Below, piece after piece: positions 1-64,000 of a DNA stretch of 64,000 nucleotides. Source of the stretch: Dehalococcoidia bacterium (GTDB taxonomy: Bacteria > Chloroflexota > Dehalococcoidia > DSTF01 > WHTK01). Below the pieces are notes generated by a model that saw only the letters and a program-made list of their open reading frames with translations, ran no database searches and was not told the origin of the DNA. The position numbers and the translations under genes were made by a program. Numbering within the stretch: position 1 is the first letter of the stretch; every line of letters begins with the position of its first letter. The stretch is taken from positions 6,460 to 70,459 of the forward strand of contig DATLYJ010000078.1 of the NCBI GenBank assembly GCA_035574915.1, written 5' to 3'.

Positions 1-138
1 CCGCGGGATGACGTATGCGGGTTCCCGGCGGGAGCGGCGTTCCGGCAGCCGGGCAGTCTGGTATACTGCGACTGGCCCTCGCCCCGCGAGGGTCATTCTG
101 GTGACAAGGGGTGCCCCCGCACCTGGCGGGGGTTGCTT

Positions 139-1434
139 ATGCCCGCGATAGTAGTCATCGGTGGTCAGTGGGGCGACGAGGGCAAGGGCCGCATCGTCGA
201 CCTCATGGCCCGCCACGCCAGCGTCGTCGCCCGCTATTCCGCGGGGAACAATGCCGGCCACACCATCATCAACGACATGGGGCTGTTCGCCCTGCACCTG
301 GTGCCGGCCGGCGTCTTCTACCCGGACAAGACCTGCCTCCTAGGCAACGGCATGGCCATCGACCCCGCGGAGCTGATCCGCGAACTCGAGATGCTCGAAA
401 GCCGCGGTGTCGACACCGAGCGCGTGTTCGTCAGCGACCGGGCCCACGTCGTCATGCCCTATCACCCGATCATCGACCGCGAGGACGAGAAGCTGCGCGG
501 CGCCGCCGCCGTCGGCACCACCGGCCGGGGCATCGGCCCCACCTTCGTCGACAAGGTCGGGCGCATCGGTATCCGCATGGGCGACCTTGTCGACCCCAAG
601 TCCTTCCGCGAGCGGCTCAGTTTCGTCTTGCCTTACAAGAACGCCGTGCTCACGAAGCTGTACGGCGCCGAGCCGCTTTCCTTTGACGCCATCTACGAGG
701 AGTACAGCGCCTACGCCGAGCGCCTCGCTGCCCGCGTCTGCGACACCGCCATGATCGCCCGCAAGGCCCTCGAGCGGGGCGAGACCCTGCTCCTCGAGGG
801 CGCCCAGGGCGCCCTGCTCGACCTGGACAGCGGCACCTACGACTTCGTGACCTCGTCCGTGCCCTCATCGACCTCCGCGGGGGCGGCAACGGGCATCGGC
901 ATCGGCCCCTTCGACATCAAGCGCGTGGTGGGCGTCTACAAGGCCTACATGACACGCGTCGGCAATGGCCCCATGCCAACGGAGCTCCTGGACGAGACCG
1001 GCAACATCCTCCGCATCCAGGGGCCGCGCCCGGAAGTCGGGACGACCACAGGCCGAGCGCGCCGCACCGGGTGGTTCGACGCCGTCGCCTCGCGCTACAG
1101 CGCCACCATGAACAGCGTCACCGGCGTGGCGATCACTCGCCTCGACGTCCTCGACCCATTCCCGTCGATCCAGGTCTGCACCGCCTATCGCATCGATGGG
1201 GAGGTCGTCGACACGCCGCCCGCGAGCATCTCCGCCTTCAATCGCGCCGTCCCGATCTACGAGGAACTGCCCGGCTGGAACACGGACTGCACCAGCGCCC
1301 GCCGCTTCGAGGACCTGCCGCCGAACGCCCAGGCCTACGTGCGGCGCCTGGGTCAGTTGATCGGCAAGCCTGTCGAGATAATCTCCGTCGGGCCGGAGCG
1401 CGAGCAGGTGATCATCGTCGACCGGCCTATCTAG
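139..1434 (+). CDS. purA: adenylosuccinate synthetase
   Basis: N-terminus MPAIVVIGGQWGDEGKGR is the canonical PurA GTP-binding P-loop. Length is about 431 aa. The ORF tracker began at TTG 133, but ATG 139 fits the family N-terminus. Confidence 0.92.
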   Translation: MPAIVVIGGQWGDEGKGRIVDLMARHASVVARYSAGNNAGHTIINDMGLFALHLVPAGVFYPDKTCLLGNGMAIDPAELIRELEMLESRGVDTERVFVSDRAHVVMPYHPIIDREDEKLRGAAAVGTTGRGIGPTFVDKVGRIGIRMGDLVDPKSFRERLSFVLPYKNAVLTKLYGAEPLSFDAIYEEYSAYAERLAARVCDTAMIARKALERGETLLLEGAQGALLDLDSGTYDFVTSSVPSSTSAGAATGIGIGPFDIKRVVGVYKAYMTRVGNGPMPTELLDETGNILRIQGPRPEVGTTTGRARRTGWFDAVASRYSATMNSVTGVAITRLDVLDPFPSIQVCTAYRIDGEVVDTPPASISAFNRAVPIYEELPGWNTDCTSARRFEDLPPNAQAYVRRLGQLIGKPVEIISVGPEREQVIIVDRPI

Positions 1435-1503
1435 GTGGCAGACGCTCGCCCCCAACCGCGAACCGAGAACCCCCGAGCCGGGAGCGATCCGGCGCGAGAC
1501 CCG

Positions 1504-2067
1504 ATGAGGGCGCTGGCGGCGCAGGATGTCCCCGACCACCTCCAGGCCGGCCTCGACCTCGTGATCGTCGGCATCAATCCCGGGCGGCGTTCGGGCGCCA
1601 CCGGGCACCACTACGCCTGGCCCGGCAACCACTTCTGGCCGGTGCTGTATGAAGCCGGGATCATCCCGGAGCCCATCACTCACCTCGAGGACCACCGCGT
1701 CCTGGAGTGGGGCATCGGCCTCACGAACCTCTGCGACCGGACCACGCGTTCCGCCGACGAGCTGACGCGCGAAGAGCTGCGCCAGGGCGCGGCCCGGCTA
1801 CGGGAGAAGCTCTTGCGCTTCCGGCCGCGCGTTGTGTGCTTCAATGGCAAGGGCATCTACGAGGCCTTCAGCGGCCGCAAGGACGTCCGCTTCGGTCTCC
1901 AGCCCGAGGTCCTGGAGGGCATGCTCATGTTCGTCGTCCCCTCCTCCAGCGCCCGCGCGGCCGCCTACCAGCGCGACGCCAAGGTCGCCTACTTCCGGCA
2001 GCTCAGGCAGCTCATCGACTCCGTGCGGGTCGAGAAGCTGACATCGACGGCGCGGAGCGCCCGATGA
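1504..2067 (+). CDS. mug: G/U mismatch-specific DNA glycosylase (Mug/TDG, UDG family 2)
   Basis: Motifs VGINPG...GHHYAWPGNHFW match the Mug catalytic motif GINPG...N(R)FW. ATG 1504 gives a Mug-like length; an alternative GTG 1435 lies directly after the purA stop. Confidence 0.75.
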   Translation: MRALAAQDVPDHLQAGLDLVIVGINPGRRSGATGHHYAWPGNHFWPVLYEAGIIPEPITHLEDHRVLEWGIGLTNLCDRTTRSADELTREELRQGAARLREKLLRFRPRVVCFNGKGIYEAFSGRKDVRFGLQPEVLEGMLMFVVPSSSARAAAYQRDAKVAYFRQLRQLIDSVRVEKLTSTARSAR

Positions 2068-2597
2068 GCCTGGAACCGCGCAGCGTGCTTTCGCCCCGGC
2101 TAGAGACCTTCCTGACCCAGCTCAGGGAGGGCGAGACGCCGAATCACGGCCGGTTCTGCTCCTTCTGTTACAACCCCCTGCCCCCGGACTTCTCCCGCTG
2201 CGACCACTGCGGCCAGGACCTCAAGGAGCGCGCGCCGATAACCTCGGTGCCTGACGAGGTCGTCGACATGCACGCGCGGAAGTTGCGCCGCGAGAGCCTT
2301 ATCGTGAACTCCTTCGCCTACCTCGGCCTCGGCCTGGGGCTGGCGATCTTCCTGACTATGGTCGGGGTCAACGTCCTCTACCTGGACCGGGCCCTCTGGT
2401 TTTTCTTCATCGCCATCGGCGTTTTCCTCATCGGCAGCCGTGTCCTCGCGGCCATCCTCGGGGGCGTGATCGGCGATGAGATCGGCTATCGCTACGCGAA
2501 CAAGCGGCTCGCCGAAGACTGGGCGCGCCATGTGGCCGAGCGCGAAAATAAGCTGCATGGTGGCCCCAGGGGCGAGCTCGGCATGGAGTCCGGCTAG
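2064..2597 (+). CDS. hypothetical membrane protein with N-terminal Cys4 zinc-ribbon (CxxC...CxxC) and two predicted TM helices
   Basis: FCSFC...CDHC motif, then two long hydrophobic segments. The start ATG overlaps the mug stop (ATGA), implying translational coupling. The ORF tracker's 1707 start is upstream junk in the same frame. Confidence 0.5.
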   Translation: MSLEPRSVLSPRLETFLTQLREGETPNHGRFCSFCYNPLPPDFSRCDHCGQDLKERAPITSVPDEVVDMHARKLRRESLIVNSFAYLGLGLGLAIFLTMVGVNVLYLDRALWFFFIAIGVFLIGSRVLAAILGGVIGDEIGYRYANKRLAEDWARHVAERENKLHGGPRGELGMESG

Positions 2598-2653
2598 CAA
2601 GGCCCGACGCTGGCCAAAGGCTGCCCGGAGAGAGACAGCGGAGGTGACGAGCA

Positions 2654-3553
2654 ATGCCCCTGCCTGACCCCACCGACGAGCGCTTCTGGCCCCGCCGCAG
2701 CTTCGTTGCCCCTCCTTACCCCTACGGCGAGTACGACCGGGCTCGAGTCGTCATCCTCCCCGTGCCGTACGACTCCACCACCACGGCGCGAGCGGGCGCC
2801 CGCGATGGCCCGAATGCCATCATCGACAACTCCGAAGACATGGAGCTGTACGACGTCGGCATCGGCTACGAGGCCTACCTGCACGGCATCTACACTTCTC
2901 CCTCGGTCTCGGTGACGAACGAGACACCGGAGGCCATGATCAACCGCGTGACCGAGGCCGCCAGGCTGTACATCGACGACGGCAAGTTCGTCGCTACCTT
3001 CGGCGGCGAGCACACCATCGGTGTCGGCTCCTTCCGCGCGCACCTATCCCGCTACCCAAACCTCAGCGTGCTGGCCATCGACGCCCATGCCGACCTCCGC
3101 GACGAGTACCAGGGCACGCGCTACAACCACGCCTGCAGCCTCCGCCGGATGCTGGACGTGGTCCCCGTGACGCAGGTTGGTCTGCGCTCGGCCTCCGCCG
3201 AGGAGGCAGAGCTCATCCGCGACCGCAAGCTGCCTTTTTACTCGCCCCGCGCCTTTCGCGCCCTGCCAGACCTTTCGGCCATCGTGGACGGCCTCGATGA
3301 CCACGTCTACGTGACGATCGACCTGGACGGCATCGACTGTGGTGAGATGCCGGCTGTCGGCACGCCCGAGCCCGGCGGCCTCACCTGGGACGAGGTGAGC
3401 TCGATCCTCGAGGCGGTAGCGGCGAAGCGGCGCATCGTCGGGTTCGACATGACGGAACTTGCGCCCGACCTCGGGCCCAAGGCCTGCGCCTACTCGGCAG
3501 CGAAACTCGCCTACCGCCTCATCGGTCTGGCGCTTGGGCCACCGGAAGGCTAG
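2654..3553 (+). CDS. ureohydrolase of the arginase/agmatinase family (agmatinase-like)
   Basis: Arginase-fold Mn-binding motifs GGEHTI, DAHADL and DLDGID; about 299 aa. Confidence 0.8.
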   Translation: MPLPDPTDERFWPRRSFVAPPYPYGEYDRARVVILPVPYDSTTTARAGARDGPNAIIDNSEDMELYDVGIGYEAYLHGIYTSPSVSVTNETPEAMINRVTEAARLYIDDGKFVATFGGEHTIGVGSFRAHLSRYPNLSVLAIDAHADLRDEYQGTRYNHACSLRRMLDVVPVTQVGLRSASAEEAELIRDRKLPFYSPRAFRALPDLSAIVDGLDDHVYVTIDLDGIDCGEMPAVGTPEPGGLTWDEVSSILEAVAAKRRIVGFDMTELAPDLGPKACAYSAAKLAYRLIGLALGPPEG

Positions 3554-3599
3554 CTGACGCCCCGCGTCCCTGACCTCCCAGCCGGGCGGCGCGGCTTCG

Positions 3600-4637
3600 C
3601 TAGCGGGCTGCCAGGGCGGGCGCACGGGCCCTGGCGGCCCTCGGCACGTTGCGCAGGGTGCGGACCAGCTCCCGGTTCGTCTCGAGGAAGCCTGACTCCG
3701 TGTACGCGATGCCCAGCTCGCGGCAGGCAGCCTCGACGTGAGGCTTCAGGAGCTTGAGCTTGTTGCGCGGCGTGCTGGGGAACAGGTGGTGCTCGATCTG
3801 GTAATTCAGGCCGACCAGCAGGAGGTCGGTGAGGAACCCGCCGCGAACGTTCCGCGACGTCACGACCTGCTGCTCGAGGAATGACATCTTGCTGTCGCGG
3901 GCTACGCAAGGCATAGCCTTGTGGTTGGGCGCAAAGCAGTTGGCGAGGTAGATGCCCGTTGTCACGTGCACGAGCATGAACACCAGCGCTGCCTTTGCGA
4001 GAGGGAAGAGCAGGAAGGGCGAGACGAAGAGCACCAGGATTCCCGCCAGCCAGAGCGCTAGGCGCCAGGCATTGCCCCTGAGCGGCCGCCGCAAGAAGTA
4101 GGTGATGCTGCCAAGGCGGTTGCTGAAGCTGACGATCGCGCCAAGCGGATAGTAGTAGAAGGCCTGGAACTGGATCAGCGCCCGCTGAAGCCCGCCCTTG
4201 GCGGCGTAGAGCTCCTCGCTGGCGGCGATGAAGGGGATTTCCATGTCCGGGTCCAGGTCCTCCTGGTTCGGATGGGCATGGTGGGCGTTGTGGCGAGACT
4301 TCCAGTTGTCGAACACCATGCCCAGGAGCGCGGCGCAGACGTAGCCCAGGAGGTCGTTGTTGCGCACGTTGGCGAAGACGGCCCGGTGGCCGCAGTCGTG
4401 CATGAGCCCGCCGAGCTGGACGCTGAAGAACGAGAAGGACAGGCAGGCCAGCGCCAGCAATGGATAGCTGGTCAGGGCGAAGATGGCCCAGGCGCTGAGG
4501 AAAAAGCCGCCGAGACTGAAGGCGGCGAGGGCCGCATAAAAGCCGAGGGACCTCTCCAGGATGCCCTCGGCGACGATCGTGGCCTTGAGGCGGGCGTAGG
4601 CGGCGGCCCCGTCCGCTCTCTCTAGAGCAGACGGCAA
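3600..4637 (-). CDS. membrane fatty-acid desaturase
   Basis: Three histidine boxes (HDCGH, HNAHHAHPN, HHLFP) and multiple hydrophobic helices. Confidence 0.85.
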   Translation of the reverse strand: MPSALERADGAAAYARLKATIVAEGILERSLGFYAALAAFSLGGFFLSAWAIFALTSYPLLALACLSFSFFSVQLGGLMHDCGHRAVFANVRNNDLLGYVCAALLGMVFDNWKSRHNAHHAHPNQEDLDPDMEIPFIAASEELYAAKGGLQRALIQFQAFYYYPLGAIVSFSNRLGSITYFLRRPLRGNAWRLALWLAGILVLFVSPFLLFPLAKAALVFMLVHVTTGIYLANCFAPNHKAMPCVARDSKMSFLEQQVVTSRNVRGGFLTDLLLVGLNYQIEHHLFPSTPRNKLKLLKPHVEAACRELGIAYTESGFLETNRELVRTLRNVPRAARARAPALAAR

Positions 4638-4796
4638 GGGGCTCTCTTCATGCTGCCACTCTAGCGACGCCCTGCCCCGAGCACAAATCGCCGGCGGCGC
4701 TGGCCGTGCTCCCGTCGATCGCCCGCTAGGTCCCTTTTGAACTAGCCTGCCGGCCCACCAGACGAGGGCCAGCGAGCTAACCGATCTCCGCCTGCG

Positions 4797-5027
4797 CTAC
4801 GCGGCCTCGTCGGCCTTCGCCCGCTGGAGGATGATGTAGCTGGCCTCAGTCCGAACCAGGGGGTGAATCCCGCCGATCGCCCATCCTTCCGCGCCCTGCG
4901 CGTCCAGGTAGCGCTTGAGAAAGGCCGTGCGGTTTTCGCCGCTCTGCCGGACGAACTCGACGCCCTCGCAGGAGATGCGCCCGCGAGGGTCCACGTAAAC
5001 GACCCTGTACTCCCACTTCTGTGCCAT
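4797..5027 (-). CDS. small conserved hypothetical protein (DUF4177-like)
   Basis: 76-aa ORF with non-GC-biased composition (WEYRVVYVD...GGIHPL). Assignment is from memory of the family only. Confidence 0.4.
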   Translation of the reverse strand: MAQKWEYRVVYVDPRGRISCEGVEFVRQSGENRTAFLKRYLDAQGAEGWAIGGIHPLVRTEASYIILQRAKADEAA

Positions 5028-5327
5028 CGAAGCCTCCTTGATGGCGACGAACCGGGAGCACGAGCCAGACGCAAATCCAGCGTAGCACGCGCGCCACCGG
5101 GCGACGCTATGTGTGAGCTCCTTAACAGATAGTCCATGCCGCCTGTTAACTACGAACCAGACGCGGCGTTTACTAATTCGGACTCGCGGTCTACAGGAAG
5201 GGGATCTCGGGCGGGGTCCCCTTCTTGATGCCCATCGGCCAGCCCAAACCCGGCGACCGACGGACCGGCAAGTCCGGGGACCTCCGACCTGCAGACCGTG
5301 GTGTGTTGGTCCGCGGTCCGGCGGCCG

Positions 5328-6257
5328 TCACCACCAGAGGACGTCGTCGAGCGCGTCCTCGTCCGGGACCGGCGCCTCCGGGCGGAAAGCAGGAGTGCCC
5401 AGGTACTTCCACCCGCTATCGGCGAAGACGACGACGATGTTGCCGCGCTCCATGCGCTGCGCCCACTTGAGGGCCGCGTGCATCACGGCGCCGGACGAGA
5501 GCCCGACGAACAACCCTTCGCGCATCAGCACTTCCCGCGCCGCGCGGAAGGCGCTGGCGCTGCGCACCAGGATCTTGCCGTCCAGGGCCTTGAGGTCGAG
5601 TATCGGCGGCACGAAGCCATCGTCCAGGCTGCGCAGGCCCTGCAGCTGGTTCCCGGGGTGGGGTTCCGCCGCGATCAGCTGCACCTTTGGGTTCACCTCC
5701 CGCAGGCGGCGACCCACACCCATGATCGTGCCGCCCGTACCGAGTCCGCAGACGAAGGCGTCTACCTGCGGCGTCTCGCGCAGTATCTCGACGGCGGTCG
5801 TCTCATAGTGGGCGCGCGGGTTGTCCTGGTTGCAGAACTGGTCGAGCAGGTAGCAGCCCTCCCTGGCGGCGATTTCGCGCGCGACCTCGAGCGCGCTTTT
5901 GATGCCGAGCGCGGCAGGCACCCACTGGACCTCGGCGCCGTAGGCGTGCAGGGCCTGCACGACATCCGGAAACACCGTCTCCGGCACGATTGCGCGCACG
6001 CGGTGCCCGAGCCGCCGCCCTAGCATGGCGAGGGAGATGCCGGTGTTGCCCGTCGTCGCCTCGATGATGTCCTGCCCCGGCTTCAGGTCACCGCGTTCCC
6101 GCGCCCTGGCGAGCATGTAGGCGACGATGCGGTCCTTGATCGAGCCCGTCGGGTTCTGGCCTTCGAGCTTCGCGAAGACGCGCACGCCGGGCTTCGGCTC
6201 GCAGTTCTTGAGCTCGACGAGCGGCGTGTTACCGACGAGGTCCAGCACGGAGTCCAT
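5328..6257 (-). CDS. cysK: cysteine synthase (PLP-dependent, CysK/CysM type)
   Basis: PLP-lysine motif NPTGSIKDR and a glycine-rich loop GTGGT; 309 aa. Confidence 0.88.
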   Translation of the reverse strand: MDSVLDLVGNTPLVELKNCEPKPGVRVFAKLEGQNPTGSIKDRIVAYMLARARERGDLKPGQDIIEATTGNTGISLAMLGRRLGHRVRAIVPETVFPDVVQALHAYGAEVQWVPAALGIKSALEVAREIAAREGCYLLDQFCNQDNPRAHYETTAVEILRETPQVDAFVCGLGTGGTIMGVGRRLREVNPKVQLIAAEPHPGNQLQGLRSLDDGFVPPILDLKALDGKILVRSASAFRAAREVLMREGLFVGLSSGAVMHAALKWAQRMERGNIVVVFADSGWKYLGTPAFRPEAPVPDEDALDDVLWW

Positions 6258-6372
6258 GAGACCACTGTAGGGGTGCCCGGCAAGCCCGTCGAGTGGCCGA
6301 TGGAGCGCATCGGGCGCTGGTGCAGGATCGGACGCCCATGGGGTTGTAAGGGGCTGCCGCCCTGCGTGATAT

Positions 6373-7449
6373 TCAGGCGCGATTGGCCCTTGCTCGGAAC
6401 CGCAAGAGCGCGAGAGCGGTTATCGTAGCCGCCGTAGCAGCGACGACGCCTGCGACGATGACCGCAGCGCCGTTGTCGCGGTCCGCAGCCGTGTCCGTTG
6501 CCGGCGGCGACAACGCCGACAGGTCGGTAGACGGCGCGGCCGCACGCGCTTCAGCCGTCCGCAGCGCATCCTCGAAGCGGCGATCGAACTCCGGTGTCGA
6601 TGCCCAGACGCGTGGCAGGGTCCCGGCGCGGCCGCTCCCCATCCCCTCCCAGATCCGGCCGCCTCGTTCTGCCGTCGGCGGCGCATAGTACATGAACGCC
6701 GGCGCGTGCCAGCTCCCCATCGAGGTGGGCGCGCTCACGTTGAGGCCGTAAGCGAAGGTGGCGCCGTCGATCAGGGCGTCCTCCAGCGGCGGACTCCCGA
6801 TCGCGGCCGCGAACTCCTCCAGCGGGAACTCGCCCGGATTCAGACGGCGCGCGGGAGCGCCGTCGGGGCCGATGCGCGGATCGAGTCCGCGTCGGTAGAC
6901 CGCGAGGGGGATGTTGAGTGACACGGGCGCAACGACAAGCTCCGCGAACGTCCCGGAGAAGACGTCCCACCAAGCCAGATCGAAGCCGCGACCATTAAGC
7001 GAGGCCATTACGACGCCCTTCGGCAGGACATCGACATTCGAGCGGGCGGCGTCCAGCGCCTTCTTGACGCCCGACCAACGTTCCGCGCCCTGCCAGATGG
7101 TGTCGTCGAGCTGGAGCCACGCGCCCGAGGCCGGGTTATGCACGAGCCGTGTCGCCGGATAGAGGTAGGCCAGCGGTTCGCCGCTGGCTGCCTCCGCCGC
7201 TGCCGCGAAAGGCCATGTGTCGTACAGCAGATAGGCCACGCCAGGCCACGAATCGGGCGGAGCCACCTCGAGGACATGCGGCCCCGGCATCTCCAGGTAG
7301 TCGTCCGTGTAGAAGTGCAGGGCGTGGTCGCCAAGATCGCCGCCGGTGAGGATGTAGCCGGGCGTCTTCGCCCAGACCTGCTCGGCCGGGGCGCACAAGG
7401 CTGCTACGGCGATGAGGAAGCTCCCGACTAGGGCGAGCCTGGTGTTCAT
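6373..7449 (-). CDS. secreted hypothetical protein with signal peptide and a C-terminal hydrophobic anchor plus basic tail
   Basis: Likely start MNTRLALVGSFLIAVAALCAPA (signal peptide). C-terminus AAVIVAGVVAATAATITALALL-RFRARANRA. Only 2 nt separate it from the upstream LuxR/PD40 gene. Confidence 0.5.
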   Translation of the reverse strand: MNTRLALVGSFLIAVAALCAPAEQVWAKTPGYILTGGDLGDHALHFYTDDYLEMPGPHVLEVAPPDSWPGVAYLLYDTWPFAAAAEAASGEPLAYLYPATRLVHNPASGAWLQLDDTIWQGAERWSGVKKALDAARSNVDVLPKGVVMASLNGRGFDLAWWDVFSGTFAELVVAPVSLNIPLAVYRRGLDPRIGPDGAPARRLNPGEFPLEEFAAAIGSPPLEDALIDGATFAYGLNVSAPTSMGSWHAPAFMYYAPPTAERGGRIWEGMGSGRAGTLPRVWASTPEFDRRFEDALRTAEARAAAPSTDLSALSPPATDTAADRDNGAAVIVAGVVAATAATITALALLRFRARANRA

Positions 7450-7451
7450 CG

Positions 7452-8834
7452 TCACTTGCCTCCGGGCGAGATCACGGCCTTCGCGCTGTCCTCCGTCCAG
7501 TCGCACTGGCCGCCCTGGAGGCCGGTGATTTGCTCCAGCACCACGGCGCCGGACTCGAGGTCGACGACCCGCTGGCCATAGGGCCGGTCGGCGACACGGC
7601 CCGTGACGCCCTGGTACCAGTAGAGGCCGTAGCGCCCGTTGGGCGAAGTGCAGAGCAGGCCCTGCGGGTCCGGCCCGGGGATACGCGACCCATCGCGAAG
7701 GTCGACCAGCGTACTAGGTTGGAAGGGTATCTCCGTACCGGTAAGCAGGACGCGGTCGGGGCCGGCCCAGCGCAACGGCGACCAGCGGACCGGAGGCTCG
7801 ATGCGGTAAAGCACGGCGCCGGTGACGGCGTCGAGCACTACGACGGCGCGCGGCTCGTCGGACACGCGGGCGCCTTCGACCGTTCGGGTCGCGGTAGCGA
7901 CGATGAGGCGCCGGCCGTCCGGCGAGAACTCGAGCTGCTGCAGCCAAGCCCCTCCTTCCTCCTGCCATACGAGGCTTCGCCCGGAGCCGTCGAGGCCGAT
8001 CACCTCCACGCGCAGGCTGCCGTCGCGGACGTCGCCGACGGCGATGCGGCCGGCGCTGGCGCTCACATCGACCATGCGCGTCGAAGTAGCGCGCGGGAGG
8101 ACCGGCGGCGGGCCGAGGTCGAGCAGCAGGCGCTTCTCGCCCGACGCCGGGTCCCACTCCCACAGCGCCTGGTTGCTCTCGACTGCGAGCGCCTTGCCCG
8201 CCGACTGGTCGATGTACAGGGCGCCCTGAGGCCTCGTGCCGAGGGCGTCGGCGACCAGCGCGCCGGTGGGATCGACGAGCACCATCTTGGAGCCCGCGTT
8301 CGAAAGGAGGCGGCCCGGCCCCAGCCATTGCATCAGGGCCCCGAAGGGCTGCATTTCGGTGGCCGTGGCAGCTGCGAGGTCGAAGACCCAGGACAGCGAC
8401 GGCCGCGGCGTCGGGGAGGGCACGGCGGTCGACAGTGGCGTCGAAGCCAGCGCGCCCGGCGCCGGCTGGCTGGAGGCTCCATCAAGCCCGTCGCGGCTGA
8501 AGAGAGGACTCGACAGCAGCAGCCACACTCCGACGACGGCCGCCGGGGCGAGGAGCGCAGCGCGGGCGAGCAGGCCAGCGAGCGGCCAGAGGCCGCGCCG
8601 CGCCTCGACGCGCTCACGCTGTTCACGCCACCAAGCGGCGAGGGCGTGGCGGTCGTCGAGGCCGGTCTCGCCCATGAGTTGGCTGACGTGCCACTTCGCG
8701 CCGTCTTGCGAAATGCCCAGCTCGCCGGCGATCTCGGCGTTCGACTTGCCCTCGAGCAGGGCATCGAGCACGCGCTCCTGCTGCGGCGTCGGCCGCCAGC
8801 GTCTCAACCAGTGAAAGCCCTCGCGCTGCCTCAC
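7452..8834 (-). CDS. membrane-anchored LuxR-family HTH regulator with extracytoplasmic PD40/TolB-like beta-propeller domain
   Basis: N-terminal GerE/LuxR HTH (QQERVLDALLEGKSNAEIAGELGISQDGAKWHVSQL), then a hydrophobic TM segment (LLAPAAVVGVWLLLSSP), then about 330 aa with a PD40-like repeat (EFSPDGRRLIV). GTG start. Confidence 0.7.
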   Translation of the reverse strand: MRQREGFHWLRRWRPTPQQERVLDALLEGKSNAEIAGELGISQDGAKWHVSQLMGETGLDDRHALAAWWREQRERVEARRGLWPLAGLLARAALLAPAAVVGVWLLLSSPLFSRDGLDGASSQPAPGALASTPLSTAVPSPTPRPSLSWVFDLAAATATEMQPFGALMQWLGPGRLLSNAGSKMVLVDPTGALVADALGTRPQGALYIDQSAGKALAVESNQALWEWDPASGEKRLLLDLGPPPVLPRATSTRMVDVSASAGRIAVGDVRDGSLRVEVIGLDGSGRSLVWQEEGGAWLQQLEFSPDGRRLIVATATRTVEGARVSDEPRAVVVLDAVTGAVLYRIEPPVRWSPLRWAGPDRVLLTGTEIPFQPSTLVDLRDGSRIPGPDPQGLLCTSPNGRYGLYWYQGVTGRVADRPYGQRVVDLESGAVVLEQITGLQGGQCDWTEDSAKAVISPGGK

Positions 8835-8913
8835 GCCGCCCCGCTACCCGCCACCGGAACCTGGAACCTGAGGACCTGTGGACCTCCGAACATCCGACCC
8901 TCCAGCCGGGAGC

Positions 8914-10179
8914 CTACTTACCGAGGCCGCCGATGCCCCGTGGCGGCCCCTCGGCCAGCTTCAGCGCCGTGGCTTCGTCGGTGCCCCAGGAAGCGGGGGT
9001 CATCTTCAGCGCCGTAACCGGCCAACTGTATCCGTCGTCGACGCGGATCGCCGCCACGCCGAGGTCGTGCGGCTCGCGCTTGGCCACGACGAAGCGGCCG
9101 CCCGGGGACCAGAAAACGAGGCAGCCGTCGCCGAGGAAGCGCAACTCCTTCGACGAGAGCGACTCGAGCAAGTAGAGGTTGTGCTCCTTGCGGTTGAGGC
9201 TGTAAGTCGAGAGCACCATCTGCGAGCCGTCCGGCGACCACTTCATCTCCCCCGCGTACCCCTCCCGCAGATAGTACGTCAGCGGTTCGCCCGAGCCGTC
9301 CGAGAGCGCGATGTGCATCACAAAGGGCCACGCGACGGGACTGAAGGCGATGCGGCTTCCGTCCGGCGACCACGAGATCGCCAGGCTGCCCGGCGCCCGT
9401 TGCCCGGGCGGCGACGACAGCAGCCGCCCGGCGTTCGCGACCAGCTGGACAACGCCTGCCCCGTCCACCGTAAGGAGCTGCCAGCCGAGCGCGTCGTCCT
9501 GGGCGAACGCGAGCCGGCGTCCGTCGGGTGACGGCACGAAGCCGGTTAACACGGACGCGACCTTATAGATGCCGCGGACGCTGCCGTCGCGGGCGAGCCA
9601 GAGGAGCGGCGTATCCGTGGCGGCATCGAGTGTGGCGAAGACAAGGCCGCCGTCGGAGGTCCAGGCGAACGCCGTGGCTCCCGCGCCCAGCGTGGTCACG
9701 GATCGAGTGGACGGCTCGACCAACATGATGCCGCCGTCATCGTCGAGTGCGGCAAGGACTTCGCCGACGGGCGACCAGGCGGCGTCTCTTAACCCGGCGG
9801 CGAGCTCGACCGGTTGCGGCGTCTGACCTTCGGCCGGCAGCGTGGCGTCCCAGAACAAGAGCTGGCAGGGCGTGTTCCCGAGGCAGTGCCGGAAGGCCTG
9901 CCAGCGTCCGCTCGCAGAGGTGGCCGGGCGATAGGTGTTCTCCTGGGCCCTGCCCAGTTCGGCGCCGTCTGGCGTGAATCGGTACAGGAGGTTCGATGAT
10001 CTCAGGACGATAACACCGTCCGCTGAGGGGTCGGGCACCACCTCATCGGGTTCGATGACCGTTACAGCAGCGGGCGCCGCGGGGTCGGGAGCGTCTCGGC
10101 GCACCGCGACATACACGCTCGCCAGGATGGCTGCGAGCGATACCAGGCTGCTGGCAAGCAGGAAGACTCTCCAGCGCAT
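8914..10179 (-). CDS. membrane-anchored PD40/TolB-like beta-propeller protein
   Basis: N-terminal TM (VFLLASSLVSLAAILASVYVAV); repeats SWSPDGSRIAF and KWSPDGSQMV; strong RBS AAAGAGGAGGG upstream. Confidence 0.7.
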   Translation of the reverse strand: MRWRVFLLASSLVSLAAILASVYVAVRRDAPDPAAPAAVTVIEPDEVVPDPSADGVIVLRSSNLLYRFTPDGAELGRAQENTYRPATSASGRWQAFRHCLGNTPCQLLFWDATLPAEGQTPQPVELAAGLRDAAWSPVGEVLAALDDDGGIMLVEPSTRSVTTLGAGATAFAWTSDGGLVFATLDAATDTPLLWLARDGSVRGIYKVASVLTGFVPSPDGRRLAFAQDDALGWQLLTVDGAGVVQLVANAGRLLSSPPGQRAPGSLAISWSPDGSRIAFSPVAWPFVMHIALSDGSGEPLTYYLREGYAGEMKWSPDGSQMVLSTYSLNRKEHNLYLLESLSSKELRFLGDGCLVFWSPGGRFVVAKREPHDLGVAAIRVDDGYSWPVTALKMTPASWGTDEATALKLAEGPPRGIGGLGK

Positions 10180-10332
10180 GACGGCCCTCCTCTTTAACGA
10201 CGTATCGTCGTGACGGCCATTATCACAGCGCCACCGGAAATGTCACTACCCTCGGGCCGGCTGGTCTGCTGGCCGGCTGGCCGCCCAGCGCCCGCCGTTG
10301 CCTCGCTGTAGGCGCCCTTCGGAAAGGGCGCG

Positions 10333-11412
10333 TCAGACGCCGCCCGGCGGTGTCACCGACGGCGACGCGGGCCGGGACGCCAGCCAGGCTTCTACCTTGT
10401 CGAGCGGTACCTGCCAGTTCATGCGCGACAGGTAGGGCTTGAAGCCAAGCTCGTTGTTGATGCGGAGCATCGGGGCGTTGGACTGGGCGTTGCCCGTCCG
10501 GATGAAGCGGACCAGGGGCCGCTCGCGCAGGACCTTGTCGAGCATCGATGCCTTCAGCCACTTGCCCAGGCCGCGGTTGCGGAACTCGGGGAAGACGCCG
10601 GTGTCGCCCTGGTTGAGCTCGTAGGGCAGACCGGGCCGGTAGAGGACCTCGGTATAGCCGGCCAGGCGGCCGCTCTCTCGGTGGCGGACGTACATCGTCC
10701 AGCGCTCCCAGTTGGCGGCCCGCTCGTACGCCTCGAGTTCGCGCAGGCGCTCCGGCGTCATCGGCGAGTCCTCCATGGCGAGGTCGTCGCGTGGGGCGGT
10801 GTTCATCACCTCCATCAGGGCAACGATGGCTTCGAGCTGGTCCTCCGGCATGGCGCCTTCGACCAGCACCATCTCGAACTCCCTCTCGAGCGAGGAACCG
10901 AGCGCGAGCCAGTCCGCCAGCGCCTTCCAGTTGACCTCGTCGATGTTGAGCTGGTTGGTGTACACCGCCTGCGCGGGCGTCGCGCCCAGGGCCCGCATGA
11001 AGGCTTCGCCGCCGGGCGCGCGTGAGGTGGTCGAACCGAAGAGCATGGTCCGGCCGTCCGCCTTCGAGGCGTCGACGACCAGGCGCAGCAGGGCCGTGCC
11101 GAGCCCTCTGCGCCGCCAGGCGGGATCGACGCTGATGTACGCCCAGGCGGGCGTGGCGGTTGTACGGCGTGCGCTGCAGCGAGACGCCGCCGCTCGCCAC
11201 GATCGCGCCCTCTCGCCACACGAACCACGTGCGCTGGTCTACGTAGGAGGGCAACTCGCGGTAGTTGAGCTTCGTCTCCTCGAGGGGCGTCGGAGGGTCG
11301 TCGGGCCAGGACTCCGCTGCCGTGAGGTTGTCGAACGCGTTGATCGCGACGAAGTCGGCGTCAGTGGCGGCGCCCCGGTCGAATGGTCGGATGTCGAAGC
11401 CTGGGCCGGACA
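10333..11412 (-). pseudogene. GNAT-family N-acetyltransferase, apparently frameshifted near 11155-11175 (or sequencing error)
   Basis: C-terminal part (frame of ORF 10333..11046) continues upstream as ...PAWAYISVDPAWRRRGLGTALLRLVV (GNAT acetyl-CoA motif). A plausible N-terminal part (MSGPGFDIRPFDRGAATDADFVAINAFDN...WFVWREGAIVASGGVSLQRTPYN) lies in a different frame starting at 11412. The two frames join only with a 1-nt indel. Confidence 0.5.
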
Positions 11413-11662
11413 TGAGGCGCCTCGTGCCGAGATGTAACGAGAAGTGTAGCGGAAAGGACAAGCGACGAGGGTCGCGTAACCCGCGGCCGACTTGCCCGCC
11501 TCCGTCGGAGCCTACTCTGCACGACGGGACCGCAGGCGCAGCCGCCTCTAGCGAGAGTCGCATCTTCGGGCGCCGCCCGCTTCCCGCTCCGCTCTTCCTT
11601 GTCCCCTGTTCCGTGTTCTCTGATACTTCGACTCACGACACACCCGCTTAGGAGCACCGACC

Positions 11663-12832
11663 ATGGACTTCCAGCTCACAGAGCAGCAGAAGCTGATCCA
11701 GGAGACCGCCCGCCGCATCGCTCGGGAGAAGGTGGCGCCGCGCGCCGCCGAGATCGACGAGAAGGAAGAGTACCCGGAGGACATCTATCAGGCCTTCAAG
11801 GAGGTCGGCCTCCTGGGGCTCTCCATTCCGCAGGAGTACGGCGGCTCCGGCGCCGGCGTGCTCGCCCTCGCCCTGGCCGTGGAGGAGGTCGCGAAGTACT
11901 GCTGCTCCTCCGGCCTCATTCTCCTGCTCTCCATGCTCTCGACCCAGCCGATCATCATTGGCGGTACGGAGGAGCAGAAGAAGCGCTGGGCCGGGGCCGT
12001 CGCCCGCGGCGAAATGCGCGCCTCCTTCTGCCTCACCGAACCCTCGACGGGCTCCGACGCCGCCAACCTGCGCACCCGCGCCGTCCGCGACGGGGATGAC
12101 TACGTCCTCAATGGCGAGAAGTCCTACATCTCTGGCGGCACCGTCGCCGATTTCGTCACGCTGTTCGCGAAGACGGACCCCACCGCCGGCTCGCGCGGCA
12201 TCACCGGCTTCATCATCGACGCCAAGAACACGCCCGGCTTCTCGGTCGCCCGCACGGACCGCAAGATGGGAGTGAAGGCCGTCGCGACGGCACATTTCGC
12301 CATCCAGGACGCCCGCGTCCCGGCCGAGAACGTCATCGGCGGCAGCGAGGGGCGCGGATTCAATGCGGCGATGCTCGGCCTCAACACCTGCCGCCCCGTG
12401 GTCGGCGCCCGCGGGCTCGGCCTCGCCGAAGGCGCGCTCGCCTACGCGCTCGAGTACGCGCGCAAGCGCGAGGCCTTCGGCTCACCGATCGCAGACTTGC
12501 AGGCGATCCAGTTCATGCTCGCCGACATGGCTATCGCCATCGAGGCCTCACGACTCCTCGTCTACCAGGCCGCCTGGAACGTCGACCATGGCCTCTACCA
12601 GCGCGAGCACGCCCACTACCTCTCGATCGCGAAGGCGTTCGCGACCGAGACCGCGGTCAAGGTGTCCTCGGACGCGATCCAGATACTGGGCGCGCAGGGC
12701 TACATGATGGACCACCCGCTGGAGCGGCATTACCGCGACGCGCGTCAGCTGATGATCGTGGAGGGGACGAGCCAGATCCAGCGCGTCCTGATCTCGCGCG
12801 CCCTCCTCGACCGCAACCTTGTGTACGCGTGA
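11663..12832 (+). CDS. acyl-CoA dehydrogenase
   Basis: 389 aa with ACAD signatures (CLTEPSTGSDAANL, YISGG; C-terminal QILGAQGYMMDHPLERHYRDAR). Confidence 0.9.
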   Translation: MDFQLTEQQKLIQETARRIAREKVAPRAAEIDEKEEYPEDIYQAFKEVGLLGLSIPQEYGGSGAGVLALALAVEEVAKYCCSSGLILLLSMLSTQPIIIGGTEEQKKRWAGAVARGEMRASFCLTEPSTGSDAANLRTRAVRDGDDYVLNGEKSYISGGTVADFVTLFAKTDPTAGSRGITGFIIDAKNTPGFSVARTDRKMGVKAVATAHFAIQDARVPAENVIGGSEGRGFNAAMLGLNTCRPVVGARGLGLAEGALAYALEYARKREAFGSPIADLQAIQFMLADMAIAIEASRLLVYQAAWNVDHGLYQREHAHYLSIAKAFATETAVKVSSDAIQILGAQGYMMDHPLERHYRDARQLMIVEGTSQIQRVLISRALLDRNLVYA

Positions 12833-12867
12833 CGCCCTTCCCGGCGGGGCTGCCCTTCGAGCTCAGA

Positions 12868-12897
12868 GCAGAGGCCGGACCAGAGTCCGGCCTCTGC
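12868..12897. terminator. perfect 12-bp stem hairpin between convergent genes (bidirectional terminator candidate)
   Basis: GCAGAGGCCGGA-ccagag-TCCGGCCTCTGC; no U-tract on either strand. Confidence 0.4.
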
Positions 12898-12921
12898 CCC
12901 GCCACCGGGACTTCAAGGGTC

Positions 12922-14628
12922 CTAGCCCTTGGCGATCCAGGTCTTCCAGAGGTTCCAGTCCCCTCGCAGGTAGCCGTCCAGGCCCGTCACCTGCAGGTCC
13001 CGCACACGCCCTTTCACGACGATGAAGGTTTCGCGGTGGTACAGGGGTGCGATCGCTGCGTCCTCGAGCACGAGCCGGTGAACCTGAGCGTACAGGTCCA
13101 GATGCTTTCGCACATCGGTCTCTGACCTGGCCTTCTCCAGCAACTCGTCTACCCTGGGGTTGCTGTAGTGGTAGACGTTGAAGTTCCCGTTCGTGCCGAA
13201 GTGCTCCGGCAGCCAGTTGTCCGGGTAGGCCCAGTCCGCCGACCACCCGGACATGCTCATGTTGAAGTCGCCGCGAGTAAAGCGGGACTGGTATGTCGCC
13301 GCATCTACAAGCTCCACATTGACCTCAACGCCGAGGTTGCGGCGGAATTGCTCCTGCATGAACTGGGCGATGAGGCGGTTCGTGTCGTTCGTGCGGAGGA
13401 AGAGAGTGACCTTCGGCAGGCCTTCGCCGTTTGGATAGCCCGCAGCAGCGAGCAGCGCGCGGGCCTTCGCCGGGTCGAATTCGTATTGCTTGCCGGCCGC
13501 GGCCTCATAACCGGGCATGCCCGGCGGCAGCCAGCCGTTTGCGGCGACGCCGACGCCCTGAAGGACGCCCTCGATCAACGCGCGCCGGTCGACGGCGGTA
13601 GCGAAGGCCTGCCGCACTTTATGGTTGTCGAAGGGCTTGTCCTGGCTATTGAAAGCCAGGGCCGCCGTGCCAAGGTCGACCTGGCGCTTCAGGTCAGCAT
13701 TCAGAGGAGAACCGGAGGTCGCGACCTCGCGCCGGCTGGCCGGGGGCACCGGCGCTACGTCGATCTCGCCCGCCTGGTAGGCCGCGAAAGCAGCGACCTC
13801 ATCTTCGATGATGCTCAACGTGACCTTCGAGAGCAGGGCTCGGCCAAGGTGCCAGTTAGGGTTAGGTTCCAGCGCCAGGCGGGCGCCGTGTGTCCACTCC
13901 GTCAGCACGAAGGGGCCGTTACCCACGAGACTCCCGGCTTCGGTCCATGACGGCCCGCGCTCGATCACGTCCTTGCGGACCGGCGCCGAGGCCCAGAGCG
14001 CGAGCTGGTTCAGGAAGCTGGCGCTGGGCGCGGTCAGCGTGAACACCACCGTGCGCTCGTCCTTTGCGGTTACGCCCACGGCCTCGCGCAGGGCCGCAAG
14101 CTCCGCGTCCGAAGGTGCTTTCGGCGCCGACTTCGTGCCCAGCGCGGTGGAGTACTCGCGAGCGCCGGCGATGACACCGAAGTTGCCGGCGTAAGGTGAG
14201 GCCACCTTTGGGTCCAGCATGCGCTTCAGACCGAAAACCACGTCATCGGCAGTCAAGGGAGCGCCGTCGCTCCACTTGAGGTCGCGCCGCAGCCTCACGG
14301 TGTACGTCTTGCCGTCGCGGGAGATGCCGCCGTTCTCGGTCGTCGGCAGTTCGGCCGCCATGTCGGGCACGACATTGAGCCGCTCGTCGTAGCGGAAGAG
14401 GGAGCTGAAGAGCTGCTTGACCACTGAGATGTCGGTGGTGAAGTTGGCCTGGTGGGGGTCCAACGTCCTCGGCTCCGCGCCCAGGCGGAGGCGCAGGACC
14501 TGCTGGTCGGCCGGCGCCATCTCGCCGGTGCGCGCTGACTCATCGTCGCCGGTGCCGCAGGCAACGGCCAGGGTCGCCAGGGCGACGGCCGCAGCAAGCT
14601 GCCAGAAGTGGAAGCGGGCTGGCTTCAT
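12922..14628 (-). CDS. ABC transporter substrate-binding lipoprotein, peptide/nickel (family 5, DppA/OppA-like)
   Basis: Lipobox LAVACG after MKPARFHFWQLAAAVALAT; about 568 aa, typical SBP-5 length and composition. Confidence 0.8.
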   Translation of the reverse strand: MKPARFHFWQLAAAVALATLAVACGTGDDESARTGEMAPADQQVLRLRLGAEPRTLDPHQANFTTDISVVKQLFSSLFRYDERLNVVPDMAAELPTTENGGISRDGKTYTVRLRRDLKWSDGAPLTADDVVFGLKRMLDPKVASPYAGNFGVIAGAREYSTALGTKSAPKAPSDAELAALREAVGVTAKDERTVVFTLTAPSASFLNQLALWASAPVRKDVIERGPSWTEAGSLVGNGPFVLTEWTHGARLALEPNPNWHLGRALLSKVTLSIIEDEVAAFAAYQAGEIDVAPVPPASRREVATSGSPLNADLKRQVDLGTAALAFNSQDKPFDNHKVRQAFATAVDRRALIEGVLQGVGVAANGWLPPGMPGYEAAAGKQYEFDPAKARALLAAAGYPNGEGLPKVTLFLRTNDTNRLIAQFMQEQFRRNLGVEVNVELVDAATYQSRFTRGDFNMSMSGWSADWAYPDNWLPEHFGTNGNFNVYHYSNPRVDELLEKARSETDVRKHLDLYAQVHRLVLEDAAIAPLYHRETFIVVKGRVRDLQVTGLDGYLRGDWNLWKTWIAKG

Positions 14629-14832
14629 CTCGGTCTCCATCTACGGGGCCGGACGCCCTGAGGGTAAGATTCGAAGTCTTATCGGCAGGCGGCCCGACAA
14701 CGTTAGAGGCGGGCAGGCTCCGGCACAGCGATACGGGATCAGCGATCGTCATTAGCCTGCGGGCCCTTTGGCCCGGACGAGAGCGGCCATTCGACCGTAG
14801 GCGCGGCCGTTGCGCTCCCTTAGGCTTAGGTC

Positions 14833-15195
14833 ATGGATCGCGGACGTCGCTCGGTGGCTCTACTGGGTCGCGAGGATTCTCTGCGCCAGGTGCTGGCAAT
14901 CGCGCTGCGCAGCGAGGGCTTCGACGTGTTCGAATCAGACCCCTCCTGTCAGCCGCTGCCGGAGGCCGACCCCGACATCGTGCTCTACCAGTACCGGCAC
15001 CGTGATGGAGACTCCAGGGACACTGTGCGTGGCTGGCGTGAGGTCTATCCCCGCGCGGCGATCGTCGAGATCTCGTTCTACTCGGGTGGCACGTCCGGCG
15101 GCGAGGCAGACGTTGTCATCGAGGTGCCCCTTACTCTCGACACGCTGATGCGAGCCATTGAATCGGCGAGCTCGGGCCACGCCGTCTCCTCTTGA
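14833..15195 (+). CDS. stand-alone receiver-like (pseudo-receiver) domain protein
   Basis: CheY-like layout, but the phospho-acceptor Asp position reads DIVLYQY (Q/Y instead of D) and the conserved Lys position is IEVPL. Confidence 0.45.
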   Translation: MDRGRRSVALLGREDSLRQVLAIALRSEGFDVFESDPSCQPLPEADPDIVLYQYRHRDGDSRDTVRGWREVYPRAAIVEISFYSGGTSGGEADVVIEVPLTLDTLMRAIESASSGHAVSS

Positions 15196-15267
15196 CGGCA
15201 GGCAGTCCCGCGGCGGCTGCGACACGTCTGCCCTGGCGCTGAGACAGTCGGGCGCCTGCGGAGGCGC

Positions 15268-16707
15268 CTAGCCGAGGCGAGTGCCTCCGACAGTGATGCC
15301 GGACACGAGTACCGTCGGTATACCGACACCGACGGGGACGGACTGACCGTCCTTGCCGCAGGTCCAGCGGCCATCACTCAGGGCAAAGTCGTTGCCGACG
15401 GCCGCGACCTTCGTGAGCACGTCCGGGCCGTTGCCGATGAGGTTCACGTTGCGGATAGGCGCCGTTATGCGACCGTCCTCGATCATGTAGCCCTCGGTGA
15501 CGCTGAAGACGAAGTCGCCGTTGCTGATGTTTACCTGCCCGCCTGAGAAGGCCACGCAGTAGACTCCCTTGCGCACCGAGCGGACGATGTCCTCCGGAGT
15601 AGACTCGCCGGCGAGCATGTAAGTGTTAGTCATGCGCGGCATGGGGTAGTGCTTGAAGGACTGCCTCCGGCCGTTCCCCGATGGCCTGGTGCCCATCGCG
15701 CGGGCGCTGATCCGGTCCTGGAGGTAGGCCTGCAGGACGCCGTTCTCGATGAGCACGTTGTAGCCGGGGGGATTGCCCTCGTCGTCGACGTTGATCGAGC
15801 CGCGGCTGTCGCTGATCGTCCCGTCGTCGACGATCGTGCATAGCGGCGACGCCACCAGTTCTCCGATCCTGTCGGAGTAGTTACTGGTCTTCTTGCGATT
15901 GAAGTCCGCCTCCAGGCCATGGCCGATGGCCTCGTGGAGCAGGATGCCTGAGTCGCCAGCGGCGAGGACGACGGGGAAAGTGCCAGCCGGCGCTTCGATG
16001 GCGGACTGCAACAGCACCGCCTGCCGGGCAGCCTCCCGCGCCAGGTCCTCCGGAGAATGCTGGTCGAAATAGGCCATGCCCATGCGCCCGCCGCCGCCCC
16101 AGCGCGCGGTCTGGCGCTGGCCATCGCGCTCGGAGAGGCAGCTGACGTTGAAGCGGACGAGCGGCTGGATGTCGCCGGCCATGCGGCCATCGCTCGTGTA
16201 GATGGCGATTGTCTTCAATTCGTCGACGATCGCCATGTCGACGCGCGCGATCGAGCGGTCGAAGGCGCGCGCGGCCTCGTCCGCCCTGCGCAGCAGCGCG
16301 ACCTTGTCGGCGGGCGCGACATCGATGGTGCTGCCGGAGGGCGAGTAGTGGCTGGCCGTCTCGTAATGCACGACGTCGACCGGTTTCACTCGGTCGCCGC
16401 GGGAGGCGATCTTCGCCGCCGTCTCAGCGGCGCGCAGCATCGCAGCGCGGCTCAAGTCCTCCGTGTAGGCATATCCGACGGACTCGCCAAGGAGGACGCG
16501 GACGCCGAGGCCCTGGCTGATGCTGCGGTTCGCGCTCTTCACCGCCTGCTGCTCGAACTGGATGTTGCCGGCGTCCTTGTGCTCGAAGTAGAGCTCGGCG
16601 TATTCACCGCCGCGAGATAGCGCCGCGTCCAGAAGCGACAGCGCCACGGCCTCATCGATGCCGTAGCGCTCGCGCATGAAGGCCACACCGCCGCGTTCCT
16701 GAGCCAT
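15268..16707 (-). CDS. tldD: TldD-family metalloprotease
   Basis: About 480 aa with the HExxxH-like motif LHEAIGHGLEADFN and TldD-like N-terminus. Start is ambiguous (16677/16707/16773). Confidence 0.85.
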   Translation of the reverse strand: MAQERGGVAFMRERYGIDEAVALSLLDAALSRGGEYAELYFEHKDAGNIQFEQQAVKSANRSISQGLGVRVLLGESVGYAYTEDLSRAAMLRAAETAAKIASRGDRVKPVDVVHYETASHYSPSGSTIDVAPADKVALLRRADEAARAFDRSIARVDMAIVDELKTIAIYTSDGRMAGDIQPLVRFNVSCLSERDGQRQTARWGGGGRMGMAYFDQHSPEDLAREAARQAVLLQSAIEAPAGTFPVVLAAGDSGILLHEAIGHGLEADFNRKKTSNYSDRIGELVASPLCTIVDDGTISDSRGSINVDDEGNPPGYNVLIENGVLQAYLQDRISARAMGTRPSGNGRRQSFKHYPMPRMTNTYMLAGESTPEDIVRSVRKGVYCVAFSGGQVNISNGDFVFSVTEGYMIEDGRITAPIRNVNLIGNGPDVLTKVAAVGNDFALSDGRWTCGKDGQSVPVGVGIPTVLVSGITVGGTRLG

Positions 16708-16859
16708 GCCGGCCCCTCCCGTCTCTATTGCGCTGATCATAGCGGAGCGGGCAACACAGGAGCCGGTGCGCATGCGGCAGGGTCGTCAGGCAAGGTCCAA
16801 GCCAGCACTTCGTCCCGGGTGGCCTGTACTCTGTGCGCCGCAATGGCTAGCGTGAGTAC

Positions 16860-17798
16860 ATGCTGGAAACGATCGCCACCTCCGGCGCTCCGGGGTCCTG
16901 GACGGAGATCACGGCAGTGGTCCTGCCGGAGGGCCTCGAGCCGCTGTCTGACCTGCTCGCCGCCTTCACCGGCGGGGGAGTGGCGGTCGAGCCGCCCGTA
17001 CAGGCGCTGGGACCGGACGAGGGCTATACGCTCGACCCATCGGCGCCCTCCGTCCTGCGCGCCTACGCCTACGGGCCAGTCTCGCCCGCGCGACGCGCTC
17101 TCCTGCGCCGGCGGATCGCCGGCAGCGGGCTGAGACGCTGGCTTTCGCGCCCCCTGCGCTATCGGACGCTGAGCGAGCAGGACTGGGCCGAGGCCTGGAA
17201 AGCGCACTACGAGGTCGAGCACGTTGGGCGCATCGTCGTCCGTCCGGCCTGGATCGACTACGAGGCAGCACCGGGCGAGGTTGTACTCAGCCTCGACCCC
17301 GGGATGGCCTTTGGCACCGGCCAGCACCCGACAACTCGCATGTGCCTGCTGGCGATGCAGGAACTCCTGCCGCCGGAGGCCGACGTCCTCGACCTCGGCA
17401 CGGGCTCCGGCATCCTTGCCATCGCCACCGTCGCCCTGGGCGCGAGGGTTTGTATCGCGGCCGACATCGAGGAGCAGGCCGTGGCGGCCGCGCGCGCCAA
17501 CGCCGCGCTCAACCAGGTCGAGGACAGGGTGCGCGTGGTCCACGGGTCGCTGGAAGACCTGCCTCCGGGCGAGTTCGACTTCGTGTGCGCCAACATCAAC
17601 GCCGGCACGATAGTGCGCCTGGCGCCGCGGCTCAGGGAAAAGATGCGGCCCGGGGCGGTCTTGCTCGCCAGCGGCGTGATCGCCGAACGAGAGTCCGAGG
17701 TCCGGTCCGCGCTCGAGGCCGCCGGCTTCGAAATCAGGCAGGTGCTGTCCGACGGCGACTGGCGCACCTTCGTGGCGGTCGCGCCCGCGCAGCCCTGA
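16860..17798 (+). CDS. prmA: ribosomal protein L11 methyltransferase
   Basis: Motifs GMAFGTGQHPTT and DLGTGSGILAI are PrmA signatures. Confidence 0.88.
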   Translation: MLETIATSGAPGSWTEITAVVLPEGLEPLSDLLAAFTGGGVAVEPPVQALGPDEGYTLDPSAPSVLRAYAYGPVSPARRALLRRRIAGSGLRRWLSRPLRYRTLSEQDWAEAWKAHYEVEHVGRIVVRPAWIDYEAAPGEVVLSLDPGMAFGTGQHPTTRMCLLAMQELLPPEADVLDLGTGSGILAIATVALGARVCIAADIEEQAVAAARANAALNQVEDRVRVVHGSLEDLPPGEFDFVCANINAGTIVRLAPRLREKMRPGAVLLASGVIAERESEVRSALEAAGFEIRQVLSDGDWRTFVAVAPAQP

Positions 17799-17921
17799 CC
17801 GCCCCGAAGCCGGCTGACGGTCCGGCCCTGCAGCTGAAGCGGCCGACCCGCTACGGCGTTGCGGCGCCGCGGCAGCGAAGACGACGCGCGCCACTCCGCA
17901 ACTGGGTTCGGACGCGATGCC

Positions 17922-18911
17922 TTAGAGCCCGTACTCGCGGCCGTCGAGCCAGAGCTGGCCGTCGACCTCGACGCCGCGGACCACCACCTCCCAGTGCAGG
18001 TGGGGGCCGGTCACCAGGCCCGTCGCGCCCAGGGCGCCGACCTGCTGCCCGCGCGTCACCGCCTGCCCGTCCCCGACATCGATGCGGGAGAGGTGATGGT
18101 AAGCGCTGAAGACGCCGGCGCCGTGGTCGATGATCACCGAATTGCCGCGCACCCGCAGCTCGCCGGTAAAGGCGACCCGGCCGGCGGCGCTGGCGACCAC
18201 GGGCGTCCCTGGCTCCCCCACGAAGTCGTTGCCACGATGGTAGTCCGTGACCGGGCCGCGGTTGTAGCTGCGCGCTTCGCCGTAGACGCTGCTCAGGGGG
18301 CCCGCGTGCGGACGGACGAAGGGGCCGGACCAGAGGCGCTGCGCCGTGTAGCCGGCATAGATAGTGGCCCGCCGCGCGAGTTCCGCCTGCACGATGTCGG
18401 GGGCGAGGAGGCTCGAGGTCTGGGGGTCGAGGTCGATGTTCTCGACCGGGTAGTCCTTGTCGAGCACGGCCAGGCTTGCCACGAGGGTCGCGGCGCCGCC
18501 GCTGGGGAGCGTGTAGTTCACATTGACGGGATAAAGCTGAGGCTGGGCGAAGGCGCCCACGCCGAGGAGAGCCCAGGAGCGCTGGCCGCTTCGCAGCATA
18601 GGGTATTGCCTGCCCTGGAAGCTCGCCGTCGCGGAAGTAGCCGGCTCGTTGAGGACAACCATGGCGAAGCCGCCCTGCACGATCTGGGGTGGGACCAACT
18701 GGATGGGCTGCGGCGCCGTCGTCGGCGTGGGCGGCGGCGCCGTGGGCGTGGGCGGCAGCGGAGTCAGAGTCGGCAGGGGAGGCGTCGGGGTCAGCGCGGG
18801 CTCTGTAGCAACAGGCCCGGCGCCCTTGGCGGCGGAGCCGCAGGCAACGGCGGCGAGAGACGCCTTGAGCGCGAGGAAGAGCATTGCGCGGCGGGGGACG
18901 CGCGCGGCCAT
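17922..18911 (-). CDS. M23-family peptidoglycan metalloendopeptidase lipoprotein
   Basis: Lipobox AAVACGS, a Pro/Thr-rich linker, and a C-terminal LytM motif HRGNDF...GPHLHWEV. Confidence 0.8.
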   Translation of the reverse strand: MAARVPRRAMLFLALKASLAAVACGSAAKGAGPVATEPALTPTPPLPTLTPLPPTPTAPPPTPTTAPQPIQLVPPQIVQGGFAMVVLNEPATSATASFQGRQYPMLRSGQRSWALLGVGAFAQPQLYPVNVNYTLPSGGAATLVASLAVLDKDYPVENIDLDPQTSSLLAPDIVQAELARRATIYAGYTAQRLWSGPFVRPHAGPLSSVYGEARSYNRGPVTDYHRGNDFVGEPGTPVVASAAGRVAFTGELRVRGNSVIIDHGAGVFSAYHHLSRIDVGDGQAVTRGQQVGALGATGLVTGPHLHWEVVVRGVEVDGQLWLDGREYGL

Positions 18912-19130
18912 GGGGCTATTGTAGGTCAGGCGTCAGAGCAGCAAGCAGCGGTCAGGGAACGGCGGGGGCCAGACGCGGGCGGTCAGGGGCAGCCCGGGCG
19001 TCCGGCGGCCGGGTCTTGCCGCGCGGTCCGCGTCTCACCGGGTCTGGTGGGTCCTGCCTCGGCTTGATCGAGGACGACACGAGGCTAGCTTATCGGGCAG
19101 GAAAGGGCTCTAGGGGCCTCTGGCGCGGAG

Positions 19131-19631
19131 CTAGCGCGTGGGGTAGACAGCGCCGCCGTGCTCCTTCTCCAGGTGCTCTCTCAGTTCGGCGACGCCGGCA
19201 CGGTAGCGCTGGAGCTTTGCCTCGAGGTCAGCCTTCATCTCGATGAGCGCGTTCACCTTGGCGCCGATGATCTGGGACTGACGCTCCGTGACCTCGATGG
19301 CCTTCACCAGGCGCGCGATGCGGGCCTCGGCATCGAGGTCCGGGCGGTACGTGGCGCGCAGCTCGGTCTTGGTCTCCTCCGCCTCGACCATTTCCTTGAT
19401 CTCGGCCAGCGTGAGGCCGAGGAGGGACTGCAGGCGCTTTATCTGCTCGACGCGGCCGACGTCCTCTTCCGAGTAGAGGCGGAAACCGCCCTCCATCCGC
19501 GAAGGCGGCTTGAGCAGGCCGCGCTCCTCGTAGAAGCGCAGGGTACGCTGGGTCACGCCGGTACGGTCCGCGACCTCCCCGATCTGGAGGTACGGTTCGT
19601 TACGCGGCCGCTCCTTTTGCTCCGTAGCCAT
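19131..19631 (-). CDS. MerR-family transcriptional regulator
   Basis: HTH LQIGEVADRTGVTQRTLRFYEERGLL plus a long coiled-coil C-terminus. An alternative ATG lies at 19652. Confidence 0.8.
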   Translation of the reverse strand: MATEQKERPRNEPYLQIGEVADRTGVTQRTLRFYEERGLLKPPSRMEGGFRLYSEEDVGRVEQIKRLQSLLGLTLAEIKEMVEAEETKTELRATYRPDLDAEARIARLVKAIEVTERQSQIIGAKVNALIEMKADLEAKLQRYRAGVAELREHLEKEHGGAVYPTR

Positions 19632-19657
19632 CAAGTCGATGGTAAGCAACATTTACG

Positions 19658-19681
19658 CTAACGTCAATGTTCGCGGCCTCG
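19658..19681. promoter_or_regulatory. inverted repeat AACATT-N12-AATGTT (inner ACG-N4-CGT) in the MerR / carboxyltransferase divergent region; candidate MerR operator
   Basis: Read directly: gcAACATTtACGctaaCGTcAATGTTcg, immediately upstream of the MerR gene. Confidence 0.35.
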
Positions 19682-19802
19682 CGCGTGGGGACGACGGTCG
19701 ACCGATGGGCCGGGCCAAGTCGCTGCGCCCGCCTCGACGAGAGGCTATGCTGCGCGTGCAAGTGCCCGGGCGACCCCGCGCGCCCCGCGGAGGCTGGAAC
19801 CG

Positions 19803-21503
19803 ATGACGAACTGGGACCCTGAACTGGAAGAGCTGCGGCTCAAGCGCGCTTTGAGCCGGCGCATGGGCGGCCGCGAAGGCATCGAACGGCAGCACTCGCA
19901 GGGGCGGCTCACGGTGCGAGAACGCATGGACCTCCTGCTGGACCCGGGGACGTTCGAGGAGCTCTTCACGGCCTTCGGCGAAAGTCAGTACGACGAAGAA
20001 GGCCGCCTCACGGCGTTCCGGCCCGGCAACGTAATCGCCGGCTACGGCAAGATCGACGGCCGCAGCGTCGCCGTGCGCGGCGACGACTTCACGATCCGCG
20101 GTGGGGCGAGCGACAGTGCCGCCGCCGGGAAGCGCAGCATCGAACAGATGGCAGGCGGCCAGCGCATCCCGCTTGTCCTGCTCCTGGAAGGCGCCGGGGG
20201 TAGCATATCGACTGTCGCCCAGGACTACCGGGTGGAGGGGGCGCCAGAGCGCGCCGGGCCCCAGCTACACCGGGTGCAGGACCTCGAAGGAAACCTCGTG
20301 GCCCTTGGCCCGTCCGGCGTGCCCGGGTCGATCAACGTGCCCAGGGACTGGGACGGGTCCAACATCGTGCCGATGGCCGCGAAGAACGACATCGCGACCG
20401 TCCTGGCGCGGGGCAACCTGCTGGCCCAGGTGCCGGTAGTCGCCGCAGTGCTCGGGTCCTGCGCCGGCTGGATCGCCATCGCCGCGGTCGAGAGCCATTT
20501 CAGCGTGATGCTGAAGGACACCAGCGAGCTCTTCGTGGGCGGCCCGCCCTTGATCAAGCAAGCGATGGGCATTGACATCTCCAAGCAGGAACTCGGGAAC
20601 CACAAGGTCCATGCCCAGCTCACCGGCGTGGTCAACAACGTCGCCGAAAGCGAGGAGGACGCCTTCCAGCAGATACGACGCTTCCTGTCCTACCTGCCGT
20701 CGAATGTCTGGCAGTTGCCGCCCCGCCAGACACCCTCAGATGACCCTAACCGGCGCGAAGAGTCGCTGGCCACGGCCATACCGCGTGACCGCCGTCTGAC
20801 CTACGACATCCGCCGCATCATCCGCGCCGTGGTCGACAAGGACTCGGCGTTCGAGATCTCGCCCCTCTTCGGCAGGTCCCTGGTGACAATGTTCGCCCGG
20901 ATCGACGGCTTCCCGGTGGCGGTGATCGCGAACGACTGCAGGCAGGACGGCGGCGCGCAAACGGCGACGGCCTGCCAGAAGTTCGAGCGCTTCGTGGACC
21001 TGGCAGACACCTTCCACCTGCCCATCGTCTACCTCTGTGACGTACCGGGGTTCAACATCGGGCCGGAGTCGGAGAGAGAAGGCACGCTGCGCTGGGCGCT
21101 GCGGGCGAACATGGCCGTGCGCGAGGCGACGGTGCCGTACTGCACGGTGTTGCTGCGGCGCTTTTACGGCGTCGCCCAGGGCGGGTCCAAGCGCGGCGGC
21201 AACGGCTTCAACATCCGCTACGCCTGGCCCTCGGCCGAGTCCGGCTCCATCCCGGCCGCGGGCGGCGTGGCCGCGGCGTACCGCCGGCTCCTGCAGGAGG
21301 ACCCGGAGGCGGGAGAGAAGCTGCGGGTGCAGCTGGAGGAGCGCCTGAACCGCATGGCGTCCGTGATGCGGCGCACTAACCTGGCCGACGAGATCATCGA
21401 CCCGCGAGACACCCGGCCGGCGTTGGTGGACTTCGTCCGGCGCTCGCAAGCGGTCAACGCGACCCAGCTCGGCCCGAAGCTGCGCGTGGGCATGCGCCCT
21501 TAG
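19803..21503 (+). CDS. acyl-CoA carboxylase carboxyltransferase (beta) subunit family protein
   Basis: PccB/AccD5-like N- and C-terminal CT domains (VRERMDLLLDPGTFEEL..., ...IVYLCDVPGFNIGPE...). There is an extra segment of about 45 aa after the GGSIS motif relative to canonical PccB. Confidence 0.8.
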   Translation: MTNWDPELEELRLKRALSRRMGGREGIERQHSQGRLTVRERMDLLLDPGTFEELFTAFGESQYDEEGRLTAFRPGNVIAGYGKIDGRSVAVRGDDFTIRGGASDSAAAGKRSIEQMAGGQRIPLVLLLEGAGGSISTVAQDYRVEGAPERAGPQLHRVQDLEGNLVALGPSGVPGSINVPRDWDGSNIVPMAAKNDIATVLARGNLLAQVPVVAAVLGSCAGWIAIAAVESHFSVMLKDTSELFVGGPPLIKQAMGIDISKQELGNHKVHAQLTGVVNNVAESEEDAFQQIRRFLSYLPSNVWQLPPRQTPSDDPNRREESLATAIPRDRRLTYDIRRIIRAVVDKDSAFEISPLFGRSLVTMFARIDGFPVAVIANDCRQDGGAQTATACQKFERFVDLADTFHLPIVYLCDVPGFNIGPESEREGTLRWALRANMAVREATVPYCTVLLRRFYGVAQGGSKRGGNGFNIRYAWPSAESGSIPAAGGVAAAYRRLLQEDPEAGEKLRVQLEERLNRMASVMRRTNLADEIIDPRDTRPALVDFVRRSQAVNATQLGPKLRVGMRP

Positions 21504-21510
21504 CCCCAGG

Positions 21511-21532
21511 CCGCACGACCTCCCGTGCGGCG
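21511..21532 (+). terminator. 8-bp perfect hairpin after the carboxyltransferase gene
   Basis: GCCGCACG-acctcc-CGTGCGGC; no U-tract. Confidence 0.3.
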
Positions 21533-21634
21533 CCGCGATGCCCAGCGGCTCGGCCCGCTTAGCGTCACTCCTGATGCCTCAGGGCACTTCCACCGCCCTG
21601 CGATACGCCGGATCATGGCCAGAGGAGGCGGACC

Positions 21635-22747
21635 ATGACCTTCCTTGCACTCATCCTCAAGAACCTCTTCCGCCAGCGCATCCGCACGGGCCTTACGGTG
21701 CTGAGCATCAGTCTCGGTATCACGACGGTGGTGACCCTGGGCGTCGTTACGAACAGCCTGAAGAGCACGGCGGGCGAGATCATCCGCTTCGGCGGAGCAG
21801 ACTTCATGGTCGCGCAGGAGGGCGCCGCCGACCTCAGCTTCTCCGTGGTTGCCGAGGACGACGTCGCTGCGCTCGCTCGCGTGCCCGGCGTTGCCCGCGC
21901 CCAGCCGGCGCTCGTGCACATTACGCGGCTCGGGTCCAACCCCTTCTTCTTCATGGTCGGCCTGCGGCCCGAGGACGTGGCCGCCAGCCCGCCGGCCCTG
22001 CGCTCCGGTACGGTGCTCAGCGGCGCGCCGGACGAAGTGATGCTGGGGCACAGGGCGGCGCGAGACCTCGGCGTCGATGTCGGGGATAGCGTGACGATTG
22101 ACCAGAGGGAGCTCAGGGTTGTCGGCATCTATGTGACCGGTTCCCTGTACGAAGACGGTGGCGCTTACGCGCCGCTTGCCACCGTGCAGGACATAGCGGC
22201 GAAGACGGGCGTGGTCACCGCGGTCTTCGTCACGGCCGCGCCGGGCGCCGACCCGGCAGACCTGGCAGACGAGGTCGAAGAGCGCTTCCCGAACCTCGCC
22301 ACCATCGCCGACGTGTCCGAGTACGGGAAGGTGGACCAGGGCATCACCCTACTCGACGCAGCCAACCTGGCAATCTCGATCCTGGCAGTCGGTATCGGCG
22401 CCATCGGCGTCATGAACACGATGGTGATGTCCGTGTTCGAGCGGACGCGGGAGATAGGCATCCTGCGGGCGGTCGGCTGGAGCGGCAGCCGCATCCTGCG
22501 CATGGTCCTGAGCGAATCCGTCTTTCTCTGCCTGATCGCGGCGGCTGTGGGGTCGGCGGTAGCGGTCGCGGCGACCCAGGCGCTCCTCCTGGTCGATACC
22601 ATCCGCAACCTGCTCGAGCCGCAGTACACGCTCTCGGTGTTCCTGCGCGCCCTGGTCGTGGCCGTGGCCGTGGCGCTGGCCGGCGCCGCCTATCCAGCAT
22701 TCCGGGCGGTGCGTCTCACCCCGATGGAGGCGCTCCGCTATGAGTGA
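21635..22747 (+). CDS. ABC transporter permease (FtsX/MacB-like)
   Basis: N-terminal TM, large extracytoplasmic loop, three C-terminal TMs; overlaps the ATPase gene by 8 nt. Confidence 0.8.
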   Translation: MTFLALILKNLFRQRIRTGLTVLSISLGITTVVTLGVVTNSLKSTAGEIIRFGGADFMVAQEGAADLSFSVVAEDDVAALARVPGVARAQPALVHITRLGSNPFFFMVGLRPEDVAASPPALRSGTVLSGAPDEVMLGHRAARDLGVDVGDSVTIDQRELRVVGIYVTGSLYEDGGAYAPLATVQDIAAKTGVVTAVFVTAAPGADPADLADEVEERFPNLATIADVSEYGKVDQGITLLDAANLAISILAVGIGAIGVMNTMVMSVFERTREIGILRAVGWSGSRILRMVLSESVFLCLIAAAVGSAVAVAATQALLLVDTIRNLLEPQYTLSVFLRALVVAVAVALAGAAYPAFRAVRLTPMEALRYE

Positions 22748-23450
22748 TGCGCGAAGGATCGTGGAGATGCGAGGCGTGGTGAAGACGTTCGAGGACGGAC
22801 GCGTTCGCGCCCTGGACGGCGTCGACCTCGAAGTCTACGCCGGGGAGTGGGTGGCCGTGGTCGGGCCTTCCGGCTGCGGAAAGTCGACGCTGCTGCACCT
22901 GATCGCTGCCCTGGACCGCCCGGACTCGGGCACGATCATCGTCAATGGCGAGGACCTCGGTAAGGAGAGGGACCTTTCTCGTCACCGCGCCCGCGAAGTG
23001 GGGCTGGTGTTCCAGTTGGACAACCTGCTGCCCACGCTGACGGCGAGCGAGAACGTGCAGGTACCAATGTTCGAGGCGGGGATCAGCGCCAGCGAACGGC
23101 AGGCCCGCGCCCTGAACCTTCTTGACCTTGTCGGCCTGGCGGACAAGGCGCACAATCGGCCGAGCCAGCTGTCAGGCGGGGAACGTCAGCGCGTTGCGAT
23201 CGCCCGGGCGCTCGCGAACGAGCCTGGCATCCTCCTCGCCGACGAGCCGACGGGCCGCCTCGACTCCACAAGCGGCCGCCGCATCCTCGACCTCCTCGAC
23301 GACCTGCGCCGGAAACGCGGACTCACGATCATCCTCGTAACTCACGACCCCGCGGTGGCGGCGCGAAGCGACCGCGTCGTGCGCATGCTCGACGGGCGGG
23401 TGGTGGGAGAGGAACGGCTGCAGGCGGCGCCGGGCGCGGCGGCGTCCTGA
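22740..23450 (+). CDS. ABC transporter ATP-binding protein (LolD/MacB-type)
   Basis: Walker A GPSGCGKST, signature LSGGERQRVAIARAL, Walker B ILLADEPTG. Confidence 0.9.
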   Translation: MSDARRIVEMRGVVKTFEDGRVRALDGVDLEVYAGEWVAVVGPSGCGKSTLLHLIAALDRPDSGTIIVNGEDLGKERDLSRHRAREVGLVFQLDNLLPTLTASENVQVPMFEAGISASERQARALNLLDLVGLADKAHNRPSQLSGGERQRVAIARALANEPGILLADEPTGRLDSTSGRRILDLLDDLRRKRGLTIILVTHDPAVAARSDRVVRMLDGRVVGEERLQAAPGAAAS

Positions 23451-23465
23451 GGCGTGCGCCAGGCC

Positions 23466-24719
23466 TCAGCGCCGCGCTGGCCGCTCGCGGAACACGGCGT
23501 GGATTAACGGCAGGGGCGGCGGCCGTTCGGCCGCGGGCAACGCCTCGGCCTCCGCGGCCAGGCGGTCGCGGATGCGGTAGAGCACATCGCCGAAAACGGT
23601 CTCGTGATACAACCAGCGGTTCAGCCGCATGGCGCCTGGCAGGGCAGCGCCGCTGGGTTGGGCAGCGGCGGCCTCCAGGTAATACGCCTTCATGTCCTCC
23701 ACCAGCAAGCGCAGGGCCGCGCGCAGTGGCACATCGCCGCCGATGGGGGCTCCGGGCGTCTCGCCCGCGGCAACGGCTGCAAGGTACGATGCGGCCTCGC
23801 CGATGCGGGAGGCGGCGAGGCCGCTGGCGCCGAAGGTCGTGCGGCGAAGTCGGCGCACCGACTCCTCGTACCAGGGCATGAGGAGCCGGACCTCAGCCTC
23901 CAGCGCCTGCTTCAGCGAGGCGGCCGCGTCCGCGTGCGCCTGCAATGGAGGCAGGGGCAGGACGCAGCTCCAGCCGTCCTCCTGCGCCGTCGCATCGGTC
24001 GGGGAGTCGAACGGGTAGTCCTCCAGCACCGGCCCTGACGCGCATTCGAAGAGGCGCAGGAGGGCGCGCAGGACACCCAGTTGGAAGTCGCGCTGGTTCG
24101 GTGGTCCAAAGGGGCGCCCGAAGGGAAAGGAGACCCAGAGGGCGCGCGGCGGGTGGATGAACTCGGTGTGCTCACGCACGAGGCTGATCCCGGCAGTAGG
24201 GACGCCTTCGGCCTCGATGTAGTGTGCGAGCCCGCCGACGGCGCGCGTGCAGTTGGGTCAGACGGGTACGAGCACGGCGCCTGTGACGGCGTCGCGGCGC
24301 AACAATCCGCCTACCTGGCGGCCGGCGTCTTCCAGGCGCGTGGGGTCGGTCGCGCCCATGAAGGAGTAGTGCCAGGCGGCTACGGAGCCGATCTCGCCGC
24401 GCCGCGCAAGCTCCTTGAGGAGGTCGAGGGGAAAGACGACTTTGACGTCTTGCTGGAAGCCGGTGCGGTCGAAGTTGACGCTGCCGTGGCTCATGACGAG
24501 GCTGGCCGCATCGACCTCCCCGGGGATGATGCGGTAGTCTGTCGCGCCGCCGCTGAATCGGGCGTCCTCCTTCCGGTGCAGTCCGGCGGTGCTCACGATG
24601 GCGACGCGCATCTCACGCAAGGGCGGGGCAGGAGCCCAGGGCGTCGACTCGAAGGCGGGCAGCGGCAGGCGCCGGTAGGCGTCCGCAAGCTCGGGCGGCA
24701 GGTCGCTCAGCCTCACCAT
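23466..24719 (-). CDS. GrdB/PrdB-family (glycine/betaine/sarcosine/D-proline reductase protein B-like) putative selenoprotein with in-frame TGA at 24258..24260
   Basis: ORFs 24258..24719 and 23466..24179 are in the same frame, separated only by a TGA with no other stop. Read-through gives ...AVTGAVLVPV-U-PNCTRAVGGLAHYIEAEGVPTAGISLVREH..., matching my recollection of the GrdB Sec motif (...VITST-U-GTCTRCGATM...AGIPVVHV). Confidence 0.6.
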
Positions 24720-25186
24720 CGCAGCCCCGCTACTATAACGGCATTTCGGGCCAGGCCACCGCCTCGTTCAGGGGGATGCCAGTTGTCTAGTCCACCACGA
24801 AAGGAGGCAGGTGTCCGGCATCCGACGAACGAGTACAGAAAAATTGCTCCCTCTCAATCCCCTGTGCTATCCTGCGATGCGTGCCTATGACCTAGTGGTT
24901 CGGCGGAACGGTCCGCAGGCAGAAGTCGACAGGCACTAATCCAGGCCATCTGGTGGCTGCGGCGAGGCTCCAAGGGGAAAAGCGAGCCCGCCGGTTCCTT
25001 CGCAGGAAGGATGCCCCTCCTCCTCTCCCAGGACGGACGGGGAACGCTACTGGGGGCCTTTTATCGCGCCCATTTTCGGGCGTGTCCCTGAGGAGGGGGC
25101 AACCTTATCGGCAGGAGCCCGGCCGCAGACCAAGGCCAGGCCGGGCACAAGGTCGCCTGGGGCGGCAACAAGGAAAGGGGTGAGCT

Positions 25187-25621
25187 ATGCACTTGACTGT
25201 TGACGGCTTCGGTGGGGACCGGGAGCTGTTGAGCAACGAGTCGTTGGTGCGCTCGCTCCTCGACCGGCTCCCCGGCGAGATCAACATGACCAAGATCACC
25301 GAGCCTCACGTCTTTCGCTATGTGGGCGACAAGGCGGAGGACTGGGGCATCTCGGGTTTCGTCCTGATCGCCGAAAGTCACATCGCCGTCCACACGTTCC
25401 CGGAGCGGGGCCTGATCTGGGCCGACGTCTTTTCGTGCAAGGCCTTCGACGGCGACGGCGCCGTGATCAGCCTCGCCCAGGCATTCAAGCTGGACTCGGT
25501 CAGGGTCGAGACGCACGAGCGCGGCCTGGAGTATCCGCACAGCATCGCCGAGGCGAAGCCCGTGGCGATGTATGAGCGGCGGCTTGTGACCGGCGCGCTG
25601 GTCGGCGCCGACTCCCACTAG
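25187..25621 (+). CDS. speH: S-adenosylmethionine decarboxylase proenzyme (pyruvoyl-dependent, class 1 SpeH type)
   Basis: Self-cleavage/active-site motif FVLIAESHIAVHTFPE; about 144 aa. Confidence 0.85.
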   Translation: MHLTVDGFGGDRELLSNESLVRSLLDRLPGEINMTKITEPHVFRYVGDKAEDWGISGFVLIAESHIAVHTFPERGLIWADVFSCKAFDGDGAVISLAQAFKLDSVRVETHERGLEYPHSIAEAKPVAMYERRLVTGALVGADSH

Positions 25622-25696
25622 GACCAGACGCGGCCGGTCGCGCCCCGCGCATCCCCGGCCGCTCCGTCCCCGCAGCCGCACGTCCAGGAGTCTGAC

Positions 25697-26725
25697 ATGT
25701 CAGAGTTCTTGCACACTCACGTCCGTCCCTTCGAGGTCCGGCCGGGGCAGACACCTTCGCAGCTCATGCACGGGCTGCACGGCACTTCCTTCCAGGCCCG
25801 CAACCTCGGCACCGCCACGCGCATCTGGAAGCGCATGATGGAGGACGAGATCACCATCTTCCTCGGCATCGCCGGGGCGATGGTCCCCGCCGGCATGCGC
25901 AACGTGATCCGGTTCCTCATCGAGAACCGGATGGTCGACGTCATCGTGAGCACGGGCGCGAACATGTTCCACGATGTCTACGAGACTCTCGGCAAGCCTC
26001 ACTGGCAGACGGTGCCGGGAGGGCACGACATTGACCTCGGCAAGCACCGCATCAACCGCTTCTACGACGTCCTCGCGCCGGAGAGCGACTTCGCCGACGC
26101 CGAAGAGTTCGTCGTCGCCTTCGCGCAGACGCTGGAGGAGAACAAGCCGATCTCTACGCGCGAGTACTTCCGCCGTCTGGGCGAGGCCCTGATCCCGATG
26201 GCGAGCGAGGACGGCATCCTGACTGCCGCGGCAAAGCACGGCGTGCCGATCTACAGCCCTGCCCTCGGCGACAGCGTCCACGGCCTCGCCATCGCCACCG
26301 GGCGCGTGCGCAGCGGCCACCGCCTGGTGTTCGACATCATCGGCGACGTGCTCGAGACGTCGCACCTGGCGCTGACGGCGAAGGGTACGGGCGTGATTTA
26401 CATCGGCGGCGGGACGCCGAAGAACTTCATCCAGCAGGCAGAGGTGGCGGCCTACATCTACGCCCGCGAGCTTCCCGGCCACAAGTACGGCATCCAGGTG
26501 ACGATGGACCAGCCACAATGGGGCGGGCTCTCCGGCTGCACCTTCGAAGAAGCCCAGTCCTGGCGCAAGATCGCCCCGGATGCCGACTTCGTGACCGTGA
26601 ACGTCGAGGCCTCCGTCGCGGTGCCGCTGATCGTGAGCGCGCTGGCGGACGAACTGGGTGAGAAGCTGCGCGACCGCAAGCTCCCCGAGCTGGACTTTGG
26701 CAGCAGCACCCGCGGCGAACGGTAG
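25697..26725 (+). CDS. deoxyhypusine synthase-like protein (DHS family; possible homospermidine-synthase-like)
   Basis: 342 aa with DHS-family motifs (IFLGIAGAMVPAGMR, STGANMFHD, YIGGGTPKNF) and an NAD-binding fold. Confidence 0.8.
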   Translation: MSEFLHTHVRPFEVRPGQTPSQLMHGLHGTSFQARNLGTATRIWKRMMEDEITIFLGIAGAMVPAGMRNVIRFLIENRMVDVIVSTGANMFHDVYETLGKPHWQTVPGGHDIDLGKHRINRFYDVLAPESDFADAEEFVVAFAQTLEENKPISTREYFRRLGEALIPMASEDGILTAAAKHGVPIYSPALGDSVHGLAIATGRVRSGHRLVFDIIGDVLETSHLALTAKGTGVIYIGGGTPKNFIQQAEVAAYIYARELPGHKYGIQVTMDQPQWGGLSGCTFEEAQSWRKIAPDADFVTVNVEASVAVPLIVSALADELGEKLRDRKLPELDFGSSTRGER

Positions 26726-26792
26726 ACGTTATTATACTGTTGGCCGTAAAAGTATAGTAACTGCGAGAACTAATAAAGGGAGCTTTGGTAGC

Positions 26793-28001
26793 TTGAACCG
26801 TAAGGCCTTTGCGGCACCAGCGGGTCGTCTAGTCTGGACCCCTGGCGGTTACTGGGCGTTTGTGCCGGAGCGCTTGAGCCGGCAAACTTCGCTGGATCCC
26901 GACGTCATCTATCTCCTTTCGGAGGCTGATCGCCACCTGGGCGAACTTGCGGGAATGGCAAGGGTGCTGCCGAACCCGCAACTGCTGATTGCGCCGCTAA
27001 GCCAGCGCGAGGCCGTGCTGTCCTCCAGAATCGAAGGCACTCAGGCCTCGCTCTCAGACCTCGCTGTATTCGAAGCTGCCGGCCGCGCGATCCCGGGTCT
27101 GAGCTCGGACGTGGTGGAGGTGCTGAACTACAGGCGTGCAATGTCCTTCGGCCTGGAGCGTCTCGCGGAACTCCCACTTAGCCTGCGGCTCGTGAGAGAG
27201 CTGCATGCCCATCTGATGAGCGGCGTACGTGGACAGGAAAAGGCGCCGGGAGAGTTCCGGAGCTCACAGAATTGGATCGGGTCGCCCGGCAGCAGTCTGG
27301 AAGAAGCCACCTATGTACCGCCACCACACACGGAGATGCATGACTGCCTGGCTGACTGGGAGCGCTTCCTGCACGAGGAGACCGTTACTCCGCCGCTCAT
27401 TCGTTGTGCCCAGATGCACTATCAATTTGAAGCAATACACCCGTTCCTGGATGGAAACGGTAGAGTGGGCCGGCTGCTGATAACACTCTTCCTGTGCACC
27501 CTCGGCAGGCTCCCGAGCCCCGCCCTCTACCTCAGCCCGTACTTCGAGCGTCACCGCACCGAGTACTACGACCACCTGCAAGCAGTAAGCGAGCGCAGCG
27601 AGTGGCAGAACTGGTTCAGATTCTTCGCCAGGGGCGTCATAATACAGTCCCGTGACGCCCTTGCCCGCTTCGACCGATTACTCAAGCTCTACGAGGACTC
27701 GCGTCGCCAGTTGCTATCGTTTAGGGCCGCACCCTCGGTGCTTCGGTTACTGGAAGCTCTCTTCACCAGTCCCGCGGTTACCGTAGCATCCGCGGCTGCC
27801 ACGTTGGGCGTGACGCCGGTAAGCGCCACTCACGCCATCGACACCCTTATCGAGCGTGGGATCCTTCAGGAGATAACTGGGCGCCGAAGGGATCGCGTGT
27901 TCTTGGCGCGGACCATACTGCGAGCCATTGAAGATCCGACCGAGGTCGAACGAGAAGACGCTAATGGGCCTACGCTATTTAAGCCAGGAGCCTCCCCCTA
28001 A
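26793..28001 (+). CDS. Fic-family protein (class II: N-terminal inhibitory helix, C-terminal winged HTH)
   Basis: Fic motif HPFLDGNGRVGR; inhibitory motif SSRIEGT (S-x-x-x-E-G); C-terminal wHTH. TTG start with an AAAGGGA RBS. The gene sits in a local low-GC patch. Confidence 0.75.
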   Translation: MNRKAFAAPAGRLVWTPGGYWAFVPERLSRQTSLDPDVIYLLSEADRHLGELAGMARVLPNPQLLIAPLSQREAVLSSRIEGTQASLSDLAVFEAAGRAIPGLSSDVVEVLNYRRAMSFGLERLAELPLSLRLVRELHAHLMSGVRGQEKAPGEFRSSQNWIGSPGSSLEEATYVPPPHTEMHDCLADWERFLHEETVTPPLIRCAQMHYQFEAIHPFLDGNGRVGRLLITLFLCTLGRLPSPALYLSPYFERHRTEYYDHLQAVSERSEWQNWFRFFARGVIIQSRDALARFDRLLKLYEDSRRQLLSFRAAPSVLRLLEALFTSPAVTVASAAATLGVTPVSATHAIDTLIERGILQEITGRRRDRVFLARTILRAIEDPTEVEREDANGPTLFKPGASP

Positions 28002-28090
28002 AGGAGTGCGGCCCGGTATGAAGGCGCGGTTTATTTTCGTCGAACCTGACGCGCTAACCTGCTGACCCGCTAAAGTGCTGATCTGCTGAC

Positions 28091-28315
28091 ATGCCAATCC
28101 ACGCCTGCCGCACCACTCGCATCTACTGCCTCGAGGACTGCCCGCCGGGGCGGCGCACCAAGCCCGAGAACCGCCTCTCCTTCCCCTCACGCGCCGAGGC
28201 TGAGGCCGCGGGCTTTCGCGCCTGTCGAGTCTGCCGCCCGGACGTCTACGAGGGGACCTGGCAGCCGAAGGCATCGCGGGCTGCGGTCCAGGGCCCGGGC
28301 CACCTGGCGAAGTAG
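28091..28315 (+). CDS. small Ada-like zinc-binding domain protein
   Basis: 74 aa; YCLEDCPP...AGFRACRVCRP resembles the Cys4 Zn site of the Ada N-terminal domain. Confidence 0.5.
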   Translation: MPIHACRTTRIYCLEDCPPGRRTKPENRLSFPSRAEAEAAGFRACRVCRPDVYEGTWQPKASRAAVQGPGHLAK

Positions 28316-28516
28316 CCTCCCAGGCGAAGTGGCGATGGCCGAGCCAGCGCAATCCGCGCGCGCTCGTGACGGGCGGCAACCCAAGCCAAGCCACGTCTCC
28401 GGCGTTCTCGCACCACGGAGGTAGAAGGCCAGCTTCGCTTCTGGCAGGTGTCTACGCCGACCCCATGGCGCTCCTGACCTGTGGCCCCTTCAGTCGATAA
28501 TCGAATAAGAGAACGG

Positions 28517-29326
28517 ATGTACAGCAAGCCAGCACCTCACCTCGGGGGCCTCTTGCTCCTGGCCGTCTTGCTCTCGCTCGCGTGCGAGGGCACGAGTCCC
28601 GTTAGGACTTCATCGGACACTGGAACGCCTGCCGCTACCTCACCCGCACCGCCAGCGGTTGCGCCGGCACCGACGGCAACGACGACGCCCGGCCGGCAGC
28701 CCGCGCGCGTCCTCAGGGTCGTGGACGGCGACACGATCGACGTGCAGCTCGACGGCGCGACCGTGCGCGTGCGCTACATCGGCATTGACGCGCCCGAGAC
28801 GGTCGACCCCAGACGGCCGGTGGGCTGCTTCGGGGCGGAGGCATCGGCCCGCAACCGGGCGCTGGTCGAGGGCAGGCAGGTCGAGCTGGAGAAGGACGTG
28901 AGCGAGGCGGACAGCTTCGGCAGGCTGCTGCGCTACGTCTACGTCGACGGGGCCATGGTCAACGAGACGCTAGTGCGGGAAGGCTACGCCCAGGTCGCCA
29001 CCTTCCCGCCGGACGTGAAGTACGTGGACCGCTTCCTGGCGGCGCAGAGGGAGGCGCGGGAGGCGAACCGTGGCCTCTGGGGCGCCTGCGTGGCGGCCAC
29101 ACCCACCCTGGCGCCCGGCGGCAGCGCTTGCCCCCAGGGCTGTGCGGTGCCGCCGCGCGGCTGCGTCATCAAGGGCAACATCAGCCAGGGCACGGGCGAA
29201 AAGATCTACCACGTGCCCGGCGGCGAGTTCTACGACCAGACGGTCATCGACCCGGCCCGCGGCGAGCGCTGGTTCTGCACCGAGGCCGAGGCCGTTGCCA
29301 ATGGCTGGCGCAAGAGCCTGCGGTAG
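28517..29326 (+). CDS. thermonuclease (SNase-like) lipoprotein with C-terminal Cys-rich GNIS...GEKIYHVPG domain
   Basis: Signal and lipobox LLSLAC; SNase core (VVDGDTIDV...RYIGIDAPE...GRLLRYVYVDG); C-terminal KGNISQGTGEKIYHVPGGEFYDQT...WFCTEAEAVANGWR. Confidence 0.8.
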   Translation: MYSKPAPHLGGLLLLAVLLSLACEGTSPVRTSSDTGTPAATSPAPPAVAPAPTATTTPGRQPARVLRVVDGDTIDVQLDGATVRVRYIGIDAPETVDPRRPVGCFGAEASARNRALVEGRQVELEKDVSEADSFGRLLRYVYVDGAMVNETLVREGYAQVATFPPDVKYVDRFLAAQREAREANRGLWGACVAATPTLAPGGSACPQGCAVPPRGCVIKGNISQGTGEKIYHVPGGEFYDQTVIDPARGERWFCTEAEAVANGWRKSLR

Positions 29327-29329
29327 CGT

Positions 29330-30934
29330 TCAGCTTCCCTGCCACCAGGCGAAGTAGCGATCCCAGGGGATGTACCCATAGAAGCCAAACCAGAGCGCCG
29401 GGTCTTGAGCGGAGCGCGGCCACGAGAGGTCCGTGACTTTGACGGGAGTGCCGTCAGTGACGGGCAGCAGCCAGAGCGAAGCCACGTCCTCGGCGTTGTC
29501 GATGCGGGCGAAGAGCAGGCAGGAGCCATCGCGCGACCACAGGGGCCGCTCGTCGCGGTAGGCCGGGTCGTCCGTCAGCTGCCGCTTGTTGGCCCCGTCT
29601 GCGTCCATGACCCAGATGCGCCGCTGGCCCGCACCCTGCCTCGCGTCGTCGCCACCGCCGACTGGCCCTATGTCAGGCCCCGCGACGTAGGCCACCTGGC
29701 GCCCATCCGGTGACCACTCGGGCGAGAAGGCAGCGGTGTCGGTGCCCGTGAGAAAGGTCACAGCTCCGCTGGCCGTATCGACGACAGCGATGCGTTTGCG
29801 GGTCCATGTCTCGCGGCCAAACCCCTCTGTGAGGGCGAGTGCAGTCCTGGAGGCGAACTGACCTATCAGTTCGTCGCGGGTCAACGCCACGACGCCGAGC
29901 CTGCGTGGCGCACCACCGCCGACAGAAATGGCGTAAAGGGGCAGGCCATCAGCCGCGATGGACGCAGAGAACTGAGGATTCAATGAAGAGAGGATCGACG
30001 ACCCGTCCGGCGTCCAGCGGAGCACCCCGACCTGCCCGCTCTCGGGCCCGGCATAGGCATCGTTCGCGTACAGCAGCTGCGCATTCGTCCCGTCGGCGTT
30101 CGCCACCCACAGGCTCGATAGGCGGCTATACGGCTCCTGTGAGCGGTTCAACGGTCCGTCAGCCGCGTACGCCAGCTTGGCGCCGTCCGGGCTCCAGTAG
30201 GGGCCTCGGATCGTCGTGCCAGCGGCAGCGCCAGGGAGCAAGGCCCGGATGCTGATGGTGCGAAGCAAGGCGCCGGTCGGCGCCTCAAGCCTGAAGCCGC
30301 CGGCGGGGTCGACGCAGGCGAGCTCGTCGGCGACCGGCGACCAGGCGACGCAGCCCGGTGCGGCGCGCCGGCGGCCGCCGTCCGCTCTGACCACGGTTTC
30401 GCCAGCGAGTAGCCACTCCCCGGACGGCGACCAGCGCGGGTAGGACATCTGCCCGTTGGTCGTGAGACGCACGGGCCTTCCGCCCGGGAGAGACATGACC
30501 CAAAGGTCGCCGTTCCGGATATAGGCGAGCTTGCCGAGACTGCCAGGTTCGCCGGTCGGGCCTGACTCCTGTGGGCCAAGGTCCAGGAGCAGCGCCAGGG
30601 CGAGCAAGAGTGCCGCGCCAACTACAACCAGGGCGCCAGCACCGGCCGCCACCTTCGCCGCCGCGCCGGGCGTTGCCTTCCTGAAGAGCAGAGTCAAGGG
30701 CGCCAGCGCGCCGAGTCGACGAGCCTCTCGCTCTGGCGTCCAGGCGGCGGCTTGTTCCCGGCTCGAAACGCCGAGCTTCGTGATGATCTCTGACACGTGG
30801 TACTTGGCGCCGTCGAGCGTGAGGCCGAGGCGGCGGGCAATCTGCTCATTGGTCAGCCCCTGCCGCAGCAACTCCAGCACTTGCCACTGACGCGGCGTGA
30901 GGATGTCAGGGTGTCTTGGGCGCCCGCGTCTCAT
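29330..30934 (-). CDS. membrane-anchored LuxR-family HTH regulator with PD40/TolB-like beta-propeller domain (paralogue of 7452..8834)
   Basis: N-terminal HTH (LTPRQWQVLELLRQGLTNEQIARRLGLTLDGAKYHVSEI); TM (ALVVVGAALLLALALLL); PD40 repeats (PRWSPSGEWLL, YWSPDGAKLAY, RWTPDGSSIL, EWSPDGRQVAY). Confidence 0.7.
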   Translation of the reverse strand: MRRGRPRHPDILTPRQWQVLELLRQGLTNEQIARRLGLTLDGAKYHVSEIITKLGVSSREQAAAWTPEREARRLGALAPLTLLFRKATPGAAAKVAAGAGALVVVGAALLLALALLLDLGPQESGPTGEPGSLGKLAYIRNGDLWVMSLPGGRPVRLTTNGQMSYPRWSPSGEWLLAGETVVRADGGRRRAAPGCVAWSPVADELACVDPAGGFRLEAPTGALLRTISIRALLPGAAAGTTIRGPYWSPDGAKLAYAADGPLNRSQEPYSRLSSLWVANADGTNAQLLYANDAYAGPESGQVGVLRWTPDGSSILSSLNPQFSASIAADGLPLYAISVGGGAPRRLGVVALTRDELIGQFASRTALALTEGFGRETWTRKRIAVVDTASGAVTFLTGTDTAAFSPEWSPDGRQVAYVAGPDIGPVGGGDDARQGAGQRRIWVMDADGANKRQLTDDPAYRDERPLWSRDGSCLLFARIDNAEDVASLWLLPVTDGTPVKVTDLSWPRSAQDPALWFGFYGYIPWDRYFAWWQGS

Positions 30935-31043
30935 CGCGGATCAATGTACCCGCGTGGGCTGCGAATTACTCTACCCGGACTGGCTTACCACCTCCTGGTG
31001 CTAGGCAGGATCGCCGCGAGAGTGGCTGCCGGCGGCCTGCCGG

Positions 31044-31586
31044 CTACGGCGCCGGCGCCTCCGCCGCAGATCGGGCCCGGACGCCGATGGTGCGGGCGTC
31101 GCGCCACCACTCACCCTCTGCGATTACCTCCGGCCGCTGCTGCCGAGAGGCGAGGTCGCTCAGCGGCGTCCCTGTCTGGGGGTGAATCAACCGCGGGTCG
31201 AGGTCGAGGAGCGGGAAGAGCACGAACGCCCGCTCGCCGAGCCGCGGGTGCGGCACCGTCAGCGCCTCGCTCTCGAGCACTAGGTCGCCGTAGAGGGCGA
31301 TGTCGATGTCTATGGGCCGAGGGGCCCAGCGTGGAGCGGGGCGCCGGCCGATCATGTGCTCGACCCGCTTGGCGTGCGCCAGCAGGAGGTCCGCGCCCAG
31401 GCCGGTGACGACGCGGCAGGCAGCGTTGTAAAAGTCCGGCTGGTCGGAGCCGTCAGCCGGCGGCGATTGGTACAGCCGCGACACCGCCTCGACCCGCACG
31501 AGTGGACCCAGCATTCGCAGCGCCAGCGCGATGTTAGCCGCGCGGTTGCCGAGGTTGGAGCCGAGGGACAGGTAGATGCCGGCCAT
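31044..31586 (-). CDS. folK: 2-amino-4-hydroxy-6-hydroxymethyldihydropteridine pyrophosphokinase
   Basis: MAGIYLSLGSNLG...ALYGDLV...PHPRLGERAFVLFPL is the HPPK signature. Confidence 0.85.
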   Translation of the reverse strand: MAGIYLSLGSNLGNRAANIALALRMLGPLVRVEAVSRLYQSPPADGSDQPDFYNAACRVVTGLGADLLLAHAKRVEHMIGRRPAPRWAPRPIDIDIALYGDLVLESEALTVPHPRLGERAFVLFPLLDLDPRLIHPQTGTPLSDLASRQQRPEVIAEGEWWRDARTIGVRARSAAEAPAP

Positions 31587-31655
31587 GGTGCAGAGTGCAG
31601 AGTAACCATCGCGGCGTGCAGGCGGAAGCCGCCCTCGTCCGTGCGCCATGCGCGC

Positions 31656-32489
31656 CTACGCCCGCCAGCCTCGGACGATGGCGTCGGCCATGCGCGCGAC
31701 CTCCACCATCTCGGCGACATCGTGGACGCGCACGATGTCGGCGCCGTTGGCGATGGCAAGGGCAACGGTGGCTGCGGTCCCAAACAGGCGTCCCTCGACA
31801 GGCTTGTCGAGCACCGCGCCGATGGTGGACTTGCGGGACGTGCCCACGAGCAGGGGCAGACCGAGGTCGCGCAGCTCACCCAGACGCCGTAGCATCTCCA
31901 GGTTCTGTTCCGGACTCCAGCCGAAGCCGAACCCGGGGTCGGCGATCAATTTCTCGCGCGCCAACCCCGAACGCCCGGCGATGTGCAGGCTCTCCTTTAG
32001 CCCGCGGCGGATGTCACCGATCACGTCCTCGAACTCCCGCCCGCGCTGGTTATGCATCACCACCGCCGGCACCCCGCGCTGGGCGGCGAGCACTGCCAGC
32101 GCCGGGTCGTGGCGAAAACCCCAGATGTCGTTGAGCAGCGAGGCGCCGGCGTCGAGCGCCGCCTCCGCGACCTCGCGCCGGTAGGTGTCGATGCTGACAG
32201 GCAGGCCGACGCGCTTCACGATGCGCTCGATCGCCGGCACGACGCGCCGGATCTCCTGGGCGGCGCTGATCTCCTCGAACCCCGGGCGGGTGGACTGGCC
32301 GCCTACGTCCAGCAAGTCCGCCCCCTCTTCCGCGAAGCGCTCCGCCTGGCGCAGCGCATCCTCGGCGCGCGCCAGGCCATCGCCGGAAAAAGACTCGGGC
32401 GAGACGTTGATTATGCCCATGACGTACGTCCGCGCACCCCACACGAAGGTGCGGCCGCCAATCTCCAGGCTCCGGGGCGCGTCTGAGGT
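31656..32489 (-). CDS. folP: dihydropteroate synthase
   Basis: YVMGIINVSPESFSGDG...DVGGQSTRPG...SIDTY...LLNDIWG. The tracker's 380-aa ORF has about 100 aa of upstream Arg/Pro-rich junk; start assigned at MTSDAPRSL. Confidence 0.85.
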   Translation of the reverse strand, partial: TSDAPRSLEIGGRTFVWGARTYVMGIINVSPESFSGDGLARAEDALRQAERFAEEGADLLDVGGQSTRPGFEEISAAQEIRRVVPAIERIVKRVGLPVSIDTYRREVAEAALDAGASLLNDIWGFRHDPALAVLAAQRGVPAVVMHNQRGREFEDVIGDIRRGLKESLHIAGRSGLAREKLIADPGFGFGWSPEQNLEMLRRLGELRDLGLPLLVGTSRKSTIGAVLDKPVEGRLFGTAATVALAIANGADIVRVHDVAEMVEVARMADAIVRGWRA

Positions 32490-32539
32490 CATGGAAACAG
32501 GATAGAGAACAGGGAGCACTTCTCCGCTATCCTCAGGCC

Positions 32540-33532
32540 ATGGTCTTCGAACGAATGCCGGCCGACCCCGCCTTCGCGGGCATACCGACCTTCCTGAAGT
32601 TGCCACACGTGGCCAGCGCCGAGCAGCTCGCGGCGGAGAGGCCGGATGTCGTGGTCGTCGGTGCGCCCTTCGATATGGCAGTCGTGAACCGGCCAGGCGC
32701 CAGGTACGGGCCACGAGCGATCCGCCAGGCGTCAAACCTGGGCCGGGCCGTCTACCACCTCGAGCTCGAGGTGCAGCCGACTCGCGTCCTGCGTGCATTC
32801 GACTACGGCGATGCCGCCATCGTGCCTTCGAGCATAGAGCGCTCGCACGAGGCGATCCGTCAGAAGGTCGCGGAGGTGGCCGCGCTTGGCGCCGTGCCTG
32901 TCGTCCTCGGCGGCGACCACTCGATCACGCTGCCGGCCGCGACGGCCGTCGCGGACGCGGTCGGACGCGGGAAAGTCGGCATCGTCCACTTCGACGCCCA
33001 CGCTGACACGGCGAACGACAGTTGGGGCGTCCTGCTCGCCCACGGCACGCCGATGCGGCGGCTGATCGAGAGCGGCGCGGTGCCCGGGCCGAATTTCGTG
33101 CAGGTGGGCCTGCGCGGCTACTGGCCGCCGCCAGACGTGTTCGAGTGGATGCGGGCCCAGGGCATGCGCTGGCACTTCATGCACGAGATCGAAGCCCGCG
33201 GCTTCGACACCGTCCTCCAGGAGGCGATCGAACAGGCGCTGGACGGCCCGGAGGCGATCTACCTCTCGCTTGACATCGACGTCCTCGACCCCGCCTTCGC
33301 GCCGGGCACCGGCACGCCCGAGCCGGGCGGCCTGACGTCGGTGCAGCTGCTGCGCGCGGTGCGCCGGATCGTGGAGCGCGTGCGGCTGGTGGGCATGGAC
33401 GTGGTCGAGGTCGCGCCGGCATACGACGGGCCCGGACAGATTACGGCCGAGGTGGCGCACCGGCTGGTGCTGGAGGCGCTCAGCGCCCTGGCCAGGAAGG
33501 CTTCCCCGAAGCCGAGCGACGCGAGCCCGTAG
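32540..33532 (+). CDS. speB: agmatinase / arginase-family ureohydrolase (second paralogue)
   Basis: GGDHSIT, DAHADT and SLDIDVLDP motifs; 330 aa. Confidence 0.85.
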   Translation: MVFERMPADPAFAGIPTFLKLPHVASAEQLAAERPDVVVVGAPFDMAVVNRPGARYGPRAIRQASNLGRAVYHLELEVQPTRVLRAFDYGDAAIVPSSIERSHEAIRQKVAEVAALGAVPVVLGGDHSITLPAATAVADAVGRGKVGIVHFDAHADTANDSWGVLLAHGTPMRRLIESGAVPGPNFVQVGLRGYWPPPDVFEWMRAQGMRWHFMHEIEARGFDTVLQEAIEQALDGPEAIYLSLDIDVLDPAFAPGTGTPEPGGLTSVQLLRAVRRIVERVRLVGMDVVEVAPAYDGPGQITAEVAHRLVLEALSALARKASPKPSDASP

Positions 33533-33645
33533 GGTCGCGAAAGTCTGCTGACGCCCGCTGTCAGTGGACCCCTCTCCCCCGCTATCGGTGCCAGAATATA
33601 TGTGCTAGCCTGGGCCTCCCGCTAAAGAAGCAAAGGAGGTTCGAG

Positions 33646-34071
33646 ATGGTAAGGGCAAAACCGGACAACTATCACACGCTAACGCCCTTCTTCCAGCTAA
33701 GGGGCGCCGACAGGTTCCTCGACTTCGTGAAGGACAGCTTCGGCGCCGAAGTCACGGAGCTCGTGCGCGCGCCGGACGGCTCCGTAATGCACGCCGAGTT
33801 CCGCATCGGCGATTCCATGGCCATGCTGGGTGAAGGCGACCCGAAGCCCCTGGCCCTGTACGTCTACATCGACGATGTGGACGGCGTGTACCAGAAGGCG
33901 CTGGCCGCCGGCGGCAGGTCGTCCCAGGAGCCGCGGGACCAGTTCTGGGGCGACCGCCAGGCAGCGGTGCTCGACGCCTGGGACAACATGTGGTTCATCG
34001 CGACTCACACGGAGGACGTGTCGCCGGAGGAGCTACAGCGCCGCATGGCCGCCGCCGCGCCGGCCGGATAG
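33646..34071 (+). CDS. VOC-family (glyoxalase/bleomycin-resistance fold) protein
   Basis: 141 aa with PhnB-like composition (HAEFRIGDSMAMLGEG...). Confidence 0.65.
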   Translation: MVRAKPDNYHTLTPFFQLRGADRFLDFVKDSFGAEVTELVRAPDGSVMHAEFRIGDSMAMLGEGDPKPLALYVYIDDVDGVYQKALAAGGRSSQEPRDQFWGDRQAAVLDAWDNMWFIATHTEDVSPEELQRRMAAAAPAG

Positions 34072-34146
34072 GCCGCGGCAGGAGGACTCCGGCGGCGAGT
34101 GCGGGTGCTACACTGCGTAGCACCCGCACTTGTTTCGGGAGGACGC

Positions 34147-35100
34147 ATGCGCTACCGGATGCTCGGCCGCAGCCAGCTGATGACGTCGGAGGTCGGCTTC
34201 GGCGGCTGGGCGATCGGCGGCGGCTGGGGCCCGGTCGACGACGACACCTCCATCGCCGCGATACGCAAGGCAATCGACGCTGGCGTCAGCTTCATCGACA
34301 CGGCCGACGTTTACGGCGAGGGCCACGGCGAAGAAGTGATCGGCAAGGCCCTCGAGGGCAACGCCAGGCACCGCGCCGTCATCGCCACCAAGGCAGGCCT
34401 GAAGGCCCCTTCAGGCCACGACTTCAGCCCGGCGCACATCGAGAAGGCCCTGGAGGGGTCGCTGCGGCGCCTGGGCACCGACTGGGTCGATGTCCTGCAA
34501 CTGCACAACCCGACCCGGGCGGCGCTGGAGGACCCGGAGCTCTGGGAGACCCTGAAGCGCCTCAAAGCGGAGGGGAAGATCCGCGCCTATGGCGCCAGCG
34601 TCCGTTCGCCCCGCGAGGCCGTCCTTGCTATAGAGAACGGCGACGTGGACACCGTGCAGGTGGTCTTCAACGTGATCGACCAGGAGGCGCGCGAGCTCTT
34701 CGAGACGGCGCGCGCCCACAGGGTGGGCGTCATCGCTCGGGTGCCGCTCGCCTCCGGCTTCCTCACGGGGAAGTACTCCCACGACCACAAGTTCCACCGC
34801 ACCGACTGGCGCGCCCGCCTGGGGCCGGCCCGCCGCCGGCAGATGCTGCGCCGGGCCGAGGCGCTCGACCCTGTCGCCCGCGGCGTCGGGTCGAGCAAGG
34901 CGCAGGCGGCGCTGGCCTTCGTCCTCTCCTACCGCGACGTCGCCGTCACGATCCCTGGCGTGAAGACGCCGGAGCAAGCGGAAGAGAACGCCGCTTCGTC
35001 CGACGTCGCGCCGCTGCCGGCCGAACTCCTGCGCTACCTCGAGCAAGCTTACGAGGAGACCGAGGCGCCGACGCTCAGCGCCGCGGCAAGCGAGGCCTAG
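34147..35100 (+). CDS. aldo/keto reductase
   Basis: MRYRMLGRSQLMTSEVGFGGWAIGG...IDTADVYG...LHNP motifs. Confidence 0.85.
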   Translation: MRYRMLGRSQLMTSEVGFGGWAIGGGWGPVDDDTSIAAIRKAIDAGVSFIDTADVYGEGHGEEVIGKALEGNARHRAVIATKAGLKAPSGHDFSPAHIEKALEGSLRRLGTDWVDVLQLHNPTRAALEDPELWETLKRLKAEGKIRAYGASVRSPREAVLAIENGDVDTVQVVFNVIDQEARELFETARAHRVGVIARVPLASGFLTGKYSHDHKFHRTDWRARLGPARRRQMLRRAEALDPVARGVGSSKAQAALAFVLSYRDVAVTIPGVKTPEQAEENAASSDVAPLPAELLRYLEQAYEETEAPTLSAAASEA

Positions 35101-35103
35101 CGG

Positions 35104-35219
35104 TGGCCGAGATCAGCCTCGCCATCCTCGTGTTCGGCGTCCTCCTCGTCGCTGACCCAGAGCGCCTCCAGCAACTGCTGGACCGCGTGCGCGACGTCAT
35201 CAACTGGCTGGCCGAATAG
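35104..35219 (+). CDS. small hydrophobic ORF (38 aa, GTG start)
   Basis: VAEISLAILVFGVLLVADPERLQQLLDRVRDVINWLAE: one TM plus an amphipathic tail. No strong RBS; low support. Confidence 0.25.
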
Positions 35220-35370
35220 CGCCGCCTTCGCCGGTCACCACTGCATGATTCGGCGCCCGATGGGCGCGGGGCGCCGCCCGTAGCGCGCCCAGCAGCGTGA
35301 CAAGCCCCCGTCGAGGGAGAAGTCGCGGGCGCGGGCTTGGAAATTTCCTGCAATTTTGCAGTCCAGCTAC

Positions 35371-35398
35371 TTGACAACGCGAACGCCTGTTCTAGACA
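35371..35398 (+). promoter_or_regulatory. sigma-70-like promoter TTGACA-N16-TAGACA in a local AT-rich patch, preceded by palindrome CTGCA-N4-TGCAG
   Basis: Read directly. About 40 nt upstream of the small zinc-ribbon ORF. Confidence 0.35.
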
Positions 35399-35440
35399 AT
35401 GGCGCCACGGTTAGAACATGTGTACTTAGGAGCAAGGGAC

Positions 35441-35566
35441 ATGGCACAGCGACGCCGCCTCATCTACCGCCCAAGCGGACCCCGTTGCCCTGACTGCGGC
35501 GGCCCCGTCGTCCACGGCGAGGGTTGCTTCCGCTGCCCGATCTGTGGATTCACGCGCTGTAGCTAG
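35441..35566 (+). CDS. small Cys4 zinc-ribbon protein (41 aa)
   Basis: MAQRRRLIYRPSGPRCPDCGGPVVHGEGCFRCPICGFTRCS; RBS AGGAGCAAGGG 6 nt upstream; two CxxC pairs. Not in the supplied ORF track (below its size cut-off). Confidence 0.4.
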   Translation: MAQRRRLIYRPSGPRCPDCGGPVVHGEGCFRCPICGFTRCS

Positions 35567-35609
35567 CCCCGCATCGGGGTGGACCTAGCCCACCCACCCC
35601 GCCCTCCGG

Positions 35610-35665
35610 AGCGGTGGCCTGCCGGACGCGCCAGCGTTTGACAGGCCACCGCTTTCGCTTATGAT
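35610..35665 (+). promoter_or_regulatory. 12-bp perfect hairpin (terminator candidate for the zinc-ribbon ORF) overlapping promoter TTGACA-N16-TATGAT for mtaB
   Basis: AGCGGTGGCCTG-(20 nt)-CAGGCCACCGCT followed by TTTCGCTT. TTGACA lies in the loop with TATGAT 16 nt downstream. Confidence 0.35.
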
Positions 35666-35731
35666 CCCTTCGGTGCGACCTTTCCATAACGCTCGCCAGC
35701 CCTCGCCCCTGGGTCGCGCCGGCAACCCACG

Positions 35732-37072
35732 ATGACCCACCCCGCCACCTTAGAGGAGCCCGTTACGCCGGCAGCCAGCGACGCCGCGGACCGAGAGCGG
35801 CCGACCGTCGCCATCCTGACGCTGGGCTGCAAGCTGAACCTGGCTGACTCCGAGAGCATGGCGCGCCGCATGCGGGACGCCGGCTGGTCCGTGACCGAGA
35901 AGGCCCGGGGGGCAGATGCCGTGGTGGTGAACACCTGCTCCGTTACCCACGTGGCGGACGCCAAGGCGCGGCACCTCGTCCGCCTGGCGCGCCGCGAAGC
36001 CGCGCCTGGCGCTGCTATTGCCGTGACGGGCTGCATGCTCGAGACCGCTAGCCCCGAGGCCATCGGCGCCCTCGGCGCGGACCTGGCCTTCCGGCAACCT
36101 CAGCAGGAGGCACTGACGGCGGCGCTCGTCGCGACGCGGTCACCGACTATCGTCACGCCGGCCCCCACGCGCCCCTTCCGCACCCGCGCCTTCGTCTCCG
36201 CCCAGGAAGGCTGCAATGACGTCTGTGCCTTCTGCATCGTGCCCAAGACGCGTGGTCGCGAACGGGCGAAGAGCGCGACGGAGGTCGTCGCCCAGGTGCT
36301 CGCGCGTGAAGCCGAAGGCGTCCAGGAGGTCGTGATCACGGGGACGCAGCTCGGAGCCTGGGGACGGGGCCGGGCGGCGGCCGCGGGAGAAGCGGATCGT
36401 GGCCTCTATCCATTGCTGAAGGCGCTTCTCGAAGGGACTCGCGTGCCGCGGATCCGTTTGTCCTCCGTGCAACCTCAGGACCTTTCGCCCGAGACCATCG
36501 ACCTCTGGCGGGACCCGCGCTTGTGCCGGCACTTCCACCTGGCGCTGCAGAGCGGCAGCGACGCCGTGTTGCGCCGGATGCGACGGCGCTACACGGCAGC
36601 GCAGTACCGCGCGGCCGTCGAGTCCCTCCGCGCGGCTATCCCCGGCGTTGCCATCACGACCGACGTGATCGCCGGCTTTCCGGGCGAGACCGATGCCGAG
36701 TTCGAAGAGACGTACGAGTTTTGCCGCGAACTGGCCTTCGCCGGCATACACGTGTTCCCCTACTCCCCGCGCCTTGGTACGGTCGCAGCGAAGATGACTG
36801 ACCAGGTGCCCGAACCCGTGAAGAAGGAGCGAGTGCGCCGGCTCTTAGCGCTGGGGGAGGAGATGGCGGTGGCCTTTCGGTCTGCCTACGCCGGCAGGAG
36901 GGTTGAGGTGCTCTGGGAGTCCTCCCGGGAGACGGAAGCCGGCCGCACCTGGGAGGGCCTTACGGACACCTATGTGCGCGTATTCGCCGCCTCCGAAGCT
37001 GATCTGGAGAACCGGATCACGCCTGTCATGGTCACGCGCGTGGTCGAGGGCGGGGTGGAGGGACAGCTGTGA
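35732..37072 (+). CDS. mtaB: radical-SAM methylthiotransferase, MiaB/RimO/MtaB family (MtaB-like)
   Basis: MTTase N-domain (TLGCKLN), radical-SAM CxxxCxxC (CNDVCAFC), TRAM-like C-terminus. Confidence 0.85.
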   Translation: MTHPATLEEPVTPAASDAADRERPTVAILTLGCKLNLADSESMARRMRDAGWSVTEKARGADAVVVNTCSVTHVADAKARHLVRLARREAAPGAAIAVTGCMLETASPEAIGALGADLAFRQPQQEALTAALVATRSPTIVTPAPTRPFRTRAFVSAQEGCNDVCAFCIVPKTRGRERAKSATEVVAQVLAREAEGVQEVVITGTQLGAWGRGRAAAAGEADRGLYPLLKALLEGTRVPRIRLSSVQPQDLSPETIDLWRDPRLCRHFHLALQSGSDAVLRRMRRRYTAAQYRAAVESLRAAIPGVAITTDVIAGFPGETDAEFEETYEFCRELAFAGIHVFPYSPRLGTVAAKMTDQVPEPVKKERVRRLLALGEEMAVAFRSAYAGRRVEVLWESSRETEAGRTWEGLTDTYVRVFAASEADLENRITPVMVTRVVEGGVEGQL

Positions 37073-37743
37073 ATCTCGTCAACCGCATCGTCGTCACGCT
37101 CCTGCTGCTCGCCCTGATTGCCGGCGCGGTCGCCGTCGTCGTCCTGGCCTGGGCAATGCCCGAGGACTCGATCGCGGGGCTGAGGGACGCCGTCGACTGG
37201 CTGGAAGAGAACAATGAAGACCTGCAGAAGGCGCTGCTCACGACTATCGCCTCCCTCGTTGCCCTCCTGGCCTTCACGGCGCTGGTGTTCGAGTTCGTGC
37301 CTTCGTCCGGCCCGGGCGTGAAGGTAACCGACGTCCAGGCCGGCGAGGCCATCCTGACCACCGCCGCCATCGGCCAGCGCATCGAGGAAGAGGTACGCGG
37401 AGTGGCGAACGTCTCCGACGTGCGCGCCGCCGTCAAGCCAAAGCGCAAGGGCGTCGAGCTTGCCCTCGAACTCCACGTGGACCCGCACGCCAATCTGGCG
37501 CAGGTGACGAATGAGTCCCTCGCCGCTGCCCGGCGCGTGCTGAACGACAGGCTGCACGTGGCGCTCCTGGACCCGCCCCGAGTCCGCCTTCACTACCGCG
37601 AGCTGAGACTGCAACGGCCGGACATGCGACCGGATGCAGCGCCTCCGCCGGCACCGCCGCCACCGGCCGAGGTAACGTCATCGCCGGGACCCGCCGTTGC
37701 GGCGCCAGATGGCTCCGGCGACCCGAGGCCCGATAGCGGATGA
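37069..37743 (+). CDS. hypothetical membrane protein (possibly Asp23/AmaP-type anchor protein)
   Basis: Two N-terminal TMs and a Pro-rich C-terminal tail; overlaps the mtaB stop. Confidence 0.4.
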   Translation: MNLVNRIVVTLLLLALIAGAVAVVVLAWAMPEDSIAGLRDAVDWLEENNEDLQKALLTTIASLVALLAFTALVFEFVPSSGPGVKVTDVQAGEAILTTAAIGQRIEEEVRGVANVSDVRAAVKPKRKGVELALELHVDPHANLAQVTNESLAAARRVLNDRLHVALLDPPRVRLHYRELRLQRPDMRPDAAPPPAPPPPAEVTSSPGPAVAAPDGSGDPRPDSG

Positions 37744-38321
37744 AGCGCCTACCTCGCCTCGACCGCGATAGCCTTCCCCTGGTCCTCGAGGGCATCCTCT
37801 TCGTGGCTGACGCGCCCGTAGATACGGCCTCGCTGGCCAGGGTCCTGCGACGGCCTCGGGAGGACGTAGAGGCAGCGCTCGCGGACCTGGAGTCGCACTA
37901 CGAACGCCGCGGGCTCCGCCTGCAGCGCAGCAACGGCCTGGTACAGATGGTGTCGGCACCGGAAGCGGGACCGTACATAGAGCGCTTTTTGGGCGAGGAG
38001 AACAAGCAGCGCCTCTCGGGCGCCGCCCTGGAGTGCCTGGCGATTATCGCCTATCGTCAGCCGGTAACGAGGGCTGGGGTGGAGGCGGTGCGCGGCGTGA
38101 ACTCGGACGGCGCCATCGCCTCCCTGATAGCGCGCGGCCTCATCGAGGAGGTGGGCCGGGCGCCGGGTCCGGGGCGACCCGCGCTGCTGGGGACGACCAT
38201 GAAGTTCCTCGAGCACTTCGGCCTCAAGGATCCCTCGGACCTGCCGCCGCTGCCCGAGCAGCCATCACCGCCGAACGCGCAGCCGCGCCTGACGGACGCG
38301 CGAGGGTCCGGCCGGGCATGA
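37740..38321 (+). CDS. scpB: segregation and condensation protein B
   Basis: LEGILFVADAPV...LECLAIIAYRQPVTRAGVEAVRGVNSDGAIASLIARGLIEE is the ScpB winged-helix signature. Confidence 0.85.
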   Translation: MKRLPRLDRDSLPLVLEGILFVADAPVDTASLARVLRRPREDVEAALADLESHYERRGLRLQRSNGLVQMVSAPEAGPYIERFLGEENKQRLSGAALECLAIIAYRQPVTRAGVEAVRGVNSDGAIASLIARGLIEEVGRAPGPGRPALLGTTMKFLEHFGLKDPSDLPPLPEQPSPPNAQPRLTDARGSGRA

Positions 38322-38608
38322 CCATCGGCCTCTGCCGGCTAACGCTGCGCCTGCCGGAGAACGGCTCGCTCAAGGGCAAGCGCCAGGTAGTGAAGTCCCT
38401 GCAGCAGCGCCTGCATAACAAGTTCAACGTCAGCGTGGCCGAGGTCGAGCACAACGATGCCTGGCAACTGGCCGGGCTCGCCATTTGCTGCGTCTCCAAC
38501 AGCTCCGCCCACGCCAACGAGGTGCTATCGAAGGCGCTGGACTTCGTACACAGCCTGCGGCTGGACGCCGAGGTCATCGAAGAGGAGATCGAGCTGATCC
38601 AGGACTGA
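38318..38608 (+). CDS. DUF503 (YlxP-like) protein
   Basis: 96 aa (MTIGLCRLTLRLPENGSLKGKRQVVKSL...); ATGA overlap with the scpB stop. Confidence 0.65.
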   Translation: MTIGLCRLTLRLPENGSLKGKRQVVKSLQQRLHNKFNVSVAEVEHNDAWQLAGLAICCVSNSSAHANEVLSKALDFVHSLRLDAEVIEEEIELIQD

Positions 38609-38614
38609 GGCGGC

Positions 38615-39313
38615 CTATTCGGGGCCGCGGCTGACGCGCAAGGTGACCGAGAGGTCAGCGGTAGCCTTCGTATTGGCGGCCGGCGTCTGGGAGAGCACCA
38701 TTCCCCGCGGCGCCGTCTTGTCGGGCACGGCGATGACCACGTAGTCGATCTGCTGGTCGCGCAGCACGGCGAGGGCGCTGGCCTCGTCGGCGCCGACGAA
38801 GTTCGGCACCAGCCCGGCCTGGACGGAGATCGGCCGGCCCTGGAACTGTCCGGAAGCGGGTGTGGCAGCGAGGGGTGGCTGGATCACCTGGGGGTTGCTT
38901 ACGACCGTGCCCTGGGGCAGGCGCGGCGTGTTGTCGATGACGCCGGCATCGCTGCCGGTCGAAAACAGGAGCAGGCCCGCACCGATCAAAAAGATGCCCA
39001 CGAACGCCGCGATCACCCAGTTCATGCTGATGGAGTTGCCCACGGGCCGGCTGATCGCGGGCAGCGGCGTTATATCGACGGTGAGTTCCTGGTTGGGAAA
39101 GACGCGGATGAGTTCCTCCGGATTGAGGCCCAGGTAGCGGGAATAAGTGCGCAGAAAGCCGCGCGCGTACACGGGCGCCGGAAAGACGGAGAAGTCCTCG
39201 TTTTCCAGGGCCTGGAGGTAGCGCTTCGAAACGTGAGTGTCGCGCTCGGCGTCTTCGAGCGTTATCGCCCGCGCCCGCCGGGCGCGCGACAGGGTATTGC
39301 CGAGTTCAGCCAT
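38615..39313 (-). CDS. XRE-type HTH - TM - PASTA domain protein (RodZ-like architecture)
   Basis: N-terminal Cro/C1 HTH (LGNTLSRARRARAITLEDAERDTHVSKRYLQALE), TM (WVIAAFVGIFLIGAGLLLF), C-terminal PASTA-like segment (LVPNFVGADEASALAVLRDQQIDYVVIAVPD...). Confidence 0.55.
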   Translation of the reverse strand: MAELGNTLSRARRARAITLEDAERDTHVSKRYLQALENEDFSVFPAPVYARGFLRTYSRYLGLNPEELIRVFPNQELTVDITPLPAISRPVGNSISMNWVIAAFVGIFLIGAGLLLFSTGSDAGVIDNTPRLPQGTVVSNPQVIQPPLAATPASGQFQGRPISVQAGLVPNFVGADEASALAVLRDQQIDYVVIAVPDKTAPRGMVLSQTPAANTKATADLSVTLRVSRGPE

Positions 39314-39487
39314 ATGTTACGGCGGGGTGAACCCACTATAGGCAAGGCCTCGCAAGACCGTCAAACAGGATCGCCGTATCAGCTTTCGAGAGAAGCGGCC
39401 TGATGCCCCCGGGGCACGGGGGCAGCGCGCACGCCGCCCCTGCCTTGCTTGCGCCTTGGCGCGCGCCGTGTGACACTCTTTGTGCCC

Positions 39488-39535
39488 CGCGAAAATCTAC
39501 TCAAAGATATACACAGGTATAGATAGATTTTCGCG
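39488..39535. promoter_or_regulatory. nested palindrome: 11-bp perfect inverted repeat CGCGAAAATCT...AGATTTTCGCG enclosing TATAC-ACAG-GTATA, in an AT-rich leader of the iron/B12-type ABC operon
   Basis: Read directly from sequence. Candidate operator or large regulatory hairpin. Confidence 0.4.
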
Positions 39536-39563
39536 ATTTAATCATCTCCTCGGGAGCAGCAAG

Positions 39564-40520
39564 ATGCACCTCAGATGGCCTCTTTTGATCGCACTGCCCT
39601 TCGTCGGGCTGACCCTCGCCTGCGGCTCGGGCGGCGATGAAGAGCGGGCGACCTCCTCTCCCACCGCCGTGACCCGAAAAGTCGATGTGTCGAAGGACGA
39701 CCTCGGCCGTACCGTCGCCGTCCCGGCCTCGCCGCAGCGTATTGTCGCCATGAGCCCCTCCGTCGTCGAACTGCTCTTCGCCGTGGGCGTGACGCCGGTC
39801 GGGCGTCCGTCGTCGGCGGACTATCCGGAAGCCGCGAAGGCCGTGCCCCACTTTGGCACCAGCTACCAACCCAACTACGAAGAGATCGCCGCGATGAAGC
39901 CGGACCTCATCATCGCCGACGCGGTCATTCACAAGGACACGGTGGCCGACCTCGCTCGCCTTGGCGCGCCCGTCTGGGCCGTGCGCGTCAACTCCTTCGA
40001 TGACGTGACGGCTGGCCTGCGAAAGGTCGGCGCCCTCACGGGGCGCCAGGAGGCGGCCGAACGCGAGGCAAAGAAGCTGGAGGACCAGCTTGCCGGCATA
40101 CTGGCGAAGAAGCCCGCCACCTCGCCCTCTGTGATCGTCGTGGTCGCCGGCGGCCCGACGCAGCTCTTTGCCGGCCTCAATGACTCCTACGTCGGCGACA
40201 TCCTGAAGCGCCTCGGCGCGCGCAACGTCCTCTCGAACGAGCCCGAGACCTTCCGGCTGCCGGGGTTCAGCGACTACAGCATCGAGCGGATCGTCGAGAA
40301 GAACCCGGACGTGATAATCGCCATCAGTCCGGGCCGTCCGAACATCACCACTCAGGCAATGTCGGCCAGTCCCGTATACGGCAGCCTCAAAGCCGTGAAG
40401 GAGGGCCGCGTGCACGAGGTCGACCCGGTCATCTACCTGCAGGCAGCGGGTCCGCGAGTGAGCCTGATTCTCGATGAGCTTGCTAGAATCCTCTATCCAG
40501 ACGTTTTCAAGGCCAGCTGA
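39564..40520 (+). CDS. ABC transporter substrate-binding lipoprotein (iron-siderophore/cobalamin, FecB/BtuF family)
   Basis: Lipobox LTLACGS; SBP class III composition. The tracker's earlier ATG 39480 lies in the AT-rich leader. Confidence 0.8.
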   Translation: MHLRWPLLIALPFVGLTLACGSGGDEERATSSPTAVTRKVDVSKDDLGRTVAVPASPQRIVAMSPSVVELLFAVGVTPVGRPSSADYPEAAKAVPHFGTSYQPNYEEIAAMKPDLIIADAVIHKDTVADLARLGAPVWAVRVNSFDDVTAGLRKVGALTGRQEAAEREAKKLEDQLAGILAKKPATSPSVIVVVAGGPTQLFAGLNDSYVGDILKRLGARNVLSNEPETFRLPGFSDYSIERIVEKNPDVIIAISPGRPNITTQAMSASPVYGSLKAVKEGRVHEVDPVIYLQAAGPRVSLILDELARILYPDVFKAS

Positions 40521-41490
40521 CCGGCGCGTCTTCGTCCCCTTCGCCGCCCTGGTGGCGGTGATGGCGGCGATCGTTGTCGGTATCGCGGTGGGGCCGGTGT
40601 ACATTGGCCCCGGCACCGTCCTGAAGGCGCTCTTCGGTACGGCCTCGGCGACCACGGAGATCATCGTCGAAGACATCCGCCTGCCGCGGGTGCTGGTCGG
40701 CGCGATGGTTGGCGCCAATCTGGCAATGTCCGGCGCCATCCTCCAGGGCGTCACCCGCAACCCGCTGGCAGACCCTCACGTATTCGGGATCTCCTCCGGC
40801 GCCGGCGCTATCGCGGTGGCCGGCATCATTTTCTTTCCGGAAGTGCCCTTCTACCAGGTGCAGATGGTGTCCTTCTTTGGCGGCCTTGCCGCCGGAGGGC
40901 TGGCATACGCCATGGCCTGGCGGGGCGGCGTTTCGCCGGCGCGGCTCGCGCTCGCTGGCATCGCCGTCACTTCCATGCTGACGGCCGTCATCTCAGCCAT
41001 GCTCGTGACCTCCCAGCTCTCGGCCCAGATCGGCCTGCGATGGCTCATCGGCGGCCTCCTGGGGCGCAACTGGGAGGACTTCTGGCTCCTGCTGCCCTAT
41101 TTCGTGGGAGGAAGCGCCGTCGCGATGGCGATGGCCCGCCAGCTCAACGTCATCGCTCTCGGCGACGAGGTCGCGACGAGCCTGGGCCAGCACGTCGAGC
41201 GCACGCGCCTGGCCCTCACCGCGATAGCGGCGCTGCTGGCCAGCAGCGCCGTAAGCGTCGCGGGCCTGATCGGGTTCGTGGGCCTGATCATCCCTCACTG
41301 GGGCCGGCTGCTGCTCGGGAACGACTACCGCTTCCTCATCCCAACGTCGGCGCTCTTCGGCGCCTGTTTGCTCATCTTCGCCGACACCGCCGCGCGCACG
41401 GCCTTCGACCCGCGTGAGCTTCCGGTGGGCGTCCTCACGGCTGTGCTCGGAGGCCCCGTGTTCGTCTACCTCGTCCGGAGGCGAGCATGA
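40474..41490 (+). CDS. ABC transporter permease (FecCD/BtuC family)
   Basis: About 9 TMs with FecCD-like motifs. The start is uncertain: 40474 overlaps the SBP by 47 nt; in-frame GTG 40552 and ATG 40561 lie within the first TM. Confidence 0.75.
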   Translation: MSLLESSIQTFSRPADRRVFVPFAALVAVMAAIVVGIAVGPVYIGPGTVLKALFGTASATTEIIVEDIRLPRVLVGAMVGANLAMSGAILQGVTRNPLADPHVFGISSGAGAIAVAGIIFFPEVPFYQVQMVSFFGGLAAGGLAYAMAWRGGVSPARLALAGIAVTSMLTAVISAMLVTSQLSAQIGLRWLIGGLLGRNWEDFWLLLPYFVGGSAVAMAMARQLNVIALGDEVATSLGQHVERTRLALTAIAALLASSAVSVAGLIGFVGLIIPHWGRLLLGNDYRFLIPTSALFGACLLIFADTAARTAFDPRELPVGVLTAVLGGPVFVYLVRRRA

Positions 41491-42299
41491 AGCTGCGCGC
41501 CGACAGCATCGACGCCGGTTACGACGGAAGGCTGGTCCTGCGCGGCCTCGACATCGACATCGCCGAGGGCGAGATAGTGACCCTGGTGGGGCCGAACGGC
41601 TCCGGAAAGTCGACGATACTGCGCGCCCTCGCCCGGGTCCTCAAACCCAGGGCCGGCGCAGTCCTGCTCGATGGCAAAGCGATCTCCTCGCTTTCGACCC
41701 GCGAGGTGGCGCGCGAGTTGGCCCTGCTGCCCCAGGGCCCGACGCTCGCCAACGACATGACGGTCGAGGAACTGGTGTGGATGGGACGCAGCCCGCACCA
41801 GGGCCTCCTTGGCGTGCCCACGCGAAGTGACCGCGAAGCGGTGGCCTGGGCGATGAAGGAGACCGCGGTCATCGACCTGAGGCGCCGCGGCATGTCGACG
41901 CTCTCCGGCGGCGAAAAGCAGCGTGTCTGGATAGCGATGGCGCTGGCCCAGCAGCCGCGCGTCCTCCTTCTCGATGAACCCACGACGTTCCTCGACCTGA
42001 GCCACCAGATCGAGGTCCTGGACCTCGTGCGATACCTGAACAGGGAGCACGGGATTACGGTGGTGATGGTCCTGCACGACCTCAACCAGGCCGCGCGCTA
42101 CGCCGGCAGGGTGGTGGTCGTGAACGACGGGCATGTCGACTGTGAGGGGCCGCCGGGCGTCGTACTGACCTCGGACACCCTGCGCCGGGTCTTCGGAGTC
42201 GATGCAGAGGTGATCTCCGGGCCAGGCGGCATCGAGATGGTGATCGTCCCCCTCGGCCGCGTGGCGCCAGCGGCCCAGGCGCAAGTGGCTCCCCTCTAA
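41487..42299 (+). CDS. ABC transporter ATP-binding protein (FecE/FhuC-type)
   Basis: Walker A GPNGSGKST, signature LSGGEKQRVWIAMAL, Walker B LLLDEPTT. Confidence 0.9.
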   Translation: MKLRADSIDAGYDGRLVLRGLDIDIAEGEIVTLVGPNGSGKSTILRALARVLKPRAGAVLLDGKAISSLSTREVARELALLPQGPTLANDMTVEELVWMGRSPHQGLLGVPTRSDREAVAWAMKETAVIDLRRRGMSTLSGGEKQRVWIAMALAQQPRVLLLDEPTTFLDLSHQIEVLDLVRYLNREHGITVVMVLHDLNQAARYAGRVVVVNDGHVDCEGPPGVVLTSDTLRRVFGVDAEVISGPGGIEMVIVPLGRVAPAAQAQVAPL

Positions 42300-42372
42300 C
42301 CGGGGAACTCGCGCCGTCGCCACCCCGCCAATCAGCCGACCAACCGGCCGAGGTTGCCTGCGGTCCTGGCAT

Positions 42373-42777
42373 TTGTTAAGGTCGAAGCCGCTAAGAAGCG
42401 ACAAGGACGTGTTTACGAACGACTACCAGTCTGAACGGGTGAACGTCGAGCGCAGCGCGGTCCGTAGCGTTACGGCCGCGAACGCCCAGGTTGACCGCTC
42501 GATGGTCCAGCGCCTCACCTCGGACGCGCTCTCGGCGAACCAGAGCGTGATCGGCATCGCCAACGCGTCCACGATCGAGCTGAAAGGGAGCAGCGCCGGC
42601 GTTGCCGCGGCGGACTACGTCCGCATCGAAGACGGCCGTGTCTTCCTGCTGCTCGCGCCCCGCGTGAACGGTAACCTCCAGGCCGTGCTCACAATCCCGG
42701 CCGCCTTCGCTTTCGGCGCCGGGTATTACATAGCCCGAAGGCTGCTGGGCGCGGCCTTCAGCCGCAAAGACAGCTAA
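42373..42777 (+). CDS. hypothetical protein with C-terminal TM
   Basis: ORF only; no recognisable motif. Start uncertain. Confidence 0.3.
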   Translation: MLRSKPLRSDKDVFTNDYQSERVNVERSAVRSVTAANAQVDRSMVQRLTSDALSANQSVIGIANASTIELKGSSAGVAAADYVRIEDGRVFLLLAPRVNGNLQAVLTIPAAFAFGAGYYIARRLLGAAFSRKDS

Positions 42778-42800
42778 CCTAACTTTCGGAGAGGACTCTC

Positions 42801-43457
42801 ATGGCCCGTAAGGAGCTGACACTTGAACCGCGCACGGTGACCGGCAAGAAGGTCGCGCGGCTGCGCCGGGCCGGCATCTTGCCCGGGAACATCTTCGGGC
42901 GCCACCTGCAATCCGTCGCGGTCCAGGTCGAAACGTCGGCCCTCATCAAGCTATTGAGGGCGTCCACGAAAAATGAGGTCATCGACCTCAAGCTCGCGGG
43001 CGAGCGCACGCCGCGGCCAGCTATCGTCCAGCACCTGAGCCGCGACCCCCTGGACGGGAGTCCGCTACACGCCGACTTCTACCAGGTCTCGCTGCGGGAA
43101 AAGATGCGCGCGGACGTGCCACTGGTACTCGTGGGCAGCTCCGAGGCCGTTTCGACCTACAACGGCGTCCTCACCCAGCAGACGGACGTGCTGCACATCG
43201 AGGCGTTGCCGCTCGACATCCCCGCTCATATCGAGGTCGACATTTCGAAGCTGAAGGAGCTCGACAGTTCCATCCATGTTTCTGACCTCAATGTGCCACC
43301 GACCGTAACGGTCCTGACGCCACCGGATGTCGTGGTCGCTCAGGTGACAGCGCCGCGCGTCGAGGAAGTCGAGGAGGTCGAGGAGGCGCCAGAGGAGGCA
43401 CCGGAAGCCGTGGAAGAAGCAGCGCCGTCGGCGGAGGAGAAGCCCGGCGAGGAATAG
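42801..43457 (+). CDS. rplY: 50S ribosomal protein L25 / general stress protein Ctc
   Basis: KRxGxxPxxxYG-type N-terminus (GKKVARLRRAGILPGNIFG) and an acidic C-terminal tail. Confidence 0.88.
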   Translation: MARKELTLEPRTVTGKKVARLRRAGILPGNIFGRHLQSVAVQVETSALIKLLRASTKNEVIDLKLAGERTPRPAIVQHLSRDPLDGSPLHADFYQVSLREKMRADVPLVLVGSSEAVSTYNGVLTQQTDVLHIEALPLDIPAHIEVDISKLKELDSSIHVSDLNVPPTVTVLTPPDVVVAQVTAPRVEEVEEVEEAPEEAPEAVEEAAPSAEEKPGEE

Positions 43458-43479
43458 CCTTGAGCCTCGGCCACACAAC

Positions 43480-43514
43480 AGGGACCTGCCTTAGCGGCAG
43501 GTCCCTTGCATTTC
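43480..43514 (+). terminator. intrinsic terminator after rplY
   Basis: GGGACCTGCC-ttagc-GGCAGGTCCC followed by TTGCATTTCT. Confidence 0.6.
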
Positions 43515-43770
43515 TGGTGCGCAGACCCGGCCAAGGGCGGCCTCCGCACCGGCGGGGCGGCTGCAGCAGGCGCGCTGGCCGCGATGGGCCGCGCACCCGT
43601 CATAGTCATCATCGGCTCGTGGGCCTCGAGCTTTTGCTGTTCCCCGGACTTACGTGCTCGAACGGCCATAAATCCGTGTAAACACGCAGGCATTTGGTCG
43701 ACCGGGCAGTCAAAATCTGGCAGAGTCCAGGGCACGACCGCCTTGAGTACAAGTTCAGGAGGGGATCGAA

Positions 43771-44061
43771 ATGTACGGGACTGTTGCTAGATTCACGCTC
43801 AAACCCGGCATGGAGGCGAAGCTCACCGAGGAGATGAAGTCCTACGAGAGCCTGAACATCGACGGGCACATCTCGACGACCGTCTACCGGATGGACGACA
43901 ACCCGAACGAGTTCTACATGGCCGTGATCTTCCGCGACAAGGCGTCCTACCAGAAGAACGCGGACGACCCGGAGCAGGACAAGCGCTACCAGCGCCTCCG
44001 GGCCCTGCTCGCCGCGGACCCGGAGTGGCACGACGGCGAGATCATCTACAGCGGCAAGTAG
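43771..44061 (+). CDS. small ABM-like (antibiotic biosynthesis monooxygenase fold) protein
   Basis: 96 aa (MYGTVARFTLKPGMEAKLTEEM...EFYMAVIFRDKASYQKNADDPE). Assignment by fold-like pattern only. Confidence 0.4.
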   Translation: MYGTVARFTLKPGMEAKLTEEMKSYESLNIDGHISTTVYRMDDNPNEFYMAVIFRDKASYQKNADDPEQDKRYQRLRALLAADPEWHDGEIIYSGK

Positions 44062-44067
44062 TCGCGC

Positions 44068-46215
44068 CTAGGGACGCCGGTCGAGCAGGCGCGGCAGCGC
44101 CCGCCGGCGCAGCCGCAGCTCTGCCGGCGTCGGCGCCGGGTACTCGACCCGCGGGTGGTAAACGGCGCGCAGCGTCTCCTTGAAGGACTGCGCCAGGGTG
44201 CGGATGTCGCGCAGCGTGAGGTCGGATTCGTCCAGCTGGCCCTCGGCCAGGCGCTCGGCGAAGACCTCGTCTACCAGCTCGCTGATCCGCTCCGGCGTAT
44301 GTTGCGCGCTTGCCCGCACCACCGCCTCGCAGGAGTCGGCGAGCATCGTGATCGCTGTCTCGCGCGACTGGGGCCGTGGACCCGGATAGCGGAACTCGGC
44401 CGGCGAGACCATCGGGTCGGCTTCTGCCGCCTTGCGGTAGAAGTAGGAGACTAACCGCGTGCCGTGGTGCTCCGGTATGAACGCGGCAACGCGCGCCGGC
44501 AGGCCGTACTGGCGCGCCAGCGCAAGCCCGTCCGTGACGTGATCGATTATGATGCGGGCGCTGTCGGCCGGCTCGAGGGCGTCGTGCGGGTTGCCCTCAC
44601 CGAACTGGTTCTCGACGAAGAAACCCGGGCGCATGAGCTTGCCGATGTCGTGGTAGTAGCTGCCCACGCGCGCCAGCAGCGGATCGGCGCCGATAACGTA
44701 AGCGCCCTTCTCCGCCAGGTTCGCGACGATCACGCTGTGCTGGAAAGTAGCCGGAGCCTCCTCCTGCATCCTGCGCATGAGCGGCTGGCTGAGCTGCGAC
44801 ATCTCCAGGAGCTGCAGGCGGGTGGTGATGCCGAACACGGAGCCAAGGGTCACGAAGATACCCGCTGAGAGAAAAGCGCTGATGCCGCCATTCGCGAAGC
44901 TCGCGAGGATCATCCAGGCGAAGTCATTCGTCTCCCGGTTCGGGTCGATTAGCCAGGATGCGGCGAGCACGGACAAGGTGGCGATGCCGACGGAAAGCCC
45001 GCCCAGCAGGTAGTGACTGAAGCGCTCGGCGCTGCGGATCGCGAGCACGCCCGCGACGCCGCCGAACCCGAAAGCCAGGGCCAGCCGAGCGAGGTCGACG
45101 GTGCCAACCAACCCGACGACCGTCAGGTCCGAAAGGTACACGGCCGAAAAGCTGGCGAGCGAAGCGATGCCTATCGCCACCACGAGCGCGAGCTCGACAC
45201 CCACGGCCCCCGCGACAACCATTGGCGCCGCCGCGACCGGCAAGAGGAAGGCGAGGAAGTGGCGGCTGTCATCCGGCAGGATGAGGGGCAGATAGAACTT
45301 CATCGCGAACACGGGGCCGACGAGCGCCAGCCCGACAGCGAGCAGCTGGCGGTAGTTGAACAACACCCTGGGCCTCAGCGCCCTGATGGCAGCGACCGTC
45401 CCGACCGCCGAGAGGACCGACATCAGGGCAATCCCGCCGAGGAGGTCCGGGTCCCAACGCTGGCTCAGCAGCCCGGCCTGGAGCAGCGCCTCCCGCGCCT
45501 CGGCCGTAACGGGGGTGTCTTTCTCGACGATGGGCTGGTTCTTGGCGAAGGTGACCCGCACGGTCGCCACGCTCGCCCGGGCCGCCTGGCGTTGAGCCTC
45601 CGTCCGCGCCTGGTCGACCGCCAGGTTGGGCGCGATCAGCGGCCGCACGATCTCCGAAATGAGCGTCGCCTCCTCGCGGTCGAATCCCGGGTCTACGTAC
45701 GTGACCGCCCGCTCGCGCATGTCCGAGATCTGGGACGGCGGCAGCGACTGGTCGAGGATGGTGCCGAGCGTGCGCCGCGCCTCCCCCTGCACGCGCTGCC
45801 ACTCCTGAGGCGTCATGGTGAGCAGCAGCGTTGCGCTGCGCTGCGAGAGGCTCAGGTTCTCGATCCGGCTCAAGGCCGTAGCCTTGGCTGCCTGGTTTAG
45901 CTGCGCATCGTCCCTGACCGCCGAAATTCGGGCGAGGAGATTGCTCATCGCCGTCTGCTGGGTAACGGCAACCGAGGGGTCGTAGATCAGGGACTCCGGG
46001 ACGGCGGCCGCCGCCTCATCGCGTCGTTTTTCCGTGAGCGCCTGGCTGGCGAAAGAGATGTCCCGCGGCGCATGGACGGTCCGAAAGGCGATGTCACCTT
46101 CTTTCAGGTTCACGCTGCCGGCCGTCACGGGCAGGAGCGCGGCGAAGAGGGCCAGGGCCAGCAGCGTCGTCGCTACGAGGGTTATCGTGTTCGAAGGAGT
46201 GCGCTCGTTCGGCAT
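44068..46215 (-). CDS. pgpH: 7TM receptor with intracellular HD hydrolase domain (PgpH-type, candidate c-di-AMP phosphodiesterase)
   Basis: Signal/TM, large extracytoplasmic domain, 7 TM helices, HD domain (YYHDIGKLMRP...HHG). Confidence 0.75.
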   Translation of the reverse strand: MPNERTPSNTITLVATTLLALALFAALLPVTAGSVNLKEGDIAFRTVHAPRDISFASQALTEKRRDEAAAAVPESLIYDPSVAVTQQTAMSNLLARISAVRDDAQLNQAAKATALSRIENLSLSQRSATLLLTMTPQEWQRVQGEARRTLGTILDQSLPPSQISDMRERAVTYVDPGFDREEATLISEIVRPLIAPNLAVDQARTEAQRQAARASVATVRVTFAKNQPIVEKDTPVTAEAREALLQAGLLSQRWDPDLLGGIALMSVLSAVGTVAAIRALRPRVLFNYRQLLAVGLALVGPVFAMKFYLPLILPDDSRHFLAFLLPVAAAPMVVAGAVGVELALVVAIGIASLASFSAVYLSDLTVVGLVGTVDLARLALAFGFGGVAGVLAIRSAERFSHYLLGGLSVGIATLSVLAASWLIDPNRETNDFAWMILASFANGGISAFLSAGIFVTLGSVFGITTRLQLLEMSQLSQPLMRRMQEEAPATFQHSVIVANLAEKGAYVIGADPLLARVGSYYHDIGKLMRPGFFVENQFGEGNPHDALEPADSARIIIDHVTDGLALARQYGLPARVAAFIPEHHGTRLVSYFYRKAAEADPMVSPAEFRYPGPRPQSRETAITMLADSCEAVVRASAQHTPERISELVDEVFAERLAEGQLDESDLTLRDIRTLAQSFKETLRAVYHPRVEYPAPTPAELRLRRRALPRLLDRRP

Positions 46216-46373
46216 GGCGTAGCCGCCTACAGTCCATCATATCCGCTGCCGGGGCGGCCCGATGGCGGGGCCGCGCCCAGCCGATGCGCTGGACGTAGTC
46301 GTAACCCGGGTGCAGGTCCGGAATGCGGTGTTTTCGGGAGCTTTCTCGCGACCTCTTGGAAGTCCGCCGCCTT

Positions 46374-46823
46374 TCAGGCGCCGCCGAGGAGCTCTGTCAC
46401 CACCGCGTTGACCTCGGCTCCATCGGCCTTGCCACGGAGCTGGGCCATGAGGACCGGCATCACCTTGCCCTTGTCGCGCGGGCCGCTGGCACCTACCTGC
46501 TCGATGATCTTGCGCGCCTCGGCGACGATCTCCTCGCGCGAGAGTTGTTGGGGGAGGTAGCCCATGAGCACGTCGATCTCCGCCTGCTCCCTGTCGACGA
46601 GGTCCTGGCGGTTTCCCTTGCGGAACTCCTCGATGCTCTCCCGCCGCTGCTTGACCTCTCGCGCCAACACAGCCATGACGCCGGCGTCATCAAGTGGGCC
46701 GCCGGCGGCGATCTCGGCGTTGTGCACCGCGGAGAGGGCCATGCGGAGGGTGCTCTTGCGCGTCTCGTCGCGGGCGCGCAGGGCCTCACGGAGATCGCGG
46801 TTCATCGTCTCTTTGATGCTCAT
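46374..46823 (-). CDS. GatB/YqeY domain protein
   Basis: MSIKETMNRDLREALRARDETRKSTLRMALSAV... is a YqeY signature; 149 aa. Confidence 0.85.
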   Translation of the reverse strand: MSIKETMNRDLREALRARDETRKSTLRMALSAVHNAEIAAGGPLDDAGVMAVLAREVKQRRESIEEFRKGNRQDLVDREQAEIDVLMGYLPQQLSREEIVAEARKIIEQVGASGPRDKGKVMPVLMAQLRGKADGAEVNAVVTELLGGA

Positions 46824-46914
46824 ATCGCTTCGCCGCCTGCTCGCCAGCGGGGCGCGAGCACGACTTCAGGTGCAGCAGGGCTGCCTGTGTGGAATTCGGG
46901 CGGGGTCTTTGCGG

Positions 46915-47100
46915 TCAGGAGGAGGACTTGCGGCTCTTGCGGCGCTTGGCAGCGGCCTTCTTCTTCCTCTTTACGCTGGGCTTCTCGTAGTGTTCGCGGC
47001 GCCGCGCTTCAGCGAGTATCCCGTCTTGCTGGACCTTCTTGGTGAACCGCTTGAGCGCGGACTCGAAGGACTCATGTTCTCCAACGATTACTTCAGCCAA
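46915..47100 (-). CDS. rpsU: 30S ribosomal protein S21
   Basis: [42 protein letters not shown]... canonical S21. Confidence 0.9.
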
Positions 47101-47301
47101 TAACGCTTCCTCCTTCGCCCCGTGGGATCGGACTGAACCAGAAAAAGTGTAGGGTCAGCGCGCGAGAGGCGTCAAACGAAGACTGTGCGGGCATCGTGGG
47201 CCTGTCCCGCTGAAGTGGCCGGTGAATCTGTGCGGGCGGACCGCTCGGGTGATCCTGTCACAGAAGGCTTAACAGGCGCCGAGAACGACCAGGGCGCGCT
47301 C

Positions 47302-48342
47302 TCAAGGTGTCCGGACGGAAAACACTACTTCCGACTTCAACCCCTCATGCTCGAGGCGGGTTTCGTACGCCCTGGGCGCCTGGTCGATCGAGAACGTGTG
47401 CGACACGATCTGGCGAAGGTCAGGGAGCGAGGGCAGTAGCTCCAGCGTCCTCCGGTACTGGTCGATGGTGGCGTTCTGGGAGCCGGTCAGGACCAGCTCG
47501 TTGTAGTGGATGACGTTGGGGTCAAGGTTGACGATGGTCTGGGGCGGGAACCCGGCGAAGAGGCCGATGTAGCCCTGACGGCGTACGGCCCCGAGAGTGG
47601 AAGCGACCGCCGGCCCCACGCCAGCGGTCACGACCGCCACGTCGGCGCCCTTGCCGTCAGTCAGCTCCTTGACCCGCGCCCCGAGGTCCTGGGAGGCCGG
47701 GTCAATCGTGTCGACAGCGCCGAGCTTGCGAGCCCAGGCCCGGCGCCCTTCCTCCGGCTCGCTGGCGATGACCACGGCGCCGAGCCGGCGTGCCAGCACC
47801 AGGTGGAGCAGGCCCATGGGGCCGGCGCCGATGAGGAGCAGCGTGGTGCCTCCGCCCACGCCGAGCAGCTCGAGCGAGTTGAGGACGCAGGCCGCCGGCT
47901 CCAGCAAGGAGGCCTGCTCCAGGGGAAGGCCCGCGGGCAAGGGAAAGACGTGCCCCAGGCGCACGATCGGCGCCGGTACGAGGACGTACTCGGCGAGCCC
48001 GCCGTTTTCGTCATAGCCCAGGGTGACCCGCTGCGGACAGCGGTTTCTCTTGCCCACGCGACAGAACTCGCACACCCCGCAGGCGATGATGGGACAGAGC
48101 GCTACCGCCTGCCCGGCCTGGAGCCCCGTCACGCCCTGACCAATGGCAGCAATCGTGCCGGAGATCTCGTGCCCGGGAATGACGCCGGGACGGGCGTACT
48201 TTTCGCCCTTGAAGACACGGACGTCCGAGTGACAGAGGCCGGTAGCGCCGGTGCGCAGGAGGACCTCACCCGCTCCGGGCTCGGGGTCGGGGACATCGAG
48301 GACGGCTAGCTCACCCGGTCCCTTGAAGACGCAGGCCTTCAT
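47302..48342 (-). CDS. zinc-dependent alcohol dehydrogenase (MDR family; threonine/sorbitol dehydrogenase-like)
   Basis: GHEISG; structural Zn motif CGVCEFCRVGKRNRC; Rossmann motif GAGPMG. The tracker's 48477 start adds a 45-aa Arg/Pro junk extension. Confidence 0.85.
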   Translation of the reverse strand: MKACVFKGPGELAVLDVPDPEPGAGEVLLRTGATGLCHSDVRVFKGEKYARPGVIPGHEISGTIAAIGQGVTGLQAGQAVALCPIIACGVCEFCRVGKRNRCPQRVTLGYDENGGLAEYVLVPAPIVRLGHVFPLPAGLPLEQASLLEPAACVLNSLELLGVGGGTTLLLIGAGPMGLLHLVLARRLGAVVIASEPEEGRRAWARKLGAVDTIDPASQDLGARVKELTDGKGADVAVVTAGVGPAVASTLGAVRRQGYIGLFAGFPPQTIVNLDPNVIHYNELVLTGSQNATIDQYRRTLELLPSLPDLRQIVSHTFSIDQAPRAYETRLEHEGLKSEVVFSVRTP

Positions 48343-48349
48343 GCGCCGC

Positions 48350-48811
48350 CTAGCTGGTCTTCTTCGCCCGCGGAGTCCTGGTCTTGGTCTCGGCCTTAGG
48401 CTCGGCCTTGGGCCGTCGCGGCGGCGCCTTCTTCGCCGGGCTCTCCTCCGCCTTGGGAGCGGACGCGGTAGCGCCACGGCGCGGCGCCGGCTGCTCAGAG
48501 GCGGCGGCAGGCGATGTAGCCGCGGCGGCGACCGCGTTGGCTGTCGCGAGGTTGAAGCGCTTCAGCAGGCGCGACTTGCTGCGCGCGGCGGCGTTCGGGT
48601 GGAGCACGCCCTTTTGCGCTGCACGGTCAAGCCCGCTGATCGCCTGCCGGACGTAGCTTTCGGCGTTGGCGACATCGGCGGCAATGTACGCGATCGCCTT
48701 CCCTACGAGGGTCCTGGTCTTGCTCTTGATCGAGCGGTTTCTCTGTCGGCGCTTGAGCGACTGGCGCAGGCGCTTTCGGGCGGATATGCCTTTCCGGCTC
48801 GGCTTCGGCAA
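48350..48811 (-). CDS. rpsT: 30S ribosomal protein S20 with about 65-aa Ala/Pro/Lys-rich C-terminal extension
   Basis: S20 core ...KGISARKRLRQSLKRRQRNRSIKSKTRT...KGVLHPNAAARSKSRLLKRFN. TTG start 5 nt after RBS AAGGAGA. Tail ...SPAKKAPPRRPKAEPKAETKTRTPRAKKTS. Confidence 0.75.
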   Translation of the reverse strand: MPKPSRKGISARKRLRQSLKRRQRNRSIKSKTRTLVGKAIAYIAADVANAESYVRQAISGLDRAAQKGVLHPNAAARSKSRLLKRFNLATANAVAAAATSPAAASEQPAPRRGATASAPKAEESPAKKAPPRRPKAEPKAETKTRTPRAKKTS

Positions 48812-48972
48812 GGGGGTCTCCTTAAGGGGATGCCCGCTCGGGCGGACAGGGTATCTGGATCGTAACTGACCGGCCTCCGTCTGTCCACCGGATGACAGGC
48901 CGTCGCGGCGATTGTCCATGTGATTTTGCTCGAACGCCTATGCGGATGTCCTTAACCGCGACAAGCCGTATC

Positions 48973-49614
48973 ATGCCGGTAGTGGAGATCACATGGCTTG
49001 GACAGAACTGTTTCCGCCTGCGTGGGCGGGAGGCGGTCGCGCTGACGGACCCGTGCCCGCCGTCGACCGGTTTCAAGATCGGCAAGGTCGGCGCCGATGT
49101 CGTGACCATTAGTCACGACGGCGCCGAGTCCAACTACAGACAAGCAGTCCAGGGCGAGGCCAAGTTCGTCTCAGCCCCCGGCGAATACGAGATCGCCAGC
49201 ATCCTGATTACAGGCGTACGCACCCGCCGAGATAAGAAGGACGGCCAGGTACGGAACGTCGCCTTCGTCCTCGATATCGATGACATCCGCGTCTGTCACC
49301 TCGGGCTGGTCAGCCAGGTCCCACACGCCGACGATGTCGAACAGTTGGTCGGCTGCGATGTCCTCCTTGTTCCGGTGGGCGGCGGCGGCGCCCTCAACGC
49401 CCGCGCCGCCGCCGAAGCCGTAAGCCTGCTGGAGCCAAAGATCGTCATCCCCATGCGCTTCAAGACGGCGGGCGCCACCGGTGACCTGGAAGGAGTCGAC
49501 CGTTTCCTGAAGGAGATCGGCGCCGAATCCAGGGCGCCGGAAGCGCGCCTCAACGTCACAAAGAGCAGCCTCCCTGCAGACACCACTGTCGTGGTCCTGG
49601 AGCCTCGCGGCTAA
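48973..49614 (+). CDS. MBL-fold metallo-hydrolase (UPF0173-like)
   Basis: MPVVEITWLGQNCFRL...ISHDGAE... beta-lactamase-fold pattern. Confidence 0.65.
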   Translation: MPVVEITWLGQNCFRLRGREAVALTDPCPPSTGFKIGKVGADVVTISHDGAESNYRQAVQGEAKFVSAPGEYEIASILITGVRTRRDKKDGQVRNVAFVLDIDDIRVCHLGLVSQVPHADDVEQLVGCDVLLVPVGGGGALNARAAAEAVSLLEPKIVIPMRFKTAGATGDLEGVDRFLKEIGAESRAPEARLNVTKSSLPADTTVVVLEPRG

Positions 49615-49763
49615 GTACCACGTCATCGCCGCGCCGAGGATCCTCCCTGGAGTTGCGCCTGCGACCACCCATGCCGGGCATGACACTGGCTGCCCCTAAG
49701 GCAGCCTTCCTCCACGCCTCCGGCACCGGACTCCCGACGCCGGACATGTGGAACCGGGTAACT

Positions 49764-50053
49764 AGTTATTGACAACGCATTACGGTCGCCCTAGGCTTGA
49801 TACCTGAACTCAATAGCGCACGGCGTCGAAGGGTAGTAGTAGGGGATCGCCTCGGGCGATCAGCGAGCCGGGACGGTGGAAGCCGGCAGCCTTAGCGCCC
49901 CGAACTCGACCCGGAGCCCACCGGCTGAATCCGAGTAGGCCAGTGCGGGTAAGCCCGATACAGCGAACGAGGTGCCCTTTCGACAATCACGAAGGGGAAC
50001 CAGGGTGGTACCGTCCCGTCTCCCCGGGGTCCCTGGAGAGGCGGTTTTCTTTT
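49764..50053 (+). ncRNA. candidate T-box riboswitch leader (possible Leu CUC specifier) with promoter and intrinsic terminator, upstream of ilvB
   Basis: Promoter TTGACA-N17-TAGGCT at 49764. T-box consensus AGGGTGGTACCG at 50002..50013. Terminator hairpin plus TTTTCTTTT at about 50014..50053. Candidate specifier GAA-CUC-G at 49903..49905. Confidence 0.5.
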
Positions 50054-50342
50054 GATGCGGCCCGTTGGGCAAACTTAACGAGAGGCAACGTCAGGCAAGT
50101 GACGACGATGAGCCGAAACGCAGCGCTGGAGGCCGATAAGGTCTCGGTCGATGCTATGCAGCTTCGCCGAGACCGGGCGGTAATCGCTCGCGTGGTCGGC
50201 TCGGGCGCGGCCGGACCCAGGTCGCGGCTACTGAGCCTCCTCCTTACTTAGCCCCGTCCCCCGAAGCCCATCGGGGACCGCAACGGGGCGCACCTCAGAA
50301 TCTCAGTCAGTCGAAATCGGCTGTCCGTCCTAAGGAGGACGT

Positions 50343-52064
50343 ATGAAGCTCACTGGCGCGCAAATAGTCATGGAATGCCTCCAGCGCGAGGGCGTGGAGG
50401 TCGTCTTCGGCTATCCGGGCGGGGCCAACCTGCCCATGTACGACACCCTCAAGGACTATCCCAACATCCGCCACGTCCTCGTCCGGCACGAGCAGGCAGC
50501 GGCCCACGCCGCTGACGCTTACGCTCGCGTCACGGGCAAGGCCGGAGTCGCCTGGGCGACCTCAGGCCCCGGCGCCACGAACCTGGTGACCGGGATCGCT
50601 AACGCCTGGATGGACTCGGTGCCCCTGGTCTGCATTACCGGCTCCGTCGTCACCTGGCTCATCGGCCGGGACGGCTTCCAGGAGGCCGACATCACAGGGA
50701 TCACCATCCCCATCACCAAGCACAACACTCTCGTCCTCAATGTGGAGGACATCGCCCCGGCGATCCGTGAGGCCTTCTATATCGCCACGACAGGCCGCCC
50801 CGGTCCGGTGCTCGTCGACATCCCGCGCGACATCCAGCAACAGGTGTGCGAGTTCATCTACCCGGAGACGGTGGAATTGCGCGGCTACCAGCCCGTGACG
50901 AAGGGTAACGCCCGCCAGGTGAAGCGCGCTGCCCAGCTCATCGCGGAGGCGCAGCGGCCGCTGATCCTGGCCGGCCACGGCGTCAACATCGCCCGCGCCC
51001 ACGAAGAGCTGCGCGAGTTCGCCGAAAAGACGCAGATACCGGTGATCACCACTCTTCTCGGGCTCGGCGGCTTCCCCGGGACGCACGAGCTCTTCATGGG
51101 CATGCCGGGCATGCACGGCATGTACTGGAACAACATCGCCATCGGCGAAGCAGACCTCATTATCGGCATCGGCATGCGCTTCGACGACCGGGTCACGGGC
51201 AAGCTCACCGAGTTCGCACCGAACGCGAAGATCATCCACGTGGACATCGACCCGGCCGAGATCGGCAAGAACGTCCCCACCGCCGTGCCCATCGTCGGCG
51301 ACGTAAAGGAGGTGCTGGGCCAGCTCAACCGTGAGGTCTCCCCCGCCCGCCACGACGAGTGGATCGGTTGGTTCCGCCGCATGCAGAAGGAGCACCCTTC
51401 GATCCTGATCCCGGAGGTCGACAAGCTCCTCCCCCAGTACGTGATCAAGTCCATCTACGACGCATCCGGGGCCGACGCCTACTACGTCACCGGCGTGGGA
51501 CAACACCAGATGTGGGCGGCGCAGTACTTCTGGGTGGACAAGCCCAACGGCTTCATCACCTCCGGCGGGCTCGGGACCATGGGCTTCGAGGTGCCCGCGG
51601 CCATGGGCGTTCAGTTCGCCGCGCCGAAGGAGACTGTGTGGTCGATCTGCGGCGATGGCGGGTTCCAGATGACCTCTCAGGAGCTCGCGACAATCGTCGA
51701 GTACGAACTGCCGGTGAAGTTCGCGATCATCAACAACGGCTACCTGGGAATGGTGCGTCAGTGGCAGGAGATGTTCTACAAGAACAACCTCTCCGCGGTG
51801 CGCATGTACCAGCCGGACTTCGTCAAGCTGGCGGAGGCTTACGGCATGACGGCACTGCGAGTGACTGACAAAGCGCAGGTCCGGGGCGCCATCGACGCGG
51901 CGCTCAACCACCCCGGCCCGGTGCTGATCGACTTCCAGGTCGAAGAGTACGAAAACACCTACCCGATGGTGCCGCCGGCGACCGCGCTCAAGGACACGGT
52001 GGATTCACCCTACACCTACGAGGACATCCGGCCGCGAGAGCGCGAGCGGGCGGGCTCGCGATAG
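50343..52064 (+). CDS. ilvB: acetolactate synthase large subunit (biosynthetic)
   Basis: 573 aa with ThDP motif GDGGFQM...NN and an AHAS-typical N-terminus. Confidence 0.92.
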   Translation: MKLTGAQIVMECLQREGVEVVFGYPGGANLPMYDTLKDYPNIRHVLVRHEQAAAHAADAYARVTGKAGVAWATSGPGATNLVTGIANAWMDSVPLVCITGSVVTWLIGRDGFQEADITGITIPITKHNTLVLNVEDIAPAIREAFYIATTGRPGPVLVDIPRDIQQQVCEFIYPETVELRGYQPVTKGNARQVKRAAQLIAEAQRPLILAGHGVNIARAHEELREFAEKTQIPVITTLLGLGGFPGTHELFMGMPGMHGMYWNNIAIGEADLIIGIGMRFDDRVTGKLTEFAPNAKIIHVDIDPAEIGKNVPTAVPIVGDVKEVLGQLNREVSPARHDEWIGWFRRMQKEHPSILIPEVDKLLPQYVIKSIYDASGADAYYVTGVGQHQMWAAQYFWVDKPNGFITSGGLGTMGFEVPAAMGVQFAAPKETVWSICGDGGFQMTSQELATIVEYELPVKFAIINNGYLGMVRQWQEMFYKNNLSAVRMYQPDFVKLAEAYGMTALRVTDKAQVRGAIDAALNHPGPVLIDFQVEEYENTYPMVPPATALKDTVDSPYTYEDIRPRERERAGSR

Positions 52065-52088
52065 GCCTCGAGGGCAAGGAGAGAGCAC

Positions 52089-52679
52089 ATGCCGAAGTCT
52101 GAACACCACACAATCGTCGCCCTCGTCGAGGACAAGCCGGGCGTCCTGAACCGCATCGCCTCCAAGTGGCGGCAGCGCGGCTTCAACATCGAGTCCCTGG
52201 CCGTGGGCCATTCCGAGACCCCGGGGCTGTCGCGCATGACCTTCACCGTCGACGGCGCCCGCCACGACATCGAGCAGGTCACGAAGCAGCTCTACAAGGT
52301 GATCGAGGTCGTGAAAATCGCCGACATCACCTCAGAGGACATCGTCGCCCGTGAGTTGGCGCTGATCAAGGTCGCCGCCGGCCCGCAAAACCGCGGCGAG
52401 ATTATCGAGATCGCCACCCTGTTCCGGGCCAACATCGTCGATGTGTCGGCCGACTCGTTGATCGTCGAGGTGACCGGCACCGAGGACAAGATCGAGAAGA
52501 TCTGCGAGCTGCTGCAGCCGTACGGCATCAGAGAGCTCGTGCGCACGGGCCGGGTGGCCATGGGCCGCGGCGGCGGCTCCAGCGTCAGCGTCAACGGTTC
52601 CGGCCGCCTCTCCGCCGGCACGCACGGCCGCTATCGCAGCGCCGGCGAGGGCAAACCTCAGGTAGGGAGCCTGCTCTAG
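52089..52679 (+). CDS. ilvN: acetolactate synthase small (regulatory) subunit
   Basis: ACT domain HTIVALVEDKPGVLNRIASKWRQRGFNIESLAVG plus a C-terminal domain. Confidence 0.9.
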   Translation: MPKSEHHTIVALVEDKPGVLNRIASKWRQRGFNIESLAVGHSETPGLSRMTFTVDGARHDIEQVTKQLYKVIEVVKIADITSEDIVARELALIKVAAGPQNRGEIIEIATLFRANIVDVSADSLIVEVTGTEDKIEKICELLQPYGIRELVRTGRVAMGRGGGSSVSVNGSGRLSAGTHGRYRSAGEGKPQVGSLL

Positions 52680-52681
52680 CC

Positions 52682-53485
52682 GTGAGCGGTCAGGCGAACG
52701 TCGAGCCGAGGGTATACCGGGCAGGCCTGGCCCTCCGTGAGGGAAGCGTCGAGGCCGTTGTGTTCGACCTGCCGGGGTGTCAATGCGTGGCTTCGGACCG
52801 GGAGGAAGCGCTCAACTTGCTGCCCGTGGTCATTGCCGAGCACCTGGCCTGGCTAGACCAGCACGGTGACGTCACGCGCGACGCCTTCCCCTTTCAGCTC
52901 GACGTGGTGGAGGAGGTCGAAGTCGACGCGCTCACCGACATCGCCGACGGCGAGTTCTGCTTCGACGATGACAGGCGACCCACCACGCGCGAGGAGGTCG
53001 AGACGGCCCTGCGGCACATGTCCTACGCCCGCGCTGACCTCCTGGCCGCGGTACGCCACCTGCCCGATCTGGTGCTGGACTGGGTACCACCGACCGGCGC
53101 GGTCGAGGTGGACAGGTGGGCGCCGGCTGTGCGGAGCGTGCGCGGTATCCTCGACCACATCGCCGGCGCGGACGGGTACTACGTCCGGAACGTTGGCTCC
53201 GCGCCCTGGGCCGGGCCTGCAGGCCCGCAGCCCGGCGGCCTCTTCGAGATGAGAGAGCGCGTCGTCCAGCGGTTGCGCACGCTGAGCGAAGCAGACCTTG
53301 CTGCCGAGTACAGGAAGCGGCAGCCGTGGCAGGCTGCGGGCTTCGAGCACTGGACAGCGCGAAAGGCGCTGCGCCGGATCATCTCGCACGAGCGCTTCCA
53401 CACCAGGGAGATCGAACAGCGACTGGCCTGGTTGCTGATCGGTGCGCCGAAGCTTGCCCGGGTCGCCACCGGGAGCAGGGCATGA
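52682..53485 (+). CDS. hypothetical fusion protein: HicB-like N-terminal domain + DinB/YfiT-like (DUF664) C-terminal domain
   Basis: N-terminus VYRAGLALREGSVEAVVFDLPGCQCVASDREEALNLLPVVIAEHLAWL (HicB-like fold). C-terminus has His-rich DinB_2-like motifs (ILDHIAG...HERFHTREIEQ). GTG start 2 nt after the ilvN stop. Confidence 0.45.
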   Translation: MSGQANVEPRVYRAGLALREGSVEAVVFDLPGCQCVASDREEALNLLPVVIAEHLAWLDQHGDVTRDAFPFQLDVVEEVEVDALTDIADGEFCFDDDRRPTTREEVETALRHMSYARADLLAAVRHLPDLVLDWVPPTGAVEVDRWAPAVRSVRGILDHIAGADGYYVRNVGSAPWAGPAGPQPGGLFEMRERVVQRLRTLSEADLAAEYRKRQPWQAAGFEHWTARKALRRIISHERFHTREIEQRLAWLLIGAPKLARVATGSRA

Positions 53486-53600
53486 GGCAGCGAGAGTTCC
53501 ATACCCTCAGACTCCGACGGCCCTCGCCCCGAAGAGGGCGGAGGGCCTCCAGACGTGACTTCCACGCTATTGCCCGATTACGGGTGCCAGGAGGTGAGGG

Positions 53601-55148
53601 ATGGACAAGGTATTGATTTTCGACACATCGCTGCGCGACGGCGAGCAGTCGCCGGGCGTGGCGTTCAACGTGCGCGACAAGCTCGAGATCGCGCAGCAGC
53701 TCGAGCGCCTGGGGGTGGACATCATTGAGGCCGGCTTCCCCGCCAGTTCGCCCGGCGATATGGAAGCCGTGAAGGAAGTCGCGAAGGTCATCAAGACCTC
53801 GCGGCTGGCGGGGTTGGCCCGCGCGGTCAAGAACGACGTAGACGCCTGCTGGGAAGCCATCAAGGACGCGAAGTACCCGCGTATCCACGTCTTCCTCTCG
53901 TCGTCGGACATCCACTTGATGCACCAGCTCGTGAAGGACCGCGAGACCGTGCTCGAGATGGCCCGCACGATGGTGGCCAGGGCGAAAGGCTACACCGAGG
54001 ACGTGGAGTTTAGCCCCATGGACTCGACGCGCTCGGAGCGAGAGTACGTCTACCGGATGCTGGAGCAGTGCATCGATGCCGGCGCGACGACCGTGAACAT
54101 ACCCGATACTGTCGGCTACACGACGCCGGAGGAGTTCAAGGAGTTCATCGAGGGCATCCTGGCCAACGTGAAGAACATCCACCGGGCGACGATTTCGGTG
54201 CACTGCCACAACGACCTTGGCCTCGCGGTCGCGAACAGCCTCGCGGCGGTAAAAGCCGGCGCCCGCCAGGTCGAGACCTGCATGAACGGCATCGGCGAGC
54301 GCGCGGGAAACGCCGCCCTCGAGGAAGTCGTGATGGCTATCAAGACGCGCGCCGACTTCTTCAACGTCGAAACCAACGTCAATACACGCGAGCTGTACCG
54401 GACTTCGCGCCTGGTGTCAGACCTGACAGGGATGGTGGTGCAGCCAAACAAGGCCATCGTGGGCGCGAATGCTTTCCGGCACCAGTCCGGTATCCATCAG
54501 GACGGAATCCTGAAGATGCGCGAGACTTACGAGATCATGGATGCGCGGGAGATCGGCTGGCCGACCGGCGGCGGCGAGATCGTTCTGGGGAAGCTATCGG
54601 GCCGCCACGGCTTCAAGGCCCGCCTGGACGAGCTCGGCTATGAGCTGACGTCGGACGAGTTCGAGCGCGCCTTCGCCGCTTTCAAGGAGCTAGCCGACAA
54701 GAAGGCCGAGATCGATGACCGCGACATCGAAGCCATCGTAGGCGAGGAGCGGCGCGAAGAGGACAACGTCTTCAGGCTCGACCTGCTGCAGGTGAGCTGC
54801 GGAACCCAATTGGTTCCCACCGCCACCGTACGCCTGGCGACGCCTGACGGCAGGACGCTGGTCCAGACCGCAACCGGCACCGGGCCTGTAGACGCTACCT
54901 ATCGGGCGATTAACGCGCTCGCCGGGGTAGAGAACGAGCTCACGGAGTTCTCCGTCAAGAGCGTCACCGAAGGCATCGATGCTAACGGCGAGGTCTTCGT
55001 GCGCATCGAACGAGACGGCCGCTCGTACACGGGCCGGGGCGTGGACACGGACATCATCGTGGCGGCGGCCAAGGCAGTATTGCAGGCGATCAACCGCCTC
55101 CTTTACGTGCACGGACGCCAGGACTCCCAGGTAAGGACCAACCCCTGA
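53601..55148 (+). CDS. leuA: 2-isopropylmalate synthase
   Basis: [16 protein letters not shown]...[17 protein letters not shown]...; 515 aa (short LeuA form). Confidence 0.92.
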
Positions 55149-55258
55149 TGAAAGGCCGGAAGCCACGCCGAAGGACACCTGAGTACTTGCCAAGCGTTGC
55201 GGCTGATAGTAAAGTAGCTGAGGCCGCAGTAAAGTATGAGGTGGAGGAGGGACCGGCA

Positions 55259-55546
55259 GTGAGCACGATAAGCAGCAAAAACCAGATAACCCTGCCGGCG
55301 CACCTCCTGCGGGAGATGGGCCTGGGCCCGGGGGACCGCCTGGCCGTAGGCCGGGAGGGTAACCGCCTGGTCCTGCGGCCGCGTCCGCGGGACTGGGTCA
55401 GGCATTACGCCGGCAGCCTGAGCGGGCTGTATGGCGCCACCCGGCAGGAGGCGGATGCCTACATCAAGGGCCTGCGGACAGAAGACGCGCGCGCGGCGGA
55501 GATCGAGAGGGCCTGGGCTGGTAGGGAAGGAAGCGCTCGAGAATAG
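55259..55546 (+). CDS. AbrB/MazE/SpoVT-fold antitoxin (VapB-like)
   Basis: SpoVT/AbrB swapped-hairpin motif KNQITLPAHLLREMGLGPGDRLAV...GNRLVLRP. GTG start 9 nt after GGAGGAGGG. The tracker's upstream ATG 55148 lacks an RBS and overlaps the leuA stop. Confidence 0.6.
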   Translation: MSTISSKNQITLPAHLLREMGLGPGDRLAVGREGNRLVLRPRPRDWVRHYAGSLSGLYGATRQEADAYIKGLRTEDARAAEIERAWAGREGSARE

Positions 55547-55958
55547 CCGGCGCTTCTGCCTCGATACGAGCGCCGTCATCTACTACCTCCAGGGCATGCA
55601 GCCCTATCTGCGCGTCCTCCTGCCTCTCCTCGACCGCGTCCGGGATGACGAGGCCATCATGGTCCTCTCGGCGATCACCGAGGCGGAGCTGCTCGTCAAA
55701 CCGGAGCGGGACGGCAACCGCGAAGCGGTCGAGATGATCGAGGACTTCCTGTCCGAGGACGGGATTTACGTGGTAGAGATGAGCCGCAGCATTGCCCGGC
55801 GGGCGGCTCGCCTCCGCCCCGTGAACAGGATCAGCATTGCGGATGCCGTTATCATGGCCACAGCCATCGAAACTGGTTGCGACTTGCTGCTCGGCAACGA
55901 CACCGCCTGGACGAAGGTCGGCGGCCTGCCGTTCGTCCGTCTGGAAGACCTGAGGTAA
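55455..55958 (+). CDS. PIN-domain ribonuclease (VapC-like toxin)
   Basis: PIN acidic residues (FCLDTSAVIYYL...ITEAEL...ISIADAVIMATAIETGCDLLLGND). The true start is unclear: no ATG/GTG/TTG within 10 codons of the LDTS motif; 55455 would overlap the antitoxin by about 90 nt. Confidence 0.55.
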   Translation: MPTSRACGQKTRARRRSRGPGLVGKEALENSRRFCLDTSAVIYYLQGMQPYLRVLLPLLDRVRDDEAIMVLSAITEAELLVKPERDGNREAVEMIEDFLSEDGIYVVEMSRSIARRAARLRPVNRISIADAVIMATAIETGCDLLLGNDTAWTKVGGLPFVRLEDLR

Positions 55959-55964
55959 GACGAA

Positions 55965-57380
55965 ATGCCTGCTCCAAGGACCCTCTCCGAGAAAATCTGG
56001 GAAAGCCACGTGGTGGCGCGGGAGGAGGGCAAGCCCGACCTCCTGTACATCGACCTCCATCTCGTGCACGAAGTGACATCGCCACAGGCGTTCGAAGGAC
56101 TGCGGCTTAGCGGCCGCCGGGTGCGCCGGCCTGACCTGACGCTCGCCACTGTCGACCACAACGTGCCGACGGAGGACCGGAACCTCCTTTGGCCGGACCC
56201 GCTTTCGGTCCAGCAGGTGGAAGCTCTGCGCCGCAACACGGAAGAGTTCGGTATCCCTTACTTTGGCATCAACGACCCGCGGCAGGGCATCGTCCACATA
56301 ATCGGGCCGGAGCAGGGCCTTACGCAGCCAGGAATGACGATCGTCTGCGGCGACAGCCACACGTCGACGCACGGTGCTTTCGGCGCGCTTGCCATCGGCA
56401 TCGGGACCTCCGAAGTCGAGCACGTGCTTGCTACCCAGACGCTGCCGCAATCGAAGCCGAAGACCATGGCCGTGGAGGTGAACGGTTCCCTTCACGACGG
56501 CGTGACCGCGAAGGACGTCATCCTCGCCATAATCCGCCACATGGGCGTCTCCGGCGGCATCGGCCACATCATCGAATACCGTGGCGATGTCATCCGCGCC
56601 CTTTCGATGGAAGGCCGCATGACCGTCTGCAACATGTCCATCGAGGGCGGAGCGCGGGCGGGCATGGTGGCGCCGGACGACAAGACGTTCGCTTACATGG
56701 AGGGCCGCCCGCACGCACCGAAAGGCAAACGGTGGGAGCAGGCGCTGGATTACTGGCGCAGCCTGCCGACGGACGAGGGCGCTACCTTCGACAAGGTGGT
56801 GCAACTCCAGGGCGAGGACATCGAGCCCTGCGTGACCTGGGGCACCACGCCGGCCCAGAGCGTGCCCGTCACGGGACGCGTGCCCGACCCGGAAGCCATG
56901 GCCGATCCCGCTGCCCGGGAGCTGGCGCTGCGGTCGCTCAAGTACATGGACCTCCGGCCGGGCACGGCGATCGAGGACATCCACCTCGACAAGGTCTTCA
57001 TTGGCTCCTGTACCAACTCTCGCATCGAGGACCTGCGGGCCGCGGCGGCTATCGTGAAAGGTCATCGCGTCCACAAGAACCTGAAGGCCATGGTGGTGCC
57101 AGGCTCAGGCCTCGTGAAGGCCCAGGCGGAGCAGGAAGGCCTCGACAGGGTCTTTATCGAAGCCGGCTTCGAGTGGCGTGAGGCGGGCTGCTCGATGTGC
57201 CTGGGGATGAACCCGGACATTCTCCTCCCGGGGGAACGCTGCGCCTCTACCTCCAACCGCAACTTCGAGGGCCGCCAGGGTCCCGGAGGGCGCACTCACC
57301 TGGTGAGCCCGCAAATGGCCGCCGCCGCCGCTATTGCCGGCCACTTCGTCGACATCCGCAAGTGGGAGCGAAGAGACTGA
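55965..57380 (+). CDS. leuC: 3-isopropylmalate dehydratase large subunit
   Basis: Aconitase-family motifs [14 protein letters not shown]...[14 protein letters not shown]...CNMSIEGG. Confidence 0.92.
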
Positions 57381-57465
57381 CTTCCCCACGCGAGGACGTC
57401 CGGCATCTCTAGTCGAGATGCTCGGATGTCCAGCGCTGGGGACTCCGCATATTGGAAGGAGCGCC

Positions 57466-58062
57466 GTGGAACCGTTCAAGACCGTTAGAGGCAAGGCCGT
57501 CCCCCTGAACCGGGCCGACGTAGACACCGACCAGATCATTCCCGCCCAGTACATGAAGCGCATCGAGCGCACGGGCTACGGCCAGTTCCTCTTCGATGCC
57601 TGGCGCAAAGACCCAGACTTCGTCCTGAACGATCCCCACTACAAGGGGGCGCCGATCCTCCTCGCCGGGCGCAATTTCGGCTCCGGATCGTCTCGGGAAC
57701 ACGCCCCCTGGGCGCTCCAGGACTACGGCTTCAAGGTGATCATCGCGCCGTCCTTCGCGGACATTTTTCGCAACAACTGCGCGAAGATCGGGCTTCTGAC
57801 AGTCGTGCTGCCTCAGGAAGACGTCGATCACTTGATGGCGCGCGCGGAAGAGACGCCATCGATGGAGTTGGTGGTCGACCTCGAGGCGCAGACCGTGTCA
57901 CTCGCATCAGGCACCTGGTCGCGCAACTTCGACATCGACCCCTTCGTCAAGCACTGCCTGCTCAACGGCCTGGACGACATCAGCCTGACCCTGCAAAAAG
58001 CAGACGCGATCGCGAGCTACGAGGCCCAACGCCCGGACTTTCTGCCCGTGACGACCAGTTGA
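57466..58062 (+). CDS. leuD: 3-isopropylmalate dehydratase small subunit
   Basis: GTG start after GGAAGGAG; LeuD swivel-domain motif GRNFGSGSSREHAPWAL. Confidence 0.88.
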   Translation: MEPFKTVRGKAVPLNRADVDTDQIIPAQYMKRIERTGYGQFLFDAWRKDPDFVLNDPHYKGAPILLAGRNFGSGSSREHAPWALQDYGFKVIIAPSFADIFRNNCAKIGLLTVVLPQEDVDHLMARAEETPSMELVVDLEAQTVSLASGTWSRNFDIDPFVKHCLLNGLDDISLTLQKADAIASYEAQRPDFLPVTTS

Positions 58063-58066
58063 CACC

Positions 58067-58513
58067 TTGGCTGAGGTGGTGGCATCGATGGACATCGACG
58101 CGCCGCCGGCCCGCGTCCTGGCTCTGATCTCGGACCTCTCCATGCGGGCTCAGATCCTGCCGGACGGTTGGCGAGTGCTGCGCTTGCTGAGCGAGCAGCG
58201 CGGCGGCGTTGGGGCAGCGATCGAAGTCGAGGCGCGGATCGGCCCGCGGCCGACGACGCACGTCATCCAGATCCAGACCCTGCTCGACTCCGGCGGACAG
58301 CGGCAACTCATAGAATCGCCGCCGCCGGCGGACAATTACATTACGACCTGGACGGTGCGCGACAGGGACGGCGGCGCCGCCGTGCATCTACACACCGAAT
58401 TCGAATACGGCGGCTTCATCGGCGAGTTCCTGGCCCGCAGGCACCTGCGCCGTGCCCACGAGCAGATGCTCGCGCGCCTCAAGGCGCTGGCAGAGCGTCG
58501 CGACGACACCTAG
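58067..58513 (+). CDS. SRPBCC (START/Bet v1-like, polyketide-cyclase fold) protein
   Basis: 148 aa; N-terminal ...IDAPPARVLALISDLSMRAQILPDGW is typical of SRPBCC proteins. Confidence 0.5.
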   Translation: MAEVVASMDIDAPPARVLALISDLSMRAQILPDGWRVLRLLSEQRGGVGAAIEVEARIGPRPTTHVIQIQTLLDSGGQRQLIESPPPADNYITTWTVRDRDGGAAVHLHTEFEYGGFIGEFLARRHLRRAHEQMLARLKALAERRDDT

Positions 58514-58626
58514 GACCAGCGTCTGCCGCGCACACTTGATGACGGACTCACTCAGGAGACGGCCAGGGCCCTGAAGCCCGGACGCCAGGCGCCGGCTTCC
58601 AACTCAGCGCAGCAGAGATATCGGTG

Positions 58627-60069
58627 CTAGAAGAGTACGCTAGCCACGCCATCGGTGAGCTCGTAAAGCGGCGCAGGATAGAGGCCGACGACGAAGATGC
58701 CGACGGTCAGCACCGCGACCGCAGCTTTCATCACCAACGGCACGCTGAAGCGCTCCGTATTCGTCGCGGGGCTCACATACATCTCCCTGATGACGTACAG
58801 GTAGTAGTAGAGGCTTATCACGCTGGCCACGACGGCGACGCCGGCCAGCCAGAGATAGCCTTCCTCGGCGACGGACTGGAAGAAGATGAACTTCGTGAGG
58901 AAGCCGGCGAAGAGTGGCATCCCGGCCAGCGAGAACAGGGCGACAGCGATGACCGTGGCCAGTAGCGGCGAACGGTCGGAGGCGCCGCGGAAGTCGCTCA
59001 TCTCCTCGGCCCCGGTCTCGTTGTGGTAGGCGATGATCGCCGTGAAGGCAGCCATGTTGGTGATGATGTAGCCGGTCATGTGCAGGAGGAGCGCGCTCGT
59101 CACCTCAGGCGAGAGCGCGACGAGGCCCATAAGCATGTAGCCGACCTGCCCGATGCTGGAGTAGGCGAGCAGCCGCTTGATGTTGTGTTGCTGGAGCGCG
59201 ATCACGTTTCCGGCCACCATGGTCGCCGCCGAGATCGCCGCGACCATGAAGCGCCAATCGTCCACGACGGGCATGAGGGCGCTGCTGAACAGCCGTATGA
59301 GCAGCGCGAAGCCGGCCGCCTTCGAAGTAGCCGAGAGAAAAGCCGTGATCGGCAGCGGCGCGCCCTCGTAGGCGTCCGGCGTCCACATGTGGAAGGGCAC
59401 GGCCGCCACCTTGAATCCCAGGCCGGCGACGATCAGCGTCAGGCCGAGCAGGGTCGGCGCCGTGAAGCCACTGGTGCCATCCGAAAATGCTTCGGCGATA
59501 GCGTCATAGGAGGTCGACCCCGCGGTGCCGTAGATGAAGCTGATGCCGTAGAGCAGGATGGCCGAGGAGAAGGCGCCGAGGAGCATGTACTTCATCCCAC
59601 CCTCGTTCGAGCGGTTATCGCTCTTGGCGTACGAGACGAGGATGTAACTGCTGAAGCTCAGGACCTCCAGGGAGATGTAAGCGGTGAGCAATTCGCGCGA
59701 GGCGGCCATGTAGATAGCGCCCGCGGTCGCGACCAGAAGCAGGGCATAGTACTCGCCGGGATGACGGAGCCGCTGCTGCACGAACTGGGCGGATGCGACT
59801 ACCACGAAGAAGCCGATGGCCGTGAAGAAGCAGCGGAAAAAGGTCGTGTAGTCGTCGATGAAGATGAGGCCTGCGAAGTCGTCCTCGGTGTCCAGCCAGG
59901 CGAATGAGAGGGCAAAGACACCCGCGAGCGTAGCCGCAGCGATCCACGGCATCAGGCGCTTCGGGAAGCGCGGCGCCGCCAGGTCAAGCCCGACCAGGAC
60001 GGCGGCTACCAGTCCCAGGACGTATTCCGGGATGAGGAGCGAGTAGTCGAAGTTGAGTCCCTCTATCAT
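58627..60069 (-). CDS. nuoN: NADH-quinone oxidoreductase subunit N
   Basis: 480 aa polytopic antiporter-like subunit; last gene of the nuoJKLMN order. Confidence 0.88.
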   Translation of the reverse strand: MIEGLNFDYSLLIPEYVLGLVAAVLVGLDLAAPRFPKRLMPWIAAATLAGVFALSFAWLDTEDDFAGLIFIDDYTTFFRCFFTAIGFFVVVASAQFVQQRLRHPGEYYALLLVATAGAIYMAASRELLTAYISLEVLSFSSYILVSYAKSDNRSNEGGMKYMLLGAFSSAILLYGISFIYGTAGSTSYDAIAEAFSDGTSGFTAPTLLGLTLIVAGLGFKVAAVPFHMWTPDAYEGAPLPITAFLSATSKAAGFALLIRLFSSALMPVVDDWRFMVAAISAATMVAGNVIALQQHNIKRLLAYSSIGQVGYMLMGLVALSPEVTSALLLHMTGYIITNMAAFTAIIAYHNETGAEEMSDFRGASDRSPLLATVIAVALFSLAGMPLFAGFLTKFIFFQSVAEEGYLWLAGVAVVASVISLYYYLYVIREMYVSPATNTERFSVPLVMKAAVAVLTVGIFVVGLYPAPLYELTDGVASVLF

Positions 60070-61577
60070 CCGATCCCCGGCAGGTGGTTAACGACGGTGT
60101 CCGAGATGCGGTCCACGAACGGGTCAGGCCAGAGCCCCATGAAGAGGATGAAGACGATTAACAGGGCGCCGCCCACTGCCTCGTAGCGCGTCATGTCCTT
60201 GAGATCGCCCCAGCGCGCCTCGTTGAACTGCCCGAAGAAAGACAGCGCCAGCAGGCGGAAGATGTAGACTGCCGTAATCCCGGCGCCCAGGACCGCGAGA
60301 ACTCCGGCCCACCAGTACTCGCTGAAGGTGCCGACGAACACGTTGAACTCGGCCACGAAGCCCGAGAGCCCGGGCAGACCCACGGAGGTAAGCCCGGCGA
60401 TCGTGAAGTAGATGGCGAAGCGCGGCATCTTTCCCGCCAGGCCGCCGAACGCGGCCAACTCGCGCGTGTGCGCCTGGTCGTAGACCGCTCCCACCATGGC
60501 GAACATGAGGGCCGTCATCACGCCGTGCGAGAACATCTGAAGCGCGGCGCCGTTCAGCCCCACCGGGTCCAGCGTTGCCAGGCCCATCAGCACGTAGCCC
60601 ATGTGAGAGACGGAGGAGTAACCAATGACGTACTTGAAGTCCGTCTGCGCCAGGGCTGAGATTGCCCCGTAGACGACGTTGATCGTCGCCAGCACGATTA
60701 GCGCCGGCATCCAAAACTCGGCGCCCTCCGGCATGAGTTGGATGCCGAGGCGGAGTATGCCGAAAGCGCCCAGCTTCATCAGCACGCCGGCGTGCAACAT
60801 CGACACTGCCGTCGGGGCTGCCACGTGGCCGTCCGGCGACCAGGTGTGGAATGGCCACAAGCCGGCAAGACAGCCAGCGCCGACGGCGAACAGAGGGAAG
60901 ACCCACTTCTGGAAGTCCGTATCGAACTCCGCCCCGTACAGCGCCGTCAGGTCGAACGTGCCCACGTCCGCTTCCGCGAAAGTGGCGAAAATGGCGATGA
61001 AGATGAGGACGGAGAAGGCCACCAGCATCATCATGAGCTTGAGGCCGCTGTACTCCTTCGTCCGCAGGAACGTCGGGAAGCGGGTGCTCGAGCCCCAGAC
61101 CGCGATCAGGAGGTACATCGGCAGCACCGCGAGCTCGTAGAAGAAGAAGAAGGCGAACAGGTCCAGCGACGAGAACGTGCCGAAAACGCCCGCGACGAGC
61201 AGCCAGTAGAGGATGAAGAAGTCTTTGTTCTTGTTCTCGATCTTCCAGGAGATCAACACGCCCGCGAAGGCCACGACACCGTTGAGCAGGATCATGCTCG
61301 CGGCAATGCCGTCCACGCCCAGGTAAAGGCTGATGCCGTGTTCGCCGAGGATGCCAACGTTCTCGATCCAGTCGTAGCGCAGCAGGAAGTCGAACTGCTC
61401 TTCGCCACCCGGCTCATAAGCAACGAACACGTAGACGGAGATCACGAAGCACACGAGCCCGATCAGTGCCGACAGGTAGCGGACGAGGTCCTTGCGCTCA
61501 CCCGGCACCCAGAGCAGCGCGAAAGCGGCCGCGAGCGGCAGGACGATGAGCGCTAGCAGCGCGTGACCTTGCTCCAT
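60066..61577 (-). CDS. nuoM: NADH-quinone oxidoreductase subunit M
   Basis: 503 aa, Mrp-antiporter-like; sits between nuoL and nuoN. Confidence 0.88.
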   Translation of the reverse strand: MEQGHALLALIVLPLAAAFALLWVPGERKDLVRYLSALIGLVCFVISVYVFVAYEPGGEEQFDFLLRYDWIENVGILGEHGISLYLGVDGIAASMILLNGVVAFAGVLISWKIENKNKDFFILYWLLVAGVFGTFSSLDLFAFFFFYELAVLPMYLLIAVWGSSTRFPTFLRTKEYSGLKLMMMLVAFSVLIFIAIFATFAEADVGTFDLTALYGAEFDTDFQKWVFPLFAVGAGCLAGLWPFHTWSPDGHVAAPTAVSMLHAGVLMKLGAFGILRLGIQLMPEGAEFWMPALIVLATINVVYGAISALAQTDFKYVIGYSSVSHMGYVLMGLATLDPVGLNGAALQMFSHGVMTALMFAMVGAVYDQAHTRELAAFGGLAGKMPRFAIYFTIAGLTSVGLPGLSGFVAEFNVFVGTFSEYWWAGVLAVLGAGITAVYIFRLLALSFFGQFNEARWGDLKDMTRYEAVGGALLIVFILFMGLWPDPFVDRISDTVVNHLPGIG

Positions 61578-61578
61578 C

Positions 61579-63507
61579 TCACCCCCTCGCGGCGTAGCCG
61601 GCGATCGCCAACACGACGACGCCGGCGATGATCGCGAATGCGTAGTTAGGCAGCCTGCCGGTCTGGGCGTGCTTCAGCACCCAGCCCGTCGCCCCCGTGA
61701 ATTCCCCAGGGCCGTTCACTCCCGTGTCGTTGACCACCGCGCGGTCGAAGAAGGCGATGATCTTGGCGAACCCAAGGACGACCTGGTCGATCACCCACTG
61801 GTAGAAGGCATCGACGTAGAACTTGTTAGAGAAGAGCTGGTAGAGGAAAGGCGCCCGCGCGGCAGCTTCGCGCGCCATGGCGCGCTCGCCCGTCCAGGCG
61901 TCCCAGCCGACCACGAGCGCTCCTGCTACCAGGGCTGTCGACAGCACGAGGACCAGCCAGTCGATCTCGAAGTCATGCGCCTCGCCGAACACGTTCTCCA
62001 CCATCGCCAGGAAGCCTGAGCCGAAGCCGACCGCCTCCCCCACGGCGTCGAAGACCACGAAGCCGGACACCGCGGCGAGTACGGCCAGCACGATCAGGGG
62101 CAAGGACATCACGGGGGGCGACTCATGCGCGTGCTCGAAGGCATGGTGGTCGCGCGGCTCGCCCTGGAAGGTCAGCATGTAGACCCGGGCCATATAGAGT
62201 GCCGTCACGGGCAGACTCAGCAGGAGAAATAGCAGGACCACCGGGCTCTCGTCCCGGGCAATGGCGAGTATTTCGTCCTTCGCCCAGAAGCCGGAGAGCG
62301 GGATCATTCCCGCCATCGCCAGGGCACCGACCGCGAAGGTCCAGTGCGTGATCGGCATCTTTGCGGCCAGCCCGCCCAGGTGGTCGACCTCCTGGTGCTC
62401 CGTGGCGTGGATGACGGAGCCGGCGGCGAGGAAGAGCAGCGCCTTGAAGAAGGCGTGGGCGAAGAGATAGAGCATCGCCGGGGCCACTCCCGGCTCGCCG
62501 AGGCCGAGCGAGACCATCATTAGTCCGAGGCTGTTGAGGGTGGAGTAAGCGATCACCTGCTTGATGTCCGTCATCACGAGGCCCATGAACGCCGACATGA
62601 AGGTCGTGATCATGCCGACCACGATGACGAAGTAGAGCAACCATTCGTCCGAGGCCTCGAACAAAGGCATGGTGCGCGCAACGAGATAGATGCCGGCCAC
62701 TACCATCGTGGCGGCATGAATGAGGGCCGAAACGGGGGTCGGGCCCTGCATGGCGTCCGGCAACCACACGTGGAACGGGAACTGCGCTGACTTGCCCATC
62801 GCGCCGCCGAACAAGGCCAGGGTCGCGACCGTAAGGTAGGTCTGGCCAATCTCGCCTTCTTCCGCGGCGTGGAAGATGGCGCTCATGTCGAAGGTGCCCG
62901 TCTCGCGCCAGAGCATGATGATGCCGATGAGCATCGCCACGTCCCCTAGACGCGTGGTGATGAACGCTTTCTTGGCCGCCTCGGCAGCAGGTCTGCGCTC
63001 CCAGTAAAAGCCGATGAGCAGGAAGGAGCAGATGCCGACGCCCTCCCAGACCACGTACAGAAGAAGGAAGTTGTCGGCGAGGACCAGCGTGAGCATGCAG
63101 GCGACGAAGAGAGAGAGGACGGCGTAGAACCAGCCGTACCGCGGCTCTCCGCGCATGTAACCCAGCGAGTAGATCATCACCATGAGGCCGACGAAGCTCA
63201 CCACGATCAGCATCACGACCGTGATCTGGTCGACCAGGAAGCCCACCCGCAGGACGAAGTCGATCTCCTCGACCTTCACCCAGTCGAACCCTGAGGTGTT
63301 GTTCTGCAGGTCGGCCGCCAGCGCCGGCAACTGATCGAAGAGGTCCAGGGATACCAGGACCATGAGCACGAAGGAGGCGGCCATCGCGCCTATGGCGATG
63401 AAGTCGCCGCCGCGGGGGATGTAGCGGGAAAACAGGAAGTGCCCGAGGGCCAGGACCACGAAGGCCAGCGCGGGCAGCGCCGGCAGCAGCCAGGCCTGCT
63501 CCATCAT
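61579..63507 (-). CDS. nuoL: NADH-quinone oxidoreductase subunit L
   Basis: 642 aa with the long C-terminal amphipathic helix region typical of NuoL. Confidence 0.88.
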   Translation of the reverse strand: MMEQAWLLPALPALAFVVLALGHFLFSRYIPRGGDFIAIGAMAASFVLMVLVSLDLFDQLPALAADLQNNTSGFDWVKVEEIDFVLRVGFLVDQITVVMLIVVSFVGLMVMIYSLGYMRGEPRYGWFYAVLSLFVACMLTLVLADNFLLLYVVWEGVGICSFLLIGFYWERRPAAEAAKKAFITTRLGDVAMLIGIIMLWRETGTFDMSAIFHAAEEGEIGQTYLTVATLALFGGAMGKSAQFPFHVWLPDAMQGPTPVSALIHAATMVVAGIYLVARTMPLFEASDEWLLYFVIVVGMITTFMSAFMGLVMTDIKQVIAYSTLNSLGLMMVSLGLGEPGVAPAMLYLFAHAFFKALLFLAAGSVIHATEHQEVDHLGGLAAKMPITHWTFAVGALAMAGMIPLSGFWAKDEILAIARDESPVVLLFLLLSLPVTALYMARVYMLTFQGEPRDHHAFEHAHESPPVMSLPLIVLAVLAAVSGFVVFDAVGEAVGFGSGFLAMVENVFGEAHDFEIDWLVLVLSTALVAGALVVGWDAWTGERAMAREAAARAPFLYQLFSNKFYVDAFYQWVIDQVVLGFAKIIAFFDRAVVNDTGVNGPGEFTGATGWVLKHAQTGRLPNYAFAIIAGVVVLAIAGYAARG

Positions 63508-63538
63508 CGCGAGCGCTCCTCCATTGCCGTCATGACTG

Positions 63539-63865
63539 CTACCACTTCAGCTGGCTCACTTCGTCCACGTCGGCGGTCGCCCTGTTGCGGAACACGCGGA
63601 TGATGATGCCCAGTGCCAGGCCGACCTCGGCAGCGGCAATCGTAATCACGAAGATCGCGAAAATGAGGCCGCGGAACAGCTCTCCGTCGGTGTAGACGGC
63701 AAAGGCGACAAAGTTCACGGCTACGGCGTTCAGCATTAGCTCGACGGACATGAGGATCAGGACCGCGTTGCGCCTGGAAAGGACGCCGTAGACGCCGAGA
63801 GAAAAGAGGATGGCGGAGATGATGAGGAAGTGGTTGAGTGAGACCTGCTCCGCCGCGGTCTCCAC
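63539..63865 (-). CDS. nuoK: NADH-quinone oxidoreductase subunit K
   Basis: 108 aa, 3 TM; ...LNAVAVNFVAFAVY...ITIAAAEVGLALGI... Confidence 0.9.
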   Translation of the reverse strand: METAAEQVSLNHFLIISAILFSLGVYGVLSRRNAVLILMSVELMLNAVAVNFVAFAVYTDGELFRGLIFAIFVITIAAAEVGLALGIIIRVFRNRATADVDEVSQLKW

Positions 63866-64000
63866 TACGCCTCTCCTTCCTCTTGGCGCGATATGACGAT
63901 GGCGCCCACGAGCGCGATGAGCAGCACCACGGACACGATCTCGAAGGGCAGGAGCCAGGTCGTGAACAGCGCGTCGCCGATGGCGCGCGTGTCGACCAGC
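63864..64000 (-). CDS. nuoJ: NADH-quinone oxidoreductase subunit J (C-terminal fragment, runs off the window end)
   Basis: Translating the minus strand gives ...LLPFEIVSVVLLIALVGAIVISRQEEGEA*. The stop overlaps the nuoK GTG start. Confidence 0.6.

Follow-up and report, generated by a model that had tools for sequence, protein, structure and literature searches.

A putative transmembrane LuxR-type regulator with a predicted extracytoplasmic beta-propeller in a Dehalococcoidia bacterium, and its Chloroflexota family

The locus described here lies on the minus strand of a 64,000-nucleotide stretch of DNA from a Dehalococcoidia bacterium (hereafter the window), with a G+C content of 69 %. It comprises three open reading frames, and the initial annotation had correctly placed all of them as co-directional genes. 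The first, g1 (8914..10179, 421 aa), encodes a signal-anchored PD40 beta-propeller protein; g2 (7452..8834, 460 aa, GTG start) combines a GerE/LuxR-type helix-turn-helix (HTH), one transmembrane (TM) helix and a seven-bladed propeller; and g3 (6373..7449, 358 aa) encodes an orphan type I membrane protein. The gap between g1 and g2 measures 79 nt (8835..8913), one less than the 80 nt first reported, and the 2-nt gap reported between g2 and g3 was exact. A GGAGG Shine-Dalgarno sequence lies within the end of g2, and g3 is predicted to be translationally coupled to it. The three are real genes and not chance open reading frames, because they have length-conserved homologues, domain matches and a confident fold. 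The GTG start of g2 is backed by the orthologue N-terminus M-R-Q-R-E-G-F/Y-H-W, and the orthologue at locus L003 has an ATG at this position.

The N-terminal part of g2 (aa 16-81, 8592..8789, minus strand) is a GerE DNA-binding domain of four helices, predicted to be cytoplasmic and delineated by Pfam, the structural model and the alignment with LiaR. The Pfam GerE match covers aa 16-63 with 28.7 bits for a gathering score of 23.5 (E = 9.9e-7), so that the LuxR-type HTH proposed for this region passed the HMMER/Pfam check. In the AlphaFold2 model the helices span residues 17-27, 32-39, 43-57 and 62-81, and the last of them carries the GerE dimerisation motif (R-x-x-A-A-x-W/Y, here R..AA.W) that completes the four-helix bundle. 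The equivalent of the base-contacting Lys188 of NarL is present as well, and residues K47, H49, V50, S51, L53, R62 and A66 are kept in the alignment with LiaR. The nearest solved structures are the DNA-binding domains of LiaR, VraR and NarL, which are DNA-bound effector domains of response regulators. The recognition helix had been called unusual, which overstates the case: K-x-H-V-S is canonical, and only the replacement of KTV by DGA and one aromatic position distinguish it from LiaR (DGAKWHVS in g2, DGAKYHVS in a family member at 29330..30934); against the canonical GerE pattern T-V-K-x-H-x-x-x-I/L, the TV is replaced by GA. A two-component response regulator of the NarL/FixJ type was considered and rejected: no Response_reg receiver domain matched g2 in Pfam or NCBIfam, GerE already begins at residue 16, and the NCBIfam response-regulator models match the HTH part only, far under their cutoffs.

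Behind the head, hydropathy detects a single hydrophobic segment at about aa 83-113, and the model draws a helix at aa 83-107 (8514..8588, minus strand). This segment contains an arginine (R92). Only a short spacer separates the HTH from the TM helix, and the model, at low confidence, lets helix 4 run almost without a break into the latter. The TM segments of g1, g2 and g3 were predicted by hydropathy only and topology was read from sequence statistics: among 67 family members, lysine and arginine are more numerous on the N-terminal side of the TM helix in 60 and on the opposite side in one, with family means of 2.66 and 0.79 residues, respectively. A disordered S/T/P/A-rich linker (aa 108-144 in the AlphaFold2 model) leads to the propeller ectodomain (aa 148-456, 7467..8393, minus strand), which holds the only two cysteines of the protein, C395 and C444; both are conserved in all eight orthologues that cover them, which fits an oxidising compartment. 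From the charge bias and the conserved cysteine pair we infer that the propeller lies outside the cell, with the HTH in the cytoplasm. The arrangement first proposed (HTH inside, one TM helix, propeller outside) is thus borne out at the level of prediction, and neither finding that would have spoken against it for g2, an N-terminus other than GerE or a cytoplasmic propeller, came true. With a GerE domain and one hydrophobic helix in one polypeptide, g2 also corresponds to the definition of a transmembrane transcription regulator, i.e., a DNA-binding domain plus a predicted TM region (PMC10269533).

The model of g2 has a mean pLDDT of 77, rising to about 85-95 over aa 148-456, and contains 28 strands, which fits seven blades. 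Foldseek matched this fold to the TolB, WD40 and YVTN folds, with an E-value of 1.5e-8 to TolB, and WD40, YVTN and prolyl-oligopeptidase propellers match it as well as TolB or better. The propeller proposed for g2 is therefore confirmed by a confident model, but its PD40 character holds by remote homology only: Pfam did not call PD40 in g2, and a profile-profile comparison with hhalign links it to the propeller of g1 (90.9 %, E = 1.1e-6). For g1 itself, described at the outset as a TM segment followed by a PD40 propeller, both elements were recovered: a single hydrophobic stretch near the N-terminus (aa 3-27) and PD40, matched in Pfam with 36.9 bits (cutoff 20.9, E = 3.2e-9). Its ATG is preceded by the Shine-Dalgarno sequence AAGAGGAGG, and the protein has three conserved cysteines (C99, C105 and C353). 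It is no full-length TolB equivalog, as it scored 16.6 for a cutoff of 343 against TIGR02800, a model made of the TolB N-terminal domain plus a six-bladed propeller; this N-terminal domain is absent from both g1 and g2. We consider g1 a candidate co-sensor or partner of g2.

As first described, g3 has the sequence features of a signal-peptide protein with a C-terminal hydrophobic anchor: an N-terminal hydrophobic segment with a VWA|K site, an ectodomain of about 300 aa and a second hydrophobic segment at aa ~326-351, followed by the tail RFRARANRA. Only three homologues were found among 5.8 billion proteins (100, 81 and 61 % identity), with conservation extending along the entire protein. No Pfam or NCBIfam family matched g3, and its AlphaFold2 model is uninformative (pLDDT of 33). 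Sorting signals of the sortase or exosortase type (LPXTG, PEP-CTERM, GlyGly-CTERM) were sought, with no motif before the TM helix and no NCBIfam match at E ≤ 1.

The three genes are co-directional in the window, as first described, but the three-gene unit is not fixed among relatives. Of five g2 contexts, g1 is present in three (the window, L001/L003 and L002), its orthologues lying directly upstream of those of g2 with 53 % identity at L001/L003 and 39 % at L002, so that adjacency, order and orientation of g1 and g2 are kept at 35-44 % g2 identity. It is missing in a relative of 84 % identity, where an oppositely oriented APH gene takes its place, and at P0008, which stands alone. The co-occurrence check suggested for the anchored protein g3 found it beside g2 in two of the five contexts, the window and this closest relative.

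Upstream of g1 lies a conserved promoter block (10217..10251, minus strand), composed of GTGACA, 16 nt and TG-n-GATAAT, with the hexamers at 10246..10219; the promoter scan yielded one site for 0.4 expected. The block reads GGGnAGTGACAyTTCCGGTrGCnyTGTGATAmTG; L003 and L002 carry near-identical copies between flanks that are not alignable, and it thus hardly varies among three loci with proteins of 39-53 % identity. The window contains it only once and, among 82 loci, it was found at the three orthologous loci and at none of the other 79. Its spacer is conserved as well as the hexamers and includes the 11-mer TTCCGGTGGCG (10229..10239), a candidate operator. Exactly two copies of this 11-mer exist in the window, both on the minus strand, one before g1 and the other before g2 (8849..8859), 15 nt upstream of the GTG start; a related sequence, TCCAGTGGCG, occurs in L003 at the position matching the second copy. 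At one mismatch the 11-mer, which was picked post hoc, is modestly enriched (8 occurrences for 2.9 expected). The operon probably controls its own expression by way of the conserved promoter of g1 and the two copies of the 11-mer.

g2 is one member of a large family of membrane-tethered regulators that is unstudied and specific to the phylum. This Chloroflexota-wide expansion comprises at least 118 loci, with many paralogues per genome, in which a near-identical GerE head of about 80 aa plus the TM helix is fused to unrelated ectodomains, DUF4367 and SH3_3 among them. GerE scored above the Pfam gathering score in 69 of the 69 members tested, and weaker matches to Sigma70_r4 and Sigma70_r4_2 appeared in 14 of them. 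Of the 120 relatives retrieved, at least 39 combine the same head with PD40, and public databases already contain GerE+PD40 proteins under routine names. The window holds a second member (29330..30934, minus strand, 534 aa), identified by tblastn, its open reading frame and its domain matches, with an RRGRP leader, a GerE HTH (53.6 bits), a TM helix and a PD40/DPPIV_N-type propeller (PD40, E = 4.2e-12); no g1- or g3-like gene is adjacent to it. A basic N-terminal RRGRP arm resembling the AT-hook core characterises a whole subfamily of paralogues. The recognition helix is almost identical among paralogues of the same genome, which is unexpected for independent sequence-specific regulators. Position 51, equivalent to K192 of NarL, divides into a serine (38) and an arginine (23) class, as expected for two DNA specificities. 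At P0080 the PD40 module stands behind a zf-HC2 anti-sigma head, with 41 % identity to the propeller of the paralogue at 29330..30934, and so behaves as an extracytoplasmic sensor that is transferable between heads. None of 117 neighbouring genes is a conserved neighbour of the broader family, so genomic context does not reveal its target genes.

Transmembrane transcription regulators are widespread, and several resemble g2 in part. The initial annotation knew of no characterised LuxR-family regulator with a TolB-like propeller sensor; BguR, which couples GerE to a beta-propeller sensor in the periplasm and was characterised in a 2026 preprint, provides a precedent in reverse domain order, for which genetic evidence shows activation of transcription (bioRxiv 10.64898/2026.01.10.698779). 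BguR shares with the predicted layout of g2 a cytoplasmic GerE/LuxR HTH, a single TM helix, a beta-propeller sensor outside and the lack of phosphorelay domains. BguR (940 aa), however, runs from a signal peptide through tandem Reg_prop-type propellers, Y_Y_Y, the TM helix and a linker to a C-terminal GerE, whereas in g2 GerE comes first, the predicted topology is type II, and a single PD40-like propeller stands without Y_Y_Y; BguR also belongs to another phylum and another genomic context, lying in polysaccharide utilisation loci. Its family is defined by a single TM helix, a C-terminal GerE and Y_Y_Y (PF07495) (bioRxiv 10.64898/2026.01.10.698779), and g2, with its N-terminal GerE and no Y_Y_Y or Reg_prop match, falls outside it.

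The layout of g2, an N-terminal DNA-binding domain, one TM helix and a C-terminal extracytoplasmic sensor, is that of ToxR/ToxS, TcpP/TcpH, VtrA/VtrC and CadC, which act from the membrane and/or under proteolytic control, and a co-transcribed single-pass candidate partner and extracytoplasmic cysteines recall the co-component pairs among them. These proteobacterial systems differ by an OmpR-type winged helix (Trans_reg_C) in place of GerE and by small alpha/beta or lipocalin-like sensors in place of propellers; g2 gave no Pfam match to Trans_reg_C at E ≤ 1 and was not retained as a ToxR-like receptor in spite of its layout. The LuxR-type regulators of Eggerthella lenta offer a parallel at the level of the family, as a large lineage-specific expansion (83 in one strain) in which the DNA-binding domains are conserved and the sensors vary; DadR, CadR and HcdR, with 10-12 TM helices, were genetically shown to activate transcription (PMC9734109). 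They differ from g2 by a polytopic N-terminal membrane sensor, a C-terminal HTH and the lack of an extracytoplasmic globular domain. Single-pass anti-sigma factors with PD40, DUF4367 or SH3 ectodomains, such as P0080, share the type II layout and the kind of ectodomain, but their zf-HC2 head binds a sigma factor and is not a DNA-binding HTH, and no sigma gene is linked to g2. Finally, the likeness to TolB/PD40 propellers is at fold level for g2, the PD40 repeats being found in g1 and in the paralogue at 29330..30934. The novelty of g2 is one of arrangement and lineage, and its family is a variation on a known signalling design without a new principle.

Our preferred reading, with a probability of about 0.6, is that g2 is a single-pass, N-in/C-out transmembrane one-component regulator with g1 as its partner in an autoregulated operon. 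The GerE match and the topology statistics support the one-component interpretation proposed at the outset. Gene structure, domain identities, the fold, the spread of the family and the conservation of the promoter are direct results; topology, DNA binding and signalling by g2, the roles of the partners, autoregulation and the nature of the signal are what we infer. The GerE head would sit on the cytoplasmic side, some 15-25 residues away from the membrane, with the propeller outside on a flexible S/T/P-rich stalk. Contact of a ligand or a protein with the propeller could change the oligomeric state or stability of g2, and this in turn would alter the binding of the dimeric head to promoter DNA, following the logic of ToxR, CadC and BguR. 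The co-transcribed g1 would be the likely extracytoplasmic partner in this orthologous group, in a role like that of ToxS or TcpH, and g3 may act as another in the closest relatives.

The short HTH-TM spacer, with helix 4 running into the TM helix in the model, might hinder DNA binding while the protein is tethered, and it is on this point that a mechanism by proteolytic release draws. An ectodomain signal would trigger site-1 and then intramembrane cleavage, setting free a soluble GerE head of about 80 aa, and g1 or g3 would protect the g2 ectodomain against site-1 cleavage, like ToxS and TcpH. The long disordered stalk is a plausible protease site, the ectodomains overlap those of anti-sigma factors under intramembrane proteolysis (zf-HC2+PD40 in P0080; DUF4367, SH3_3), and the near-identity of paralogue heads would be understandable if any head, once set free, could stand in for another as effector; moreover, cleavage activates CadC of Salmonella, and intramembrane proteolysis also acts on ToxR and TcpP. 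We nevertheless hold release to be rather unlikely, since the 117 neighbouring genes include no site-2 or other protease gene, no cleavage motif was identified, and BguR, DadR, ToxR and E. coli CadC function in their tethered form.

The sameness of the heads across unrelated ectodomains, down to positions that contact bases in NarL, and the weaker sigma-region-4 matches (14/69) could also mean that the head is a shared docking module, for instance a sigma-region-4-like domain, which at the membrane would bind RNA polymerase, a sigma factor or another shared partner in an anti-sigma-like sequestration and would not read specific promoters. This is very unlikely: no profile but GerE exceeds its threshold, and GerE also scores best, the base-contacting lysine is retained, the AT-hook-like arm points to DNA, the two classes at position 51 look like two DNA specificities, and none of the 117 neighbouring genes encodes a linked sigma factor. 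Equally improbable to us is that g1 and g3 are ordinary envelope proteins sharing no function with g2, and the conserved block a strong housekeeping-type promoter. The APH gene in place of g1 in the 84 %-identical relative, the isolated P0008, the confinement of g3 to the closest relatives and a family without a conserved partner are in its favour, but three loci retain the order and orientation of g1 and g2 with g2 identities as low as 35 %, the g2-g3 junction of 2 nt comes with an internal Shine-Dalgarno sequence, and the promoter block, absent at the other 79 loci, is conserved beyond its hexamers, in a spacer whose 11-mer recurs before g2.

Beyond the regulator reading of g2, a so far undescribed, Chloroflexota-specific mode of signalling is conceivable, although we regard it as distinctly unlikely: one near-invariant cassette of about 80 aa (basic leader, GerE head, juxtamembrane motif and TM helix) would connect dozens of unrelated ectodomains per genome to one shared DNA target or partner, possibly via release of the head. 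If this were true, the cassette family would be a one-polypeptide substitute for the pairs of ECF sigma and anti-sigma factors, and the g1-g2(-g3) locus would serve it as a specialised input that has accessory partners for its ectodomain.

The regulator gene that we call g2 (7452..8834, minus strand) starts with GTG, a choice backed by the N-terminal sequence that its orthologues share and by the ATG that the related locus L003 has at this position, and encodes a GerE helix-turn-helix (HTH), a transmembrane (TM) helix and a propeller. The GerE domain claimed in the initial annotation is recognized by Pfam at aa 16-63 (28.7 bits against a gathering score of 23.5), and the nearest solved relatives of this head are the DNA-binding domains of LiaR, VraR, NarL and DosR. 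The recognition helix had been described as unusual, a view that the alignment with LiaR hardly bears out: ISQDGAKWHVSQL of g2 aligns with ITLKTVKTHVSNI of LiaR position for position and the canonical K-x-H-V-S is intact, so the idea of an aberrant helix was dropped. The departures from LiaR are the replacement of K-T-V by D-G-A and, at the position of NarL V189, an aromatic residue (W/Y/F). The lysine of K-x-H-V-S is presumably the base-contacting lysine of the published NarL-DNA structures, and the R..AA.W dimerization motif of the family is retained in the following helix. The recognition-helix motif is a good family signature and no mark of an aberrant HTH. Having no receiver domain, g2 is not a response regulator, and domain evidence also led us to drop the readings of g2 as a fragment of an ECF sigma factor and as a homologue or orthologue of TolB.

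The same annotation had assigned a PD40 propeller to g2, of which the propeller was confirmed and the PD40 label was not, Pfam giving no PD40 match. The AlphaFold2 model, built from 9 orthologues (mean pLDDT 77), presents four HTH helices, the TM helix (aa 83-107), a disordered segment rich in S/T/P/A (aa 108-144) and an all-beta domain (aa 148-456) with pLDDT mostly of 85-95, whose 28 strands we read as seven four-stranded blades. Compared with the PDB by Foldseek, the model matched YVTN, WD40, TolB, BamB and DPP-IV propellers (E 1e-8 to 3e-10), and profile-profile comparison linked the propellers of g2 and of the upstream gene g1 (90.9 %, E 1.1e-6, 141 columns). The confirmation rests on these three results together; a PD40/TolB-like label is justified solely as remote homology.

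Concerning the topology, hydropathy shows one hydrophobic helix, around aa 83-113, and three independent sequence features agree on a predicted N-in/C-out orientation. In the 67 complete members of the family, the 15 residues flanking the TM helix contain on average 2.66 K+R before it and 0.79 after it, the N side being richer in 60/67 and the C side in 1/67. The low-complexity S/T/P/A linker right after the helix is predicted to be disordered. Finally, g2 contains two cysteines in all; they fall within the propeller and are kept in 8/8 orthologues covering them, as expected of a disulfide outside the cell. Because of the GerE score and these features, the two findings by which the initial annotation would have let itself be refuted, an N-terminus other than GerE and a cytoplasmic propeller, were not borne out at the computational level, and its predicted cytoplasmic HTH and outside propeller were upheld.

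The two other minus-strand reading frames, g1 (8914..10179) and g3 (6373..7449), were, like g2, found where they had been reported, in a window of about 67-70 % G+C where no Rfam or tRNA features were detected. g1 has a strong ribosome-binding site (AAGAGGAGG), a hydrophobic N-terminal anchor (aa 3-27), PD40 repeats recognized by Pfam and three invariant cysteines (C99, C105 and C353); it is separated from g2 by 79 nt. g3 starts 2 nt past the g2 stop, preceded by a GGAGG inside g2. Its product, present in NCBI as hypothetical protein VNN10_07220, has the signal-peptide-like N-terminus (VWA|K), the C-terminal hydrophobic helix and the RFRARANRA tail of the secreted, C-terminally anchored protein proposed earlier. 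Its AlphaFold2 model, from a 3-sequence alignment, was uninformative (pLDDT 33), and sorting by a sortase or exosortase was dropped for want of any motif or model match.

From g1 to the end of g3, nothing resembling a terminator was detected. In L001/L003 (53 % identity for g1, 44 % for g2) and in L002 (39 % and 35 %), a g1 orthologue sits immediately upstream of the g2 orthologue. The 84 %-identical relative P0002 has an oppositely oriented APH gene in place of g1, and another g2 relative, P0008, stands alone. For g3, three homologues only were found among 5.8 billion proteins, and outside the window it occurs only in P0002, the closest relative, again right behind the regulator. Around other family members, a census of 117 flanking genes gave 140 Pfam families, none present in more than 4 genes, and no sigma factor, protease or transporter consistently linked to the family. 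From this synteny, the rarity of g3 and the census, we conclude that g1-g2 is a conserved pair in the orthologous group of g2, that g3 is a recent addition and that the wider head family is without an obligatory partner. The three-gene operon first suggested thus stands for its g1-g2 pairing and not as a fixed trio. A PALP (cysteine-synthase-like) gene (5328..6257, minus strand) lies behind the regulator locus in the window, on the P0002 contig and in L001, not in L002; it could belong to a locally conserved gene order or be a target of the regulator.

For g1, a sigma-70-like promoter is predicted at 10246..10219 on the minus strand, its -10 element being of the extended kind (GTGACA, 16 nt, TG-n-GATAAT). 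Upstream of g1, the window, L003 and L002 share the near-identical block GGGnAGTGACAyTTCCGGTrGCnyTGTGATAmTG, embedded in DNA that does not align. It has one copy in the window and occurs among 82 loci solely at these orthologous sites; a metagenome-wide scan with GTGACANTTCCGGTNGCNNTGTGATA gave no match, hence no regulon members or extra orthologous loci. The 11-mer of the promoter spacer, TTCCGGTGGCG, has exactly two copies in 64 kb, a count to be read knowing that it was chosen after being seen and that allowing one mismatch leaves a modest enrichment (8 versus 2.9 expected). One copy is in the g1 promoter and the other 15 nt upstream of the g2 start, where L003 has TCCAGTGGCG. We infer that this 11-mer is a candidate operator for autoregulation. 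Between g1 and g2, the second copy is preceded by three CAGGT(T)CC units in tandem (around 8860..8886, minus strand), and this spacer is partly conserved in L003 as CCTCAGGTCC...GGTCCAGTGGCG...GGGGTGGC-ATG. Between the -10 element and the g1 Shine-Dalgarno lies the palindrome ACGACG-ATA-CGTCGT (10197..10211, minus strand), of which a part is retained in L003 (CGATAGGTCGT) and none in L002. The g1 promoter sits downstream of a 20-nt perfect hairpin, GCGCCCTT-TCCG-AAGGGCGC (10312..10331, minus strand), which follows right after the stop of a GNAT acetyltransferase gene, has no T-run and is probably where the upstream transcription unit ends. That GNAT gene seems split over two frames on the minus strand, with a protein-like N-terminal part in 10223..11563 and the Pfam-matching part in 10333..11046 (237 aa); the GNAT of the relative has 357 aa, and the split may stem from a frameshift, from pseudogene formation or from faulty assembly.

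Searching species-representative genomes with a pattern from the head, [IV][ST]xDGAKWH, we obtained at least 118 loci, almost all from metagenome-assembled genomes (MAGs) of Chloroflexota, belonging to Dehalococcoidia/Tepidiformaceae, Anaerolineae and Thermoflexus. Many genomes contain several copies (at least 8 in MAG SJ813, at least 5 in two others). The 67 complete members, of 315 to 730 aa, have the motif at residues 36-58 and a single TM helix from about residue 80-100, and GerE matched in all members tested. Their ectodomains mostly lack a Pfam match, the rest being SH3_3 (8), PD40 (3), BNR (1) and DUF4367 (1), and the propeller versions are thus a minority in a modular family of head, TM helix and variable ectodomain. 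One propeller version is a paralogue in the window itself (29330..30934, minus strand; GerE 53.6 bits, PD40 4e-12), annotated in NCBI as 'LuxR C-terminal-related transcriptional regulator'. Its search gave 675 matches, and 39 of 120 retrieved have the same head and a PD40 propeller, under source names such as 'CsgD family regulator/Tol biopolymer transport system component'; the architecture is already in public databases, unstudied. In P0080 this propeller type stands behind a zf-HC2 anti-sigma domain. The paralogue and a gene for a secreted staphylococcal-nuclease-like protein (28481..29326, plus strand; SNase E 2.5e-23) are arranged tail to tail, and P0126, a relative of its propeller, is a PD40+SNase fusion; a functional link of such propellers to extracellular nucleases is possible. 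Nearby, a Fic/DOC-family gene (26658..28001, plus strand; Fic_N, Fic and a C-terminal HTH-like region) occupies the part of the window where G+C is lowest (0.626 at 26-28 kb versus about 0.68), which may be acquired DNA.

An exhaustive search with the head profile could not delimit the family. It gave 433,536 matches at E <= 0.001, of which 59,441 reached E <= 1e-10, generic GerE domains included. Its top ranks were very long proteins with many GerE stretches, followed by many single-stretch matches over residues 1-71 (about 118-127 bits). The predicted proteins P0138-P0147 (2,800-7,700 aa, 8-26 separate GerE-like stretches) are either tandem HTH arrays or gene-calling artefacts. A protein-pattern scan of metagenome contigs, dominated by the generic LuxR pattern, returned ordinary LuxR HTHs only and no orthologues.

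Paralogues of the same genome have almost identical heads, a similarity that extends to the positions that align with the recognition helix. Eight loci of one MAG (L008, L011, L018, L031, L032, L040, L041 and L076) and others have in common a nearly identical GerE head of about 80 aa and a juxtamembrane motif, YWR..NGL..R, with unrelated ectodomains. The first paralogue set was picked by DGAKWH, which makes the conservation of that stretch circular; head positions 50-70, free of this selection, are also nearly fixed, and position 51 (the equivalent of NarL K192) alone divides, with S in 38 members and R in 23. The PD40-retrieved set is equally conserved in the head, including four paralogues of one MAG (P0020, P0021, P0026 and P0079). 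In the paralogue subfamily (P0018-P0117, and the window from 30934 downward), the leader (M)RRGRP(R/P)(H/Y)(P/D)D-(I/L)LTP is conserved before the HTH. With its RGRP, this leader resembles the core by which AT-hook proteins bind the minor groove. With a head common to paralogues, a real question is how specificity arises.

The best-supported reading is that g2 is a predicted transmembrane one-component regulator. An event at its propeller, possibly with the g1 propeller and g3, would alter the dimerization or stability of g2, which would change how far the GerE head occupies promoter DNA. Acting while tethered has precedents in ToxR/ToxS, in BguR (bioRxiv 10.64898/2026.01.10.698779) and in the 12-TM LuxR regulators DadR, CadR and HcdR (PMC9734109). 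A serious variant is that regulated proteolysis frees the head, as reported for Salmonella CadC; the short spacer, the exposed stalk, the anti-sigma-like repertoire of ectodomains and the interchangeable heads speak for such a release, and the absence of a linked protease gene speaks against it. Action of the head by sequestration is less likely, and a merely coincidental neighborhood of g1, g2 and g3 is the least likely reading.

As a GerE superfamily member, g2 agrees with the published definition of transmembrane transcription regulators (PMC10269533). It falls outside the ToxR family since it has no winged helix, and outside the BguR family since it has no Y_Y_Y and its domain order is reversed. 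Our non-exhaustive literature search found no description of N-terminal GerE-TM-extracytoplasmic proteins or of their Chloroflexota expansion. The locus overturns no principle: its design is an established one, and the architecture of g2 is already catalogued. What makes it noteworthy for specialists is how large the expansion is, together with the invariant head and a testable promoter element. Membrane-tethered transcription factors are the simplest route for an outside signal to DNA, and to our knowledge few types have been studied; we also know of almost no experimentally characterized signal transduction in Chloroflexota. The very small, highly conserved head and the conserved promoter lend themselves to in-vitro work. 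Beside the 12-TM DadR type and the BguR type, the locus represents a third LuxR-type membrane layout, and it brings out a large expansion in Chloroflexota.

Follow-up and report, generated by a model that had tools for sequence, protein, structure and literature searches.

Zhang & Gladyshev ranked the selenoprotein family called 'Proline reductase PrdB' with the most abundant ones, in the Sargasso Sea in 2005 (PMC1088965) and in GOS in 2008 (PMC2398784). The GOS table lists it under pfam07355, with a UxxC motif, and counts 235 sequences with Sec and 110 with Cys (PMC2398784). Under '#Proline reductase', the supplement contains reads such as ...LLVPVUPNCTRAVGGLGHYFESEGI...WYEVS...EDLKAYYYESVLAQPG..., and the string 'UPNCTR' occurs there 20 times and 'UPFCTR' 38 times (PMC2398784). 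The type of gene to which the original prediction for the locus described below drew attention is not new, having been catalogued in 2005 and 2008 as this marine 'Proline reductase PrdB' family.

Two other systems provide a comparison. PrdB, as found in Clostridium sticklandii and C. difficile, is a protein of ~240 aa that ends ~90 aa after its selenocysteine (Sec). It has a pyruvoyl subunit, PrdA, and a prd operon, and its alpha/beta core holds the Sec in a U-x-x-C context, in which the selenol is presumed to be the nucleophile and to be resolved by the Cys. The second system comprises GrdB, GrdF and GrdH (TIGR01917/01918), where a hairpin lies directly 3' of the UGA. GrdB has an N-terminal domain of ~200 aa and a UxxCxxC motif, and it sits in a grdA/grdE/grdC/trx operon. 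Our searches of the literature on PrdB-like and GrdB-like proteins, on betaine reductase with TauD and on SAR202 selenoproteins found nothing relevant.

The gene studied here lies on the minus strand of a 64-kb stretch of DNA with a GC content of 67%, which we refer to as the window. The coordinates of its features are given in Table 1. Two ORFs, one at 24258..24719 and the other coinciding with the protein annotated in GenBank, share one frame, and a TGA is the sole stop between the ATG of the first and the terminal TGA of the second. The original prediction took this pair, separated by nothing but the TGA, for a single gene, and the coordinates, frame and peptide that it gave are all correct. 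When the TGA is read through, the product has the context ...LVPV-U-PNCTRAVGGLAHYIEAEGVPTAGISLVREH... and continues for 263 residues after the Sec. This agrees with the ~260 aa that had been predicted and remarked on as unlike GrdB or PrdB, and the extension is indeed absent from both. The N-terminus, MVRLSDL, is matched in homologues by MVRLSDL, MVRLTDL and MVKLSDL, and the protein aligns end to end with full-length Cys homologues of 415-430 aa.

We consider it very probable that this stretch is one Sec-containing gene. Our reading as a whole, to which we assign a probability of roughly 0.9, is that it encodes a single 417-residue selenoprotein of the GrdB/PrdB superfamily, in which UGA154 is recoded by way of SelB/tRNA-Sec and a hairpin. 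The downstream ORF (P0001) is 100% identical to 'MAG TPA: hypothetical protein VNN10_07290 [Dehalococcoidia bacterium]', which means that the public annotation splits the selenoprotein gene. Gene callers have also split most of the database homologues at the UGA. The correct product would be the 417-aa selenoprotein rather than the 237-aa hypothetical protein that is currently in GenBank.

Table 1. Features of the predicted selenoprotein gene, in window coordinates
Feature	Coordinates	Strand	Basis or remark
Predicted selenoprotein CDS, complete, 417 aa including Sec154	23466..24719	minus	ATG 24719, terminal TGA 23468..23466
In-frame TGA, codon 154, probable U of the U-x-x-C motif	24258..24260	minus	Homologue codon comparison
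Cys157 codon TGC, presumed resolving Cys of U-P-N-C; doubles as 5' side of lower SECIS stem	24249..24251	minus	
SECIS-like hairpin, +10..+36 from the U of UGA	24225..24251	minus	Fold and comparative constraint
PrdB/GrdB-like catalytic alpha/beta domain, aa 28-224, with U-x-x-C centre	24048..24638	minus	Motifs TAGLH, MSHxSxNFDRxGF, HYSFMG
Family-specific C-terminal extension, aa 230-417, predicted all-helical	23469..24032	minus	Homologue model, searches
237-aa 'hypothetical protein' VNN10_07290 in GenBank	23466..24179	minus	Annotation artefact of the UGA split

The marine family of Zhang & Gladyshev matches the window gene in its UxxC motif, its Pfam domain, its C-terminal extension and its Cys homologues. 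Since VUPNCTRAVGG and the C-terminal motifs are both present in the GOS supplement, the window gene, as judged by these shared motifs, belongs to this 'Proline reductase' selenoprotein family and is a new, mis-annotated member of it. The two differ in origin: the marine family was described from marine reads, whereas the window copy belongs to a Dehalococcoidia MAG with 67% GC and has no selenoprotein label in GenBank. That the family consists of selenoproteins has been known for about twenty years, but membership tests lend no support to the name 'proline reductase'.

For these tests, we ran profile searches with Cys in place of the internal stop. With 30.8 bits over aa 18-151, the protein scores above the gathering cut-off of 22 set for Pfam GRDB (PF07355), as GrdB, GrdF and GrdH also do. 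Its best match in NCBIfam is D-proline reductase PrdB (TIGR04483; 1.7e-28), where aa 28-224 are aligned to positions 20-218 of a model of 238. The likeness to the GrdB/PrdB family that had been proposed is thus borne out. The search with TIGR01917/01918 that had been suggested as a check also detects the family similarity, yet the scores stay under the cut-offs: GrdB gives 26.7 bits where 602.2 are required, and the selenoprotein-B subfamily gives 34.2 where 65.45 are. The PrdB equivalog cut-off is missed as well (99.7 bits against 300).

The alternative that survives best is that the gene is a bona fide PrdB, or the GrdB of a glycine, sarcosine or betaine reductase, whose partners are encoded elsewhere in the genome. 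The top NCBIfam match is PrdB, and 'D-proline reductase PrdB' is the name used by JGI and by the selenoproteome literature. Against this stand the scores just given, all of them far under their cut-offs, together with several features of the protein. The alpha/beta core and the U-x-x-C Sec context are shared with PrdB, and the same roles are presumed for selenol and Cys, but the window protein is much longer after the Sec. It shares the Sec position with GrdB and lacks the GrdB N-terminal domain, so that matches begin only at about position 205 of the model. It also lacks the third Cys of the GrdB motif: where the canonical GrdB of a marine Dehalococcoidia MAG (locus L001) reads U-GS-C-NR-C, the window protein reads U-PN-C-TR-A.

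The additional domain of ~190 aa is a further difference. An AlphaFold model was obtained for a Cys homologue that is 42% identical to the window protein, and not for the window protein itself (mean pLDDT 86.8, pTM 0.85). It has two parts, an alpha/beta domain at about residues 35-240, which bears the C/U-x-x-C loop, and an all-helical domain at residues 266-425. No PDB relatives of the protein were found by sequence or, with the homologue model, by Foldseek, and the likeness is limited to the generic fold. The C-terminal extension is not covered by any Pfam or NCBIfam family that we could match. A search with the extension by itself against 1.84 billion representatives yielded 388 matches; among the 150 matches listed, nearly all have the size and placement of post-UGA fragments of the same family, and no other architectures are seen. 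Because nearly all of the listed matches look like such fragments and neither PrdB nor GrdB has a counterpart, the helical extension of ~190 residues is, as far as these comparisons reach, specific to the family.

The surroundings of the gene point in the same direction. It had been described as a stand-alone gene between an ABC exporter and speH, and this description holds, as no grdA, grdE or prdA was found nearby. On its 3' side, the gene is convergent with a pair encoding a MacB/FtsX permease and an ABC ATPase (21635..23450). On its 5' side, it is divergent from speH (AdoMet decarboxylase; 25187..25621, plus strand), and a deoxyhypusine synthase-like gene is also present there. A GrdE-like query had no match in the window by tblastn. 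Among 108 immediate neighbours of family genes, PF09338 (the PrdA/GrdE family) is not one of the families common to at least two, which argues against a bona fide PrdB or GrdB. A single locus speaks for one: in L001, the family gene is beside thioredoxin, the canonical Sec-containing grdB and a grdE-like gene. All-against-all ORF clustering of 85 loci gave no universally conserved neighbour beyond clade-specific synteny, and around the window's own clade neither a constant partner nor a pathway context emerged. Extra paralogues seemed to be present in Dehalococcoidia loci, and we rejected them as overlapping spurious ORFs.

In a sister clade, which has the motif C/U-PNC-T/S-R-x-x-C, a TauD/TfdA-family dioxygenase is either the adjacent gene on the same strand or fused to the C-terminus. 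We found this link in 35 of the 55 Cys-form loci and in 26 Sec-form loci, while tblastn detected no TauD homologue in the window. The linkage suggests a role in small-molecule catabolism in aerobes. Unlike PrdB, the family is present in aerobes and linked to TauD in the sister clade; it is abundant in the oxic surface ocean, and at least one clade occurs in aerobic-type operons with TauD dioxygenases. Taking both sides together, we regard a bona fide PrdB or GrdB as very unlikely, and the family is unlikely to be a true proline reductase. In ocean metagenomes, where it is one of the most abundant selenoprotein families, it carries a PrdB name that membership tests do not back.

The case for a GrdB/PrdB-superfamily selenoprotein starts from the TGA itself. 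A scan that took a single genome for each species found relatives in at least 585 genomes. In the best 80 loci of these, which span Chloroflexota/Dehalococcoidia, Alpha-, Gamma- and Deltaproteobacteria and Spirochaetes, every motif-matched homologue has TGA at codon 154, and TAA, TAG or a sense codon was not seen. Across all fetched homologous loci, the codon is TGA in 111 and TGC or TGT in 55, with neither TAA nor TAG found. The original prediction had proposed looking for Cys codons in orthologues, and these 55 loci supply them. The databases contain a large clade of full-length homologues; each of the ~40 that we aligned has Cys at site 154 (PV-C-PNC-T/S-R), and these Cys forms also retain Cys157. 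In an alignment of six full-length proteins, Cys157, Thr158, Arg159 and Ala160 are invariant, and all four lie in what would be the linker between the two ORFs. Cys252 is near-invariant. The match to the Sec context of GrdB, noted in the original prediction, is exact at the Sec position: when the canonical GrdB of L001 (LVAT-U-GSCNRCGAT) is aligned with the window protein, its Sec falls on the window TGA.

The third line of evidence, after the conserved TGA and the Cys homologues, is the GC-rich hairpin 3' of the UGA, which had been pointed out before and which proves to be real, coinciding with a conserved SECIS-like element. In the window, it folds as (((..((.((((...)))).))..))) with -12.6 kcal/mol, beginning 7 nt past the UGA and within the coding sequence. 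Above the lower stem, UGC/GCA, come a small internal loop, the upper stem (GCGCGCC/GGCGGGC, 24246..24230), in which one G.G pair is mismatched, and the apical loop GUC (24239..24237). A small apical loop containing G is a hallmark of the bacterial SECIS (PMC1088965). The window hairpin fits this form, with its small apical loop that starts with G and its position just 3' of the UGA. The single-sequence fold of the 68 nt 3' of the UGA is no better than that of shuffles (z = 0.64; 67% GC). Single-sequence energy says little in GC-rich DNA, so the significance of the hairpin comes from comparative analysis only.

That analysis set Sec forms against Cys forms. In 85 distinct Sec-form DNAs, the paired third-codon positions +15, +18, +21, +27 and +30 are near-frozen (0-0.55 bit), whereas the loop site +24 and the site +33 outside the stem are variable (1.4-1.7 bit) and four-fold sites upstream of the UGA stand at 1.2-1.8 bit. 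The same third-codon positions are free in 40 distinct Cys-form DNAs (1.6-1.9 bit). The mean folding energy of +10..+36 is -3.65 kcal/mol in those 40 Cys forms against -12.5 in the first Sec set. Another, independent set of Sec forms, which comes from marine metagenomes and is similar in local GC (0.49-0.61), has a mean of -9.1 kcal/mol. In 84 distinct sequences, 85% of the upper-stem cells are paired, compared with 28-62% when the partners are slid, and the stem contains 13 compensatory double-sided changes (GC to UA/AU/CG), a count matched by 0 of 500 shuffles. In a first count of 66 sequences, only four pairs had double changes and the covariation score was non-significant; the signal rose only once an independent clade was added, giving the 84 distinct sequences. 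The region is so strongly conserved that covariation is modest, and part of the hairpin conservation could stem from the conserved peptide TRAVGG. The contrast between the two forms indicates that the hairpin is under selection and specific to Sec forms. A search of the whole window with Rfam at gathering thresholds gave no match, including none to a riboswitch or leader upstream of speH.

The fourth line comes from the Sec machinery of relatives. A sel gene lies within 8 kb of the family gene in 11 of 85 loci. Three Chloroflexota loci (L008, L020 and L022), whose proteins are 60-62% identical to that of the window, have the order selA, tRNA-Sec, selB, selD and then the family gene. The scores are 564 bits for selA (TIGR00474, L008), 317-321 bits for selB (L022, L020) and 346 bits for selD (L008). 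In L012, selD and selB are beside the family gene; in the alphaproteobacterial L049 and L052, tRNA-Sec and selD are immediately upstream; and in L063, selD is near. SelD-type (AIRS) is also the commonest Pfam family among the 108 immediate neighbours. Within the 64-kb window, ARAGORN found no tRNA, and SelA, SelB and SelD of related Chloroflexota had no match by tblastn. Four independent lines, namely the conserved TGA, the Cys homologues, the selected hairpin and the sel linkage in relatives, make selenocysteine by far the most likely meaning of the TGA.

The lack of sel genes in the window is also what could be said for a different route of reading UGA, with the Sec genes known only from relatives. 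In this alternative, a near-cognate tRNA would insert Trp or Cys, or UGA would be reassigned. Several neighbouring genes and the selenoprotein gene itself end in TGA, which shows that this genome has not reassigned UGA. The hairpin is shaped like a bacterial SECIS; tRNA-Sec, selA, selB and selD adjoin the orthologue in related Chloroflexota; and homologues align with Cys at this site, the residue that usually pairs with Sec. We judge this route to be slightly less likely still than a bona fide PrdB or GrdB. Least likely of all is that the TGA is a genuine stop that separates two genes (153 aa and 237 aa, the latter from GTG 24179) or marks a nonsense pseudogene: GenBank contains only the downstream ORF, gene callers split the homologues likewise and the window shows no Sec machinery, but the 78 nt from the TGA to the GTG code in frame for the best-conserved peptide of the family, the TGA is kept in loci of several phyla in a way not expected of a pseudogene and without ever becoming TAA or TAG, ~40 aligned homologues with Cys at the site are single polypeptides, and the annotated downstream starts vary in position among homologues.

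For the selenoprotein that we favour, a mechanism can be proposed from the chemistry of GrdB and PrdB, as described in a review (PMC13188914), and from general knowledge of those enzymes. UGA154 would be recoded to Sec by bacterial SelB/tRNA-Sec, directed by the GC-rich hairpin with its GUC loop, so that selenium is predicted to be incorporated at this site. The Sec would belong to a redox centre, U-P-N-C, within an alpha/beta domain of Rossmann-like type. By analogy with GrdB and PrdB, the selenol would attack the substrate as the catalytic nucleophile of a reductive step, Cys157 would resolve the selenoether adduct to give a Se-S bond, and this bond would be re-reduced by a dithiol system such as thioredoxin.

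As no pyruvoyl partner (PrdA/GrdE) or GrdA was found with the gene and as the protein has a helical domain of ~190 residues of its own, it is most likely, by the same analogy, a stand-alone reductase whose substrate is something other than D-proline or glycine. More tentatively, the family may be a PrdA-independent selenol/thiol reductase in which the helical domain replaces the pyruvoyl subunit and which serves small-molecule catabolism in aerobes, with one clade obligately partnered with or fused to TauD. We hold this fuller proposal to be possible rather than probable. If true, one of the ocean's most abundant selenoprotein families would have a new enzyme activity. The substrate could be sought from three starting points, namely the helical domain, the lack of a neighbouring gene for PrdA/GrdE and the tight link to TauD in the sister clade.

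To what was known of this family, the present analysis adds a precise model of the hairpin with the Cys forms as a control, the linkage to sel clusters, the finding that the family falls outside PrdB and GrdB by their membership criteria, a helical domain specific to the family and the association with TauD. One Cys form, P0002 (L085), deserves separate mention. It has retained the hairpin, and its DNA is nearly identical to that of one Sec form; for these two reasons, it looks like an apparently recent conversion of TGA to TGC. Pairs of Sec and Cys forms, including this apparent conversion with its hairpin, provide a natural data set for the decay of a SECIS within coding sequence.

In several Chloroflexota, the gene for the PrdB/GrdB-like selenoprotein follows selA, tRNA-Sec, selB and selD in that order, and the family gene therefore lies physically within a Sec-machinery neighbourhood. 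In one of these homologous loci, L008, the selB match is split between 4882-5466 and 5357-6760, two segments that overlap; a frameshift or a misassembly is suggested. Some marine Proteobacteria have long SelD-related fusion proteins of 739-766 aa encoded next to the family gene, and alphaproteobacterial loci carry two tandem copies of the family gene with one TGA apiece. The hairpin register is shifted in the second tandem copy, which reads GCGCGGUCG-GUG-CGGCCGCGC.

A further association was found in the sister clade, where a TauD/TfdA-family Fe/2-oxoglutarate dioxygenase is either the same-strand neighbour of the family gene or fused to its C-terminus. Adjacency or fusion was recorded at 35 of the 55 loci with the Cys form and at 26 Sec loci, and the C-terminal fusion proteins comprise P0013, P0024 and P0147.

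Features of the window and of homologous loci (L numbers)
Feature	Location	Remark
speH (AdoMet decarboxylase)	window 25187..25621	
Deoxyhypusine-synthase-like gene	window 25697..26725	after speH
Fic-domain ORF	window 26658..28001	mechanical call; overlaps end of deoxyhypusine-synthase-like gene
Arginase-family gene	window 32540..33532	
selA/tRNA-Sec/selB/selD and family gene	L008 3225-9170	matching positions in L020, L022
sel-gene neighbourhood of family gene	L012 9408-12302	
SelD-related fusion proteins	L065 8017-10233; L070 9264-11561; L044 3322-5586	
Tandem paralogues	at about 8460 and about 9690	L039, L042, L045, L056, L065, L073, L077, L079, L080
TauD/TfdA dioxygenase	L084 9265-10143; L071 4741-5724	many among L088-L167
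TauD/TfdA fusion	L087 8001-10175	

The protein P0002 (L085 6390 / L086 551) is a Cys form with the codon TGC at the site, and the DNA downstream of this codon is nearly the same as that of the Sec form at L057, with the full hairpin fold kept. P0002 appears to be a recent conversion from Sec to Cys. A bacterial-type Sec form with the variant motif U-PNC-TT was found on a 2.6-kb contig (L037) binned as Nitrosopumilus sp.; this archaeal assignment is probably a binning error.

In a marine Dehalococcoidia MAG (L001 1-2874), a canonical grdB, a GrdE-like gene (PF09338) and a thioredoxin gene directly adjoin the PrdB-like gene. This grdB has an in-frame TGA of its own (LVAT-U-GSCNRCGAT); the source annotation reads a 449-aa grdB across it, with no recorded Pfam matches.

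Beyond the Sec/Cys site, at least 90% of family members share a further Cys, found at aa 252 of the window protein (about 23964-23966), in the context WSC-VLPLPP in the window and ACPV in other members. Its equivalent in the AlphaFold model of a 42%-identical Cys homologue lies in the inter-domain loop, at low confidence (pLDDT about 56), and a role for this Cys as a third residue in redox chemistry or ligand binding is possible.

The start of the selenoprotein gene is separated from speH by a gap of about 470 nt (window 24720-25186), in which an Rfam search returned no match. Taken together, speH, the deoxyhypusine-synthase-like gene and the arginase-family gene suggest a polyamine gene neighbourhood at window 25187-35219.

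Follow-up and report, generated by a model that had tools for sequence, protein, structure and literature searches.

A predicted single-pass LuxR-type membrane regulator with a beta-propeller ectodomain in Dehalococcoidia and the conserved promoter box that it may bind

The gene p1, located in a 64-kb stretch of Dehalococcoidia genomic DNA (64,000 nucleotides, hereafter the window), encodes a predicted transmembrane regulator of ToxR topology, which probably activates its own promoter by binding a conserved box, a reading to which we assign a probability of roughly 60% on the basis of sequence comparison and structure prediction. In the predicted architecture, an RGRP AT-hook and a NarL-like LuxR/GerE helix-turn-helix (HTH) make up the cytoplasmic N-terminal 70 residues and are followed by a linker of ~25 residues, one transmembrane (TM) helix, and a 400-residue PD40 propeller, which would act outside as the sensor. 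In the proposed mechanism, transcription would proceed from a housekeeping-type promoter with the family box at -40 to -26, and p1 would bind the box in its own promoter, with the recognition helix reading a NarL-heptamer-like GGGTAG half-site in the major groove and the AT-hook reading the adjoining TAATT tract in the minor groove. From this class-II-like position beside sigma region 4 the protein would activate transcription, and occupation of the propeller would result in positive feedback on its own gene. Activation rather than repression, the involvement of a ligand, and targets beyond the gene itself are what we infer for this system.

The p1 reading frame starts with an ATG two codons past an in-frame stop, and its product is 100% identical to an NCBI protein derived from a metagenome-assembled genome (MAG), annotated as 'LuxR C-terminal-related transcriptional regulator [Dehalococcoidia bacterium]'. 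The extreme N-terminus presents the R-G-R-P core and basic flanks of the AT-hook motif, RGRP being an AT-hook by definition in the WhiB7 literature (PMC10245118), and the conservation of R3, G4, R5, and P6 reaches at least 90% among 85 family members. Residues 11-65 matched the Pfam GerE domain (PF00196) with 53.6 bits (cutoff 23.5), and the AF2 model places four helices in this region (14-24, 29-36, 40-54, and 59-64, pLDDT >90), the third of which is the recognition helix. When the HTH was searched with phmmer against PDB sequences, NarL was retrieved (1je8, E 3.6e-11), together with DosR, VraR, ComA, and GerE; judged by these matches, the domain is homologous to solved GerE-type domains, the NarL C-terminal domain being the closest. 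With the latter (PDB 1je8, 1a04), p1 shares LTPRE, the asparagine of the turn, the K-x-H-V of its recognition helix, and EAAxW, whereas it lacks the receiver domain, has gained an N-terminal AT-hook, and belongs to a family with Y/W and S at the positions of NarL V189 and K192. Positions N29, H46, V47, and R59 of the HTH are invariant across the family.

Downstream of the HTH, p1 contains one strong hydrophobic segment at residues ~95-118 (Kyte-Doolittle 2.79 at 99-117). In the AF2 model of the full protein (pLDDT 88.1), the HTH spans residues 14-64, the TM helix 92-117, and an all-beta domain 134-531, with low confidence in the linkers that flank the TM helix (residues 69-98 and 119-122). An N-in, C-out topology is predicted, since the basic residues before the helix and the acidic ones after it fit that orientation. 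The ectodomain matched PD40 with 46.1 bits (cutoff 20.9) as well as DPPIV_N, and is modelled as a propeller of ~30 strands with six WSPDG-like repeats, a conserved YRDERPLWS motif, and a likewise conserved aromatic C-terminal tail (WFGFYGYIPWDRYFAWW). Foldseek ranked TolB and S9-peptidase propellers first (E 4e-13 to 1e-11), and p1 shares PD40 repeats with these best fold matches, which include DPPIV and prolyl tripeptidyl peptidase. The TolB model TIGR02800 scored 60.8 bits, below its cutoff of 343.15, and covered only part of the propeller; p1 differs from TolB in lacking its N-terminal domain, and it has no room for the C-terminal alpha/beta-hydrolase domain of S9 peptidases, since the chain stops at residue 534 with its final propeller strand. 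A zf-HC2 anti-sigma domain was absent from p1 in the Pfam scan. As modelled, p1 is a single-pass membrane protein with a putative DNA-binding head inside and a propeller outside, and because it unites a DNA-binding domain with a TM region it falls among the transmembrane transcription regulators (TTRs) as defined by Demey et al. (2023, PMC10269533).

Table 1. Coordinates of the features discussed, numbered from the first nucleotide of the window.
Feature	Position	Strand	Description
Third gene of p2 operon	6373..7449	-	ATG 2 nt past the p2 stop; GGAGG 9 nt upstream
p2 CDS	7452..8834	-	460 aa; LuxR HTH (DGAKWHVSQL), TM segment, Pro-rich linker, predicted divergent beta-propeller; without RGRP hook
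PD40 propeller gene	8914..10179	-	TM-anchored, without HTH; first gene of p2 operon
Extended -10	10219..10227	-	TGTGATAAT; candidate promoter of PD40-p2 operon
Variant box	10237..10251	-	GGGTAGTGACATTTC; upstream of PD40-p2 operon; contains -35-like GTGACA
SNase	28481..29326	+	Secreted thermonuclease; convergent with p1, ends 3 nt away
p1 CDS	29330..30934	-	534 aa; AT-hook, LuxR/GerE HTH, one predicted TM helix, PD40 beta-propeller
p1 propeller	29342..30535	-	Residues 134-531; predicted extracytoplasmic, TolB/DPPIV-like PD40 beta-propeller
p1 TM helix	30581..30661	-	Predicted, single; residues about 92-118; basic side before, acidic side after
p1 HTH	30740..30904	-	GerE/NarL-type; residues 11-65; recognition helix DGAKYHVSEIITKL
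p1 AT-hook-like RGRP core	30914..30931	-	Codons 2-7, RRGRPR; extreme N-terminus
p1 -10-like hexamer	30943..30948	-	TACATT; 13 nt past box, 8 nt before ATG; no Shine-Dalgarno
p1 family box	30962..30976	-	GGGTAGAGTAATTCG; 14/15 match to consensus GGGTAGTGTAATTCG
folK (HPPK)	31044-31649	-	Upstream of p1, same strand
folP (Pterin_bind)	31656-32798	-	Upstream of p1, same strand

The gene context given in the initial annotation, with folP-folK upstream on the p1 strand and a convergent thermonuclease gene, was recovered as described. Synteny of folP-folK with p1 orthologues recurs in four other MAGs; in three of them a further gene intervenes, and every family gene is served by a box promoter of its own. 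The contexts of P0003 and P0012 are unrelated to folP-folK. A functional tie between p1 and the thermonuclease was rejected as unsupported, no SNase gene being present near any of 160 related loci. In the relative P0109, a propeller is fused to an SNase domain. No conserved target gene was found near p1 or its relatives at the loci examined.

The genes of the family share a 15-nt box, GGGTAG(T/G)GTAATTCG, which was matched at 10 or more of its 15 positions in 78 of 82 upstream regions and ends 25-30 nt before the start codon in 74 of those 78. A TAnnnT element lies exactly 13-14 nt past the box, at a distance of 6-11 nt from the start codon (72/74), and a Shine-Dalgarno-like sequence was found in none of the 74 box promoters. 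Family mRNAs are probably leaderless, given the short distance from the -10 to the ATG and the absence of a Shine-Dalgarno, and the same probably applies to the p1 transcript. The p1 box is the only strong match to the position weight matrix (PWM) in the window (22.1 bits); a weak match at 43701-43721 (13.4 bits), in front of an ABM-family ORF, was rejected as its score lies within the chance range. Scanning 601 kb with the PWM returned 95 matches against ~2 expected, ~90 of them upstream of family genes, and in the sequences scanned the box is nearly exclusive to the family. The conserved promoter box and the probable leaderless layout are the new elements described here. GGGTAG was also considered as a sigma-B/F-type -10 element (GGGTAT-like), an assignment that was rejected because it implies a 28-30-nt leader that lacks a Shine-Dalgarno; the fixed position of TAnnnT also speaks against it, as does the layout of p2-type promoters, which combine a canonical GTGACA, 16 nt, and TGTGATAAT.

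Scanning one genome per species for a recognition-helix pattern confirmed 181 loci, and the best 80 of these 181 all belong to Chloroflexota, mostly to Dehalococcoidia, a single MAG contributing as many as 8. As far as seen, the family appears confined to Chloroflexota, in agreement with the expanded, lineage-specific family of TM regulators that the initial annotation had proposed. A hidden Markov model (HMM) built from the head module and run on 1.84 billion representative proteins returned 459,748 matches (E <=0.001), dominated by generic and multi-copy LuxR proteins, and was useless for counting the family for this reason. The MAG that contributed 8 of the best 80 loci holds 17 distinct paralogous 5' cassettes, whose heads share 65% amino-acid identity while identity at fourfold sites is 0.307, against a random expectation of 0.303. 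Since synonymous sites have reached random expectation, the duplications are ancient, and recent duplication or gene conversion was rejected as the origin of the conserved cassette; by this measure, the head module is under purifying selection.

In nearly all members, the HTH motif lies at residue 45-46 and the TM segment at ~80-100, and the N-terminal sequence M(x)RRGRPxHPD[IV]LTPRE hardly varies. The ectodomains differ from member to member, the majority being beta-propellers: among 85 members scanned with Pfam, GerE was detected in all 85 and PD40 in 31, and BNR, WD40, Gmad1, or Kelch propellers in others. In P0063, a zf-HC2 anti-sigma N-terminus is fused to a p1-type propeller (41% identity), and the presence of the same propeller type on an anti-sigma N-terminus supports a sensor role for this domain.

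The other family gene of the window, p2, matched GerE with 28.7 bits (cutoff 23.5), and neither PD40 nor any other Pfam domain was found in its ectodomain by Pfam scan. In the AF2 model (pLDDT 77) this region is an all-beta domain (148-456) whose Foldseek matches are generic beta-propellers (YVTN, WD40, TolB), so that it is called a propeller by predicted fold only. Relatives of p2 are few, with 14 matches against 551 for p1. The gene lies in an operon, and its pairing with the preceding PD40 gene is conserved in L084, L085, L089, and L093, the variant 15-nt box being identical in the first two of these loci. The operon has a leader of ~40 nt with a Shine-Dalgarno (AAGAGGAGGG) located 3' of the -10. 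The product of the third gene has a signal peptide and is anchored by a C-terminal TM segment; no Pfam match was obtained for it, and no conservation of the gene was seen in related loci. With its membrane-anchored propeller partner, the p2 operon resembles the co-component pairs ToxR/ToxS and VtrA/VtrC.

Head type and box variant go together. An A/T run is present in the box in 50 of 57 cases with RGRP-hook heads and absent in 53 of 59 with hookless heads, a covariation that is largely the contrast of two or three clades and is phylogenetically confounded. L130, which joins a KWHV helix to RGRP, has the box GGGTAGGGAAATTC, and L010_3066, in which the hook has been lost (HGRS), has GGGTAGGCAAACGAG. 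The GGGTAG core is also common to p2-type and third-type heads, which keep the GAK[YW]HV helix, occurring in 58 of 68 upstream regions and in none of 44 coding controls. This core is the reverse complement of CTACCC, which we take to resemble the NarL heptamer TACYYMT. The AT-hook has a precedent in WhiB7, whose RGRP binds the A/T tract adjoining the -35 element of housekeeping-sigma promoters, its own included (PMC10245118). WhiB7, however, being a soluble Fe-S protein, binds sigma region 4 and has a C-terminal hook and an A/T tract upstream of the -35, whereas the p1 hook is N-terminal to the HTH and the tract lies at about -31 to -28. From co-occurrence and covariation only, we infer that the box binder is a member of the family.

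Several points weigh against p1 itself in this role. LuxR/NarL domains usually bind inverted repeats as dimers, while the p1-type box is asymmetric and offers a single half-site and an A/T tract instead of the 7-2-7 inverted repeat of NarL. Autoregulation is called into question by the near-identical recognition helices of up to 17 paralogues per genome, which would address the same target and are odd for independent channels, and by the near absence of the box from non-family genes, which leaves no visible regulon. Furthermore, the boxes closest to the consensus belong to short soluble members of 106-133 aa, consisting of AT-hook and HTH with no TM segment and encoded just upstream of clpP, and these could be the real binders. 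If so, such a soluble member would read the box as a master regulator and the membrane paralogues would be its regulon or its competitors, with the architecture and sensor role of p1 unchanged.

We regard this explanation as rather unlikely. Eight soluble members from eight MAGs have the best boxes of their own (15/15 or 14/15), a ClpP gene lies directly downstream in all seven cases checked, and five of the eight proteins end in -AA, like ClgR and PopR, which in Streptomyces are ClpP-degraded activators with an -AA end (PMC9775585). Soluble and TM members also occur in the same MAG (L055 with L069, L043 with L065), and a single box over many paralogues fits one common regulator. Against it, the AT-hook and recognition helix of the TM members are under strong purifying selection, which is hard to explain without DNA binding, and head type and box vary together also in subfamilies that yielded no soluble member; moreover, neither clpP nor a short soluble member was found in the 64-kb window.

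A second alternative, which we consider improbable, is regulated proteolysis: the anchored form would be inactive, gain or loss of a ligand at the propeller would lead to site-1/site-2 cleavage, and the released AT-hook-HTH fragment of ~90 residues would activate at the box before Clp turnover. The clpP-linked soluble proteins are natural versions of such a fragment with the same head, and the low-confidence linkers lie on both sides of the TM helix. The propeller is also the one used by the anti-sigma factor P0063, and the zf-HC2 anti-sigma class typically signals by regulated intramembrane proteolysis. Conversely, no protease gene linked to p1 was found in the window or in orthologous loci, nor was a conserved cleavage motif, and characterised transmembrane regulators, among them ToxR, CadC, and the TM-LuxRs of E. 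lenta, act from the membrane (PMC10269533, PMC9734109).

The relationship between p1 and p2 is looser than the initial annotation had suggested. The two recognition helices read as it had given them (LDGAKYHVSEI in p1, QDGAKWHVSQL in p2), and BLASTP aligned the 72 N-terminal amino acids of the proteins with 42% identity (E 2e-12), a similarity that is not of the low-complexity kind which the annotation had named as refuting its claim. The C-terminal halves show no significant similarity; the paralogy claimed for the two genes extends only to their heads, and close paralogy with a common PD40 ectodomain is unsupported. The shared architecture applies at the level of the predicted fold, since a propeller is modelled in p2 but its ectodomain has no Pfam match. 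The AAW motif, listed in the annotation as shared, proved generic, as E. coli NarL carries it too (EAAVW), and the p1 HTH is 45% identical to that of E. coli NarL over 55 aa, making NarL as similar to p1 as p2 is. Overall identity and the AAW motif give no support to the link, judging from these comparisons. Comparing the upstream regions, as the annotation had advised, was the most informative test and disclosed the GGGTAG box in both.

The evidence connecting p1 and p2 consists of the DGAK[YW]HVS signature, this promoter box, and bridging forms, namely P0012 and P0017, with a p2-type head on a p1-type propeller, and L130, an RGRP head with a KWHV helix. On this sequence evidence, p1 and p2 belong to two anciently diverged subfamilies with only the head module in common. 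That they are instead unrelated LuxR-type genes with a generic HTH and no specific family behind them, any two GerE domains resembling each other to this extent, is very improbable: the identity values (42% versus 45%), AAW in NarL, the dissimilar ectodomain sequences, and the 459,748 profile matches would agree with it, but both proteins share an unusual layout (extreme N-terminal HTH, one TM helix, outside propeller), their K-[YW]-H-V-S signature occupies positions equivalent to those with which NarL contacts DNA, the two groups are connected by chimeras, GGGTAG adjoins the -35 of both transcription units, and its frequency in p2-type and third-type promoters stands against none in the controls.

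In comparison with known systems, p1 resembles the TTRs ToxR, CadC, and TcpP in that its DNA-binding domain is N-terminal and cytoplasmic, its TM helix is the only one, its extracytoplasmic sensor is C-terminal, and a phosphorelay is absent. It differs from them in that its DNA-binding domain is a NarL-like GerE HTH with an AT-hook rather than an OmpR-type winged helix, its sensor is a predicted 7-8-bladed propeller, and its family, as far as seen, is found only in Chloroflexota, with up to 17 paralogues per genome, a single promoter box, and a leaderless layout. As Pfam detected GerE and no Trans_reg_C match, p1 does not belong to the ToxR-like family proper and is alike in topology only. In the TTR census, GerE is the third most common DNA-binding domain (4943, 9.8%), and 321 TTRs carry PD40, one arrangement being Trans_reg_C,PD40,PD40 (Demey et al. 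2023, PMC10269533); no combination of GerE and PD40 was seen in the part of its supplement covered, where comma-joined domain strings may escape a match. The TM-LuxRs of E. lenta (DadR, HcdR, CadR) are likewise membrane-embedded LuxR/GerE-type regulators with lineage expansion, conserved DNA-binding domains, and divergent sensors; they are activators, number 83 in one strain, and include a hint of DadR autoregulation (PMC9734109). They have an N-terminal sensor of 10-12 TM segments and a C-terminal HTH and adjoin the enzyme genes they control, whereas p1 has the opposite order with an N-terminal HTH, a single TM helix, a soluble-type ectodomain, and no conserved target gene nearby.

Taken further, and only tentatively, these data may outline an undescribed signalling network of Dehalococcoidia and other Chloroflexota, in which a genome would hold dozens of membrane sensors whose ectodomains, for the most part propellers, are interchangeable, and which have in common one head (AT-hook and monomeric NarL-like HTH) and one bipartite box on leaderless genes. 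All sensors would feed back on themselves and on each other, and the network would descend from, and still be coupled to, a ClgR-like -AA soluble regulator beside clpP. The family is uncharacterised and comes with a candidate DNA target, a 15-nt box at a fixed position in a leaderless layout, for which a division of labour is proposed, the HTH reading GGGTAG and the AT-hook TAATT. Owing to this ready-made target, the head-box pair is directly testable in vitro or in a heterologous host, and if the head binds the box, it could provide a compact biosensor scaffold that is anchored in the membrane and accepts exchangeable ectodomains. The characterised TTRs compared here are either OmpR-type (ToxR, CadC, TcpP) or polytopic (the E. 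lenta TM-LuxRs), and the family would add to them a single-pass LuxR-type class with an N-terminal HTH. Subsurface, soil, and marine environments harbour Dehalococcoidia and related Chloroflexota in abundance; most of these bacteria are uncultured, and hardly any of their regulators have been characterised. Present in up to 17 copies per genome, the family may be one of the main routes by which Chloroflexota sense the outside.

The gene under study, p1, and its architecture were confirmed. An in-frame stop lies two codons before its ATG. Its product has a 100% identical NCBI entry, annotated in a Dehalococcoidia MAG as "LuxR C-terminal-related transcriptional regulator"; taken alone, p1 is an unremarkable LuxR-type ORF that had been annotated before. 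Pfam assigned GerE to residues 11-65 (53.6 bits; cutoff 23.5), together with PD40 (46.1 bits; cutoff 20.9) and DPPIV_N, and hydropathy gave a single strong hydrophobic segment at residues ~95-118. The AlphaFold2 model (35 homologues in the input, pLDDT 88.1) places a four-helix HTH at residues 14-64 and a long helix at 92-117; residues 134-531 form an all-beta domain, for which TolB and S9 peptidase propellers were the top solved-structure matches (Foldseek E 4e-13 to 1e-11). As basic residues precede the transmembrane (TM) helix and acidic residues follow it, the predicted topology has the HTH in the cytoplasm and the propeller outside. Judged on sequence, p1 would in function fit the definition of a transmembrane transcription regulator given by Demey et al. 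(2023; PMC10269533), in whose census GerE is the third most common DNA-binding domain and PD40 is among the sensor domains. Three other assignments were rejected: the ToxR family proper, for want of a winged-helix domain; TolB, whose equivalog model scored 60.8 bits vs a cutoff of 343; and S9 peptidase, for want of a catalytic domain. Conservation across 35 homologues singles out two ectodomain elements, the motif YRDERPLWS with its invariant E462 and an aromatic tail at the C-terminus, WFGFYGYIPWDRYFAWW, which may correspond to a ligand site and to propeller closure.

The initial annotation had presented p1 as an unlinked paralogue of a second gene, p2, with the same architecture. Both recognition-helix peptides on which it drew, LDGAKYHVSEI (p1) and QDGAKWHVSQL (p2), were found, and a distant relationship holds for the N-terminal head (LuxR/GerE HTH, preceded in p1 by an RGRP AT-hook), but it does not extend to the C-terminal halves, which have no significant BLASTP similarity: pairwise alignment did not reach beyond the N-terminal 72 residues, which are 42% identical. 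This value is not special, since the p1 HTH shares 45% identity with the DNA-binding domain of E. coli NarL. Nor does the AAW motif link the two, because NarL also carries EAAVW, making it a generic feature of NarL-type domains. Outside the HTH, p2 has no PD40 or other Pfam match, and its database relatives number 14 vs 551 for p1. In the p2 AlphaFold2 model (9 sequences, pLDDT 77), the HTH is nonetheless followed by a long helix, then a Pro-rich linker predicted to be disordered, and last an all-beta domain (148-456) resembling beta-propellers generally (YVTN, WD40, TolB, DPPIV), so that "same architecture" is true at fold level only. Three links between the genes are specific: the K-[YW]-H-V-S signature, aligning with the base-contacting NarL residues K188, V189 and K192; natural chimeras, with a p2-type head on a p1-type propeller (P0012, P0017) or an RGRP head with a KWHV helix (locus L130); and a promoter element common to both transcription units.

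Features of the window (nt positions; p1 residues where stated)
Feature	Position	Strand	Remark
p2	7452-8834	-	460 aa
p2 operon	6373-10251	-	three genes, p2 second
TM-anchored PD40 propeller	8914-10179	-	first gene of p2 operon
Secreted protein with C-terminal anchor	ATG at 7449	-	third gene, 2 nt after p2 stop; no Pfam match
p2 operon box GGGTAGTGACATTTC	10237-10251	-	contains GTGACA -35
Deoxyhypusine-synthase-family gene	25697-26725	+	
Fic/DOC gene with HTH	26658-28001	+	
p1	29330-30934	-	534 aa
YRDERPLWS and tail WFGFYGYIPWDRYFAWW	residues 459-467 and 515-534 (29330-29389 and 29534-29560)		in p1
p1 box GGGTAGAGTAATTCG	30962-30976	-	22.1 bits; only strong weight-matrix site in window
folP ORF	31656-32798	-	
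Arginase/agmatinase-family gene	32540-33532	+	
Weak box-like site GGGCAGTCAAAATC	43701-43721	+	13.4 bits
ABM-family ORF	43771-44061	+	96 aa

The proposal of an expanded, lineage-specific family of TM regulators was supported by a scan across species. When one genome of each prokaryotic species was searched for [YF]HV[SA]EI[LI][STG]K, 243 matches were obtained, 181 of them confirmed, and the best 80 of these 181 loci were all from Chloroflexota MAGs (mostly Dehalococcoidia, also Tepidiformaceae and Anaerolineaceae), with up to several loci per MAG (Dino_bin34, 8; CAYOSF01, 6; CAVYJE01, 4) and tandem copies at some. The 86 extracted ORFs, 106 to 817 aa long, begin with a nearly constant M(x)RRGRPxHPD[IV]LTPRE; their recognition helix starts at residue 45-46, and roughly 72 have a TM segment at residue ~80-100. 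The paralogues are ancient: 17 distinct Dino_bin34 heads share 65% amino-acid identity, while their fourfold-degenerate sites are 30.7% identical vs 30.3% expected from composition, which indicates purifying selection on the head and excludes recent duplication or gene conversion as the source of its conservation. One locus, L007 (WHTK01000022.1), is a local amplification hotspot with seven heads in 9.5 kb on both strands, most having their own box; some of its ORFs, at only 76-139 aa, could be pseudogenes or gene fragments.

Ectodomains are diverse. Among 85 members, Pfam matched GerE in 85, PD40 in 31 and DPPIV_N in 22, with BNR/Sortilin, WD40, DUF5050, Gmad1 and oligogalacturonate-lyase-type propellers in a few each and no match in the remaining ectodomains; a Kelch version also occurs (P0134). 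The p1-type propeller is found alone with an N-terminal anchor and fused to a zf-HC2 anti-sigma N-terminus (P0063) or a C-terminal SNase domain (P0109); the anti-sigma fusion argues that the propeller is an extracytoplasmic sensor module able to move between proteins. The fusion to SNase is noteworthy given that an SNase gene is convergent with p1 in the window.

The strongest result came from comparing upstream regions for a shared operator, which revealed a 15-nt GGGTAG-containing box. GTAATTC occurred in the upstream 160 nt of 49-50 of 82 family ORFs and in none of the coding controls; the consensus GGGTAGTGTAATTCG was matched at ≥10/15 positions in 78/82, and in 74 of these 78 the box ended 25-30 nt before the start codon. 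In 72/74 the box was followed, at a spacing of exactly 13 nt in 60 cases and 14 nt in 12, by a TAnnnT hexamer 6-11 nt upstream of the start codon; a Shine-Dalgarno-like sequence was present in 0/74. This layout, in which the box spans about -40 to -26, reads as a housekeeping-sigma promoter that would give leaderless or nearly leaderless mRNA. The p1 promoter is GGGTAGAGTAATTCG, 13 nt, TACATT, 8 nt, ATG. A 21-nt weight matrix found 95 sites at ≥14 bits in 601 kb of loci vs ~2 in shuffles; 78 precede ORFs found by the recognition-helix pattern, and of the remaining 17, at least 11 lie in front of additional family genes not captured by it. The few strong boxes (18.8-19.5 bits) with no obvious family gene lie at L010 2948-2968 (-), L067 2929-2949 (+) and L003 5791-5811 (+). 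A 636-aa acyltransferase-3-like membrane protein is encoded 20 nt downstream of one, and a 304-aa secreted protein 73 nt downstream of another; the genes behind these boxes are candidate regulon members. The weak site GGGCAGTCAAAATC scores within the chance range and lies ~50 nt upstream of an ABM-family (antibiotic biosynthesis monooxygenase-like) ORF with a good Shine-Dalgarno.

As initially described, p1 follows folP and folK on the same strand and converges with a thermonuclease gene, whose end is 3 nt away. Orthologues in four other MAGs (L001, L004, L006, L058) also have folP-folK upstream, with another gene intervening in 3/4 and a box promoter for each family gene; more distant relatives have unrelated neighbourhoods. 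We treat the folate genes as conserved backbone, not as partners. Thermonuclease adjacency is not conserved, no other related locus compared having an SNase gene nearby. The folate genes are flanked by deoxyhypusine-synthase-family, Fic/DOC and arginase/agmatinase-family genes, the first and last of which may relate to polyamine metabolism. The folP ORF has an Arg/Pro-rich N-terminal extension of ~100 aa, with Pterin_bind from residue 127, and its true start is probably internal.

No box lies directly upstream of p2; it precedes the operon, whose promoter comprises a near-consensus GGGTA-GTGACA, 16 nt and an extended -10, TGTGATAAT. The propeller-p2 pair, reminiscent of ToxR/ToxS co-component pairs, is conserved at L084, L085, L089 and L093; the same box and layout precede it at L084 and L085, and a slightly altered box at L089. 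A metagenome scan for DG[AV]KWHV[SG] heads gave 88 confirmed loci, with GGGTAG at a fixed distance in 58/68 upstream regions vs 0/44 coding controls. Its 3' extensions are subfamily-specific: GGGTAGTGAC(A) for p2-type and P0012-type heads, and (ATCTTTACCA)TCGGGTAGGG for a third, large head type. This third subfamily (L098-L131 and others), with heads of the form WTPRQREVLDLL...DGAKWHVSEI...AAEYWR and no RGRP hook, has an upstream element, ATCTTTACCATCGGGTAGGG, with a short inverted repeat, TACC-N4-GGTA, that may be a dimer site replacing hook plus half-site.

The boxes of all head types have GGGTAG as their core, and the heads themselves all retain the GAK[YW]HV recognition helix. Read on the opposite strand, the core (CTACCC) resembles the NarL heptamer TACYYMT, NarL being the closest solved homologue of the p1 HTH. 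The TAATT tract accompanies the RGRP hook: an A/T run was present in the boxes of 50/57 hooked heads and absent from those of 53/59 hookless ones. Two informative exceptions follow the same pattern, L130 combining hook and W-helix with the box GGGTAGGGAAATTC, and L010_3066 having lost both hook (HGRS) and tract (GGGTAGGCAAACGAG). RGRP is the AT-hook core; WhiB7 uses this motif to recognise an A/T tract next to the -35 element in its own promoter (PMC10245118). The most economical inference has each family protein binding the promoter of its own gene, with the HTH on GGGTAG and the AT-hook in the TAATT minor groove, which would place the bound protein at a class-II-like position. Its weaknesses are that hook/tract covariation is largely a between-clade contrast and that the site lacks symmetry, although dimeric binding is usual for LuxR-type domains.

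A serious alternative centres on short soluble members: it may be they that read all the family boxes, or it may be from them that the family evolved. Eight such proteins (106-133 aa, AT-hook plus HTH, no TM helix) occur in eight MAGs (L043, L044, L048, L049, L055, L060, L064, L070; ORF at ~position 4000 in most). They own the best boxes in the family (15/15 or 14/15), a ClpP gene lies directly downstream in 7/7 examined (L049 left out), and 5/8 end in -AA, as do ClgR and PopR of Streptomyces, which are ClpP-degraded clp activators (PMC9775585); they may be ClgR analogues in Chloroflexota. No clpP gene lies within the window. Proteolytic release of the head from membrane-bound members is also possible, but we judge it less probable than a mode of action in which the protein stays anchored, as characterised transmembrane regulators generally do (PMC10269533, PMC9734109).

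In the literature searched, no account was found of a single-pass protein headed by an N-terminal AT-hook-HTH, of an expansion across Chloroflexota in which propeller ectodomains are interchangeable, of a conserved bipartite box at leaderless promoters or of clpP-linked soluble relatives of the family; Eggerthella lenta 10-12-TM LuxRs differ from p1 in being polytopic and in their opposite domain order. The p1 family is an undescribed form of a known kind of regulator, and it has an unusually clear, testable cis-element.
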